From Selaginella moellendorffii (lineage: Eukaryota > Plantae > Lycopodiophyta), in NCBI RefSeq assembly GCF_000143415.4, contig NW_003314307.1:1158952-1222951 (forward strand): 64,000 bases of DNA, in the 5' to 3' direction. The notes beneath the pieces were generated by a model. That model saw only the letters and a program-made list of their open reading frames with translations. It searched no databases and was not told the origin of the DNA. Numbering within the stretch: the stretch's first letter is position 1; each line of letters starts with the position of its first letter. Shown piece after piece: positions 1 to 64,000 of this stretch. A program made the translations under genes and the position numbers.

Positions 1-28
1 CCTTCCACGAAAGACATCTGGTACTTAC

Positions 29-3000
29 CACACGGCCAACAAACTTGAAGTACGAAAGGTGTTCCGTCTGATACACCGAGTTCGGGTTGGGCTGGAAAGT
101 GGACTCGTTCCCCACGGTCGTAAACAGAAGCGCTCCTTTGTCAAAGATAACCCGTGAAAGCAGCTGGTACCACTCCCTGGTCAAGCCACCCGCATCTATT
201 CCCTCTTCCCCTTGAAACTGCACTGTAAGCCGCCCCTTCACTTCATCAGGAGTCCGCATTCTCAACTGGTTATACGAGTCCTCCAGCACGTAGGCTCTCC
301 TGACCGAAATCCGAAGAGGTCCGAAGTGCTGTTGCTCGTGCTGCTGCCTGATCCTTGATCGGAAGTAGGCTCGTTTGTTGTCAAAGTCGATAAGCCTGGG
401 AGTCTTGAGTAGAAGCGAGAAAGACTTCTCCAGCAAGCCCGAATTTTGCCGCAAGAAGGCGTTCAAAAGCCGACGATGCCTCTCCGCAAACCGTATAAAG
501 TTCAAGCCTCTTTCGTCGGGTCTATTCGTCAACTTGAAACTCGAACTGCCAGTGTGAGCCCAATCGGACGTGCTGCTTGGTGATTCTAGATCAATCCCTG
601 TTCCCTCGGTCTGTGGTCTCAGCTTCTCGCACAAAACCAGAAACGCCTCCACAAAATCCAGCACTTTCTGAGACCCTTGGGGAAGCGGAGAGGTGACGGC
701 CCCCAAAGCACCTACAATGCTTGAAGAAGAACTCGTAGTAAGCCTGCTTTCTATCCTTCCTATGGATATGCTGAGTTGCTGCCACAATGGTTCCGTAACG
801 ACGTTAAGCTCGCGTATGATGTCCTGGAGCTCGTCTGCTTTAGCGTCCCGGTTTGTAAGGGCGCTAAGAGCCTGTAAAACTCTCAAAATTGCAGTTCCAG
901 CCGAAGAGCTTCCACCGGAAATATTGTCCGCCAGCGACCGCAGCTCATTGACGGCTGGGACACTAAGTTTATGAGCTGCGTCTGCCAGTTCTGAAATAAA
1001 CAGTCGACGGTGCAACGGAACAGCGTCCGATAATTTCTTCAACACTTCGGAAACACGGGAATATGAAACAGAAGATAACCTGCAAGACGAGTACGTCAGG
1101 CCACAATCGAGTAATTTGTGACAACTCACCCATCCTGTGCCAAAAGTCTGCACATGTTGCAGAGCTCATTCTTTGGCAACTTTGAAAGAATATCAGCTTC
1201 CGTTTTACTCAAAGTAATCGATGGAGTTGGAGGGTTCTCCGGTTGCTGTTGAGGTGACTCAGAAGATGTCTCTTGAGGAGCATCCGATGGCTGAGTATCC
1301 GAAGGAAGGCCATTTGAGTTGTCAATCGCATCACTGTCCATACCAGTGCAACTCGTGACTACTTCTAGCAAGCCAAGAACCTGTTGAGAAAATTCACATT
1401 TACTAGTGTCAGGAAACAGAAAAGGATGACTCACTTGCTCGAGATGTTGGCTGCTGCGAGAATAGAGTGGTCTGTCCAGCAGTTTTAAAAACAAAACTAT
1501 CGGTATATACTTCGGTTGTATATCGCTCGCGGTCGAAGAAGACGGATTCTCATACATCTTCTCCTTTCCCTTATCAGCAGCTTCGTTTCCTCTTTCTGAT
1601 GGTTCCTGCTCCAGGTATAGTAGAGACTTTGCTACCGAGGTATGACTACGTGCTAAATGTGTCAGTACTTCCAATACTCGACGAGAAACAAGCGGTGGAA
1701 TTCCTGCAATGTTTAAAAAGGTTAAAAGGTTTCCACAAAAAGAGAAAAGAAAAGAAATACCATCCGAAAGCTGAGCGCGTGCATACACGACGTTCCACTG
1801 ACAGCCATAAAGCCTCTGAGAGGGCGCACCATCAGCTGATATGGCTGCACAGTATCCCTCCGATTCTGGCCTGAGCATGTCCAATAGAAGACGGAGCAAT
1901 GCAGACCTGGTTCCACTATGGACACAAAGATTCGAAAGCAACCTTTGCAGCAGACCTTTAATCAATGGCTGCAGTAAAATGTAAAACAGGTTTAGAAAGC
2001 ATTCGAGAAACATAAGAAGACAAACCTGTGCTAAGCGCAACAGCCGAACTAGCGTTTTCACAGCTTGCTCATCCACCAAAGCCTTCCCTTCGGGTTCTTT
2101 TGGACCAGAAGCAGAACCCGAGCTTCGAGCAGAAGGTAATCTGCGACCAACTGAAAACATTCCCGCACTGACGCCCCTATCAATGCCGTTCGTCCTCCTC
2201 GCAGTAAGCCTAGGTCCCCCGAACGGGTTTCTTGTCGGAATGTTGGCCATGGCTCTTTCCCGAAGCAGCTGTGCCTCGGCAAGCAACGCAGGAGACAGCG
2301 CAGCTAAAACAGCGTCCGATGATGTCAGCAACACCTGACCAAGAGATGTTAACAAGGAGATGGAAGAAAGACAAACTAAAACGTACCTCCTCTCTTAATT
2401 CAGCCGGGAAAGTGGCAATTATTGATGCACTATCCATGTCCACTGGTCTACCTTCAACTTGCTGACTTTGAAAGATGCGCTGAGCCTGCTGCTGCTCAAG
2501 CACTTCAGCTTGAAGTTCGGGAGGTAGCGCAGCCAGGAACTCCGGATCGATTTCCTCAGTGGGAGGAGTCGGATGATTTTCAACGTTGTTTCTGCTACTC
2601 TGGTTCTGCTGGGAAGCCAAAACTTCTGCTCGTAAATCCTCGGGAAGAGCCTCCAAAAACCTCGGATCGATAGAGCTTGCATCATTTCTTCCCGTGATCT
2701 CTTCCCCAGCATCCTGCTGATCTGTAGCCTGCGCCTGAACTGAATCCTCCTGCACAGTCGCTTGGGCTTGCTGGCTGACAACATTGTCCAGGTCTTCGTC
2801 AACTTCCATGTGAGCCTCCCTACTAGCCGATTCCAAACCACGAGCTGGAATCATTTCTTCCGCACCGAGCCGTTCAGAGTGAACTTGCCTATCATTCTCT
2901 TCCCGGCCATCGGCACTACCAATCTCGACTTCCAGGCTCCTCAAACTTTCACCAAGAGTTGCACCGCTTCCTCCACTATCTTGGCTTCGTTCAGAGTTCT

Positions 3001-6000
3001 GACCGGCTGGAACATCCTGTACCGCCATATCTAAATCTGTTTGACAAGCAATACCCGAAGGCTCCCGGCGCTCTGCTTCCCCAGTAGCTTGCGTCTCCTG
3101 AGCAGGTGCATCAGCTGCAACTGCATTTGCAGCCGGCTCAGCACTTGGTGCTTCGGTACCCGCTTGTCTTGCAGCTTCTGGCTGATCATCAGACGTAGCC
3201 AACGCTTGAAGCCGTGCAACGAAGGCACTTTCGACTGCTTGAGCAACAGCTGTTGATTGAGTTCCTGACTGCGTTTGCCCGTCGTCCGTCCAACTGCTAA
3301 GACGCGATTCGCTCCTGCCACCTCGACGTCCCATCAGTAGCATGGGGTCCATGGACGCGTCCAGTATCTGAGCAGGTTGCAAGGCTCCCCGTTCTCCAAA
3401 CAACGCATCGGTGACTTGATCCGTCATGAATATCCGAGTACCTTCAGAATTACCCGCCAGCAAAGCTTCTACGTCTCTGATAGTGTTGCCACTCCATAGC
3501 GAGGCAGTCGACACTCCAGGCCCAGTCCCTTGAGATGGTCGCACCAAAAGTGGATGACGAGAAGCACCTCCTCTCGGCACGCCGTTGGAAGCACCTGATC
3601 GATACGTCCCGACACGGGATCTGTCCGCACCCCTCGACTGTCTGAAAGATCCAAAAATGTCGTCCATGCTCATGTTCTGGAACGTCTCCACATGTAGATC
3701 GACCGTGTTCCTGTTGCTCTGGCCGAGTACGTGAACGTGGTTGAGGCCCGTCAGTCCATCAGTCCATCGAACTTCAATCACCCGATCTCCCTGCCAGGCA
3801 CCATCATCGAGGTCGCCCATGTCTTCGAAGTCATCGCTCAGGCTGTTGTCCTGGTCCTCTACATCAGTATCCGGAGGTGACATGTGAGGAACACCGTCGT
3901 TGCCTTCAGCATCTTCATCCTCCTCTTCCTCTTCCTCCTCATCTTCTTCCTCTTCCTCCCCATCGTCAACTTCCATCTCATCTTCCTCTTCTTCCTCCTC
4001 ATCCCCTACATCTGCTCCAGAGTTCACCCGGAAAACCATCCCTCTTCCAGCGTCATTGAGCACCTCGCCAACCTCCTGCATGAAAACTTCAGCCTCAGCG
4101 CGAGGATTGTCACGCTCCTGCCTCGTGTCCTCGGCCATGGACGAACTGTTGAGCTGCTCTTGTTGATCAGCGTGTTGAGCTATCTCACCATCGTGCTGCA
4201 GCTGCAGTGGATTTTCACTTGCAGATTGCTGCGCATCTCCTTCCTTCTGATTGCCACCTTCGACCCCGGCAGGCTGCTCCAAACTGCTTCCAGTTCGGGA
4301 CAACACCTCCAATGCTCTAAGGACGACGTTGACAACCTTGTTAGCATCGGGGTGGTCCAAATCAACCGCCTGGAGACTGTTCGTCAGGGACCGCACCATT
4401 CCTGCGTCAACCATTGCCTTCGACATGTCAGTGGAGAATCCCAAGGTCTGAGGATTTCCAGTTGACGGCGAAAGCAAGATTGAGATGATCAAGTTGACGA
4501 ATGCATGGATCCTCTTGATGGTCGGTTGTGAAGACTGTGATCCCGAAGGTGCCTGAGTAGCCATATTCAACGCCTTCACAATTTCGTTGAGCACCCTCCG
4601 CCTTCCTTCACCAGATCGCACGCAGACAGCTCTCAGAAAAGCTGCAGCCCTCTCAGAAAGCTTCCCGACTTCAACAACGTCCGCAGGCGTTTGGTGAATT
4701 CCTTCGGGTAGAATCCTGTGAACGATGTGATATAGAAGTCCACCATGGCCTACAGCCTCAGCCCCTGCCTGTGACGGACCCCTGCCCTGGCTACTCTCCG
4801 AGTCCCGCCGCAGCACAACACTGACAGACGAAGAATACATCAAAAGTATCTCCGTCATCAGTTTGAGAATGAAGCTCACTTTCCCCGCCGCCGCACGACC
4901 AGCCGCTTCAAGCAGTGCTTCAGTTTCACATGATGTTTTCTCCAGCTTCTTGTCTATCTCCATTGACGTACCATCACCACCTTTGCCAGAAGGATAATGC
5001 AGAATCACTTCCAGCAGCTGATCAATAACGCGGGAGAAGCTATGAGGAACTCGCTTGTGGCTTTTACCACCTCTGTCCTGGATCCTGGCTGCCACCTCGC
5101 CCCGGCTGCCTTGTCGCTCTTTTTCTTTCCCCTTCTCCGTGGCCTTCTCCTTGTCCTTCTCTTTCTCTCGCTCTTCCTTCACCAGAGTGATGGTAAGCCT
5201 TCCACCATTACTAGAATCCAGCTGACAAACGTTTGCCGCGGCTTGCATAAACATCGCTGGATCGCGGGTCAGGACAGGCGCCAGAGTTGACAAGAAAAGG
5301 CGCGGAGAGACGCGTCCATTCTGCCGAGCAGCAACTGTAAAGCAGTGCCGTATTTCGGATTCCATAGCCAGGAGCAGCGTCTGAGGATCCTCCATAAGGT
5401 GCCGGATAATTGCACCAGCAACCTCATCAAAACCAGACCAGTTGGCCGGAGGAATATCCAGCAGTGCAGTGAGCCCCCCACCGTCGAGAAACTGCAGTGC
5501 CATGGCATGGACTTTCGTCAACCTTGCACATAGCTGCAAGACCGCTTGCAAAGGCATGGGCATCAGAGGCATGTGCAGCAACCTGCAAACCACGGCCATT
5601 GACTTCTCTCGCTCTTCGTCCGTCATATATCCCGCAGGCCTTCCCAAGATGGATGCAAAAGGTGTTTGATCCTGAGCTTCACCACCACTAGAGCTCGAGC
5701 TTGCGTTGCTAGCAGGCGTCGAGTCAGTGTTCACTTTCACCTGGAGCATCTGATCCAGGACCAAACACAGTGCTGTCACCCACACTGGAGTTTCCGAGGA
5801 GGTATCATTGTAGGAGGCCAGGATTTCCAAACTGGTGCCGACAAGTCCACTCTTTGCAGCAACCTCCCGGGCAGGAGTATCTTCAGTTAAGACCAGCGCC
5901 ATCAAGTGAGAGACAGTCGATAGCCGGTTCCAATCAGCACCTTCGGCATGACACCGCTTCAGTTGCTCCACGAGGAAGGATACCACTAAAGGACGGTCCC

Positions 6001-9000
6001 GGCCGCTGCTGTAATTGCTGATAGTCACCAGTAAGTCCGTGAGGGTGAAGATCACCGCGTCCTTCATCTGCAAGATGTTGATGCACGTGTTCACCATCTT
6101 TTCCACGTCTGGCATTTGCAGTACGATTTCTTCTTCCTCCGCAGTCATCTCGGTGGCCTTCCCTGCTTCGCCTTCACCGTCGGCATTGCCAAGAGAAAGA
6201 GCCAATGCCCGAGCGAGCTCATCTTCCTCCTGAGTCACCTCCTCCGGATGAGTGAACAGCCACTCCATCGCCAGCTCCACACTGCTGGCCTCAGAATTTC
6301 TTAGTGCTGCTTCCGCTCTAGCACGTGGAAATCCCATCTCCATGATTGTCGAGATCAATGCCTCGTCTGGTGCTGGACCGAGACGAGGATTCGCACCACC
6401 CGAAGAGCTTCTGGACTTGGTATCCCCTGCCCCAGCGTAGATTTGTCGGATAATACCAGCGATAGACGTTATAAACGTCGTGTTGCATTCAGCAAAGCTG
6501 GGATGGTTCCAGACGGGAAGAATGGCGTTGAGTGCCTGCATCTGCATACTCTGCACGAACTGTTCCACGTCCTTGGGAGCTGCTATCGGTGCGTCTTGAA
6601 CCGGCTGCACGAGCAAATGTGTTACCGATATCGGACTTAACAAGGTTGTGGACGTAACCAGCTGCTCTATAAGCTTTAAGTAGCTGTGCAAGGTGTTCCA
6701 CAGCCAAGAATGACTTTCGGACTTCTGATCCGAAGCTTCGGCTTCCTTCCCGTTCTCTGCTTGCATGTTGCCAAACCCGACTGTCCATAACAGCTCGCTA
6801 ACCTCTTCAAACGTCTCCAACAGATGTGCGAAGGTGCCATAAACGTAAAGCCTGTTCACCAAGACTGTATTGCACGTCTTCCTCCGGCTGTCAAAAAGAA
6901 CGGCTTGTATATCCTCGGCAACCTTCCCCAAGTATCGGCATCTGACAGTCGGACTTCCCCCGGCTGGCTCAAATGACAAGTTCTCCAGAAACACCTTCGC
7001 AATGCCCGAAGCCACAGACTTAGCAGGAACGCTCATCGTCGCAAGATCGTCACGCCGGCGTGAAGGTATCACCATAGACTTGCCCAGAGCCAGATACAAG
7101 CTTCGCGCTGCCAAAACAAGCTTCATCACCATCTCGTAGTTCAACACCTCCGGCGACTTTCTCTTCGAGGACTCCTGCACTGGAGGTTGCTCGACAACGG
7201 TGTCAACTTCTATGTTTGTCGAAGTTATGCCCTGCCGTGCAAGTCGACCCATTCGTGCAATCTGTGAGAGAGCCTCGGCGGTACTGACAGGCTCACGACG
7301 GCTCGAGGATCGGCGGTGAAGGCTGTCTGTTCGAACCGGAGCAAAAAAATCTGCACCTATCCCCCAGTCAGCTGGACCACTACGAACCGCTGTTTGTCTG
7401 TCCGTTCCACCAACGGAGAACAAGCTTTCCAGGTCTTCTTCGTTTTCCCTCGCAGAAGAGGAGCTTGCTGCACTGGCCGAAGCTTCATCCACTTCCTTCT
7501 TGCTCTCTGTCTTCCCTTCGCTGGCAAGGCAGACTTGCCACAAAACTTCCCGATGCACCCGTCCTATGTCATGCAGTATATCAGCCTCCCCTGTGCTCAA
7601 TTCGGCCAGCATCACAGGTGAACTTCTCACCAAGACTGCAGACAGCGATAAAAAGCACTCCGTTGCGGACAGGCTCCTTAGAACCTTCATCTTCAGACCT
7701 GTCTCCAACTCAAAGATACGGCTACCTGCTATAGACTCGAGAAGTGCCAGAGTAACCTTAAGATCTTCCCGGAGTACTTTGCACACAGACTTCGTTAGCG
7801 TCGCTGCGTGTTGAGGAGGGAAGGCCCTGAAGGTAACCGACATGTTGTGTGCCGTAGAAGATCCTCCAAATGAGACAGGCAAATCCGGTAGAGTATAGAG
7901 CTGCAGCAATGCCTCAATCCCACCCTTCTCAATAAACAGCTTGCTTGTGTCCGCATTCTGGAGCACTGTCTCTAAAAGCCGAACCGAGTTGTTGATATAC
8001 TCGGAAAGCGAGCTTTCTGCGGTTGAGCTTGAAGTCTCGGGTGCCGGGTCCTCCGATGGTTGCTTTTCTTCACCACCGTCAGTATCCATAGGCACGGGTG
8101 TGTCAACGTCTACCGCACCTCCCATCGCAGCTATCGTTCTCAAAATCTCGATGCAGACGTCTATACCAAGAGCCCGCAGAGCTGGGACGTGACGCATGAG
8201 TTCGTCCAGGCTGGAGGCCAAGGATCCCGGTGTGTCGTTGGCCAGAGCTTTCAAGTACATCTTCGATGTAAATATCTTGACAAAACACCGAAGAGCATCA
8301 CGGTCCTTGACAGCTTCCAGTCCGGCGTTGTTAAGGCAAATCGCGTCGAGGCTAGTTGGAATGCAGCAGATAGCCTCCGATGACGGAAGGACGCCGCTGG
8401 TGATGGCATCAAGAAACGCACCAGGGAGTCCTGCCTTGTCCAGCGACGGAAAGCAAGTTGGATCCCTGTGTATCAAGTCGCTCATAACCGATGCCGCAAG
8501 CGAAAACACCCCGCCACCAAACAGCTTTGCGTGCTTGAAAATGGTACTCAGACAAAACGGCAGCGAGCTCTCCTCTGAACCATGAAGTCTTGCATTACCA
8601 CCCGGTGCATAAGTGCCAAGAGATATCGCGCGTAACAGTGCCTTGAGCAGAACCCTGTGATGATATGGGATGTCGTGCGTTGGACCTGCGTCTTCGCTGA
8701 TTGGAGCCTTTCCTTTGGACGAGGATGCTTCTTCTTGCCTAGCACCCGAGACATCCTCGAAAGCACTAACTTCGACCTTCAGCCTAAAGATGGTATCATC
8801 CAAACCACCTAAGTCCCTGAAGAGCGTGCTCGCTGGATTGCTATAGTCCATAAAAGCCTCTAGAATGTGCACAGCCAGAATCACCAAATGTATGTGTCTC
8901 CTGTTGGTATCCTTCAACAGCGGCAGAAGGATAGGAATCAACCCGGCTTCTCGGAGTGCCGCACAACCGGAAGAAGATGAGACCAGCACGGACACGAGCT

Positions 9001-10344
9001 GAAGAAGAGCTTCTACGAAATTCAGCGAGTAGTGGGGAGTTGTGCTTGCTAGCGACGCTACAGCCTTCTGCACCAGTGTCGGTATGATCCCACAATTCCC
9101 ACCCGCAGTAAGCACGCTGTAAACGGCAGCCTGACGTGGTCTATCCATCGACATCCCAGCCAAGGCACCCAGAGCCAACATCCGGACATCCTCAGGCACT
9201 TCATCTTCGTGATAGAGCAGTGAAACCAGCTCGTTGACAAACTCCGGCTCGTTCACGAAGAATGCAGCAAGGTCCTCGTGGTCGGGATTCGACTGTATCA
9301 AAGCTGTGAATGCCGCGAGCCGTATGCGGACATACTGTCTCCGTGTCTCAAGGATGGAGAACGCACGAGCAAACCGAATTCTAGTCAGCAGCGAGAACTT
9401 CAGGTTGTCTGGAACCTTGTACTGCTCCACCAACGTCTTCAACACCTGAAGATCACTTCCTGGATACTGATGAAGGTTTTCGATGTGAATAACTTGCAGC
9501 CCCGATGCACTCGAGTCGCGGGATTCCCCTTCCTTGTAGAACTCAAAATGTAGGAAAGATCCTAATCTGCAAGCCTCTGCGTCGCACCCGCTGCTACTCG
9601 TGCAAGCCAACAGGCCGAGTCCCTCCTCCTTTCCACCCCAACCTTGCGACAAGGAAAACAGCTTCCCATTCATGACCGGATCCCTGTGCACCCGAAAAGC
9701 TCTTGCAACCTGTGCCGGCCTCTTCACGTAGGATGCGAGTGTTAGAAGCGTATCAAGAACAATGTCTGGATCGGTCGACGCTAGCAGCACAGTCAGGTGC
9801 TGCAAAACCGGAATGTTATCACCTCCTCACTCGTACAAAACAAAACTTCCACTCACCTCCAAGGAGTTGTAGAAAGACCTGTTGACGCAGTTGTCTAGTA
9901 AACACCGTGTGACCCGAAGAACTTGTAAAACAGCCTCTTTGGGGACGTCACTCTCATCGCTACCCTCTAAATCAAGCTGTAGGTCTTTCCTCGACGTCAC
10001 AAACTTCTCCAGGAAACTATCAAAATGGTTGATCAAATCCAGCCAGTGGAAAAAATCTCCCTGGTAGAAACAACCATGGCACTTAGCACAGGTGGAAATG
10101 ACGAAGAGCATACCTTCTCAAAATCCCAGTAAAAGCTGCTCAAAACAGTGTGTATGCTCTCCAATGGCGTGCTCACTACGTTATTGATGAACGAACGAAT
10201 TCGCGGTGGCTGGAAAAACGATCGAATTTCAGCTCAATCCGGACACAGAACCCTAAGAACTATAGAGGCATGCAAAGCCGCCGAAGCGCGGGCGAGAATC
10301 CAAAAGCTTACCGTCTCCGCGCCTCTCTTCCTCTTCACCTTCAT
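29..10344 (-). CDS. UPL1: HECT E3 ubiquitin-protein ligase UPL1/UPL2-like (HUWE1/Tom1 family); 3' end runs off the window start
   Basis: Hand-spliced GT-AG exons: 10344-10312 (MKVKRKRGAET), 10209-10114, 10060-9857 (GDFFHWLDLINHFDSF), 9799-2387, 2334-2026, 1968-1761, 1703-1435, 1380-1130, 1079-29. The N-terminus matches plant UPL1. Also a UBA-like segment (MEMGFPRARAEAAL), a UIM (EEDELARALALSLG), UBM-like repeats (IDPEFLAALPPELQAEVL) and the HECT N-lobe (FQGEEGIDAGGLTREWYQLLSR). Confidence 0.95.
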
Positions 10345-10648
10345 CCTGGAAGCTCGCAAACCCTCGCAAATCCCAGCTTCTTCTAGCTCCCCCGCGACCA
10401 GATCGATCGACTTCTAGGGCTCCATGAGCTGCTCCCAGCGCCCCGCCTAGAGCGCCCTGGGCATCAAAACCTAGCCTAAGCGCAGTGGAAGACCTATACG
10501 GCGGTGGAAAAAAGTGCACTTGTGCCACTCCCTCTAATCAACCCTCCTGGGGCGGATATTCCCGGAGGATATTCCTTCACGACAACCGGACACGTGGCCA
10601 GGATATTCGCTGGCCGGGTAGCGAAGAACCCTAAAATCTCCCGCCCGG
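10345..10648. promoter_or_regulatory. Probable bidirectional promoter between UPL1 and the PPR gene
   Basis: Only ~300 bp separate the divergent start codons. Telobox-like AACCCTAA at ~10627 and GGATATTC three times at ~10554-10608. Confidence 0.45.
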
Positions 10649-12748
10649 ATGAATCGCGGGGATTGCCTCCTGCTCATCCAGCGCTGCAACGATCGGGAAT
10701 CGGCGAGACAGATCCACGCCCGTGTCGATCAGTACCACCGCGCCGGCGATGGATTCGTGTGTAACAAGCTCATCGACATGTACGCGCGGTGTGGGAGCGC
10801 GGCCGACGCCCGGGCGGTGTTTGATTCGATGAGCAGCGGCACCAGGGATGGATTCTCGTGGGTAAGCATGCTGTGCGCCTACTCCAGGAGCCGCCAGATC
10901 GCCAGGGCGAGGGCATTCTTCGACGAGGAGATCCCTCCCTGGGCCAAGAACATGGCGGCATGGAATGCGATGCTGGCCGCGTATTGCCAGGCCGGGGATC
11001 TGGAAGAATCGTGGCGCTTCTTCGCGGCGGCGCCGGGCTGGAACCAGATCTCCTTCAATGCGCTCCTCTCGGCGCATGGGCACGATCACATCCGCGAGAG
11101 CAAGCAGCTCTTCGACACGGGGACGCCAAGCTGGGATCTCGTCTCCTGGAACACGATGCTGGCGGCGCTGGCACAGGCCGGGGATCTGGAAACTCTCCAG
11201 CGGCTCTTCGACGCGATGCCCGAGTGGGATCTAATCTCCCACAACGCGATGCTCCTGGGGCTCACGCAGCACGGTAAGCTCAACGACGCTCGACGCTTCC
11301 TGGACGCGATGCCGCAGAGAAATCTCGTCTCCTTCACGACACTACTGCGAGCTTACAACAGTTCCCAGTGGCAATCCCAGTCTCGGCAGGAAGAACAGGC
11401 CATGGATGTGGAGCTCTTGCTCCGGCGAATGCCCGAGCACAACTTGGTCTCCTCCACAGCCATGATCGGGGTGTATGCCCGAGTCGGCGACTGCGCTAGC
11501 GCCGAGAAGATCTTCCACTCGATGCACCAGCACGACACGGTAGCCTTGAACGCGATGCTCTCAGCGTATGCCCAGACCGGGTTTATCGATCGAGCCAACG
11601 CCATCTTCGACTCTATGCCGCAGCACGACATGGTGTCATGGAACTCTCTCCTCTCGGCCTACACGCACAACGCCAGCGATCTCTCCAAGGCCAGGGCGCT
11701 GTTCCAACGAATGCCGGAGAGGAACCTCGTCTCCTGGAACGCGCTCCTCACTGCGAGCTCCCAGCACGGCTCTCTCGACGAGACCAAGAGAGCTTTCGAC
11801 TCGATGCTGGCCTGGGACTCCATCTCCTCCAACGCGATGCTGCTAGCCTATGTCCGGAGCGGCCACACCGACGAGGCCGCCACCTTCTTCCGGAGCCTGC
11901 CTTGCCGCGACCTCGTCTCCTCCACGAACGTCCTCGTCGCGTATGCCGAGAACGGGGTGCTCGACAAGACGAAGCGGCTCTTCGAGGAGATGCCCGAGTG
12001 GGACTCGGTGTGCTTGACGGCCATGCTCGTCGCGTACGCGCACAAGGGGTACCTCGAGCACGCCAGGCAGCTGCTGGATGGATTTCTGCGAGACGACGTT
12101 GTGGCTTCGGTGGCGATGCTCGTCGCTTACGCCCAGCACCGGCACTTGGAGCACTCGAAGCAAGTGTTTGGTTCGCTGCTCATCCGGAACTTGGTCAGCT
12201 GGAACGCGATGCTCGCGGGGTATGTCATCAACGGGGAGATCTCTCGGGCGATTCACTTCTTGGGCTCCATGCCCGAGTCGGACATCATCTCCTGGACGAC
12301 GCTCCTCGCGGCCTACGCTCACAGCGGCCAGTTCTACGAGGCGGTCCTTCTCTTTGACACGATCAAGATGGTGGAGCTCCCGGACGAGTCGTGCTTCGTC
12401 TCGGTGCTGGTTGCGTGTAGCCACGCGGGAGAGGTGGCTGCCGGAGTCGCGAGCTTCGTTTCGATGAGCAGCGACTTTGCGATCCGGCCGAGCAAGCACC
12501 ACTTTTGCTGCATGGTCGATCTTCTGGCGAGATCGGGTCACTTGGTCGAAGCCCAAGATCTGATCGCCAGCATGCCTTTCACGACGAGTGCCGAGGAATC
12601 CAAGCGACTTCTAGGATCATGTACAACTTCTTCGAATATGAATGATATTAGAAGTAAAGTCTCCATGGCCAGCAGCTCTAGCGTCTCCACTCCAGTCATG
12701 GATCCAGCTTTCTACGTGCTTCTCTCAAACATGTTGTCATCTACATAG
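10649..12748 (+). CDS. Pentatricopeptide repeat protein, PLS class with degenerate E-type C-terminus, no DYW
   Basis: Intronless 699-aa ORF with tandem ~31-aa repeats (xxVSWNAMLxAYAQxG...A..LFDxMP), ACSHAG and HFCCMVDLLARSG motifs, ending FYVLLSN. Confidence 0.92.
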   Translation: MNRGDCLLLIQRCNDRESARQIHARVDQYHRAGDGFVCNKLIDMYARCGSAADARAVFDSMSSGTRDGFSWVSMLCAYSRSRQIARARAFFDEEIPPWAKNMAAWNAMLAAYCQAGDLEESWRFFAAAPGWNQISFNALLSAHGHDHIRESKQLFDTGTPSWDLVSWNTMLAALAQAGDLETLQRLFDAMPEWDLISHNAMLLGLTQHGKLNDARRFLDAMPQRNLVSFTTLLRAYNSSQWQSQSRQEEQAMDVELLLRRMPEHNLVSSTAMIGVYARVGDCASAEKIFHSMHQHDTVALNAMLSAYAQTGFIDRANAIFDSMPQHDMVSWNSLLSAYTHNASDLSKARALFQRMPERNLVSWNALLTASSQHGSLDETKRAFDSMLAWDSISSNAMLLAYVRSGHTDEAATFFRSLPCRDLVSSTNVLVAYAENGVLDKTKRLFEEMPEWDSVCLTAMLVAYAHKGYLEHARQLLDGFLRDDVVASVAMLVAYAQHRHLEHSKQVFGSLLIRNLVSWNAMLAGYVINGEISRAIHFLGSMPESDIISWTTLLAAYAHSGQFYEAVLLFDTIKMVELPDESCFVSVLVACSHAGEVAAGVASFVSMSSDFAIRPSKHHFCCMVDLLARSGHLVEAQDLIASMPFTTSAEESKRLLGSCTTSSNMNDIRSKVSMASSSSVSTPVMDPAFYVLLSNMLSST

Positions 12749-12818
12749 GCGATAGATGAGCGAAAAATTCTCATTGTTCTTCAAACACCAGGCCAAACTT
12801 TCTGGAGTCCCTCCAAAG

Positions 12819-14222
12819 CTAAACCCTTTCAGCCGCTCGAGCCCACAGATCACTGACGCATCGGTAGTGTTGCTCACCTGGAATCAAGCCGTAGTCCCTC
12901 TCCATGGAGTCCAGCACGCGCATCCCCATTCCAACCCTGCCCCAATGGCTGCATGCTACCAGCGCCGAGGCAAAGCAAGCGCGATCCGGCGATTCCACGA
13001 GCTTGGCCTCGTTGAAGATCTCTACTGCCCGATCGAAGGCCGCATTGCGAGTGTAGGAGTCCATCATCGCGGTGAGAGCCACCAGGTCCTTCTCCGGCAT
13101 GGCCACGAACACGCCCAGGGCGCGCTCCAAGAGGCCTAGCTGCGCGTAGCCATAGACGAGCAGCGTCCAAGAGTATGGATTCTTCTCCGGCATCGCATCG
13201 AACAGGCGCTTGGATTCGTGGATCCTGCCCTCGCGGATGTAGGCGCCGAGCATCGTGTTCCAGGAGACCAGATCCAGGACTGGAATCCGATTCCACAGCC
13301 GCTCCACAGCCTCGTCGAGATTATTGCCGCAGTAGGCCGCCAGGATCGCGTTCCAGGCGGCTAAGCTGTGATCCGGCATGAGATCAAACACGACCTTGGC
13401 TTCTTCCATTCGAGCCGATTGAGCGTGCAAGGAAAGAAGCGCGGTGGAGGAGATTTCGTCGTGGACGGGCAAAGATTCACACAATGCCGCCACAGCCGCT
13501 GCCTGGTATTCACTACCGATCATCTGCGAGAAGAGATTGAGCATCATCGTGGCGGAGACGATATCCCACTGCGACATCGCCTCATTAAAGAATCGCTGCG
13601 CCTCGGCGTAGCTCCCGCCCTGGACGAGCGCCAGCAGCATCGAATTCCAGGAGATGAGATCCAGCTCCGGCATTCCCTGGAAAACCCTCGTCGCCTCTTC
13701 CAGCAGCCCCTTCTTGGCGTATCCCGCCAACATCGCATTCAAACAAGCCCTATCGCGCAGCTCCATCGCCAACAGAATGTCCCGCGCAGCTTCCAAACGC
13801 CCGTGATCGGCATATTCTGCTAGCATCGCGGTCGACGACACAAGATCCCACGCCGGCATGCGTTGGAACACGGAAAAAGCGGCCTCTGCATGGCCGCCAC
13901 GTATGCTGGCCGTTAAAAGGCTTGTCCACGTCACGACGTCCCACAGTGGCATCGCGTGGAACACTCGCAAAGCTTCTTCCAAATGCCCCAATTGGGCAAA
14001 TGCTTCCACGAGAGAATTCGAAGCGACGAGATCTTTGTGTGGCATTTGCGTAAAGATTTCCACTGCTAGCTCGATTCTCGCGCTGCGAGCGTAGGCATTG
14101 AGCATGATCGTGTAGGAGATCGCGTCGCGCAGTGGCATTCGATCGAAGACGCTCTTCACGCCATCCAGATTCTTCCTCCGGGCATTCGCGGCAAGCAGTG
14201 AGTTCCACTGCGACAATCCCAT
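12819..14222 (-). CDS. Pentatricopeptide repeat protein, PLS class, truncated before the E domain
   Basis: Intronless 467-aa ORF of PPR repeats with ACSHWG; ends HYRCVSDLWARAAERV*. Confidence 0.88.
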   Translation of the reverse strand: MGLSQWNSLLAANARRKNLDGVKSVFDRMPLRDAISYTIMLNAYARSARIELAVEIFTQMPHKDLVASNSLVEAFAQLGHLEEALRVFHAMPLWDVVTWTSLLTASIRGGHAEAAFSVFQRMPAWDLVSSTAMLAEYADHGRLEAARDILLAMELRDRACLNAMLAGYAKKGLLEEATRVFQGMPELDLISWNSMLLALVQGGSYAEAQRFFNEAMSQWDIVSATMMLNLFSQMIGSEYQAAAVAALCESLPVHDEISSTALLSLHAQSARMEEAKVVFDLMPDHSLAAWNAILAAYCGNNLDEAVERLWNRIPVLDLVSWNTMLGAYIREGRIHESKRLFDAMPEKNPYSWTLLVYGYAQLGLLERALGVFVAMPEKDLVALTAMMDSYTRNAAFDRAVEIFNEAKLVESPDRACFASALVACSHWGRVGMGMRVLDSMERDYGLIPGEQHYRCVSDLWARAAERV

Positions 14223-14315
14223 ATCGCTCCCGCAAAATCGAAGCGATTCAATTCACAAAACTGGTGTCAGTAGACAAAATTTCCTCGAAGGAATGGAGAG
14301 AAGAATCTATACTTC

Positions 14316-14996
14316 CTATCGGTGCCTCCTCGAGGGATCGTCTTCCTCGCCTCCGCCTCTCAAATCCTTCCCATTCTCACCCTGATCCACACTGCCACCA
14401 CCGCCACTGGAACCATCAGCATTGCCAGGGATCTCTGCCTCTCGATCCAGCACGGCGTCGAGAATTCCAGCCAAAATTTCGCCAGTAAAACCCTCCGGAT
14501 CCTCCAAATCCCCCGGCAATGGACTCGGTCTCGCAAAGAAATGCGGCTCCTCGTCGCCGGGCATCAACACCAAGAAAGCCCCATCGTAGTTCTCGCTACC
14601 CTCGTCCTCTCCGGCGGCGGCATCCATAGCCGCAAGAGCTGCGGCCGATTCCACGTCCAATCCCACCCTGGCCGGCCTCCGGTACTTGTAATACGAGTAG
14701 AAGAGCAGCAGCAACGCGATCGCGATGAGGAAGAGCATGACGCACAGGCCGGCGATGACGATCACCATCGTTGGAGCTGGCTCCTGGCATCCCACCGATC
14801 CGTCGGGGCACAGATTCTGCGATGGCGGCAGGGTTCCTCGATCGAGCTTGGCACCTGCGCGAAATATTTCGTGAGGAAAGATTGAAAAGCACGCCATCAC
14901 GGACCGAAATTTGGAGCAGCAGCGCCTCCCCCGCCCATCTCCTCCCGGTTCTTGCTCGTCCAAGCGCTCGCGATCAAGAAGATCACATCTCTCCAT
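14316..14996 (-). CDS. GLUTAMINE DUMPER (GDU)-like single-pass membrane protein
   Basis: The TM helix IAGLCVMLFLIAIALLLLFYSYYK resembles the GDU consensus FGGLAAMLGLIAFALLILACSYW. FLVLMPGDEEPHFFARP resembles the VIMAG domain. ATG at 14996; a short 5' intron is possible. Confidence 0.7.
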   Translation of the reverse strand: MERCDLLDRERLDEQEPGGDGRGRRCCSKFRSVMACFSIFPHEIFRAGAKLDRGTLPPSQNLCPDGSVGCQEPAPTMVIVIAGLCVMLFLIAIALLLLFYSYYKYRRPARVGLDVESAAALAAMDAAAGEDEGSENYDGAFLVLMPGDEEPHFFARPSPLPGDLEDPEGFTGEILAGILDAVLDREAEIPGNADGSSGGGGSVDQGENGKDLRGGGEEDDPSRRHR

Positions 14997-15293
14997 CCTG
15001 CTGTGGCAGCCGCGGCTCCCCTGCAGCTCAAAGTCTTGGATCCGCGCAAGATGATCGAAAACCCTCACTACTTCTCGAGCTCGCGGAGGCGATCATCGCT
15101 ATCCCCGGCGACGCCTTAGGCGGCAAGAAAGAACTTATGAAGGATCGCGTCTTTTGAGCTGACCTAGGCTAGCTACATTCTTTTGAGCAGGCCAGGTCGG
15201 TGGTTCGATACTCCTTCCTTTCTCTTCCTGGTTATTAGGGCGAGCAATGGCGCCCCTGAGCTAGAGGTGAGCAGCGGTGCCGACGAGCGATCG

Positions 15294-17937
15294 ATGGAGG
15301 CGCTGTCCAGCTTCAAGCCGATCTGCAATCGAGCGCAGGGCCAGATCGATCCCTTGCTTGCCGCGCATTGCAACAGCACCGCATTCTTGTTCTCCATCAA
15401 TCCTTCCCGCTACGAGGATTTGCACGTCGTGGTGTCCGACTTCCATTCCAACACCTGGCGCGCGAGCTTCGACTACGACTACCTCGAAAATCTGGTGAGC
15501 ATTGTGTCTGTGCTCAACGATTTCTGGCTATAGCTTGAGTGGTTCTACTGCAGAGAAATGAGCTGGGAATACGCGATAGCTTCCCTGTCTATATGCAAAA
15601 TCTACACGATGGCTTTTCATCCAACCAAGTGAAGTTTGAGCTCAGCGCGGCAGCACCTAGTCGTGAGTTTCTTCTTTATGCTTGCTTAGTTTTTCTGGTG
15701 TTCTTCTCGAACACTTCCCTCACTTTTCAAATGCTCCCATCCCAGGTGCTGCTGCATCGGGACGACTGAAAACCAGGATCTCCTTGAGAGAAATCTCGCT
15801 GGAGCTGGAGCTTTCAGAAGGGAGATGTGCCAGCGACAACATGAGCACACTGATTTGGGAGTTTTTCGAGATCCTTTCAGCAGGTTGGTTCTTAGAGACG
15901 GCGTGTTGCTTCTTGTTTGTCATGCCTTAGTTCATCGCTGATGTAGCCTTTTTGATTTGAAGCTTCTTCTCGCAGCCAAGAGCCGAGTGTTCCATTTGGA
16001 AGCTGCTCTAGCGGAAGGGAAGGTACACGGAGCAAGCTCGCTCTTATAACTGCTAATGTTTTTCATCTCACAGATCAAAACTTTGAAAGTTTTGGATACT
16101 GTGGAGTGCATTAGAGCGAAACAGAGGGCCATGGCTATAAACGTCAGCCCTTTGAACCCGTCGCGGAAGCAGCCCAAACCTGTTTTGCAAGCGGCACCCT
16201 CGACTGTCAAGGTATTTAGTATTCGTCTTCCTTCTCCAAACAGCTTGTTCTTCTAGTTTCCCAGTAATTCATCCGACGGGAGCTTTTTCCTTGGAGAAGC
16301 TCCTTGCAGCCCGGACTTGAAGCTTGAAGAAACGTATTGTGCCGGTACGTATTCCAGCTCTGGCACTATGCTTCTGCTTACGTTGAAAATGCAGGCGGTG
16401 ATGAGATGAGCGCTTCTACTGCGAATGGTATTCATGACCAACTATTTGAGGCAATGCCAAATAATCAAGGTCTACTTCCGTCCCTGGATATGCAGCCGCA
16501 TATTAATGCTGACGCTGATCGAGAAGAGAAGAATCGAAGCCTATGTAGTGATTTGTGGGCGAAGTATGCGAAGATTTTCTTGCAGCTTGGTTTACATGCT
16601 AATGTTTTTCTTTCTACTGTCATTTTCCAGGCGGCATTTCTTAGAATGGAGGAAAGAGCAGGGACTGCCATCTTCTAATCTCGAGGATCTACCTCTGCCA
16701 GAACTTGCTGATTGTCTTACAAAGTTCTTTCGCATGGTAAAGAAGCGGAACGGAAGCCTTTTTCCTTCGGAAAGGTACAGGTTTATCTTTCCTGTTTTTT
16801 TCTGATTACCCACGCAAACTCGTTTTTCTGTTTCTAGTTTGCGTGCCATGTTCCGGGCATTTTGCCGCATTCTCAGATCTCACTACAGAAAACTACAACT
16901 ACAGGGACAATATGATGGTCCTGGGGTCGACTTGAGCAGAGACTCACTCTTTGAAAGAGCGAGGCTTGCATGTCTCGAAGCTATGAAGTATAGCAAATCA
17001 CACGGAGGAAATGTGAAACGAAGGAAGAAGCCTGACGAATGGATTCCTGCTCCGGAGGAGGACATTCTTTGCCATCCTGCAAACCAAGTGACGGACCCGT
17101 ATGGTTTGCTGAAGAGGCTTTGCTTCTACGTCATACGCAAGTTTCATGTCCATGGACATATGGAACTCTACTATACGACGGACGTAGAGTTCAAACGATT
17201 TGGGAACGGGGACGGCACTGCGACCTGGGAGTAAGTTCTCGCTCGTCTTATTCTTTCATCTTTCTGGTTATAATGGCTTGAAAATGTTTGCTTTCAGATA
17301 CGATGAGAAAAGAGCTGCAAATCACAAGCGAAAATCCTCGTTTAGAGAGCCTGTGTCGTGCTCCGAGAGTGACGTCGTGCTATGTCTGGACAAGTACTTC
17401 TTCCACGCGCCTCCAAAAGCTTCCGCGAGCGAACCAAGGCAACTCTTTCTAGCTCCGATCGGAAAGCCCGAATCGAACGTAAGTCGTGCATATATCTTTT
17501 CCTCCTTGCTGATACCTTTCTTCTCTTCACAGGTCTGGTACCGGAACCAAATCATGAATCTCAAAACTTTGCGTGGATGGTATAGATACATGGGCCCAAT
17601 GCCAGGTCGAGCCGATTCCGATCCACACCTGAGGTAAACTTTGCGTTTTATACCAGTTTTCGTCTCCATTCCTGACTCGATCATCAGTAGCAGCATGTCA
17701 CAAATGGACGTACTTTACCACGACAGTGATCCGGATCACAACTTGGACGCTGCCGTGAGCTCGGCTGCGTACCTCACGACTCCCAGAGAGTTCCAAGACT
17801 CCGGGAGCTTCGAAAGAAATGGCGGCGGCGGCGTCGTTCCAATGGGGCTGGGATTGGGCTGTGGCGGGGACGAAGAACACTACGATGGTTTCGACGCAAG
17901 CATCAACGACGATCTCTCGGACAACGAGCGCTACTAG
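15294..17937 (+). CDS. Predicted ~652-aa protein: plant PAXX/XRCC4-superfamily-like head and coiled coil fused to a Crypton-derived DUF3504-like (degenerate tyrosine recombinase) domain
   Basis: Twelve phase-consistent GT-AG exons: 15294-15494, 15554-15662, 15746-15883, 15976-16022, 16074-16211, 16257-16344, 16395-16563, 16631-16774, 16838-17230, 17298-17478, 17533-17633, 17688-17937 (1959 nt, no internal stop). The N-terminus (SFKPI...FLFSI...LHVVVSDFHSNTW...LENLRNELGI) resembles the At5g64010-type family. The C-terminal half (WAKRHFLEW...ELADCLTKFFRMVKKRNGSLFPSESL...DPYGLLKRLCFY...VWYRNQIMNLKTL) resembles ZMYM/KCTD1/QRICH1 DUF3504. Confidence 0.7.
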
Positions 17938-17992
17938 AAGAGGTTTTTGCTTTCCATTATTTTCTATCCATCTCTTCGATCGAGAAGCTTTC

Positions 17993-18782
<790 letters not shown>

Positions 18783-18994
18783 CTACTTCTAATCGCTCAA
18801 GTAGCCATGGAAAGCATATTCGAGGAATCTAAACAGAGGAACCCTAACCCCAGGTTAATTTGTTTAATGTGGGAATTATGCGATTGGCTGGATTCCGGAT
18901 TGGGCGTAGAAGCTTTTGTGGCCGCAGGGCTGCGTTCCAGTGTTTGTGGAAAGCACCCTAGAAAGAAAGAGAGAAAGGGAGTGGAAGCAACACG

Positions 18995-19730
18995 ATGGCG
19001 CTCCGGTCTATGGCGGCGCAAGCTGCCACGATTCTGAGAATTCGATGCCAGCCTCACCTGGCGCAGGCCTTGGCGATTCCACTGGCGCGCGGATTTGCAA
19101 GTAAGTCCTGGGATTTTCATCGCAATGTAGGCTTCTTGGCATGGATCTAGCACGCAAATTCAGCGTGATTCTTACCCTCTTTCGTTTTTTCTTCCAGCCG
19201 AAGCTCCAATCCCCCAAGACTTGAAATTTCTGGAATCGCACGAATGGGTCAAGGTGGAGAGTGGGACTGGAACTGTGGGTATCAGCGACCATGCCCAGGT
19301 AAAACGAGCTAGAAATTTTTAGTTTTATTTTCTATCTCTCGTGATTGTCGTGTGTATGTAGCATGAATTGGGTGATGTGGTGTTTGCGGATTTGCCAGAA
19401 GTTGGGTCTTCTGTGACGAAAGGGAAGAACTTTGGTGTGGTGGAGAGCGTCAAGGCTTGCAGCGATATCTACAGCCCAGTGTCTGGCGAAGTGATTGAAG
19501 TGAACGAAGAAGTCAAGCAAACTCCAGCGCTCGTAAGTGACACCAGGAGCAAAACGAAGCTTTTTTTTTTTTCTTGAATCACTCCCGAATTGCTTTCTTG
19601 CTTCCAGGTGAACAAGAATGCGTTTGGCGAGGGATGGCTGATCAAAGTGAAGATGTCCAACGTCTCCGATCTCGACGGCCTAATGGACCCAGCTGCGTAC
19701 GAAGAACACGTAAAGAGTGGAGGGCACTAG
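18995..19730 (+). CDS. GDCH: Glycine cleavage system H protein, mitochondrial
   Basis: Exons 18995-19100, 19198-19298, 19362-19532, 19608-19730 (166 aa). Transit-peptide-like N-terminus; [20 protein letters not shown], lipoyl-lysine motif VESVKA and GEGWLIKV. Confidence 0.96.
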
Positions 19731-20849
19731 CCTAGCTAGCCATAAAATCAAAGAGAGAGCCAAGTTCTTTCAAGCTCAAATGCTCTCATCATCTCTGGGG
19801 TTGAGATCAATTTCATGTTTAGACTTTGAGATCGGATAGGCTGGGAGGTATCACTGGTTGACATGAATCTGATCTTGTGAGCTAGAAAGTGAGAGTGATA
19901 CGCATCTCCACAAACTTCCTATGAGACCTGCATCACAATCCTTGCCTGTAGCAGTGCCACGAATGAAAAGTTTTCTTCATCTGCAAAAGAAAACAAAGTT
20001 GGCAAGAGTTTACAACAATGCGCACACCTCTCGGAGTGGAGAACCAATTGTAGGTATTCATTGAGTTTTACTTACCTACAAGGCCTACTTTTCAGATTTT
20101 CTTACTAGGTGATTGTCATAGAGGGCACGGATGCAATCACTCTAGAAGTCTTGTATCCCATGCCTTTCAGGTTCAAGCTCGCTGCTTGCTTCTAAAGTTG
20201 CGGAAATGAGAGTTGGTGTGGATGAGGTGATCAGGAAAAGATGATGTGGATGTGAGAAGTATTTTCTTTCTTTTAAGTTTCTTGATTAAATTCCGTATAA
20301 AACTTGATGTACTTCCAGCATAAGGAAAAAAAGTAGCGCTAGTTTTGGTTTGCCTGCACACTAAAACAGCTTAGACCAGTCAGTTAGAATCTCGGTTTCC
20401 CAAAGCATGCGTTTCGGGTTCGATTCCCCATGTTACTTAAGAATATTGGGGATGGATAGATGATGCATTCCCGTTGCTCGCGACTCTTTGCCACTGCCGT
20501 GAAAATCCAGAAAAATCGCTACAATCGTCACGGGGAACAGTAATCAGCAACGTATGTAGTCTCCTCCAGAACAAAGGAAAATCCTCTGGAGGTAGCTGCG
20601 AGGCTTTTAAATTCGACAAAGCTCTCGAAGTCCTGTTTCCTTGGTCTTTGCTAGATGTATCATTGAGAAAAAACCGAGCGTCGCAGATGCAGGAATACAA
20701 ACTCGCAACCCGGGGAGACTTATAGCTTCGATGATCAATGAGCATTCAACTCCCACGAAAAACTTGAAGAGGAAAGATAGAGCGACACGAACGAGCACTC
20801 GAGAAGTCTTGCGGCAGTAAGGAGGAACTTGAACAGGTGCTCGCCAGAT

Positions 20850-21734
20850 TCGGACGAGATGGGAACGATTTCCTGGCGCCAGATGAGGGAGCCTGGACGA
20901 AGCTCGGCGATTTTTCAACGACATAAAGCAGCGAACCGTGGTGTCCTGGAATGCGATCATGGAGAAAAGGATTTAGCACTGGAACTTTTCTCCACCATGC
21001 TGGATCAAGGCTTTGGCTGTTCGTGGTGCCTGCGCCGTCTTGGCAGCGGGAGAAGACGGCAGAGAGGTGGCTTGGATAAATGGTGAAAGTGGGCTCTCTG
21101 GAGAGAGCAATGTCTTTCCAGGAGGGGCCTCGAGTCTAACCGGTTTCTGGCAAGCATGCAACTCGACTTTTACGTCAAGTGTGGATCTCTGGAAGATGCT
21201 CCACAGGTTTTTGACAGGATCCAAGACCGCAGTGTGTCATCTTGGAACGTTATGATCCGGAGAGCAATCAAGGCGAAGTGGCTCTCGAGCTCTTTTCTCT
21301 GATGCAACGCACTAGAGGTGGTGAGCTGGATGCTCGGACATTCCTCGTGGCAGCCATTGCCTGCACGAGTCTGGCAGCTAGAGAAAGTGCAGAACTTCTG
21401 CAGGGAAAACTTATCAAGGTGGTCAATTTGGAAAGAGGCATGGCACTTCATAAACTACTTGGAGGAAAGGTCCCTGCGAACCTATTCGTTGGGAGAATCC
21501 TCATCAACTTGTACACGAAGTGCAGGAGCACGATGGACGCTACTCGGGTCTTTGAGAAGATGCGACGTGGTGCTGTGGACTGCTTTGGTTCTGGCATTTG
21601 TGGAAAACAAAGAGGATGAAGCGGCCTTGGAGGTTTTCTCTCGCATGCTGCAGGAGGAAAGCTTGGCACCGGACTCAAGAACTTTTGTCGCTGTCTTGAG
21701 AACAAAGCTTTACCATGGTGAGCCTCTGGTGTAG
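20850..21734 (+). pseudogene. Fragmented PLS-type PPR pseudogene
   Basis: PPR motifs scattered across frames (VVSWNAI, ALELFSTM, YVKCGSLEDA, NLYTKCRSTMDATRVFEKM, DVVLWTALVLAF, APDSRTFVAVL) with frameshifts and stops. Confidence 0.8.
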
Positions 21735-24700
21735 TGGCAGCTCCCTGATATCCCAGTTTCTGCTGTTCCTGCCAAGCCAAAACAAATCATGAGCAATTCG
21801 ATGGATCAATCGAAACATATCAGCCATTTTCCTTCCAAGTTATGCTTTTCTGATTATGATTATTGGACATTGTTTTCGTGAGGGAAACAATGCCAAAATC
21901 AATTTAGAGTTACAGCATAAACAGTCAGAGTGTTTACATGAGTTTACATTATTGTCTAACTATTTAGCTTTTCCAATGCTTGTCTCACATTTTCAACACT
22001 TGCAATTTTCTTAAACAGATTGTTTATTGTTTTCAATTCATAATACTTATGCATGTGTGGATGAGAATTCCATTGCTTGGCTGCAAGAAAAAGGATTCTA
22101 GCTTATCATCCACAATCACTGCCTTAATCTCGAGAGATTTTTCACAACTTTTTTCCCTACGACTTCCTTGGGTAAGCACGAATCTCTATACAGACAATGG
22201 GCAAAGAAATTCCCAGTTGGGTCGAGTTTGTCTAAAATCTTGTCCACATATGACTTCATTAAAGCACAATATTGTATATTTTATTCATCTCTTTTAGAAA
22301 GTCATCCACACTTAGCCTCTTTGCCACTGCAATGGAATAATTTCCCCACTAAAGAGCTTGAGGGATGCTATGGCTTTATAGGCATGAATTAGTGTTTCAT
22401 CCATATCCACATAAGCATGAGTTTTTTCTCCAAAACTGGTGGCAACAGCAAAGAATAATTTGACAACTTCACTTTTTTGTTCTTCTCTTTTAGTGGTGAT
22501 GTCGAGCATCACAAAACTCCTTTTCATAGCTGATAAAAATAATGCAAGCCCTAGATTAATCGTAACAAACCATTAATACACTTCCATGTAGAAATTCCAT
22601 GATGCCAACCCTAGTGCCGAGAGTCTCTAGGCAGCTCAAGCTCCATGCTCGGGATCCTTGTGGATCTTCTAGCAGTCTAAAATGAAAAAAAAGGGTATAA
22701 ATCAATTATTTACTTGCATGTAAATGTTTTGTTTCTATTCCATAGAACACAATCACTCAACAATTACAAAGCTTAAGATAAGATACAAACAAGAATGAAA
22801 GGCTTACCCTATTGCTTTGTAACATGCACAAACATAATAAGCCATTGCAATGCCAAAAATTTGCATATGTGATTAAAAATGTGAGAAATCAATGGAATAT
22901 TAGTTATAATATAATTGCAATTTCAATTTCAATTTCAATTTCTCATAAAAAAACCCACTACATTCAACATTCTAACAGCTCCAAAAAAAGCTTTACTCTC
23001 GCCTCTATACTTTAATCTCCACACTAATTGATCATTATCTAAATTAATGCACCATGCTATGAACAAGCTATGAGAAATGAGAGGCATTTGTGAAAGTGAT
23101 CAAAACACTATATTTATATTAGGGCATACTGCTCTGCAAGAAATTAGGTATAACTGCATAAAATAAGAGGTAAATGAAACTCATGCAAAGGAAAAGAGAG
23201 ATATTCACGATCAGAAGATTACAAATCTATACTCAATAACATAAGAATGAGACAATAAACCTTACTAAATTTATGGTGATGTTATGTTGTCTAACATGAC
23301 ATTTATTGCATAGCAATATAAGGTGTCATGCCCAATGCATATATAACATATCTTATAAAAAAAATATTATGCACATAATCATGTTTCAATTGTTTATATA
23401 ACAATTGAAAAGTGATTGTGTGCATAATAATAACTCAAAAAAAAAAAAAGAAAGATAGAAGACCATGCATGGTGTTTCACTTTGAGAATGATCGGGAAAA
23501 AAAATATTTTAGATTCAATGGCAAAGATTGCTATCACAATTAAAGCCAATAGCAAATAGAGGTGAATTAATATTGTATATGTAAAGGATCCACATGTTTT
23601 TTCTCCAACGCTAAATCTGGAGGAAGTTTGTGGCATTTCTCTAGTCTCTATGACAAAGTTAAGACTCTTTTGAAGATGAACTACCACACTTGTCTCATGT
23701 GGGAGGTAAAGTAGTATGTTTTGATCACAAGTTGGAGAATGTTCACACCTCACTTGAATTTACAAATTGGAGTTAAATTGTGATCAAACATTGTTTTGGC
23801 ATTAGAGACATATTGATGGTGGAGCTTTATGGTAGGTTTCGCATGTCATAAAGCATAAGAGGTGGCTTTAAGTTTCATGGCAAGGGAGGCAGATGACCCA
23901 AGAGCAGCACAAAATGTTCATGCTTATAATTTTATTACTTCGTGAGAGTTCATTCTTGATGTTGTTTTAGTCCCTATAGGACATTAAGGAATGTATATAT
24001 ATATATTATTCACATATGTGTAAATATATAATGCTCCTATGTGCAATCATAGCAAACGTCAGTTGATCGTCAAAAGCATCACACTCAATCTATACACATC
24101 TGCCTCGTCTCGCCAAACATTTCAGGATCGCCATAGACTTGATCAGCCACAGCACGGAACGAACTTCTCAACCTACCACCGGGTGTTCTTGGAGATTCCC
24201 GACCATGACATGAAGCACATTGGTGGAGTGGAGTTTGTCTCCTCCTGGTGCCTGAGGCGCTTTAACGAAGTCTTTTATGAGTGAAGGGTGGACATGTTCC
24301 GGGGAGACACTTTCTCCCTCCCGAGTTTCCACCCTGTAGAACACATTTCGAAAGAAGGAAATTCTTTTCGTCCTGATCTCATCGCACCCAAAGGAACCAG
24401 CCGATTGACATCTACCGACGTGATCACGAGCTCGCTGGTAGCATAGTAATCGAAGACGTCTTCGTCATTCTTGCTCCAAAAGGTCCTGGTACGTCCGGTC
24501 GTTGATGAGAGGTGGGAAATGGCGACGTGAGTGGTTCCTTGGGTGGAGGCACCGAGCGCTTGGAACAACGCACGCAATCAGCATCACGTACGTATGCTGA
24601 AAGATGATGGCTTACGAATCGAACACGGTGGTAAGGGAGTTGTTTGGAGGTCCAATCAGCTCTCTGGCGTTTGCACGTCCACGATCCCAAAGTCCCAGCT

Positions 24701-25087
24701 CGATCCTTGTCCCATCCTCCTGTGAGAAAGATGACTCCATTACGCGAGTTCAACCAGTATAAAGTTCAAGGAATACCTTGTCCATCCCAACGAGTGAATG
24801 GGAGAAACGCACTCGTTAAAGCCACTCAAAAGAGAAAATGGGAGTGATCGATCTTGGTAACCCGGTAACGAGACGCTCCACTCCCACAAGCCTGGGAGCC
24901 TACTCGTTAGCGTCACCTTGCCCCGTGATCCAAATGGAAAGGCTCAGCAATTCTCCAGCATACCAAGGGTGGCGCGGATCTATATCCTACCCCACAGCTG
25001 GGGTAGGATAGACTCTCCAGGGCTCGGCCGTGTCCCCGTACTGCTTCCTCCAACTGCGCCATAGCCCCGATTTTGAGTCTCCGTTGT

Positions 25088-26830
25088 ATGCCAAGGATCG
25101 CGATACCGTGGACCGCCAGGATCCAGGCAATGATTCAAGCGGGGAGAATGGAGGAGGCCCGCTTCACCTTCCACCGAATGCCCAGCTGGGACGTGGTGAC
25201 GTGGAACATGATAATCTCCAGTCATGCCCAGAGTGGGGATGTGGCAGCGGCGAAGCGACTGTTCGATTCCATGCCCGAGCGTAGCTTTGTTTCGTGGAAC
25301 ACCATGGCCGCCGCGTACGTGCGCAACAGCGATCCCCACAGCACGAAAGGAATCTTCGATCGGATGCCTCTGTGGAACACGGTGGCCTGGAACACGCTTA
25401 TCACCGCATATTCCCAGGTAGGGCATTTCCAAACATGTTTACAGATCTTCTACTCTATGCCCCATTGGGATGTTTTCTCTTGTAATTACGTCATCACCGC
25501 TCTATCAAATCTTGAGAACCTTAGTGCCGCGATATCGCTCTTTGATTCCATGCCCCTCAGGAACGTATACACGTGGAATCTTATGCTTGCGGCATATGCC
25601 CAAACGAGGCAAATTGTTTGTGCGTGTCTTTTCTTCTCGAAGATGCCAGAGCCCAATGTGGTGTCGTGGAACGAGATACTTGGAATGTACACCGAGTCCC
25701 AAAAGCTTACAGAGGCACGCATGGTGTTCGATTCCATTCCACGCCCAGATGCCGTGTCGTGGACAATCCTGTCCAGGGCATATTCCCTGTCCGGGCATCT
25801 TGATGGTGCGACAGAGGTGTTTGCAAAGATGCCGCGTCACGATTCCGGAGCTTGCACGGGCATCATTGGCGCATTCTTGCAGTACGGCATATACGGCAAA
25901 GCCCATGGCATCTTCTCCGAGATGCCACACCGCAGCATCACGTCCTGGAATGCCGTTTTAGTGGCGGCATGCTCGGGTTATGGAGATTCCAGGGCAGTTT
26001 TTACCAGGATGCCAATGTGGAATCTGTCAAGCAAGACCGCAATGCTCCAGGCGCTTGCCCAGAGCGGCTGCTTGGACGAGGCCGAGGAGACTTTCCATTC
26101 CATGGCTTCTTCCACCGTGAATGTGGATATGGTGTGCTGGACTTCAATGATAATCGCCTATTCCATCCATGGTTCCATTGATAGGGCGAGAGACATCTTC
26201 GATCTAATGCCAAGGCGCGATTGCGTGTGCTGGAACGTAATGGTTGGAGCATATGCCCAAAACGGGTATCTCGCCCTCGCTCAAGAAGCCCTGGAGAAGA
26301 TGCCCGAGAGGGAGGCAATGTCGTGGACGGCGACGATTGCCGCACACGCGCAGAGGGGCTACGTGGCAGAATCTCGTCGGCTGTTCGATCTGGCTGTCCA
26401 GAAGGGAGGTGGAGACGATGCAGTGCTGTGGACGGCCCTGATTGCGTCCTACGCTCTCAACGGCTGTGCCAGGGCGACCGTCGATACGCTCAGGGCAATG
26501 CTCCACCACGGCATCCCAGCCGACCACGTGGTCTTCAACAGCCTTCTCTTTAGCTGCGGCCATAGCGGGCTGGTAGCATTGGCGCGGGAGAGCTTTGTGT
26601 CCATGAGACACGAGCACTCACTGGAGGCAGGGCTCGATCACTACACGCGAATGCTGGGGATTCTCGCGCGCGCTGGGCAAATCGAAGAAGCACTAGATCT
26701 CCTCCAAGCAATGCCCTACCGCCCAAACGATGTAACGTGGACTACATTCTTGAGCGCGTGTGGGGCGGGTCAGTTGGATCCAGCGAGCTCCATTCACTAT
26801 GTGTTGCTTACCAATAGCATTGCGCCCTAA
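25088..26830 (+). CDS. Pentatricopeptide repeat protein, PLS class with short E-type end
   Basis: Intronless ~580-aa ORF of PPR repeats; SCGHSG, HYTRMLGILARAG, MPYRPNDVTWTTFLSAC and HYVLLTN. First ATG at 25088. Confidence 0.92.
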   Translation: MPRIAIPWTARIQAMIQAGRMEEARFTFHRMPSWDVVTWNMIISSHAQSGDVAAAKRLFDSMPERSFVSWNTMAAAYVRNSDPHSTKGIFDRMPLWNTVAWNTLITAYSQVGHFQTCLQIFYSMPHWDVFSCNYVITALSNLENLSAAISLFDSMPLRNVYTWNLMLAAYAQTRQIVCACLFFSKMPEPNVVSWNEILGMYTESQKLTEARMVFDSIPRPDAVSWTILSRAYSLSGHLDGATEVFAKMPRHDSGACTGIIGAFLQYGIYGKAHGIFSEMPHRSITSWNAVLVAACSGYGDSRAVFTRMPMWNLSSKTAMLQALAQSGCLDEAEETFHSMASSTVNVDMVCWTSMIIAYSIHGSIDRARDIFDLMPRRDCVCWNVMVGAYAQNGYLALAQEALEKMPEREAMSWTATIAAHAQRGYVAESRRLFDLAVQKGGGDDAVLWTALIASYALNGCARATVDTLRAMLHHGIPADHVVFNSLLFSCGHSGLVALARESFVSMRHEHSLEAGLDHYTRMLGILARAGQIEEALDLLQAMPYRPNDVTWTTFLSACGAGQLDPASSIHYVLLTNSIAP

Positions 26831-28925
26831 ATGATATGTGGCGGTCAAGTTCTCATGAAACCTATGAACTCACTTATGGTGGTACGTGATTGATTTCAAG
26901 GTGGTCAAATTTTGTGTAGATCAGAGTAAGAAGGAAGGCAGGCATTATACCTCATCATTAGTTTTTGTGAAGTATGGTCCAAGATATAAGACTCAAGCAC
27001 TTTTGACTCGTACTAAACAAAAGCTGTGTCGTGAAAAACTATATATTTCATTTTATGTCACAGCAAGGGAGTGCATATGATTGGTCTTCTGTCCAACTGT
27101 AATGCCATCAAATAGTATTCAACAGCTTTTTAGGAACCCTAAAGGAATATATAACTTATGTTAGAAATTAGTTTTTTTGTCAGAAAAAAAAAGGTTAAAT
27201 AGAAATCTGGTTAAGGGTTTTTTTGCACAAAGTGTTGGGTTTACTTGTCTCCCAACATGTTATGCAATTTTTTCAAAAACCACTGACATTTCTTTTCTGA
27301 TCTTTGTGACCACATTTGGAAATTACGATACTGACTATTTATTGTGTGCTTTATTTAAGAAAGACATTCTAGAGTTTCTTTTGGAACAAAATGGGGGATA
27401 TGGGATTGGAAGTATGTTGTAGTGTCCTTTAGCAATGCTAATATCTGCACAGGATATATTTAAATATTTAATTTTATCATTTTAAAATATTATAGAATTA
27501 TAATTTTATATTACTTCATTTTTCTTGATCTATATTACCAAAATATTAAAATCTTATTGTTATTTCCACTTTGCAAGGAATTCAAAAAATATGGATATTG
27601 TAGTATTCTTTATTCTTTTAATCTTTTTCTTGATTTTTTATATTTCTCTCTCAATAGAATGTAATATTAACATTTTAAATAAGTTTGTAAGAACAAAAAT
27701 AATTATAATTTACAGTGCTATCTCAAAAAATGAGTGTATCCAACAAACTAGTTAAAGCTCAAAAGTGCATCTTAACTGAACCAAACTCCCTATCTAAAGT
27801 TTTTTTAAAAAGATTATTTAACATTATTATATTTATACTTTTGATGATTTTCATGGAAAACCATATTTCAATTATTTTATTTAATAGAAATGAATCAAAT
27901 AAATATCAATCATTTGTTAAAAAAATAAAATTTTATATGATGAGTTTAAAAATGAAGAAGATACTATAGATTTAGGTTTTTTAAATTTAAGTGTATAACA
28001 ACATGATTATAGTTTATTTTGCTAGTACTATAATTCACATATTAAAGAGGATAGACCAATAGTTTTTCAAATTTAATATAGTTAATGTTTCTTAAACTAT
28101 TACATAGTTTACTTGTGTCTATTGAGCTTAAACTTTATTATTATTAAATTATATTGATGTTTTTAACATTAATTATAGATTAAATATTTTATGTTATACT
28201 TTCTAACTTTGACCACTAAAATTATTACATCCATCATAATGTTCTTTAAATTTTAAAACTTTTTGGTTGTTAGTTTTATATATAAAATTTTCTTCTATTT
28301 TCTTACATGTTGAGCAATTAGGATTATAATCTTTTTCATTGCCATGCTCCATTGAACTTGAAAGTCATGGGATATGAAACTTCTAGAATGGATTTCTTAT
28401 TGTTATCTCTATAATAATCACTTAGTAAGAAAATCTGAAAACTAAACCTTCTCACACCACTCCACTATCAGGGATAGGAGGTTTTGTAGGTTACTATTTA
28501 TAAGTACCTCAGTTATCACCTCCACCTTCAGCAAATATAAACCACTCAACATGATGCTGCAATTGAGCGGATATACTCCTGCCAAGCAACCATTTACTGG
28601 TGGGATGTGCAAAAAGAGCACTATCAAGCTAGGGTCAACACCACACTGCTATATGGTTGTGCCGTATGGGTGCCCAGCCAATCATTGACAAGCTAGTCCC
28701 ACCTAGAAGGGGCCTTCATCACCAACAATTTTAGGATCAAAAGGAGAGCACCTTATAGCTTGCTATGCATGCATATGGAACAACTTTCAATTGAAATCCA
28801 GGCATAGACGTGCACTATATAGTTCATACTTGCCACTTAGAGAGACATATTTAACCCTTATGTGATCAAAGCATAGATAATTTACTATAACCACACTTTT
28901 TTGGAGGAGTCTCAATCACAACTTT

Positions 28926-29002
28926 GTAAGTGACTAAATTTTCCATTCTACTTTAGTCACTTAACCACACTTTTAACCACTTGGAAGAATCTCACTCAAA
29001 AC
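28926..29002 (+). repeat. Dispersed repeat segment, second copy at ~61076-61152
   Basis: TGTAAGTGAyTAAATTTTCCATTCTACTTTArTCACTTAAC... occurs at both positions. Confidence 0.75.
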
Positions 29003-29105
29003 TTTTATATATTCAATTTTGGATTTAGGGACTTACTAATGTCGCAAATATGACTTCGGGTATCGAAAGATATTTGTCGGTCAGTCCTTACGAATACTCT
29101 CTCTT

Positions 29106-29920
29106 TACTACCACGACGGCAAGAGGTCGGTACTACTAATTCCCTTTACTAGTGCCCAAGAAATTGGTCAGCACATGTGCACTTAGACCAGAAGGGCAAT
29201 AAAGAAGGAAATCCTGACATAGTGATGAGAAACTCATAATGTTAGCTTGTATTTGCTAGTGTTGGAAACCCCCACGATATTGAGACTAGTCACTCAATAT
29301 TCGCTAAATGATAGCTTACCGTGTCTGCCAAACACCCTCACTATCATGCCCTTTGTGTTAGTCTTATTTCTGTCCTAAATACTATTTATGGAAAGTGTCT
29401 AGATTCACTCATTTGGCATATCTATGGAATGTAGAGATTGGCCTGAACACAATAATGTTCGTCCTATGTCCAAATTCGCAATCTAAGGACATTCCATATT
29501 TAGTAAGTTTCAAGTTTGTTCTAGAGACTAACTCCTAGTACTAAGGGAGGCTTGGGGTGAAAACCCAAAGTGTGTGTTCCTCAAGGGGGGGTGGGGGGGG
29601 GGGGGGGGGGGGTTCCCAAAGTATAAAAAAGAAAATGGTTGGGAAAGCATTTCTTACCCCCCGAAAAATTAATTTGGCTCCCCTTGGGCTGGGGCCCCCC
29701 CTGTTCCGGGTTTGGGTTGGGGCTAAACCCAAACTCTATGCTGGTTTAATCGGGGGGGGACCCCCCCCTTCCCATTAGGCCCCCCGTATGCCAAAAATGT
29801 GCTAAAATCCCTTTGAAACCCTTTTTCATGTAAAATCTGGAAATGGGGAGCTAGTGCTCCTGGGAATGTACTGGACTTTCCTTTTTTAGGGGAAAGGGCT
29901 TGGAGTTTGGCTCCCAAATT
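29106..29920 (+). repeat. 5' LTR; the last ~350 bp are low-quality sequence before the gap
   Basis: Aligns with 35496 onward (e.g. GGTCAGCACATGTGCACTTAGAC, CCCCACGATATTGAGACTAGTCA). Confidence 0.8.
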
Positions 29921-30020
29921 NNNNNNNNNNNNNNNNNNNNNNNNNNNNNNNNNNNNNNNNNNNNNNNNNNNNNNNNNNNNNNNNNNNNNNNNNNNNNNNN
30001 NNNNNNNNNNNNNNNNNNNN
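29921..30020. other. Assembly gap (100 N)
   Basis: Run of N bases. Confidence 1.
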
Positions 30021-30187
30021 ACGATTTCTATCCAACTTTTGTCAGACTTTCTAACTCAAGTTGCATACGCAGAGATTTTTCTAGTAGATCCAAAGCAACC
30101 TGTGTAGGATTAGTTGAATTGCACCATTCAGTAAGAATGTTGTATACATGTTCAGTTATTGATAGAGGCATTAATGTAGCTAGCGAG

Positions 30188-33100
30188 ATGGTGAAACGGA
30201 ACCGTGCTGATGATGCTGAAACCTCTAGACGGGTGAATTGAGAAGAGGAAACTCTTGCTAGAGATGCTACAAAAGAGGTAGAGGCTATGTCAAAAGAGGA
30301 AGAACCAAATGCTACGGCATTGCAGTGTACGGCTCAGAAAGTCGAGATCGATAATTTGCGAAGGGAGATTCACAAATTGAAGAAGGAGAACAAAAAAAGG
30401 AAGAAAGAAGCTAAGGTAGCTAAACTAGCTAAGCCTAAGCAACTAGACTCTTCTTCAAGTTTTGAGGACAATGAAGTTCTACAGCTGCCCCCGGTTGCAC
30501 AAGTTTCAAAGTTCAAGCCTCTGAAACCACCCAATTTCAGAGGCATGTGGGACTATCAGGTTTTGGAAGACTGGGTCTACGATATGGAAAATTATTTTAT
30601 AGCGGCAAACGTAGATGATCGTGCGAAAGTTGCGTGTGTGCAATTCTTTCTCACTGATCATGCCAAAACTTGGTGGCACCAGGTGTGTGCTGAAAAAGGG
30701 CAAACTAGAAGTTGGACCAAGATGCGGTCTCGTATCCGTAAGGAATACTTGCCGGATGATTTTGGTTTGAGACTTCACATGGAGCTGCAGCGGTTAAAGT
30801 AGCAAGGGGACCTCATACATTACGTTAATGAGTTTGCTCAGAAGTGCATTATGATTGCAAATATGAGTGACAAAGATGCTCGGAGTTATTTTCTAGAGGG
30901 TTTAAATTCACTTTCTCGCAATGAGATTTTAAAGTTTAAGCTAAAGATGTACCTGGAGTGTATGGAGGCAGCATAGCAAGTTGCCTTTAGCCACTTGCTC
31001 ATGGAACAATATCAACAACTGTATGCTGGTACCTCGGACAAGAATAAGAATTCTGGGAACAAACAAGGTGATCAGAAATAAAGGGTGGAAGGCAGGTTCC
31101 GACCTGAAAGCTCACAAGCAACGGTTAGCAAAGGTGGTGGTGGTTGGATACCACTAGCAGCTTCTTCTGGTCCTAGGCCTTTTGTTCCTCCTCTTGGTGG
31201 GTACAAGCAACAACAATTTGCAAAACCTGCTCCTAGCGGAACAAGTAGTGTGTGTCATTGCTTCCATTGTGGAGAGTCAGGACATAGGTCCTCGGAATGT
31301 CCCAACAAGCATAAGACAAGGTCTCGTGTTAATGTCATGAGGGAAGATGGTGGTGGTGAAGTTGAAGGGGTTGACGAGTTGGTCAATGTAGACTATGAGG
31401 AAGAGGAGGTGAGTTACTTTCATTGCTTTCCTCAAGCTTTTCTCGTAGTCAATGCAAACATTAATCTGTTGATGTATCTGGTAGGCTTTGTCCATGAACA
31501 CTGAATCCAAGTGATGATTGACACGGGAGCTGCGCACAATGTGATATCTAAGGACTTAATTAAGTTGTTAGGATTGAATGCTGAGCAAATGTTACCTATG
31601 CACTTCTGGTTTGCCAAAGGTGGGCAAGTAGCTAGAAAGTTTGTGAGTGATGTTCCAATAAAAATATCCAAGTGGAAAGAAAGAGTGGACTTTGTAGTGT
31701 TGAAGATATTAGATTTTCAGATAGTGTTTGGTATAGATTTCTTCAATAAATATATAAAAAGGGATTTATGGTGCTAAACAAAGTTGCATCACATTGAAGT
31801 CAGAAGGATGTTTTGATGTGTCCTTCCAGTTGCAAAAGTGCTTCTCAAAGGATTGGGATGCTAAGTTCCTAATTGCAAGACCCGCTCAAAAAGCAGCTAA
31901 GAAGGGATGTCAGACCTTTTGGGTTCAAGTGATGGAAGCTGAAAGTGTGGGTGACTCAGTTTAGATTGGTGATGGGGTTGATCCTGTACCAAAGAAGATA
32001 TTGGAGTTGTTAGAGCAGAATCATGATATCTTTATGAAGGATTTGTTGCCAAGGCTACCTCCTAGTTGTGAAGTTGATCATCGGATTGAGGTTATTCTTG
32101 GTTTTGAACCATTTACAAAAACTCCATATCAATTAAACATTAAGGAGATGGCTGAACTCAAGAAGCAACTCACGGAGCTTCTTGACAAAGGTCATATCCG
32201 ACCAAGCAAATCACCTTATGAAGCACCGGTCCTTTTTGTTATAAAAAAGGATGGAACCATGAGGATGTGTATTGACTATTGGGCACTTAACAAGATGATG
32301 GTTAAAAATAGTTATCCTTTGCCTCACATTGATGACTTGTTTGACTAACTCTTAAAAGCTAAGTATTTTACATGACTTGATTTATGGTCCAGGTATCATC
32401 AGATATGGGTGGCAGATCAGGATGTGGAGAAGACAGTCTTTAAGACTTAGTGCGGATCTTATAAATTCCTTGTCATGCCGTTCGGGTTATGCAATGCTCC
32501 GGCAATGTTCAACACTATGATGGATAGAATATTTAGAGATCATTTGGACACATTTGTTGTTCTATACATTGACAATATTCTAGTCTTTAGCGAAATGTTG
32601 GAGGATCATTTGAAACACTTAGAGCTAGTGTTTCAGAAGTTGCATAAACACAAACTGTATGCTAAAGAAAATAAATGTGCTTTTGGAAAATTGCACATAA
32701 ACTTTCTCTGACATATAATTGGTGGTGGTGTAATTGAGGTAGATCCAAAAAAGGTGGAAGCAATGAAGTCTTGGGAAGTCCCGACCATTGTATTAGATGT
32801 TCGTTCTTTTCTTGGTTTGGCGGGATACTATTTCAAGTTTGTCCACAATTTTGCAAGAATTGCTCCTCCATTGACTGAGTTGATGAAGAGTAGTATTCCA
32901 TTTCATTAAACATTGGCTTGTCAGCGTGCTTTTGTACGGTTGAAGGAGATCTTGACTACGGTTCTTATTCTCAAGGTCCCAGATCTTAATAAGCCCTTCG
33001 AAGTGCATTGTGATGCATCTGGCTATTCTATTGGTGCCATGTTACAGCGAGATTGTTACAAAGCGGTTGGTGTTATGCTAAGGCGACATGGTTGTTCCAT

Positions 33101-34884
33101 TGCATTCTATTCCAAGAAATTGGATGAAACTCAATGAAAATGGCCAATGCATGAGAAAGAGATGTTTGCTATAGTGTCGGCCCTGAAACACTAGAGACAC
33201 TACTTGGATGGACACACCAAGGTTTATATAGATAGTAAGACATTGAGTTACTTTGCTACGCAGCCTAAGCTTACGTCGAAGCAGGCCCGTTGGCAAGAGA
33301 AACTTGTTAGATATGATATTGAAATCATATATCAACTTGGTAAAGACAATATTGTTCCGGATGCATTGAGTCGTCAAGCTTAGTTTCAGGCAATATCAGC
33401 AATGAGTTCGGACTGGTTGGAAGACGTTTGGGCTTCGCATGGAAGTGATCCATTGGCAAAGACAATCTTATGCTATGTGGGGTTATCAAAGCAGAACCCT
33501 GGTAGCGAAGTAGCAAAAGTTGCTAGTCGCACCAATGCGAAGCTTCACTTCTTAGTTCGGGATGGGCTTATATTCTATAAGCAAGAAAGATTGTACCTTC
33601 CTTCTAAGGATTTGCAGCTGTTGTTTCTGCAAGAACATCATGATGTTTCAGTAGTGGGACATGGTGGAAAGCAAAAGACCCTAGCTTCATTGAAAAAGGG
33701 ATTTTTTCTGGTCTAGTATGGAAGGTGATGTAGCAGACTATGTCCATTCTTGCCCTATATGCCAGCAATATAGGTGCAGAATTGAGAAGTAGGCTAGAAA
33801 GTTGTAGTGCACTTCAGCACCGGCATGGCCATTTCAAAGTGTGACACTTGATTTTGTCACTTGTTTGCCGAAATCTAATGGTTATGATAATTTGATAGTG
33901 GTTGTGGATCGTTTGTCGAATATTGCACACTTCATTCCAACTGTGGAAACAGTAAATGTGAAGTAAGCAGCAAAACTCTTTTTCCATGAAGTAGTGCGGG
34001 TTCGTGGTCTTCCCGAAGAAATGATCTCGGATAGAGATTCGAGATTTACAGGGAAGTTTTGGGGCACACTGTTCCAGCTGTTTAGTACCAAGTTGAAGTT
34101 TAGTACGGCTTATCATCCTCAAACTGATAGGCAGACCAAATGTGTGAATGCTCAAGTTAAGGATTATCTGCGGTACTATGTCATAGTGGACCAACAAAAC
34201 TGGGTTGAGCATTTAGACACAACAGTTATAACAACACATTTCACAGCACTATTGGTTGTTCTCCATGAGAGATGTTGCAAGGGAATGCTCGTGGGGTCCC
34301 TTAGTAGATTGTTGTACCAAAACCAATGTCCGAAGTGTTGGTCCCAACCATTGAGACTTATGCGGAGTAGCTACGCCAAGGTTGGTCTAGGGCTACTGAT
34401 GCGATGGGCAAAGCTCAGGATAAGTATTGATGTGATAAGGATCAGCATTGTCGAGATGTATCCTATCAAGTGGGGGATTAAGTATGGCTATCTTCCCGAA
34501 ACTTGAATATTAAGGGATCTTTGTCTCGGAAGTTGTTACTGAGATATATTAGACCCTATTAGGTGTTGAAACGACTTGATGATGTATTCTATCAGTTGGA
34601 TATTCCACAAAAGATGTCTAGACTTCATAATGTGTTTCATGTCAGTTTACTAGCCCCATATCATGAGGATCCTGGCCACTCTAGGGATGTTCATCCAACT
34701 TCGGATGTTATTGATGGTGAACCGGAGTATGAGGTCATCTTGTAAGGCATGTGGTGGTCAAACCAAAGAATATTTAGTTAAGTGGAAAGGTTACCCATCT
34801 TGTGAATCAACTTGGGAGCTTCTTAGGAATTTTACATATGCTTGTGTGTTTGTCATGGAGTATGAGAATGATAATAAAGATTAG
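30188..34884 (+). pseudogene. Gypsy gag-pol (gag, zinc knuckle, protease, RT, RNase H, integrase, chromodomain) with many stops and frameshifts
   Basis: CFHCGESGHRSSEC; MIDTGAAHN; MPFGLCNAPA and YIDNILVFS; HCDASGYSIGA; ISDRDSRFT and AYHPQTD; EYLVKWKGYPSCESTWE. Confidence 0.93.
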
Positions 34885-35495
34885 CTTTTGTAAATCTTGT
34901 AATAAATCTTAAAAATTAAGAAAGTAATATATTTCTATAAATCAAAGTGTCATTTCTCTCATTTGTTAATACTTGGGTCAGTTTTGGTAGACTGACTTTG
35001 GCACTTTGGTGTATGGGTCTAATCCATAACCATGGGGATAACTATTATAGATTGATCACAGGTCCTTACCTTTCTCTCGATGACTCATTTTTGAAAAGGG
35101 ACGTGGTCGTGTAAACAACTTAATCTGCCAGTTTATAATAGTTGTCTAAATCTTCTCGACATGGTTGATTTCTTGCTCAGAGGAAGTTGGGCCCCTAGCC
35201 TTCTTCCCTATGTCCCTACGGGCAGGGATGTATCATTCCTTTGTCAGCCAAGTGGTACTCGGAGCAGCAAGGGTGGCTAACTCTATTAGTCATTTCCTTG
35301 TCAGCGACGGCCGGAGGGTGTCTGAGTCTTAATGTTTTGGATGTAGAGGAGAAGTCATTCCATAACTCATTTAAGTCAGTGTGTTTCCCACATAGTGTGC
35401 TTTCCATTAACTTTCGGAGTTGTTGTTTCCTTGATGGTTTGCTAGACTCGGGTATGCATCAATGAGGACGTCGATCTTCCCCAAGGCGGGGAGAG

Positions 35496-36605
35496 TGTTG
35501 CCACAATGGCAGGATGTCAGTACTATTAGTTCCCTTTATGGTCTCTGCCCAAGCTAGTTGAGAAACTGGTCAGCACATGTGCACTTAGACTGGAAGGGCA
35601 CTAAGGAAGGAAATCCTAAGTTGTCATTAAGTCAAGCATACTTGACAAGGTGATAAGAAACTTATAATGTTAGCTTGCACTTGCTAGTGTTGGGAACCCC
35701 CACGATATTGAGACTAGTCATTCAATATTCGCTGCATAATAGTTTACCGTGTTTGCCAAACACCCTCGCTATCATCATGCCCTTTGTGTTAGTCTCATTT
35801 CGGTCCTAAATACTATTTATGAAAAGTGTCTAGATTTGCTCATTTGGCATATTTATAGAATGTAGAGATCGGCCTGAACACAATAGTGTTCATCCCATGT
35901 CCAAATTTGCAATCTAGGGATATTCTATATTTATTAAGTTTCAAGCTTGTTCTAGAGACTAACTCCTAGTACTAAGGGAGGCTTGGGTGAAAGCCCAAAA
36001 CATGTGTTCCTTAGCACGGGGGGTTGTGGGGGGTTCTAAATATATAGTAGGGATAGTGTGGTTGGAATGTATGTCCAACCACCAGAGACATTAGTTTGGC
36101 TCCCGTTGGGCTATGTTGCTCCTTGTTCTGTGTTCGGCTTGGGTCTAAACCCAAGCTCCATGCTGCTTTAGTCGGTGGGGTACCCTCCTCCTCGCGTTAG
36201 GCCACCGGTATGCCAAAATTGTGCTAGACTCCGTCTAACATCATTTTGCATGTAGGTGCTGGATACGGGGAGCTAGTGCTCATGGGATTGTACCGGACCC
36301 TTGTTTTGTAGTGTGGGGGTTTCCAAATGTATAGTAGGGATAGTGTGGTTGGAATGCATGTCCAACCACCTGAGACATTAGTTTGGCTCCCGTTGGGCTG
36401 TGTCGCTCCTTGTTCTGTGTCCGGCTTGGGTCTAAACCCAAGTTCCATGCTACTCTAGTCGGTGGGGTACCCTCCTCCTGGTGTTAGGCCACCAGTCTGC
36501 CAAAATTGTGCCAAACTCTGTTTGACACCATTTTGTGTGTAGGTGTTGGATACGGGGAGCTAGTGCTCATGGGATTGTACCAGACCCTTGTTTCGTAGTG
36601 TAACG
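35496..36605 (+). repeat. 3' LTR containing a ~290-bp tandem duplication (~36026-36312 and ~36313-36600); right end uncertain
   Basis: Starts TG immediately after the PPT. TAGTAGGGATAGTGTGGTTGGAATG...GACCCTTGTTT occurs twice in tandem. Confidence 0.75.
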
Positions 36606-36635
36606 GGCTTGAATAGAGCCAGAAGTGGGCCAAGC

Positions 36636-37535
36636 CCTAGAATGGAGCCAAAAGTGGGCCAAATAGCAGTAGCCGAAACAAAAGTTCAACAAGCGTAACA
36701 CCTTTGGACCAAAAGCTCCAACTTAAAAAGTCAAGAGTAGGAGTTAAACTTTTAAAGAAGTGCTCAAGGAATGAGTACAAACAAAGTAATAAATGAGTCT
36801 TTACAAAGGGACAAAAGAATTACTAACATATGGCAAGTGTTTTGACACACAGAAGTGTCGAGATCGGGCTTGACATGGAGTCCAAGATGGATTCCAAGAT
36901 GGAGTCCAAGAAGGAGTCTGAGATGAATTCTGAGATGGAGTTCAAGCTAGAGTTTAAGATGGAGTGTAAAATTAAAATCGAGTCTGAGATCAAGATTGAG
37001 ACCATAACCAAAACCGAGATTGAGACCGAGACAAAGACTAGGTCCTAGTCCAAGTTCGAGTATGAGTCCAAGTCCGAGTCCAAATCTGGGTCTAAGTTCA
37101 AATTTAAGACTAAATCCAAATACTAGTATAGGTCATGTGGTGAAAGCCCAAAGTGATCTTCTCCTAGAGGGGGAGTTCCAAAAGTATAATAGTGAGAGTG
37201 TGGGGGTGGTTGGACTCTAGTGAAACTAGTTTAGCTAAGAAAGGCAGTGTGATATAGGAAAATTATATTCATATGGTGGATGATGATATAACCACTAAGG
37301 AGTCCAAAGTTAGGGGTGAACACGGATGGAAAAGTAGCGTGACTTAGTGAAGTATTTAAAAGTTGGCTCTAACTCTTTCAAGAGATTGAATGATCGATAG
37401 TCCCAATCCAAGTGTGGGTAGCTCTACCTACTTGGATACCTGGCATGGCTTATTAAAACTTTACTCTAGCCATATGGCTAAGGTACCCAGAGGTGGAAGG
37501 TTAAGGGAGTACTCACAAGGTGTGAGACACAAATC
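36636..37535 (+). repeat. ~0.9-kb LTR-related repeat unit with an internal 12-bp/6-bp minisatellite (copy 1)
   Basis: GAGTCCAAGATG-type array at ~36876-37120. The unit restarts at ~37536 and recurs inverted at ~61870-62648. Confidence 0.8.
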
Positions 37536-37791
37536 CTAGAGCCCCAAAAGTGGAGCCGAAAAAGTGCTATGTAGTAATGGTCGAAGCAAAAGCCAATTAA
37601 GAGTAACATATTTGGACTAAAAAGTTTTGACTCGAAAAGTTGAGAGCGGGAGTGGAACTCCTAATGAAGGGCTCAACGAATGAGCATAAAGCGAGCAATA
37701 GATGAGTCTTTAAAAAAGGGACACAAGAGGACCAACACATGACACATGGAAGTGTCTGAGATGGAGTTCGAGATGGACCCGAAATGGAGTC
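37536..37791 (+). repeat. Left part of copy 2 of the ~0.9-kb repeat, split by the TIR transposon
   Basis: Homologous to ~36636-36890; the minisatellite is broken at AGTC and resumes at 51363. Confidence 0.8.
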
Positions 37792-39435
37792 AAGCTCTAT
37801 TTCATTAAAGTGGGATTTATTCAGTAAAATGGGACTAGGTACAAATTTTCAAGTATTTGAAAATGACGTGAAATTACATGTTTTTTGTCCAGGGGCTAGA
37901 CATATCTGGGGCATGGTGACTAGCGCGGTGACTTTGTGTCCAGACTGAGTCCATCTGGTTGTATAATAAATCTTATTGTCAAAGTGAACAAGCCGAATCT
38001 GAAGCTAAAGAAGAGCGATGGCATGCACGCACACACTATTTGTTTGTTCATTGAGCGTGTGGTGAGCTTTCCAAGATGAGCGTCATTCCTATTAGCCAAA
38101 CATATAACTTAATGGTGAGAACATTTAGATATTATTCAATGTTATCTTTTTCTAACGAATCTAATTGTGAAGGTGTAGCAAGAGGCATTGCTAGTCTGGA
38201 GAAGTCATTTAACTCATTTGACCCTTAGTGTATTTTCATGAAACTAAATAACATTCATATTATTAAGGAATTTCTCTAGTACCTTTTTTTTACGACATAG
38301 AGGCTTGCATTTCTTTCAAAGGTGATTTAGTAAAAGGCCTGAGGGCACATGCCATTCTATTTCTCAGACCGGTATTAAGATATACTAGTGCAAAGGGAAA
38401 AAGGTATTTGGTGATCAAGTAAATGGCATGAGGGCACACGCCATTATAAGCCTAAGCGCTAGTGGACACCTCCTTTTTGGTACTCTCAGCGGTACTATCA
38501 TCCTTTTCCGGGTCAGTTGTTTTGCTTTGGATTGTTGTCTCTGACGTTATTGGGGCATTCTTGATAATTGTTAATGTTGCCGTTTGTTCAGAAAAATGAT
38601 CACCTGGAGTATAGTACGGGGAGTTTGGAAGACTTATATATTCTACATCTTCACCTATCTCCTTCTCCGTCTCCTTTTCTGCCTCACTTATAAATTTTGT
38701 GCTTGCCATGAGAACGCTCTTCACCCTAAAATATGGAGTTCGTTGTGTTATAAAAGGAAACCAACACACACGCTGCAAGGGAATGATGGTACATAAAGCA
38801 CGTAAGCCCACAATATGGGTTTATGTGCCATTAATATGGGCCACATGCCATATTATTAAATTTATGCACGTGTGATTGGTAAATGCATATGTCACATCAT
38901 CTTTGTTTTACCTCACACACTATATCAGGCCTAATGAACCATATCACATGTGCGCATATGCTATATATATGGAGAAGTATTATGCAAGGATAGAAAAATT
39001 CAATGCATGATTGTGGAGAGCAATGGCATGAAGCCACATGCTAAATACATTTTAGAGAAAGAATTAAAATAGAAACATGCAAATAGTACTGAGTGGACCA
39101 AGACTTAGAAGTGCACAATTGAATGAGGTATTTCTAATAAATATTTCACTCACCTCATATAGGAATGGCTACCACTCTCAAATGGCGTATCGCCTCATGC
39201 CATCACCTCGCAATTTGTTATAACAATCCGATGAATTCATATTCGGCTTGTTCACCTTGAACTTTAAGTAAGATTTGCTAGAACAACTAAGAATTTATAC
39301 TTGTTATTTGTATCATCTCACCTAGGAATGGTGTAAGGCCACATGCCATCACGCCTCCTCTGATTTAGATTCGGATTGTTCACCTTGAAATAAAATACAT
39401 TAGAAACTTAGTAAAGGAATATTAATGAATCTCAC

Positions 39436-42247
39436 CTTGAACCCGGGTTATGAATGCTCTTGCTGCATCTCTTGCATGGTCTGGCAAGGTGATGGTGGCA
39501 CTCTGCTTCCGCATCCAACCATGCACAACATTATCCACCGATATGCTCATGCTGGGATCCCTTGGATTCAGCACCTATCTCTTTTCTAGGCAATCCTTCG
39601 TATATCCGGAACTTGGCTTGAACCACTCCACAGTTACATTGAAGGAGTTAGTTTCCACGTCCTCCTCTGCATCAGTGATGCAGCGCCCCACCCATATCAT
39701 TTGTTTTTTATTACTGGGTCTAACAAGCACGACCATTCCTTTGCAGACCTGTACTGGATTGAATGCTGAATCCGGCTTCTTGTTCCTCGGCCCACAATAG
39801 TGATCCTCAACATCGTTATCTGTCATTGCATTTCCAGAGGACATTGTTCCGCTACTATCTGGTGCTTTGGGTTCTGGCCAAAAGGACTCTTCCAATTCTT
39901 CATATACAACCGGCCCATTTTGGATAGCAGATATAATCTTCTCCCAGTATTTGAGCAAAGGCTTGCACCTCTGAAAATAGGATTCTCCACCAAACACCAA
40001 CCCCCTCTTCCAGAAGGCAATATGCTGTCTAATCCTAGCCACTATACTTTCCTGGTCTTTGAGTCCATCCGGGTGAATCGGCCGTGGGGAACCCTGAGGA
40101 ATCATAGGTTCCCCAGTTATGGGATCTCTCTTGAAGAGTTCAATGCCGTCCCCTAGCAGCCATACTGTGTCCCATTCTCTCATCTTGTACCTCATCACTG
40201 GAGCACTGTCACGCATGTTGAAATGAAACTGAAGAGGCTTGGAGTGGCCAATCAGCGTTTCGGATCCGTCCCTGATGTAGCCTCTTACAAACCCTTTAAA
40301 GTCTGGAACCTCTGTCACAAGTGCAACTTCAACAGTGCCTTTGATGCAATTTTGGAATTCATCGTAGAGTTGTGGGAGGGTGAGGACATTGGATCGCCGG
40401 AGGGACTCTGCCAGGTGACTGAACATGGCATCGACGTCTTCATGAGTGTGCCCAACCATGAGAAAGCCAAGTGTAACCGTTTCAAATATGCCTTTGGCAA
40501 CAAGCATCGCCAAGTACGCGAAGACGTACATGTTTTTGTTCTCACTGCCAGCATTGTCTGTTTGGAGCAGAAGATGGGGTGGAAGGCCACATCGGCCGCA
40601 AGAACTTCCTTGAGATTCTTCTTCGTTTGGATGAGGCTGTGCATTCACCGGGTGACCAGCCTCGTCGGAATGGCATGAGGCCTCACGTGATAACCCTACA
40701 ATCTGACGGCCAACATATTCATTGGGATGGCATGGGGCCCCACGCGATACTACAAGCCTTTGCTCCTCCTCCAGCTGAACCCTGTATGGGGTTCGATCGA
40801 CAAGGGCCTTATGCAAGGGTTGGCCGTTCAGCTCAGTCTGCGCACTTTGTAGAGACCTTAAGTGTTTTGCTAGGGACACAATCATCATGTTTGCACCCCC
40901 GCCACCCCATAGAGGTACAAAGAAGTTCCCATAGTTCTGGGCACCATGCCCATGAGCGATTATGCCAAACAGAGACACAGGCAGCTGCATGGATGAAGAG
41001 ATTGCCTTGGGGGCAGGATTGAGTCGAGGTAAGCACGTCTTTTTCTGGTCCATTTTGTCGTGGATGATGCAGAGGTAAGAGTCAGGTCTCTCCATGGAGA
41101 GAATCCTGTTATGATAATATGCAGTCCTGCAGCTTCTCTGCTCGATGTTGTGGTCGAGCTGCCTTCTAACCAACGTCTCTCGCTCTTGAGCGATGCAAGA
41201 ATTCTTCGACAAAGCCATTTTGATAGCAGTGCACTCGTCACACTTTGAAAAGCTGGAGTACTTTCCTATACTCACATCCCTGAACCTGTTGCTCCACAAT
41301 CTACTAAATCTAGATTGGCTCAGCTTCCTGTAGCCATTACTCTGGAGTTCCCGATTCACATCTTCCAATATGGCCCCCTTGGTATACATGGAAGGGAGAA
41401 CTCGTTGGGTGTCTCGAGTTCCATCTTCCAAGAGGCGGGTTTTATGTGGTTGCTGCTCATTACATGTTTTGACAAACCTCTTGAAGATTGCCTCTCCATA
41501 TACAACATGACCCCTGGTTTTGTGAGTACCGTCGTTCCCATGGACTGCCTGTTGAACCCTTTGTTCCTCGAACTCAGTTTTGATTCTATAGAATGTGGTT
41601 CGAGGGACTCCATAAATGATTCTCCATGCCTTCATGCAGACCAAACCCCTCTGGAAGACCATGCCCCCCACCTGATGTTCTAAAGCATCAACAGATGACC
41701 GTAATGCCTCATACACAAAATTGCGAGCTGCCTTCTAGGACAATGTCTTGTATCTTGCTTTCTCCTCTTTAATAGCATCCCAATCAGCATGTTGACAGCA
41801 CTTCCTCTTGCAACAAGCAACTGTCGAGACCATTCGAACCTCCATCGCCATTTTTTGCCTTTTCGGTTCGTTGCTCAGATCCCTTTGGCTGCGCTTTAGG
41901 AAGGTGTACTTTCTTTTCCCATGAAGAGATGTTCTGTCATCAGTTGTAGTGGTGTTTGATTGTGAATCCTTCACATTCTCAAACACTAAGTGCCTCAATT
42001 TCCACTGCACAATGCTTCCAATTGTCAGACTGTTTTCTTTTGTGTCAACAACCTCTAAAATCGCAACTCCAATATCATCCCAGCCCAATTCTTGATTAGC
42101 AACCGCATCTCTTGGATCGACAACTGTGGCTAAGCCCTCAGCTACCACCTCCCCCTCGGGGTTGTTTAGAAACACCTTTGCCTGAATCCATGTAGCACGG
42201 TTCTTAAGATCCACGGAGGGAACATGCGTCGCACTTGCGGAGGCCAT
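39436..42247 (-). pseudogene. DDD transposase (Sola1-like motif set) with two in-frame TAG stops
   Basis: ORFs 42247-41735 and 41716-39575 share a frame and are separated by one TAG. The frame continues past a second TAG (39577-39575) to a GT donor at 39435. Motifs SKCDEC...H, IIHDKMDQKKT, LLQTDNAGSENKN and FLMVGHTHEDVDAMFS. Confidence 0.85.
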
Positions 42248-42649
42248 TCTGAAAGTGCAGAAAAGAAGTTAAGACCATACAAAAAATGATTGGAGAATGG
42301 CCTAAATCATAACATACCAAACAACCTCAATAGCATGAGGCCACATGCCATTATTCAAACATGCTATTGACACCCACGCGAAATTTCGCATTCACAAAAT
42401 TGGCATGAGCCCTCATGCCATTAGTGGTACCGTAGCGCTGCTCGCACCACTGCAACTGCTCGTAGCGCCGCTTGCACAAACTGCCACTCGCATAAACTGC
42501 CGTTCGCAATGCCGCAACCGCTCGTAGATGCATAAACCATAGCTCACAACGCCGCTTACACAAGCAGCGCTCACTACGCTCAGCGGAACCAAGAACACGG
42601 CGCACAAAAATGATAGACCTAGGAATGAGTTCGAGAATTCAAAAATAAC

Positions 42650-44590
42650 ACACGCTTGAACGTCACATCAAATCCTCTGACAAACCAAATCTTATGATTC
42701 CTCTGACAAATTTCAAACTGAGTAGCTTCTAGACTTTGCTGTCGGACGTTGCACTTTGTCACATCATGTCCTTGCCTCGATCCAGCTGTGCCATGTTAGT
42801 GATTCGAACTTTGCCATGCCATGTCAGCGATCCGCGCCAAGATTATTCGCCGTGTAAAGGAATAATTATGTTGTGTGTGTACGTCCATTTATGGCAATAT
42901 AACGACACACGCCATTCAAAAAATAATGCTAGTCGAGCATTTTTTGGTGCATTTTTGGGTTCAAAATTGCATGAGCCCACATGCTATAAAGTTTACTTGT
43001 ACCAAAAATAGAAACAGCTTTATTTACTTGGGAATTTAAGTGGTTGAGGCATTTTTAAACTTACAAACACATGCCCTACTTACATTCCTTTGGTTGCTTA
43101 AAATTCAAAAATATTATAAACCTTTCTTTTTGCATTTTCAATGTTTTCAATTATGGTTTTTGATTTTCGCAGGACCAGCCTAGTAATCTATTTGCATCCC
43201 GTCATGTTTATAGCTAGCTTTCGTTTGTCCCCTTCGCTAGCCTGAGATACATCTGCTCGGCATTTGCCTCTTACAGCATTTGCCCAGAAAGGGCATCTTT
43301 CTTCACGCAGCATTTGCCACATGTTTAGGGTTTAGGGTTTAGGGTTTAGCAATTCAGTAGCTTGATAAACATGCAAATACAGAACTTGATGCAAAATCCT
43401 TGGATATGTCACAATGCCCCTAGGACCATAAACACATTTCAATAGAGAGGGTCCTTTCATTTCATAACTCCTTATGTAGATCTTGGTGAAACCAGAGTTA
43501 GTGAAGTTAGTTTCTTGTGATCCCGCATCTGATTGTGATATCCCTTTGCAGTGTCAATGGAAAGGTCAATGCACACCAAACTGTAAAATCTTGGAGCAAA
43601 ATAACGGTCGGATCTATGGCAAATGCCCCTGAAACATTGTAAGGCTCGTGTGGTCTTATGTGGTGTCCGATCGAGATGCTGCTTTGCAGGGTCATCAAGA
43701 AAGACATTGTATACCATTCTGTAAAATCTAGTTGCGATCTAACGGTTGGATCTCCAGAAAACTCAAAAACATCTCGCACGTGTCAAAATATTCTAGGAAT
43801 ATACTCCTATATGCCCCTTAAAATGGCATGCGGCCCCACGCCATTCAAGAGATAACGCCAGATGACGCCGAGCATTTTTTGGTGCATTTTTTGGGATCAA
43901 AATTGCATGAGCCCACACGCTTGAACGTCACATCAAATCCTCTAACAAACCAGATCTTATAATTCCTCTGACAAATTTCAAACTGAGTAGCTTCTAGACT
44001 TTGCTGTCGGACGTTGAACTTTGTCACATCATGTCCTTGCCTCGATCCAGCTGTGCCATGTCAGTGATTCGAACTTTGCCATGCCATGTCAGCGATCCGT
44101 GCCAAGATTATTCACCGTGTAACTTCTCGGCATTTGCCTCTTACAGCATTTGCCCAGAAAGGGCATCTTTCTTCACACAGCATTTGCCACATATTTAGGG
44201 AGGGTTTAGGGTTTAGCAATTTAGTAGCTTGATAAACATGCAAATACAGAACTTGATGCAAAATCCTTTGATATGTCACAATGCCCCTAGGACCATAAAC
44301 ACATTTCAATAGAGAGGGTCCTTTCATTTCATAACTCCTTACGTAGATCTTGGTGAAACCAGAGTTAGTGAAGTTGGTTTCTTGTGATCCCGCATCTGAT
44401 TGTGATGTCCCTTTGCAGTGTCGATAGAAAGGTCAATGCACACCAAACTGCAGAATCTTGGAGCAAAATAACGGTCAGATCTATGGCAAATGCCCCTGAA
44501 ACATTGTAAGGCTCGTGTGGTCTCATGTGGTGTCTAATCGAGATGCTTATTTGCAGGGTCATCAAGAAGGACATTGTATACCATTCTTTA
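42650..44590 (+). repeat. Internal direct duplication within the transposon's intergenic region
   Basis: ~42650-42857 matches ~43915-44121, and ~43256-43720 matches ~44126-44588, both at high identity. Confidence 0.9.
43324..43349 (+). repeat. Short interstitial plant telomeric repeat (TTTAGGG)3+
   Basis: TTTAGGGTTTAGGGTTTAGGGTTTAG; a degenerate copy lies at ~44194-44216. Confidence 0.85.
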
Positions 44591-45504
44591 TTTAGCTGAA
44601 CATTTGGCATTTTTGGAAATACAAGATGCTTTGGAATATCCAATCATGCATGGTATAAATATAGCGAGGGTATTAAATGATATCCCAATCATGATCTTTC
44701 TTTTGGATTTCGCGTGCATGCAGTCCGAGGAATGATGACGTTGCAGATTTCTTTTGGATTTCACGTGCATGCATGCGCGCGGCGATCCAGAAATTAATGG
44801 TGGCGCCCAAGTCCGAGGAATGATGATGTTGCGGGATTACCAACCGTCGTGACATTTCGCGCGTGTGAGGTTAGGTTTTGCATTTTGCTTCGTACTCGCA
44901 CTCGCACACTTGCGCTCGCATCGCGCTCCCACTCGCGATCACACTCACATTCGCGCTCATCTACCTTCTCTACAGGTTTCTCGTGTGCATCGGCGTCCAC
45001 TCGCGCTTGCATCACACTCGCGCTCGCATCGCGCTTGTGTGCATCGGCGTCCACTTCAAGACACACCCAGTTTGTAACTTCGCCGCCAACTCCGCCGCCC
45101 ACTCCGCCACCCACACGCAGCCCACTTGGCATCCCGGGAGATTTCAGCGCCACTCTCCAACTGTAAGTGGCAGAGTAGCCTTGCTGCTACAATCCGCTGC
45201 ACACACAGTGCACATTCGCCAGCGACTCCGGCCTCGATTGTCACGCCTCCATTCGGCTTTAAATGGTAAGTCTTTTAGGCCAAGTAGAAAATGGCATGAG
45301 GCCACATGCCATTCAGTAGCAACATTGGCATGCATCGATTGGGCTCTCGAGTGCAGTCCGGTTACAGATGGCGTGTAGCCTCACGCCATCTTAGGATGCA
45401 GCCTCAAGACATCTGATGCAGTGGTGAATGGCGTGTAGCCTCACGTTATTTCCAGCTGCTAGCTTTTCATCTATCAGCTCTAATTATTGTGCATTTCTAA
45501 ACAG

Positions 45505-48500
45505 GCGAGGAATTGCGTTCTTCTTCCAGCCACTGTCAATGTGGATGCAGAGAAGGGGGAGGAGCTCACCAGTTGGACTTTCGGGATGGAAGGCGAGGAT
45601 CTGAGGCTGTACAACACAGATGGTGGGAGAAAAGAATGCATGGGGATCCTCATCCAAGTGACAGACACTCCATGCAGTTCCATGCAAGAATATGGACTGG
45701 CACTTGTGGTAGAGACAGCGTCCGCCTTCAAGATCCACCTTGCACATCCTAGCGGCTTCAAGACCTCACCTTCAAGACCTCACCTACGGCGATGTTCGAA
45801 AACTATATTCCAACATTGAGCCGTTGAGAGTGCCTCCAGTTCGCAAAGCGAAGGGGAAGGGGGTCGATCTGGAAACTACCCCGAAGCAGAAAAGGGTGGT
45901 CAAGCTCAAGCCGACGTCCGACTCTCTTGCTCCAAAAAAGAAGCTACTCGGTGATGCCATTGCCTCGGGTTCGAACACTACACCCACCAAAAAGAAGAGC
46001 CGCAAAGAGCAGAAAGAGCAAGAAGAGGCAGCAAAAATCGTCGCAGATAATAGTACTTGTTACTATTCCAACAAAGTATATACAATCGACGTGAGCCACA
46101 TCGACATCCAAAGCAAATACAACCACAGGCTAGTATCTGATAAGTGGGTGGAGAAACTGAAGCAGAAGATGCTGGCAAGTCCAGTAACACCCGACATCGC
46201 AGACGTGATCCCCTACTACCGAACAATGAAGGGCGAGACGAGGTTTCCAGACTTGATCAATAGGAAGGTGTTGGACGATCAGAACATCCAGTTCTATGCC
46301 GTCTCCGGGTAGCATTCTAGCTTGGCGATGCAACAGATAGTTGTGGATATTATGGTGGGCGAGGAGGTGAAGAAAGTCTTCAAGACAAGAGTTGTCCGCC
46401 TGATAAAAGGCAACTCGCCCCTCCGATCTATCATATACATCTCCCATGCACAGAATGTCAAGCAAGAAACGTGCTACAAATCGGGTCTACACGAGACATT
46501 GGCACGAACACGAAAGCTCTGGGTTCAACTGAAGAAGCCACAAAAACCAGGACAAGGATGTGCACTAGCAACTAGCGCCTGGCAAGTAAGCCTCGTTGCA
46601 TGTGGCATAGCATGTGGCCTCACGCCATTTCCATTGCAGGAATTCTCGAGTCTTCTCTCGAAAACACTGGGGGTCAATGACACACTCAGCATCCATAACA
46701 TTCTACTCGTGACAAAAGTTGTTTTTGACAAATGGGTAGATGTGCTGAGGAGGTACCATGACGGGGAGTTGCTAAACTCAATGGGTGTGGAGGACGGCCA
46801 GAAGCCCAATGATTTGAAGCTCAACGCCTTGCATTTCTCGCAGTCTCTAGACGACGATGACCTTTTGACAGTGGCTAATGCTCTTCTACGTGGTGAGGTA
46901 GTCTTCAACAAGACCAAAATGACTCCCGGCCATATTGTGACATACGAGGACTTGTGCACGACTCTGAGAGCTCGTGCGCTATTGAAGGATTGGATCTTCA
47001 AGCAAGTGGCCGTGGAGAGGGTGAGCATCGACACCACGCAAGAGATGATGGAAGCGCTGGAGTTGTCAAATGAAGACATCGACGACTACGTGAAGGGGGC
47101 CCCCAAGTTCATTGATCTGCTGCGAAATGCCACGAAAAGTAAAGCTGAGAAGTTGGATCAGTATCCAAATTTCATTAAGAGGGATGTCGACCGCCGGCTT
47201 CAGAAACAGCTCGACCCCGCAGCAGAGGCCTATCGAGAACCTTACCGGGTATACGTGAATTCGGATGAGGATCAAAGGTGGAGGAGCATCGTTTCCCGCG
47301 GAGATGAGCAGGTCAAGAACATCTTTTGTGTGATGGACTTCACAAACAAGGAGATCACTCATGCAGACGAAGTCAGCTCCATCATTGACTTAATGGTGGG
47401 ACTTGCGAAGGTGGAATCTTCAGTCCACTATATGATCTACGACTCCGAATCCTATCACAAGTTCTGGAAGGCCTTGAACGAGGTGAAGGCTCGGTTGAAA
47501 GGCAAGGAGATGCGGGAGATCCATGGGATAATGGCTAAGAAGAAGATACCGACGAATGTCCGCATCTTCACACTCGCCCTTGTTATTGGTCCTACAGCAG
47601 AGTGGGACTGGAGTGACTTCCCAGCTTCGTTCGACAAGGCTGATCGAATTGATCTGAGGGAGGTCAATTTACCCGTGCCTGAGGAACTGAAGACGGCTAT
47701 GGAGCTTTCGAATCCAGAGAAAGCTCCAAGTGCAGCATGGGAAATGCTCAGCTGGGTCTTCAACGCAATAGCGGATGGGTCACCTGCTTCCGACTCCAAG
47801 GGCAAATGCGTTGTCGAGTACAACTGCGGTGGACTATTCTTTCGAGCCGCACTACTCAAGGGTGTCCCATGTGTTGCGGTGACAAACTCCATTGAAGAGG
47901 TGACTTCAATGGAGTATATAATTACAGTTGCCAAAGAAAAACAGTATCTTCTCTGCGAACCTGGTGAGTACGCACTTTAAGTTTAAATGTTATCTCACAA
48001 GCTCTGTATGCAGGAGCATGGCCACCCCCAAATGCTGAAATGGCGTTAACAGCTACTGTTGAAGATACCCATGTTGGGCCAAGCTCACAACCTGCACAAG
48101 GTAAGGTCACGTGAGGCCTCACGCCATTTTGATTATAGATCGTTGTGAATATTCAGACATGAGGACTGAAAAACACACTGGTGGCGCGTCGAAGAAGGAC
48201 AAACAGACAAGCAATAGGAAAAAAGGAGGTACAAATTATATTTGCAATGGCGTGTGGTCTCATGCCATTCCTTGCAGGAGACACTTCTTCAAAGGCAAAA
48301 CAGGCAAGCACCAGCCAAGTACAACGGACGAGAGGTACCAATCATTTTTGTTATACGTGAATTCTCATGCCATTGCTTCTTGCAGCTCAAATTCCAAAGA
48401 GACTAGGGCAAGCAGCGCAGACCTCACAACAAGAACCTGAAGGTTTGATGGCGTGTGGCCCCACGCAATTAACTAATGTTCTTGTAGATCGCGTCGAGGA

Positions 48501-50920
48501 AATCGAACGGAACAACGTGCCTCTAGTGGAGGAGGGGGAGGCCTCGGAGAGTGATAAGGAGAGTTCCGAAACAGGTACGATCATGACATATGGCCTCATG
48601 CACTTATCTAAGTTTGTATTTCAAGGGAACGAGTTGAACCAATGGAAAACTTTATGAAAGGTAACTTAAAAATATTATGGGATGTTGCATGTGTTGATGC
48701 AATAATATACAGTTCAAGTGCCAAGGAGACGTCGTGAACCTCGAATTAGGCTACCTGCAAAATAGCTTTCAGATGCTGTAGACAAAGAGATGGACAACCG
48801 ACCAGGGCAGAGGAGGAAGGGTAAAAGCATTTGTGTGCTTATCGCGTATGTCCTCATGCTATTTCTGTAGAACGGGCGTATAAGAAACGAAAGCGAAAGG
48901 GAATTGAGGAGCAGGCACCTGAGGATGCGGAAGGCACGACAGAGCCTCCAAGGACGGGAAGTAAAGTGTCATGGTTATTGCGTGGGTCCTCATGCCATTT
49001 CTTGCAGATCAAGCTCAAACTGACAGTGGTCATAAAAAGAGAAAGCACGTTGGACAGTCGTCGGGATCAGAGGCGTTTGATTCGAAAAGGAAGAAGGGCA
49101 ACGAAAAGATGATAGGTAATGCCTCGCGGTTATGGCGTGTGTGCTCATGCCATCCATTGCAGATCAAGGGCTGAGTGAAAGCAGCCAGTCACCACCTCCT
49201 GACTCAGATTCCTATGGCGGACTCCCCTTCCCCAATCTCAATGGAGAGGTACAATGGATGAGGGATGCTTTTCAAGTCAGGGCCACATTGCCAAGCAAGG
49301 GTCGAAACGTATGTCCAATCCTTCAGAATCAGCAGTGCGCCCAAGTGATATCGGTCCTAGTTCCTCAATAGCAGTTGATGGTAAATACAGTATAGTCGAT
49401 TCAATGTGCTAATGAGTTTGTTTTTAGTAGCACGGGAGGATACCATCTCAATCGAAGGGAGATATTTGGACATGCATATGGATCCGCCAGTGGACTCTAC
49501 TTGCCTGCAAGAGTCATCAGAGCTGGTGGAGGCTACTATCCATATCAACGCCAAGCAAGCTGACCACGCTCCACTTGATGCTGCCCATACCACTGAGTCA
49601 ATCTTGTCCACGTATCCAACTGACGGTGACCAGGCGCCATTGGACCTGCATGAGGCCGCCCCAGCCGCCGAGCCGGTCGTATCCTCATTTCCAATAGACT
49701 CAACGTGTGCCCAATCGTCTGACTACACGCCGTTGGAACCTCCCTACACCGCCCCTGCTGCCTGTTCGGTCATGTCCACTTTGCCAACGGAGGCACCAGC
49801 TGAAATGGCGTGTGATCACACGCCATCGGAACCACCCCATGCCATTGTTGAGCCAGTTGTACCAGAGTCTACAGCTGAAATGGCATGTGCCCACACGCCA
49901 TCGGGTGCGATTGACCACATTGCAGAGGAGAGTATTTCCGCCCTTTACGTTTCCTTGACCAAAAACCCTCTCAACGACCATCAGGAGCACCATTCGCTAA
50001 TATTGTAGATGGTAAAATTGACTTGTACCATTTTTTATGCTGACGCATTTCATTTCAGAGTCACGGCAAAGGTACTGTATCGTTTTTGATCTGAACGGTG
50101 TCCTTTTCTCCCATGAGCGTGGCTCGTCCTCGAATGTCACTGCACCCTCCAAAGCCTGCGGTCGCAAGTTGGTCAAAAGAGACAGATTCACATTAATCAC
50201 ACGGGAGAAACTGCGGGATCTAATAATGACCATGCGACACTTAAAACAGAGGGCCAGGTTCAATTTGCAATTAGGAGTTTGGACATCCATGATGTGCCAC
50301 AATGCATTAACGTTGCTACAGATGATGCACGATCAGACACGAGTAATATTACCATTTGACTTTCTCCTAATGCAGGAGGATTGCTTGACTATGGTCCATG
50401 TGAGGGGTAGCAAGCCCATCTTCGTCAAGCCAGAGGCTGTAGTGATGAACCGGACTGCTAGGTCAAGTGAAATACTCATCATCGATGACTCGCCGATTAA
50501 AATTGCAGCGAACACGCACACATATGCAGTGCACCCCATCTCTTGCAATATGGAAACTAGGGAGAAGAACCGTATGTTCTGGGGGACCTTGCAAAATGGC
50601 TTGGAGCAATGGTGATAGAGAACCGGCCAGTCCAGGAGGTGGCTGCAGAAATCAACCAAATGGCAGATGGAATGGTATATCAGAAGCCATTTGATCGGAC
50701 AGACACCAGTCATCATTTATGGCATGTATATTGTCTAGCCAAACACTATCTACATCTCCATAATCTGCTCAACCGGATGGGTTCTTCGACCACTGAACAT
50801 GAGCGTGGACATATTAGAGAAGAGATGGCATTACTATTGGGTTTAAATCCTGATAGTGTGGAGAGTGATGAAATTCCAAGATTATTGTATAGGCGTTGGA
50901 GGCAAAAAATAACAGTCTGA
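45505..50920 (+). pseudogene. Transposon cargo gene: ParB-like region, degenerate DNA methyltransferase-like region, basic disordered micro-exons, repeats and a C-terminal FCP1/HAD phosphatase-like domain; mildly disrupted; start not resolved
   Basis: Long frame 45740-47963 with one TAG (46310-46312) and an in-frame 54-nt intron (46586-46639). A series of mostly phase-1 GT-AG micro-exons spans 48014-49380, and the last exon starts at ~50059. Frameshifts lie near 45780, 48640, 49250 and 50608. Confidence 0.7.
50059..50615 (+). CDS. FCP1-homology (NIF/HAD-superfamily) phosphatase-like domain, part of the cargo gene
   Basis: CIVFDLNGVLF (motif I, DLNG type), LGVWTSM (motif II), KPIFVK (motif III) and ILIIDDSPIK (motif IV). 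Confidence 0.8.
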
Positions 50921-51362
50921 GATGGCATGTATTTATTTAAAAATGTAACTTATTATGGCATGGGGTTCCATGCCATTGTATTAATATTAAAAGACAATTC
51001 TTTGAGAAGATTTGCATTATACTAGAAGTGTTACAGCATGTTATTGGAAGTCTACAAAGTTGTTTTATTAATAAGGGGAAAGTAAAGATTGAATAGGGAC
51101 TTGGGCTCCACCTAGACTCGGAGCAACTGAGCCAATATTAAAAGGATGGAAAAAAATTGGACGATGATGACAAGGAGAAGAGAGAGGTGAAGTAGTGGCA
51201 GGGGGAGGAGAAGTGATTGAGTAGACATTTCCTTGTTTAAAATAAAATGGCATGTGCCTCAATGCAGTTGAATTTTGTTATATTTATATACTATATAAAG
51301 GTTTGGAAACCTTATTTTACAAGTGGGATAATGACAATTCCCACTTTAACAAAATAGAGCTT

Positions 51363-51905
51363 AGTCCAAGATGGAGTCCGAGATAGACCCGAGATGGAGT
51401 CCAAGATGGAGTTCGAGATGGACCCGAGATGGAGTCTGAAATAAAGTCCAAAATAGAGTTCAAGATGGAGTTCAAGATGGAACCAAGACCAAGACCAAGA
51501 CTGAGACCAAGACTGAGACTGAGACCAAGTCCGAGTCCGAGTCCGAGTTTGAGTCCAATACTAATACAGGCTGTTGGGTGAAAGCCCAAAGCTATCATCC
51601 GCGGGGGAGAGGGGGAGGTGGCCGGGGGTGGGGGACCTGTAGGGGGTTCCAAAAGTATAGTAGGGAGAGTGTTAGGGTTGGACTCCAGTGGAGCCAGTTT
51701 GGCCCAGGAAGGCTACACCCAACTATTAAGAAATAAGATAACAATTGGGAAGTCGAAGGTTAAAGTGAATATAGACCAACAAGTGGGGTAGCTTGGTGAA
51801 GTGTTCAAAAGTTGGCTTTAGTTCCCTCAGAAGATTGAATGGTCAATACTCTCAATCCAAGCATGAGTAACACTACTTACTTGGATATCTAGCGTGACTC
51901 AACGA
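51363..51905 (+). repeat. Right part of copy 2 of the ~0.9-kb repeat (minisatellite 51363-51558)
   Basis: The GAGTCCAAGATG array is followed by sequence homologous to ~37115-37455. Confidence 0.8.
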
Positions 51906-51924
51906 AATATGAAGATTTTTTATC

Positions 51925-53360
51925 TTAAGAAGCCTTTTGTGGTTGAGACAAATGTAAATGACATTGCAATTAAAACTATATTGCTTCAAGTTGGACATCC
52001 TCTCGCATAGAAGAGTCACAAGTCTGATGCCACACAATGGAATTGGGTTATTTGAGATAAGGAGTTGTATGTCATGATTGTTATTGTGAAGGAATGGTGA
52101 CATTATTTATATAGATTAGACTTCCATATGTATTCAAACCATTATTCTTTCCAGTATTTCAATTGTCAAAAGGATCTTTGAGGCTGCTTTGCTTGTTGGT
52201 AAAAGTTCTTGCAAAAAAAGTTTTTTAAAATTTGATATAAACATGAACGTGACAATAAAGTGGCTGATACATTATCCAAAATGGTGAATTTTATCTCATT
52301 TATAAAAGTATCCAATGATCTCTTGGATGAGCTTAAAGAGTTTCTTGACTTTGACTCCTTTATTATTAATATTTGTGCAAAGGTTTTATTAAGGAACACT
52401 TTTACAAATTTGAAGGGTTATAAGTTTGTGTCATTCAAGATACAAGATGGAATCCTAGTAAAAAAGGGATGTATCATAGTTCCTTATGTTGACAAACTCA
52501 TTAAATAGATCTTAGTTGAGTGTTTGATGTGCCAAGTAATGGGCATTTGGGGGTATTGAAGATGTATATGTTGGTGAAGAGGCACTTCTTTTTTTTAACC
52601 TGGGATGAAGTTAGATGTTGAGAAGTATATATATGGTTTTAACCTGCCAAGCAATCAAAATTGATCATCAAAAGTTTGTTGGCCTCTATTATCTTCTATA
52701 TGTACTTGAGAATAAGTGGGATAATATCTCGATGGACTTTATTACTAATTTACCTAAGAGATTAGAAGGAAATTATGCTATTTGGGTTGTTGTGGATCAT
52801 TTGACAAAGATAACTCACTTCTTCTCAATAAAGATGATAATAAAAGTTTTAGAACTTGTTTGAGTATTTATAAACTAATTATTCAATCTCTAAGGTTTAG
52901 AGGTGGTATTGTGAGTGATCATAATCCCACATCCATGTTTTGGTAAATAGTCTTTGAGAAGCTAGAGAATAAATGGAGCATGAGTAGTGGTGAGCATCCA
53001 CAATTAGATGGGCAAATAGAGTGCATAAATTAGCTGTTAAAAGATAGAGGTCTTTTATGGGAAACTTCACTTGACAAGGAGTATGGGAAAAGTACTTACC
53101 TTTACTCCAATTTGCTCATAATCATGCTTATTAATAATTATTGATATGTTTCTATTCATAGCAATGTATGGGTCTCTTGTGAGTGTGAGTTTGGCTTTAG
53201 TTCAAATGCCTTATATTTATGATTTCTTAAAGGATATATAAGATAAACTTAAGTTGGCAAAGTTGAATATGAGAGAAGCTAAAAAATGAGACAAGAGATT
53301 GGTTGATGATGATGATCATCATCAAAAGTATAAAGTTAGTGACAATTTTTTCCTTAAGCT
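51925..53360 (+). mobile_element. Highly decayed Gypsy pol fragment (RNase H to integrase)
   Basis: PFVVETN, NKVADTLS, KWDNISMDFITNLP, WVVVDHLTK and HPQLDGQIE appear in shifting frames. Confidence 0.85.
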
Positions 53361-56300
53361 ATCAAATGCATAATAGTCTCTGAAAGAATGTGGCAATGCT
53401 AATGTAAAGAACCAAAAAGAACAACTCCTATAAGAGTTCAAATATAAAGGGATATGAGTGTATTGATGAAGTAATGGTGAAGAGGAAGGGGATCACTCTA
53501 AAAATGGTGGGGTTGACCATTCCAAAATGTGTGTGAATGAAAACAATTTAGGTGTTAACAAAGAAGACATAACTAGAACAAAGAAACACGATGAAAAGCT
53601 ATTATATTACATTGAAAAATAAACTTAAATCCACCAATGAGGATTTGGTGAAATTTAAGCAGTGATATTCATAGCCTAAACCTATGTGTGTAACATCCAA
53701 AAAGCTAGCTATCAATAAAAGATGTTCTTATGCATGAAGCATAAGTAAGATGGTTAAATTTTGACTTAATTTAATATTTAATGATTATACAAGATGAATA
53801 TGCTTTTTATGAAAACAATAATTATTATTTTAATGTTAATAATTTCTAGAATTTATTGTTGCATATTCCAAATAAATATATATAAAAATAGAATATCCAA
53901 ATCATAGAGGTGTATTTGATAATGTTAGATAATAAATGTATATTTGATGATGTGTCTACCCAGCTGGCAAAAAAACTTTAAAAAAGAAATCCTCTAACTC
54001 ACTTAGTGAGTATAAACAAATGTGGCAATATTGCCTTTATAGTACCCTTAGTACTCTTGTAGAGCAATAATTTTATAGCTGTGCAATCTTTATATACTTT
54101 ACTTATAAATTATGTTAGAAGGTTAATGGATTGGAACTAGTTCTAACTTGTTCTGACACTATTACCCAACTTTAATCTTGCAAGCTCTCTAGGATTATAA
54201 GATTGTAGCTATTACATTTATTTTTCCTTTTTAATCTCTATTACATTTTCTTCTTTGCCATGCATGCTATTATAGATCAAGAAGTATATCATTTGAAGCT
54301 ACTGATGCTATTTGGTTGGATCAAGTTTTTGGTGTTATGAAGTATGATTATATTGGTGTTTCACCCATCTTTAGTGTGTTGTCATTGCTAACTTCTATAG
54401 AACATGATTACATAGTGTCTTTTATTTATGGTGTACTACTATATAATCATGGAGTGTGATTATGACATTGATTAAAGAGTTATAAATGATGTAGTCTGAT
54501 TCTTGGAGGGTATTTGAGGATCAAGTTTATGAAAAGATGATGTATATAAGCTTGAGTAAATTTTAGATTGTGATGAGGAGTTTAATTATTATAGAGATAA
54601 ATTTGGAGATGAGTTCAAGATTTCAAGGGGTAGATATTAATCTTTTAATTTTCCATTTGGTCCTTTTTTTTTCCCTTTTGGTCTTTGCTAACATCTTTTT
54701 ATTACTTGGTCTAAGCCACCTTTTTATATTTTTAATGTTTCTTCTTCATTTGAAATATTTCCCTTTCTTGGTATATCAATCAGTTGTGACTTTTATAATT
54801 TTTATTCTCAATTCGGTGTTAAGTTGAGTGTTTTTTGTCCTCCTCATATTAATCTAAATTTTGAGCATGTATGTGAAGCATAGAATCTTACTTTTGCTTT
54901 GTTAGTGAAGTTTTGATCAATTCTAGTGTAAAGTATTCCTCTATTCTAGAGGTTAAATCACTTTTGCAAGAGTGTTGGATTAAATGTATTTCCTCAATTA
55001 TGAGTGTTGTAGAGAATTTTTATTTTATCTTTGTTACTAAGGATTTCTTTTTTTCACTTGAAAGTGTGGAGTTTTTCTTTAATTTTCCCATCTCAAATGT
55101 AAATTGTATGTTGAGGACGTTGGCTCTTGCATATCTTATTTACTTCTTTCTATTACCCTATTTTTCACTTAAATAACTATTAAAAATTCCTTTTTTGATA
55201 CTTCTTTATCCATTTTTCCTTCCTCCACAAAGTTTCTTCCTTAATTTTTCTTGCTTTCTCATCTTTGCTCTAATGCTTTAAACTTTTGGAGTAGAGGGAA
55301 TAAATAGGAGCTTAGCCATGATGATGGAGTGAGGATGAACAAATATAATAGTGAAGTAAAAACAAACAATATAAATTGTGAAATAAGAATGAGCATAGTG
55401 AATATAAATAGAGCATCCAAAGGCCAAACAGATACGATAGTGGTGAGGCCAAACATAGATGGTGGAGTGAAAACAAGTGCAATAAATATGAATAAAATCA
55501 ATACTTTAGAACAAATTTTCCTTTAAGGAAGGGATAAAAAGGATATAAAAAATGAATAGAGTAAGTCTAATCATCTATGTGTGATGCTAAATGAGAATGA
55601 AGTTTGTGAGTTTGAGTTAATACAAGTTTCAAAAGTTGACCAAAGGGAAGACAGAAACATAAATTTTATTGATAGTCATGAGTCTGAGTTAACAATGGTC
55701 TCAAAGAATGGCCAGTTGTTAGACTTAAAGATGGGATTGCTACAATATTGCTTTGTTTCTCAAAGTCTCTTGGTTCAAAGGTATAGCTATGAGGTTAGTT
55801 CAATTATTTTGAAGTTACAACTGGTTTATTGAGATTTTATACTCAATTAATACTTGTACCAAAACTTTAGGTTTTTTTTTGCCATAGATTATGTTAGTGG
55901 TTCCATAGGATCTCATATTCTTATAGTAATCTATAATCACCTAACAGAAAAGAAGCTTTAAATGTTTTATATCTGACTTATAGTCCCATATATTCTTGTA
56001 TATAAGTAGGGGTATAAACCATAATTATTGTATACTTATTCCCATTTAACAAGAACTTACAATCATAACTATAATATTAAAAAAGGATATTCTTTAAAAT
56101 TTAAAATTTAAAAATAATTTATAGCATTGTTCAACAGTATTTGGTTTTTTTTGGAAAATCTTAGAAAACTAAATATTAAAATATTTTAAATATTATTATT
56201 TAAGATTTATGTTGTACAAATAATAATTCCATACAGGTAAATATGTGATAATTGATATTTTATTTTATGGTTAAAAATATTATAAACAGAATAAGAATGT

Positions 56301-57436
56301 TAAGAAAGAAACATTTAATAATTTTATTTAGACTAAAGTTGTTTCTTGTGAATAAATATATAATAGATTAAATTTAACTTAAGTTTAAATATAATAATAA
56401 AAGCTCTCTAAGGCAAAAACTTTAATTTTCATTAATTAATAGTCCTACTAATTCCTATAATATAATTTCCTTTTTATAATGAATTTTTTATCAATTAATC
56501 CAAAATTATCTTTGTGAGTTCTCAACTCTACAATATATCCTAATTATGATGCTTATGTGGAGAATCTTTGCTGAATATTATCTTGCTCAACATATTCTAT
56601 GCTACTTGCTGGTGGTAAGAAATACTGTAATGTTCACCTGATTCTTTGCCAAAGTCTAAATGTAAGTTGTGATTTTATTATTATATCTCTTGATCCATTC
56701 TCATTGTCTATAAAGACTCCTCGGTTTGGAGAGGTCCAATATAGTCCAATAGAACTATATTGAAGAGTGTAATTGCAGAAGGATGATATGCAAAACTGTT
56801 TCAATGTGTCAGAGGCCTTTAGAGATCTATCTAAGATGTAGTGAGGACGAATTTTGTAAACCACATTCACACCTTAATCCTCCCCAGAAATTTACTTATT
56901 TAAAAACAAATCTTGATTACTAATGAATTAAATCAAAGTTTAAGAGTACTATTAGATGAAAGAAAATCCTAGAATATTCCTGGATAGGCAGTGGTTTGAA
57001 AAAGAAGACGAAAAACATAACACCTAAAGAAACATCCTACTAGAAGAGCTAGTTATTCTGGCATCAATAAATTTATAGACAAGGATTGTGTAATAGTTGT
57101 AAGAATTTTTTTAAAAATTAAAATAAATTTAGAATAGTATAATAATATAGTAAATTTTTCTATGTTATATATATTATAAAAAATAAAAACAAATAAAATT
57201 ATTTTATCAATATTTAAAAGTATAAAAATTTGTAAAAATTCCCTAAATTTATATTTAATTTGACTATATTTTTATATATCAAGTGAGGCAATAGGAATGG
57301 TCATCACATTATAAAATGAACTAAGACCTTTACATATCTAGCACATCTAGAATCATTTAACCTGAAGGAAAATTTTCATTTATATGTTATTATTGTACTT
57401 ATAATAACAAATAGATAGTTTCAGTATATTACTAAC

Positions 57437-57850
57437 ATGAATTTGTGTTCTTTTTTGTTCTTAACAATTCTTCATCTTGTGATTATTATAACTAATTGTG
57501 CTAACAAAGGTGTACATGTAATCAATTCAGTAGGCTCACCAGTTCAAGTAGATTGTAGATCCAAAGAAGATCATATTGGACCCATTTTACTTCAAGATCA
57601 TCAAAGCATATTTTGGGAGTTCATTGATAACATTATTTGTACAACTATGTTTTGGTGTCATGCTATATGGAATGAAAAATTTGTAGCAGATTGGACTTCA
57701 TATGAATGTTGGTGGTCAAGGCCTACTTACCATTACATGGAAACTGAAATGTATGGTTGGGGTATTGAGGTGTATGACAGTTGTCATCCAGATGCTAATA
57801 ATTGTAAAAGGCAACTCTATAAGAAATACAATTGGCATGCTATTGCTTAA
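57437..57850 (+). CDS. S-protein homologue (SPH / plant self-incompatibility S1 family), small secreted cysteine-containing protein
   Basis: Intronless 137-aa ORF with a hydrophobic signal peptide; VHVINS...VDCRSKEDHIG...FWEFIDNIICTTMFWC matches the SPH consensus. Confidence 0.85.
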   Translation: MNLCSFLFLTILHLVIIITNCANKGVHVINSVGSPVQVDCRSKEDHIGPILLQDHQSIFWEFIDNIICTTMFWCHAIWNEKFVADWTSYECWWSRPTYHYMETEMYGWGIEVYDSCHPDANNCKRQLYKKYNWHAIA

Positions 57851-58737
57851 CTATATGATTGTAAATGAAACACTTCAAGAACCTTTATATTTTTTATTTA
57901 AAAAATATAGTTTGTACTACTGTTGTGAGCAAGAAAAAAGGAACAAGAGAAAATCTGATAGAGGGCAAAAGTGAAAGATAGAATCATTCCTGTTTATACT
58001 AGATTTTGATCTTTAATTTCTCTCTTACTTAAAATCCAAATCTATAAATATATGGTTTGATGCAGATTGATAACTGGAGAACAGTATATAAAGACTAGAT
58101 TCATTTAGAAAAAATTAAATCTTAAAAACTTATTATATTTTAAATCATGAAAAAATAATTGTTTAAATATAAAATATCTAATAATTAAAATAATATTTTA
58201 TTTTATTTTAAAAAATATTATATAGATAAGATTAATATTAAAAATAAATAAGATATATTTAACTTGTATAGTATTATATTTTCTATGCATATAAAAAAAT
58301 TATTCATGTATACTTATGATTTTATAGAATAGAGAAATATGTATATCCAATTAGCCCAAAATCCCTAACCTATATATAGGAGCATGTTGTCTGGATTGAA
58401 ACCAATCTAATAGTTATAAAAATCTCACTATGCTAATAATAGTATATAGTAATATAGCTTTACACCTAAATGACATATCATTCCCTCATCTTAAAAGGAC
58501 AAAAAATTGGTATTAGAAGCATAGGATTTTTTATCCTTTATGCTAAAGTGGTTCATATTTCTACTTTTTCTTTTTAGATACCTCACTTAAGAGTGATTAG
58601 TGGATCTAGTGAGAAGGTCTAAAAGGATTTTGCCTCAAGCCATGGTGATGGGTACAACCCATGAGAAGCCTATAGATATTGACTTTGATATGGTAGTTGA
58701 AGGGGCTAATGCAAATGCAAGATACTCAAGATACTAA

Positions 58738-59537
58738 TGTAAGCAACTAAAGACAACGAGTCGAGAGATAATCCATGGGGTTCAAATATAGAGGGAAAGG
58801 GCTCATGAACAAGAGTGCACCCCTTTTTCCAATCGATTAAGGGTCTTGGGATATTTAGGGTTAAGTGTCCTTGGGTTTAAATAGTACTGGGTTGGGAAAT
58901 CCAAACTCAGGAACTTACATTTGGTATTAGAGAGGTCTCGGGTCCGACTTTGTTGGTTAGCTAGGGGAATCACACCACATATTGATTGACATCTAATTGG
59001 TCCAATTTGCTCCTGCTGGGCTTGACTCAAGGGGTAGGGTGTCAAGAGAGTGGGGCTCTCGAGAGAGCTGTGGCTCTTAGCTTCCGTTTACGAGGGCATG
59101 AACTTGCAGGGAAGCATGGTGGATTGTAAGTAATTGTAAGTAAGAGATGGGTTTGTGATATAGGTGGTCTTGGATTACTAATGAGACGAAGGTGAATAGA
59201 CATGGCCTTAGTGTAATAAGCTGATATATTAGTGGTACTTTTGGAGTGTCAGTCATAGGATCAAACATATGGAATACGTGGACCAAGGGCAAAGGCTAAG
59301 TGGCATAGATGCTACTTATGGGGTTAGCATGTCCTCAAGTTGGTGTAAGCAACCAAAGAGAACGATTTGAGAGACAATCCATGGGATTCAAATATAGAGG
59401 GAAAGGGCCCATGAACAAAAGTGCACCCTATTTTCCAATCGGTTAAGGGTCTTGGGATATTTAGGGTTAAGCGTCCTTGGGTTTAAATAATACTGGACTG
59501 GGTGACTTTCTGGGAAGTCCAAACTCAGGAGCTTACA
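58738..59537 (+). mobile_element. TRIM-like non-autonomous LTR element, 800 bp
   Basis: LTRs 58738-58919 and 59344-59537 (TGTAA...TTACA); PBS-like TGGTATTAGAG at 58922; 5-bp TSD ACTAA at 58733-58737 and 59538-59542; non-coding interior. Confidence 0.9.
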
Positions 59538-60944
59538 ACTAATAAGGAGACTGGCCAAAAGGATGATTTAGAAGTGCAAGAGAATAATTTTAGACCAATG
59601 CTAGAGAATTTAGTGACATTTGATGGGCTTTAGCTTTCTTGAAGGAATAGCGATAAAAGAATTTTAGAATAATATAGAGTCTTCTTATGTATATACTTTG
59701 AGTGATTATTAATTTTTTGGAAAGATGAATTTTAGTGTTTAGCGAGGGATTTTCTAACAAATTAATTTGAAGTTGAGGCTTTGTTTTAGCCAATAACATT
59801 TCATTGTTAATTTTTTTAATGACACTTCAAAATATTGAGGCACAAAAGAAGCTTTTTGCATGTCTTGATGACTAGAAGATAATCTTTTTTGTGGAAGGTT
59901 AAGTTATAGCTGATTATGAGTGGATGCGAGATATATTTAGAGGTGCTTGCATTTGCCAAACAAGTGGAGTATTTTTTCTGAGGTGACAATAAAGATTGGG
60001 AGAAGCATAATAAAGAGAAATATTATGATACCTCATAAGGTTTTAAGGAAGTTACTTCAGTCTAAGAAAAGGAAGAGGTTCAAGAAGAAAAATTCTTCTA
60101 AGATACCTTTAAGTATGGTATTTATTTCCTTTGTGGCAATCTATAACACTTATTCAAGATTTTATAGAGTGTAAATAGAAGGAAAAAGCCTCTTAGATTG
60201 TGATCCAAACACTATCCTAGTGTTCAAGCTTTTTCAGATAGTGACATAAAAAAATCTCAACATGAAGTGGGAAGTAGTGATCCTTGAGATGACAAGGACT
60301 AAATTTACGAAGAAGAACAACCTCAAAAATTATGGAGCACATGTTGTTCTTATGTGCTCCTTCATAACTACTCAGGTATGTATATATAACCTCATCAACC
60401 ACTCAATAATTATGGTAGAGAAGATGGTGGATTTATTTAATATAGAAGACTAGCTTCCAATAGTTTATAAAGAGTGCCAATGGTAGTGTGTGCAAATCCA
60501 TTGATCATATACAATGCTGGGCAAATATATTTATCTATAAGATCGATAGCCTTGGTAAAATAATGGTTTCAAATTTTGTAATGCGGCTTGATATTAATAA
60601 GTATCATCACAGAAATTAACAATAAAAAAGTCATTAGCTAGACCAAAGGTTTTAGCACTAAAATTTGCTAGAACAGTTGTCTACCGCTAGGATATTAATA
60701 ATGATTGTTTCAAATTTAATGAGAAAAATATAAAGCCATTTTACAATGATGATAGAAATTGTTATAAGGTTAAAGATAAATCCTAAATTCCTTGAATTTT
60801 ATATGTACTACATAGCATAAAATAAAAGGGTTGTCTTGGACTTCTTTAATGGCTCAAGACATGCCCTTCTCAAAATTTTCAACAACTATTATATATTATT
60901 GAGTAAAATTTTTTCTACTTATACTCACATTATTGCCCATGCTT

Positions 60945-61075
60945 GGCAAAATAGTGACAAATAAACAAAGATAAAAATGTAGAGAAGAGAAGAAGAATGA
61001 GAAGAGAATAAAAAAGAACTTAGCCTCAAACCTCAAAGGGGTGAGTAAGGATAAATATATGTTACTTTCTCAACT
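60945..61075 (+). repeat. Dispersed A-rich repeat segment, second copy at ~63688-63840
   Basis: GCAAAATAGTGA...AAGAAGAATGAGAA...AGGATAAATATATGT...CTCAACT occurs in both. Confidence 0.7.
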
Positions 61076-61161
61076 GTAAGTGATTAAATTTTCCATTCTA
61101 CTTTAATCACTTAACTACACTTTTGACCACTTAGAGGAGTTTCATTCACAACCTCTACAAT

Positions 61162-61557
61162 TGTAAACTCTTGAGTTTGGACTTCTTGGGAGGTCACTTA
61201 GCCCAATACTATTCAAACCCAAGGACGTTTAACCCCAAATATCCCAAGACCCTTAACCGATTGGAAAAGGGGGTGCACTCTTATTCATGGGCCCTTTCCC
61301 TTTATATTTGAACCCCATGGATCGTCTCTCAAATCGTTCTCTTTGGTTGCTTACACCAACTTGAGGACATGCTAACCCCATAAGTAGCATCTATGCCACT
61401 TAGCCTTTGCCCTTGGTCCACGTATTCCATATGTTTGATCCTATGGCCGACACTCCAAAAGTACCACTAACATATCAGCTTATTACACTAAGGCCATGTC
61501 TATTCACCTTCATCTCATTAGTAATCCAAGACCACATATATCACAAACCCATCTCTT
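61162..61557 (-). mobile_element. Inverted partial copy of the TRIM-like family (3' LTR plus adjacent internal region)
   Basis: Reverse complement of ~59141-59537; LTR at 61355-61162. Confidence 0.85.
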
Positions 61558-61869
61558 AAAGACTGGGCTATCTGTCCATGAGTGGTCATCTTATGACCAC
61601 ACCTTAGCACCCTTAAAATGCTTAAAGACATGATAAACACTTTTCCACAATATCCCTTATCTAATCCCTACCAAGTCCCACTCTATCCTTGGTAGTGCTT
61701 GTTAATACTACCATTGAGTCAGAGCCTGTAGACTTAACCATTAAGTCCCATTGATCTCTAGGACTTAATTGCTAGTGTCCTTAATCACTCACAAAAGGAT
61801 TATTCCTCTTCTTTTCCACAATCTGGGATTTTGGGATAATATTTCAAAACACCATAACCTTATATAAGC

Positions 61870-62648
61870 TTTAGGGGTACTCTCCCCACCTTCTGCCTTT
61901 TGGTGCCCTAGCCATATAGCTAAAGTGAAGTTTTAATGAGTTACACTAAGTATCCAAGTAGGTAATGCCACTTATACTTAGATTGAGAGCATTGACCATC
62001 TGATCTCCTGAAGGAGATAGAGCCGGCTCTTGAACATTTCACCAAGCTACCCTACTTGTTTGTCCATATTCACTTTAGTTTTGGACTTCTTAGTGGTTAT
62101 ATCATCACCCAATACATGGGTATAACCTTCTTAAGTCACATTAGCCTTTTTTAGCCAAATTAGTTCCACTGGAGTTTAACCCCTACACTTTATGGGACGA
62201 TTGCTTTATGCTTTCACCCTATAGCCTATATTAGTATTTGGACTTAGTCTTGGACTTGGATTTGGACTTGGACTCAGACTCAAACTCGAACTCAAATGAA
62301 CTTAGTCTCAGTCTCGGTCTTAGTCTTAGTCTTTATCTCGGTTCATCTCGGACTCCATTTGGGACTCCACCTCAAACTCTATCTCGGGTCCATCTCGGGC
62401 TCCATCTTGGACTCCTTCTCAGACTCCATCTTAACACTTCTATGTGTTATGTGTTAGTCCTATTATGTCCCTTTTTTAGAGACTCACTTATTGCTTGCTT
62501 CGTGCTCATTCCTCAAACACTTCCTTAGGAATTCTATTCCGACTCTTGACTTTTCAAGTTTGAGCTTTTAATCCAAATGTGTTACACTTATTTAGCTTTC
62601 GCTTCAACCACTACTATGTGGCCCCCTTTTAGCTCCACTTTGGGATTT
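61870..62648 (-). repeat. Inverted copy 3 of the ~0.9-kb minisatellite-containing repeat
   Basis: Reverse complement of the 36636-37535 unit; GACTCCATCTTG-type array at ~62238-62432. Confidence 0.8.
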
Positions 62649-64000
62649 GAGATCAATTTGCTTGTGGAATGATGTTAGGTAGCTTTTCAAGTATATGATA
62701 GCTAATTTGTGAAAGACTTTATTTCAGATTTAAACAAAAATTACTTTTCAAGACAAATTTCTCTCTAGTGGTAATGGTCAATATAAGTCTCTATTGAAGC
62801 TTGTATAACAAATTTTTGAATTTTAAATGTTTGAGTAAGCTCTTTATGTATAACAAATGAGCATTGATTAATTCATTTAAATGTACTAGGCATAGAGTGG
62901 TTTGTGATAATCGTTTTTAAATTTTTGACTTGTAAGTCTTTTTCAAGTCTTATAGGCTCTTGCAATATGTGTAGGAAACTTAAACTCAGGATAAGTCTAC
63001 TCTCAAACCATGTCTAAGTAGTTGTCTAAACTAAAGAACTTTGGATCAAAGCTTTGAGACAACACAATATTCTATTGTGATTTTGCCTCGTAAGATTTGG
63101 GTGAATAATTCCCCAATTTATTCTTTGTTAAGGTTGGCTCTAACTCTTTTTAAACTGGAGTCAAAGACAAGAATTACAAGGGCCTAATTTTCCTACTTGC
63201 ATATGTCTAGAAAAATTGTGACACACTATTGAAAAATGTGTCCTTTAAAAACCAAGTGAGAACTTGCTTAGAAGAAAAGAATTTTAAAGTAGTTAATTGT
63301 GTTTTCCACATCAAACACACTCAATTCTTTCTTCTTTTGGATTTTTCTCAAGAAATTGCTAGTTAAAATAATTTGAACTTGAGTTTCTTGGCAATATATG
63401 CTAAATTCCAATTTCAAACTCATCCCATGCTTTGGCGCTTAGGTAACGGTTGAAAAATTATTTGTCTGGCATGGTCTAAGTACTAATCCACTACAATCGC
63501 AAAGAAAGCTCCTTTGTTTAGTGTTGTCTAGGCTTAAAGCCTCTACAATTACTAAAGAGATTTACTTGTGATTCCTAGTGCAATTTTCTCTTAGTTGTTT
63601 CTCAAACTAAAGAATGACAACTTATCCTACTATGGTTGCCAAAAGTGAGTAAGGTTTTTTCTGTTTATACTCTGATTCTTGCCTCTGTTTGCAAAATAGT
63701 GATAAAAAAGTAGAGACAAAATATAGAAAAAGATAAAAAAAGATAAAAAAAGATAAGAAGAATGAGAAAAGAATAAAAAAGAACTCAACCTCAAACCCCA
63801 AAAGTGTAAATAAGGATAAATATATGTCACTCTCTCAACTCTATTTTGCACAAATTGTTATAGGTGAAAGAAAAGATAATTCAATACAAATGTATATAAT
63901 AGTGAATGGGGATTGTTTTCTAGTATGTCTAAATGCTACTTATATAGTGCATGATTTTATAATCATTCTTAATTGCTTCTCACTTATTTATGATAAATGT

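Follow-up and report, generated by a model that had tools for sequence, protein, structure and literature searches.

LOC9657615 of Selaginella moellendorffii, located at 15294..17937 on the plus strand of the 64-kb stretch of DNA analysed here (the window), raises the question of whether a PAXX-type head and a recombinase-derived module truly belong to one host gene, and what a protein of this composition would do. Rebuilt from the sequence, the coding region comprises 12 exons (15294-15494, 15554-15662, 15746-15883, 15976-16022, 16074-16211, 16257-16344, 16395-16563, 16631-16774, 16838-17230, 17298-17478, 17533-17633 and 17688-17937), with consistent phases, no internal stops and GT-AG introns of 45-92 nt throughout, and its CDS of 1959 nt, which starts with the ATG at 15294 and ends with the TAG at 17935-17937, specifies 652 residues. 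The translation matches RefSeq XP_002980847.2, which carries the label "uncharacterized protein", in every letter. The 12-exon, phase-consistent and stop-free model of about 652 residues proposed in the first-pass annotation is hence recovered exactly, while the alternative acceptor that it had considered near 15946, leading to an early stop and two genes, is not the one that the RefSeq model uses. The weakest splice points, intron 5 (45 nt) and exon 4 (47 nt), are both present in the RefSeq model too, and an older JGI model of the locus (570 aa) also contains both halves. A second in-frame acceptor for exon 12 lies at 17694, 6 nt downstream of the first. Searches and fold predictions were run on single exons or on the database protein, the joined exon model serving only for comparison with the latter.

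The N-terminal part was modelled by AF2 (mean pLDDT of 87 for head and stalk) as a beta-sandwich head with a helix-turn-helix (aa 1-129, exons 1-3, 15294..15822, plus strand), followed by a single long helix (aa 130-187, exons 3-5, 15823..16139, plus strand) that aligns with the XRCC4 stalk, the arrangement of the XRCC4 superfamily. This helix is presumed to be a coiled-coil stalk and, by the model, is the likely site of dimerisation. PAXX is a scaffold protein of DNA-break repair, and a head profile detects the crystal structure of its Arabidopsis form (AtPAXX, 8P26, chain A) with E 6.2e-13 and stand-alone plant PAXX-like proteins with E down to 1.9e-31, and the AF2 head superimposes on 8P26 with Z 18.3 and an rmsd of 1.9 Å over 145 of 147 residues (Foldseek TM 0.88-0.90). 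XRCC4, SAS-6 and CCDC61, each with Z of about 11, and human PAXX, with 10.4, match far less well. The PDB entry 8P26 itself names the molecule 'U2 small nuclear ribonucleoprotein auxiliary factor-like protein'. Several sequence motifs are common to the fused heads and stand-alone PAXX, and are strongly kept in most fused members. The resemblance of the first ~165 residues to a PAXX-like head with coiled coil, initially recognised by eye, is in this manner substantiated by both profile and structure. Exon-by-exon Pfam searches at E up to 10 returned neither an XRCC4-type family nor DUF3504, and a literature search for At5g64010 yielded no paper.

How the fused head relates to PAXX proper was addressed with a tree of the heads, which separates fused heads from stand-alone PAXX with 100/100 support. 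Both types are present in Selaginella as well as in Diphasiastrum, and the fused head falls outside the stand-alone PAXX clade of the same species. In AtPAXX, the head binds the XRCC4 head and the C-terminal tail binds Ku (preprint 10.1101/2023.05.26.542399, Khan and Ochi). A Ku-binding-type motif, R-[AS]-K-x-[RK]-G-x2-[LI], is present at the C-terminal end of all eight full-length stand-alone PAXX proteins examined and absent from 7 of 7 fused proteins examined. The separate 247-residue PAXX that Selaginella retains carries such a motif at its C-terminus. The motif of the stand-alone tails is basic and sits in the Ku-binding region of AtPAXX, around L228. On sequence grounds, the fused head is a paralogue rather than an orthologue of PAXX, in which the Ku-binding-type tail motif has been lost. 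The copy in the window is moreover the fast-evolving paralogue, with a head branch of 0.88 compared to 0.19 in the other Selaginella copy, and lacks a glycine-rich loop that PAXX has in common with the other fused heads; its function may therefore no longer be the ancestral one.

Stalk and C-terminal module are joined by a variable linker (aa 188-281, 16140..16516, plus strand), in which the alignment of six fused proteins reveals L-K-L-x3-Y (aa 232-238, exon 6, 16317-16337, plus strand) as the sole invariant motif, with L232, K233, L234 and Y238 identical in all six. Then follow an N-terminal helical domain of the core-binding, SAM-like, QRICH1 type (aa 282-410, 16517..17033, plus strand), which AF2 renders as a four-helix bundle, and a DUF3504-like remnant of a recombinase catalytic domain (aa 411-556, 17034..17592, plus strand), delineated from an alignment of relatives, sub-threshold Pfam hits and structure matches. 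The model of this C-module has a mean pLDDT of 87, and Foldseek ranks QRICH1 in 9HJT (chain H) first, with E 3.6e-7, and Cre next. The VIA structure scores follow the same order, with Z of 14.5 for QRICH1, 11.5 for Cre, 8.9 for XerH and 8.4 for topoisomerase IB, and the structure search relates the core-binding domain to N-terminal domains of integrases and to the ALOG domain. Of the eight nearest rows in the ESM Atlas, six represent animal clusters with PF12012 (DUF3504) in 77-100% of their members, among them QRICH1, KCTD1-like and ZMYM2-like clusters, while a seventh (model residues 1-125, TM 0.69) has PF25561 (QRICH1) in 25% of its members.

By sequence, PF12012 matches the C-module with E 0.0034-0.016 and 15.7-17.9 bits, under the gathering score of 29.7 bits, and similar sub-threshold matches occur in 7 of 16 family members (best E 1.9e-5). 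A profile of 16 C-module sequences returned nothing meaningful and no solved structure from the PDB sequences, and phmmer with the 130-residue exon 9 gave a chance match only; the assignment thus rests on predicted structure and transitive sequence links. We conclude that the C-module is predicted to be a two-domain tyrosine-recombinase fold of the DUF3504/QRICH1 type, as the first-pass annotation had anticipated for the residues from exon 7 onward. The structure searches it had suggested for the two halves led to 8P26 for the head and to QRICH1, the closest solved structure, and Cre for the C-terminal half.

Aligned with relatives that keep the catalytic residues, the first catalytic Arg is replaced by His450 (17151-17153, plus strand) and the catalytic Lys by Ala483 (17317-17319, plus strand), and the module lacks the region in which HxxR, His/Trp and the Tyr nucleophile would lie, so that the R-H-R-Y tetrad is not retained. 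The same holds for all fused members, in which other residues occupy the catalytic Arg and Lys positions and the stretch with HxxR, His and Tyr is deleted. Without catalytic residues and without the C-terminal third of the domain, the module is unable to cut or join DNA. The protein ends in an acidic tail of low confidence (aa 557-652, 17593..17934, plus strand; pLDDT below 50 after model residue 283), and such tails cannot be aligned between orthologues.

The fusion is not confined to this locus. Annotated proteins or mRNA-like contigs with both halves were identified in Diphasiastrum, Adiantum, Pteridium, Taxus and Cryptomeria, and Selaginella itself has two loci of this kind. Family members were collected with a word search limited to the conserved region, which found more of them than a full-length search (8000 candidates scored). 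Of the lineages in which the first-pass annotation had proposed to look for the same architecture, lycophytes and ferns contain it, as do conifers; neither angiosperms nor bryophytes yielded a fused member. The trees of both halves place fused and stand-alone groups apart at 100/100 support, and for both halves the fused clade also resolves into separate lycophyte, fern and conifer groups. These sequences indicate that the fusion reaches beyond Selaginella and that it dates to early vascular plants. Between the two Selaginella haplotypes the locus shows a dN/dS of 0.16 and no indels in its exons, and both haplotypes have the same genes next to it. LOC9657615 is a true host gene of Selaginella, and purifying selection acts on it.

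Two more trivial origins of such a chimera were considered. Gene prediction could have merged adjacent PAXX-like and DUF3504-like genes, and the short intron 5 and exon 4, as well as an in-frame ATG at about 16406, are what one would cite in favour of such an artefact. Against this stand mRNA-like contigs of 2.5-2.9 kb with short flanks, which originate from many sequencing runs and contain uninterrupted ORFs of 725-749 residues with both halves, a named Pteridium transcriptome contig that aligns to residues 2-558 of the window protein, the identical clade structure of the two halves and the invariant motif in the linker. We reject the merger as very improbable. The early claim of a single-gene fusion is instead borne out as an ORF conserved in lycophytes, ferns and gymnosperms, also in intron-free mRNA-like contigs, and the view that it forms one transcript in Selaginella is supported by the RefSeq model together with these orthologous mRNAs. 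An active or decaying copy of a Crypton-like transposon is, to us, scarcely credible. Relatives with an intact catalytic set do exist in bryophytes and further samples, but every fused member has lost the catalytic residues and part of the domain, and the gene has 11 introns, the low dN/dS given above, a tree that follows the plant groups and a single copy in the window, flanked by the same genes in both haplotypes. A mobile repeated element was rejected likewise, as the window holds this locus only and the second haplotype has the same neighbours.

What remains is a PAXX duplicate, with head and coiled-coil stalk, fused via a variable linker to a dead and shortened Crypton-type recombinase module, and maintained as a host gene family of lycophytes, ferns and gymnosperms. 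We regard the protein as likely to be a non-catalytic dimeric scaffold. Dimerisation through the PAXX stalk would present two dead-recombinase clamps, each binding DNA or a DNA-bound partner, and the scaffold may in consequence act as a bivalent tether. In the version that we tentatively prefer, plausible yet short of probable, the protein would be an end-joining accessory whose conserved head would still meet XRCC4 head-to-head, as that of AtPAXX does, and whose recombinase remnant would take the place of Ku as the route of the scaffold to DNA. Binding of Ku and XRCC4, and stimulation of LIG4-XRCC4 ligation, have been demonstrated for AtPAXX only (10.1101/2023.05.26.542399). The main alternative, which we hold to be a real possibility if a somewhat lesser one, is a transcription or chromatin co-regulator, whose dead module would clamp DNA-bound transcription factors or specific DNA sites in the manner of animal DUF3504 proteins, with the PAXX part being a dimerisation stalk only, without a role in repair. 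The closest solved structure, QRICH1, is indeed part of the Zincore complex, which according to a preprint (10.1101/2024.10.23.619601) locks transcription factors of the zinc-finger type onto DNA, the Ku-binding-type motif is missing from the fused proteins, and XRCC4-type heads also occur in non-repair assemblies such as SAS-6 and CCDC61. On the other hand, most fused heads have strongly preserved the motifs that they share with stand-alone PAXX, which suggests a retained head partner and more than a mere stalk, and the protein has no DNA-binding or transcription-factor domain beside the module. The most far-reaching form of the end-joining reading, an ancient plant accessory of approximately vascular-plant age, of which angiosperms yielded no member and in which a PAXX duplicate exchanged its Ku-binding tail for a dead Crypton recombinase, appears rather unlikely as a whole. 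If true, it would imply Ku-independent recruitment of an XRCC4-binding scaffold to DNA, and land plants would have their first domesticated Crypton with an assigned function.

Domesticated Crypton recombinases, the DUF3504 genes, have been described in animals and fungi. Land plants are unmentioned in the Crypton papers of 2011 (Kojima and Jurka, PMC3212892) and 2026. A published description of a PAXX-recombinase fusion was not found, and the gene family, as judged from the models, would represent an old and conserved Crypton-type domestication in vascular plants. To our knowledge, PAXX is the only known plant XRCC4-like accessory factor, and was not recognised as such until 2023. The paralogous PAXX-type protein described here, whose added module is likely to bind DNA, is a second repair candidate in ferns, lycophytes and conifers. 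That no fused member was found in angiosperms, the best-studied plants, could be the reason that the family went unnoticed, and raises the question of a replacement in this group.

Among known systems, AtPAXX (8P26) shares the head and stalk fold, clear sequence homology and several motifs with the fused protein, which differs in forming a separate paralogous clade, in being devoid of the basic C-terminal motif and in having about 370 extra residues, including the recombinase-derived module. Trypanosomatid XRCC4-like proteins similarly combine a head and stalk of the XRCC4 superfamily with a nucleic-acid-related C-terminal domain, in their case a phosphodiesterase (Khan and Ochi, 10.1101/2023.05.26.542399); that domain is however an enzyme rather than a dead recombinase, and belongs to another lineage, without homology between the fusions being implied. 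The plant ALOG domain (DUF640, PDB 8P5Q) is a DNA-binding domain of the recombinase N-terminal-domain type with a weak match to the core-binding part (Z 5.5), but it retains the N-terminal helical domain only, whereas the fused protein also keeps part of the catalytic domain and is closest to the Crypton/DUF3504-type fold. Iyer and Aravind are said to have derived ALOG from a recombinase in 2012. In fungi, the Crypton-derived Ndc10/Cbf2 and Gcr1 reuse inactive recombinase folds for DNA binding, with a distant similarity to our protein (Z 6.0-6.3 for Ndc10); they belong to a different Crypton group and are combined with other domains. Animal Crypton-derived DUF3504 genes (QRICH1, ZMYM2-4, a KCTD1 isoform and KIAA1958; Kojima and Jurka 2011, PMC3212892) present the same two-domain recombinase fold and, as in Selaginella, are conserved host genes with lost catalytic residues and an unrelated N-terminal partner. 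The Selaginella gene departs from these in residing in land plants, in scoring under the Pfam threshold and in keeping no more than the first two thirds of the catalytic domain, and its partner belongs to the XRCC4 superfamily, where the animal genes have zinc-finger, BTB or CARD domains.

The 12-exon gene at 15294-17937 (+) was rebuilt directly from the window sequence, with introns of 45-92 nt that are all GT-AG, consistent phases and a 1959-nt coding sequence containing 0 internal stops. Its 652-aa translation is fully identical to RefSeq XP_002980847.2 ('uncharacterized protein LOC9657615'; our P0001), congruent with the phase-consistent, stop-free model of ~652 aa in the first-pass annotation. 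tblastn across the 64 kb retrieved no further copy. Exon 12 could begin at either of two in-frame AG acceptors: RefSeq takes 17688, and splicing to 17694, 6 nt further on, would drop two serines. The RefSeq model of the second-haplotype locus (P0024 at L004) is 699 aa long, as an upstream ATG gives 47 more N-terminal residues. This extension corresponds to ~15051-15293 in the window and to 1501-1641 in L004; the compared stretch 15129-15239 is identical, and the start of P0024, ATGATCGAA, is also present in the window, at 15051. No orthologue has sequence alignable to the extension, so translation apparently begins at the 15294 ATG. Next to the fused gene, in tail-to-tail orientation, is a glutathione S-transferase gene of two exons (17993-18764, -), assigned to the tau class on sequence alone; its other-haplotype equivalent yields GST_N Pfam hits. 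Upstream, a small gene on the opposite strand (14316-15068, -; L004 772-1394) has an other-haplotype product of 190 aa with only a weak GDU_TM Pfam hit. Over the final 12 kb (52001-64000), G+C drops from ~50% to 26-35%.

Searches were conducted with the exons singly and then with P0001. Pfam, exon by exon, returned nothing relevant, and exon 9 alone had no solved relative. Out of 1.84 billion representatives, exhaustive HMMER with exon 9 (130 aa) recovered just 23 at E <= 0.001. They include the 652-aa Selaginella protein, its 700-aa paralogue in that species, a Diphasiastrum protein of 717 aa and transcript-derived proteins, with Marchantia and Ceratodon among the sources of more distant hits.

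The N-terminal half was confirmed as the PAXX/XRCC4-like head that had been recognised by eye. A four-head profile matches the Arabidopsis AtPAXX crystal structure (PDB 8P26, chain A) at E 6.2e-13, and also finds stand-alone plant proteins of 240-273 aa, among them Selaginella LOC9638243 (247 aa) and relatives in Diphasiastrum and the angiosperm Syzygium. The AlphaFold2 model of residues 1-200 (mean pLDDT 87) displays a beta-sandwich head and one helix at 130-187, with 8P26 as its best structural match (Foldseek TM 0.88-0.90; VIA Z 18.3, rmsd 1.9 Å over 145/147 residues), followed by XRCC4, SAS-6, CCDC61 and human PAXX at Z 10-11 (VIA). According to Khan and Ochi (preprint 10.1101/2023.05.26.542399), the AtPAXX C-terminal tail binds Ku, which L228E abolishes, while the head binds XRCC4 and the protein stimulates ligation. 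A Ku-binding-type basic tail, R-[AS]-K-x-[RK]-G-x2-[LI], ends all 8 full-length stand-alone proteins examined, whereas the motif occurs in none of the 7 fused proteins examined. Stand-alone PAXX and fused heads are split at 100/100 support in a maximum-likelihood tree, where Selaginella and Diphasiastrum each carry one head of each type. Given this split and the missing motif, the fused head is a paralogue of PAXX whose Ku-binding-type tail has been lost.

For the C-terminal half, Pfam DUF3504 scores below its 29.7-bit cut-off, both on the window protein (residues 431-550, E 0.016) and on the isolated C-module (E 0.0034); a weak match is present in 7 of 16 family members, 2 of which also match Phage_integrase. 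The AlphaFold2 model of residues 280-575 (mean pLDDT 87) comprises a four-helix N-terminal domain and a mixed alpha/beta domain. Among PDB entries, Foldseek ranks QRICH1 of the Zincore complex first (9HJT_H, E 3.6e-7) and many Cre structures next, and a Foldseek-independent search likewise gave QRICH1 (Z 14.5), Cre (11.5), XerH (8.9) and XerA (8.5), with type IB topoisomerases at Z ~8 for the second domain and the plant ALOG domain at Z 5.5 for the first. In the ESM Atlas, six of the eight nearest rows are animal clusters with PF12012 (DUF3504) in 77-100% of members; PF25561 (QRICH1) occurs as well in three of these, which are QRICH1-like or ZMYM2-like, and one of the six is KCTD1-like. Thus the structure searches proposed earlier retrieved the expected fold for each half, and the DUF3504-type assignment holds. 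In an alignment that included relatives with the catalytic set retained, one from the liverwort Calypogeia fissa, the first catalytic Arg and the Lys are substituted in every fused protein (His450 and Ala483 in the window protein), and alignable sequence in the fused proteins runs out short of the HxxR, His/Trp and Tyr region. Judged from alignment and model, the C-module is a dead, truncated recombinase of Crypton/DUF3504 type.

The fusion itself is borne out by profile searches: single polypeptides with both halves turn up in lycophytes (Diphasiastrum; Selaginella at two loci, both of them present on each haplotype), ferns (Adiantum capillus-veneris; a Pteridium aquilinum transcriptome contig) and gymnosperms (Taxus chinensis, Cryptomeria japonica). 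Public sequencing runs contain 2.5-2.9 kb contigs with uninterrupted 725-749 aa reading frames of the fused type and little flanking sequence, which is what mRNAs of a gene with 11 introns would give; one such protein cluster was found on dozens of contigs. The linker holds an invariant L-K-L-x3-Y motif. For Selaginella itself, a single transcript is suggested by the RefSeq model and the orthologues. The C-terminal motif [LI]-[DE]-E-I-[TN]-[LM] is shared by several fused orthologues (the Selaginella paralogue P0002, P0006, P0067); neither the window copy nor the fern proteins have it. Of the groups in which a search for the same architecture had been proposed, lycophytes and ferns possess it, whereas bryophytes yielded stand-alone C-module relatives and no fused member; angiosperms have stand-alone PAXX. 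The absence of fused members from angiosperms and bryophytes is provisional, as the searches have known blind spots. The headless Marchantia relatives P0007 (M. polymorpha MARPO_0141s0031) and P0048 (M. paleacea) are nearly identical, with tree branches of 0 and 0.009, which points to liverworts having conserved a recombinase-derived host gene of their own. P0011, P0013, P0018 (Calypogeia fissa) and P0023 keep the first Arg, Lys, His and Tyr, with KxxR replacing HxxR, and are candidate active Crypton-like recombinases, some in bryophytes.

In trees of both domains the fused proteins form one clade with lycophytes, ferns and conifers as separate groups, a pattern consistent with vertical inheritance since an early vascular plant. 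The window copy evolves faster (head branch 0.88 versus 0.19 for the other Selaginella paralogue) and has lost the glycine-rich loop common to other fused heads and PAXX. Against the second haplotype, divergence is 1.2% in exons and 2.2% in introns, with dN/dS 0.16, 0 exon indels and the same flanking genes; the window copy is not decaying.

With architecture, loss of catalysis, loss of the tail motif and conservation established for the fused protein, we tentatively favour a link to end joining. The protein would dimerise through the PAXX stalk, so that two dead-recombinase modules may hold DNA or a DNA-bound partner, while the head would contact XRCC4 head-to-head and the recombinase remnant would take over from Ku-mediated recruitment. 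The main rival, only slightly less likely, is a chromatin or transcription co-regulator by analogy with QRICH1. In its favour, the Zincore complex, QRICH1 included, has been reported to lock zinc-finger factors onto DNA (preprint 10.1101/2024.10.23.619601), and Crypton-derived genes are mostly regulators (Kojima and Jurka, PMC3212892).

As the first-pass annotation had stated, Crypton domestication is on record for animals (DUF3504) and fungi (Crypton-derived genes) (Kojima and Jurka, PMC3212892), and DUF3504 has been called widespread in Opisthokonta (2026 Glomhopper paper); neither work mentions land plants. The plant PAXX preprint (10.1101/2023.05.26.542399) contains no mention of Selaginella, and the parts consulted describe no PAXX-recombinase fusion. 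Databases list the fused proteins as uncharacterised and, in UniRef, the Marchantia relative as a DUF3504 protein. Such domestication is itself already known; what is new is the domain architecture, in a lineage without described DUF3504/Crypton domestication.
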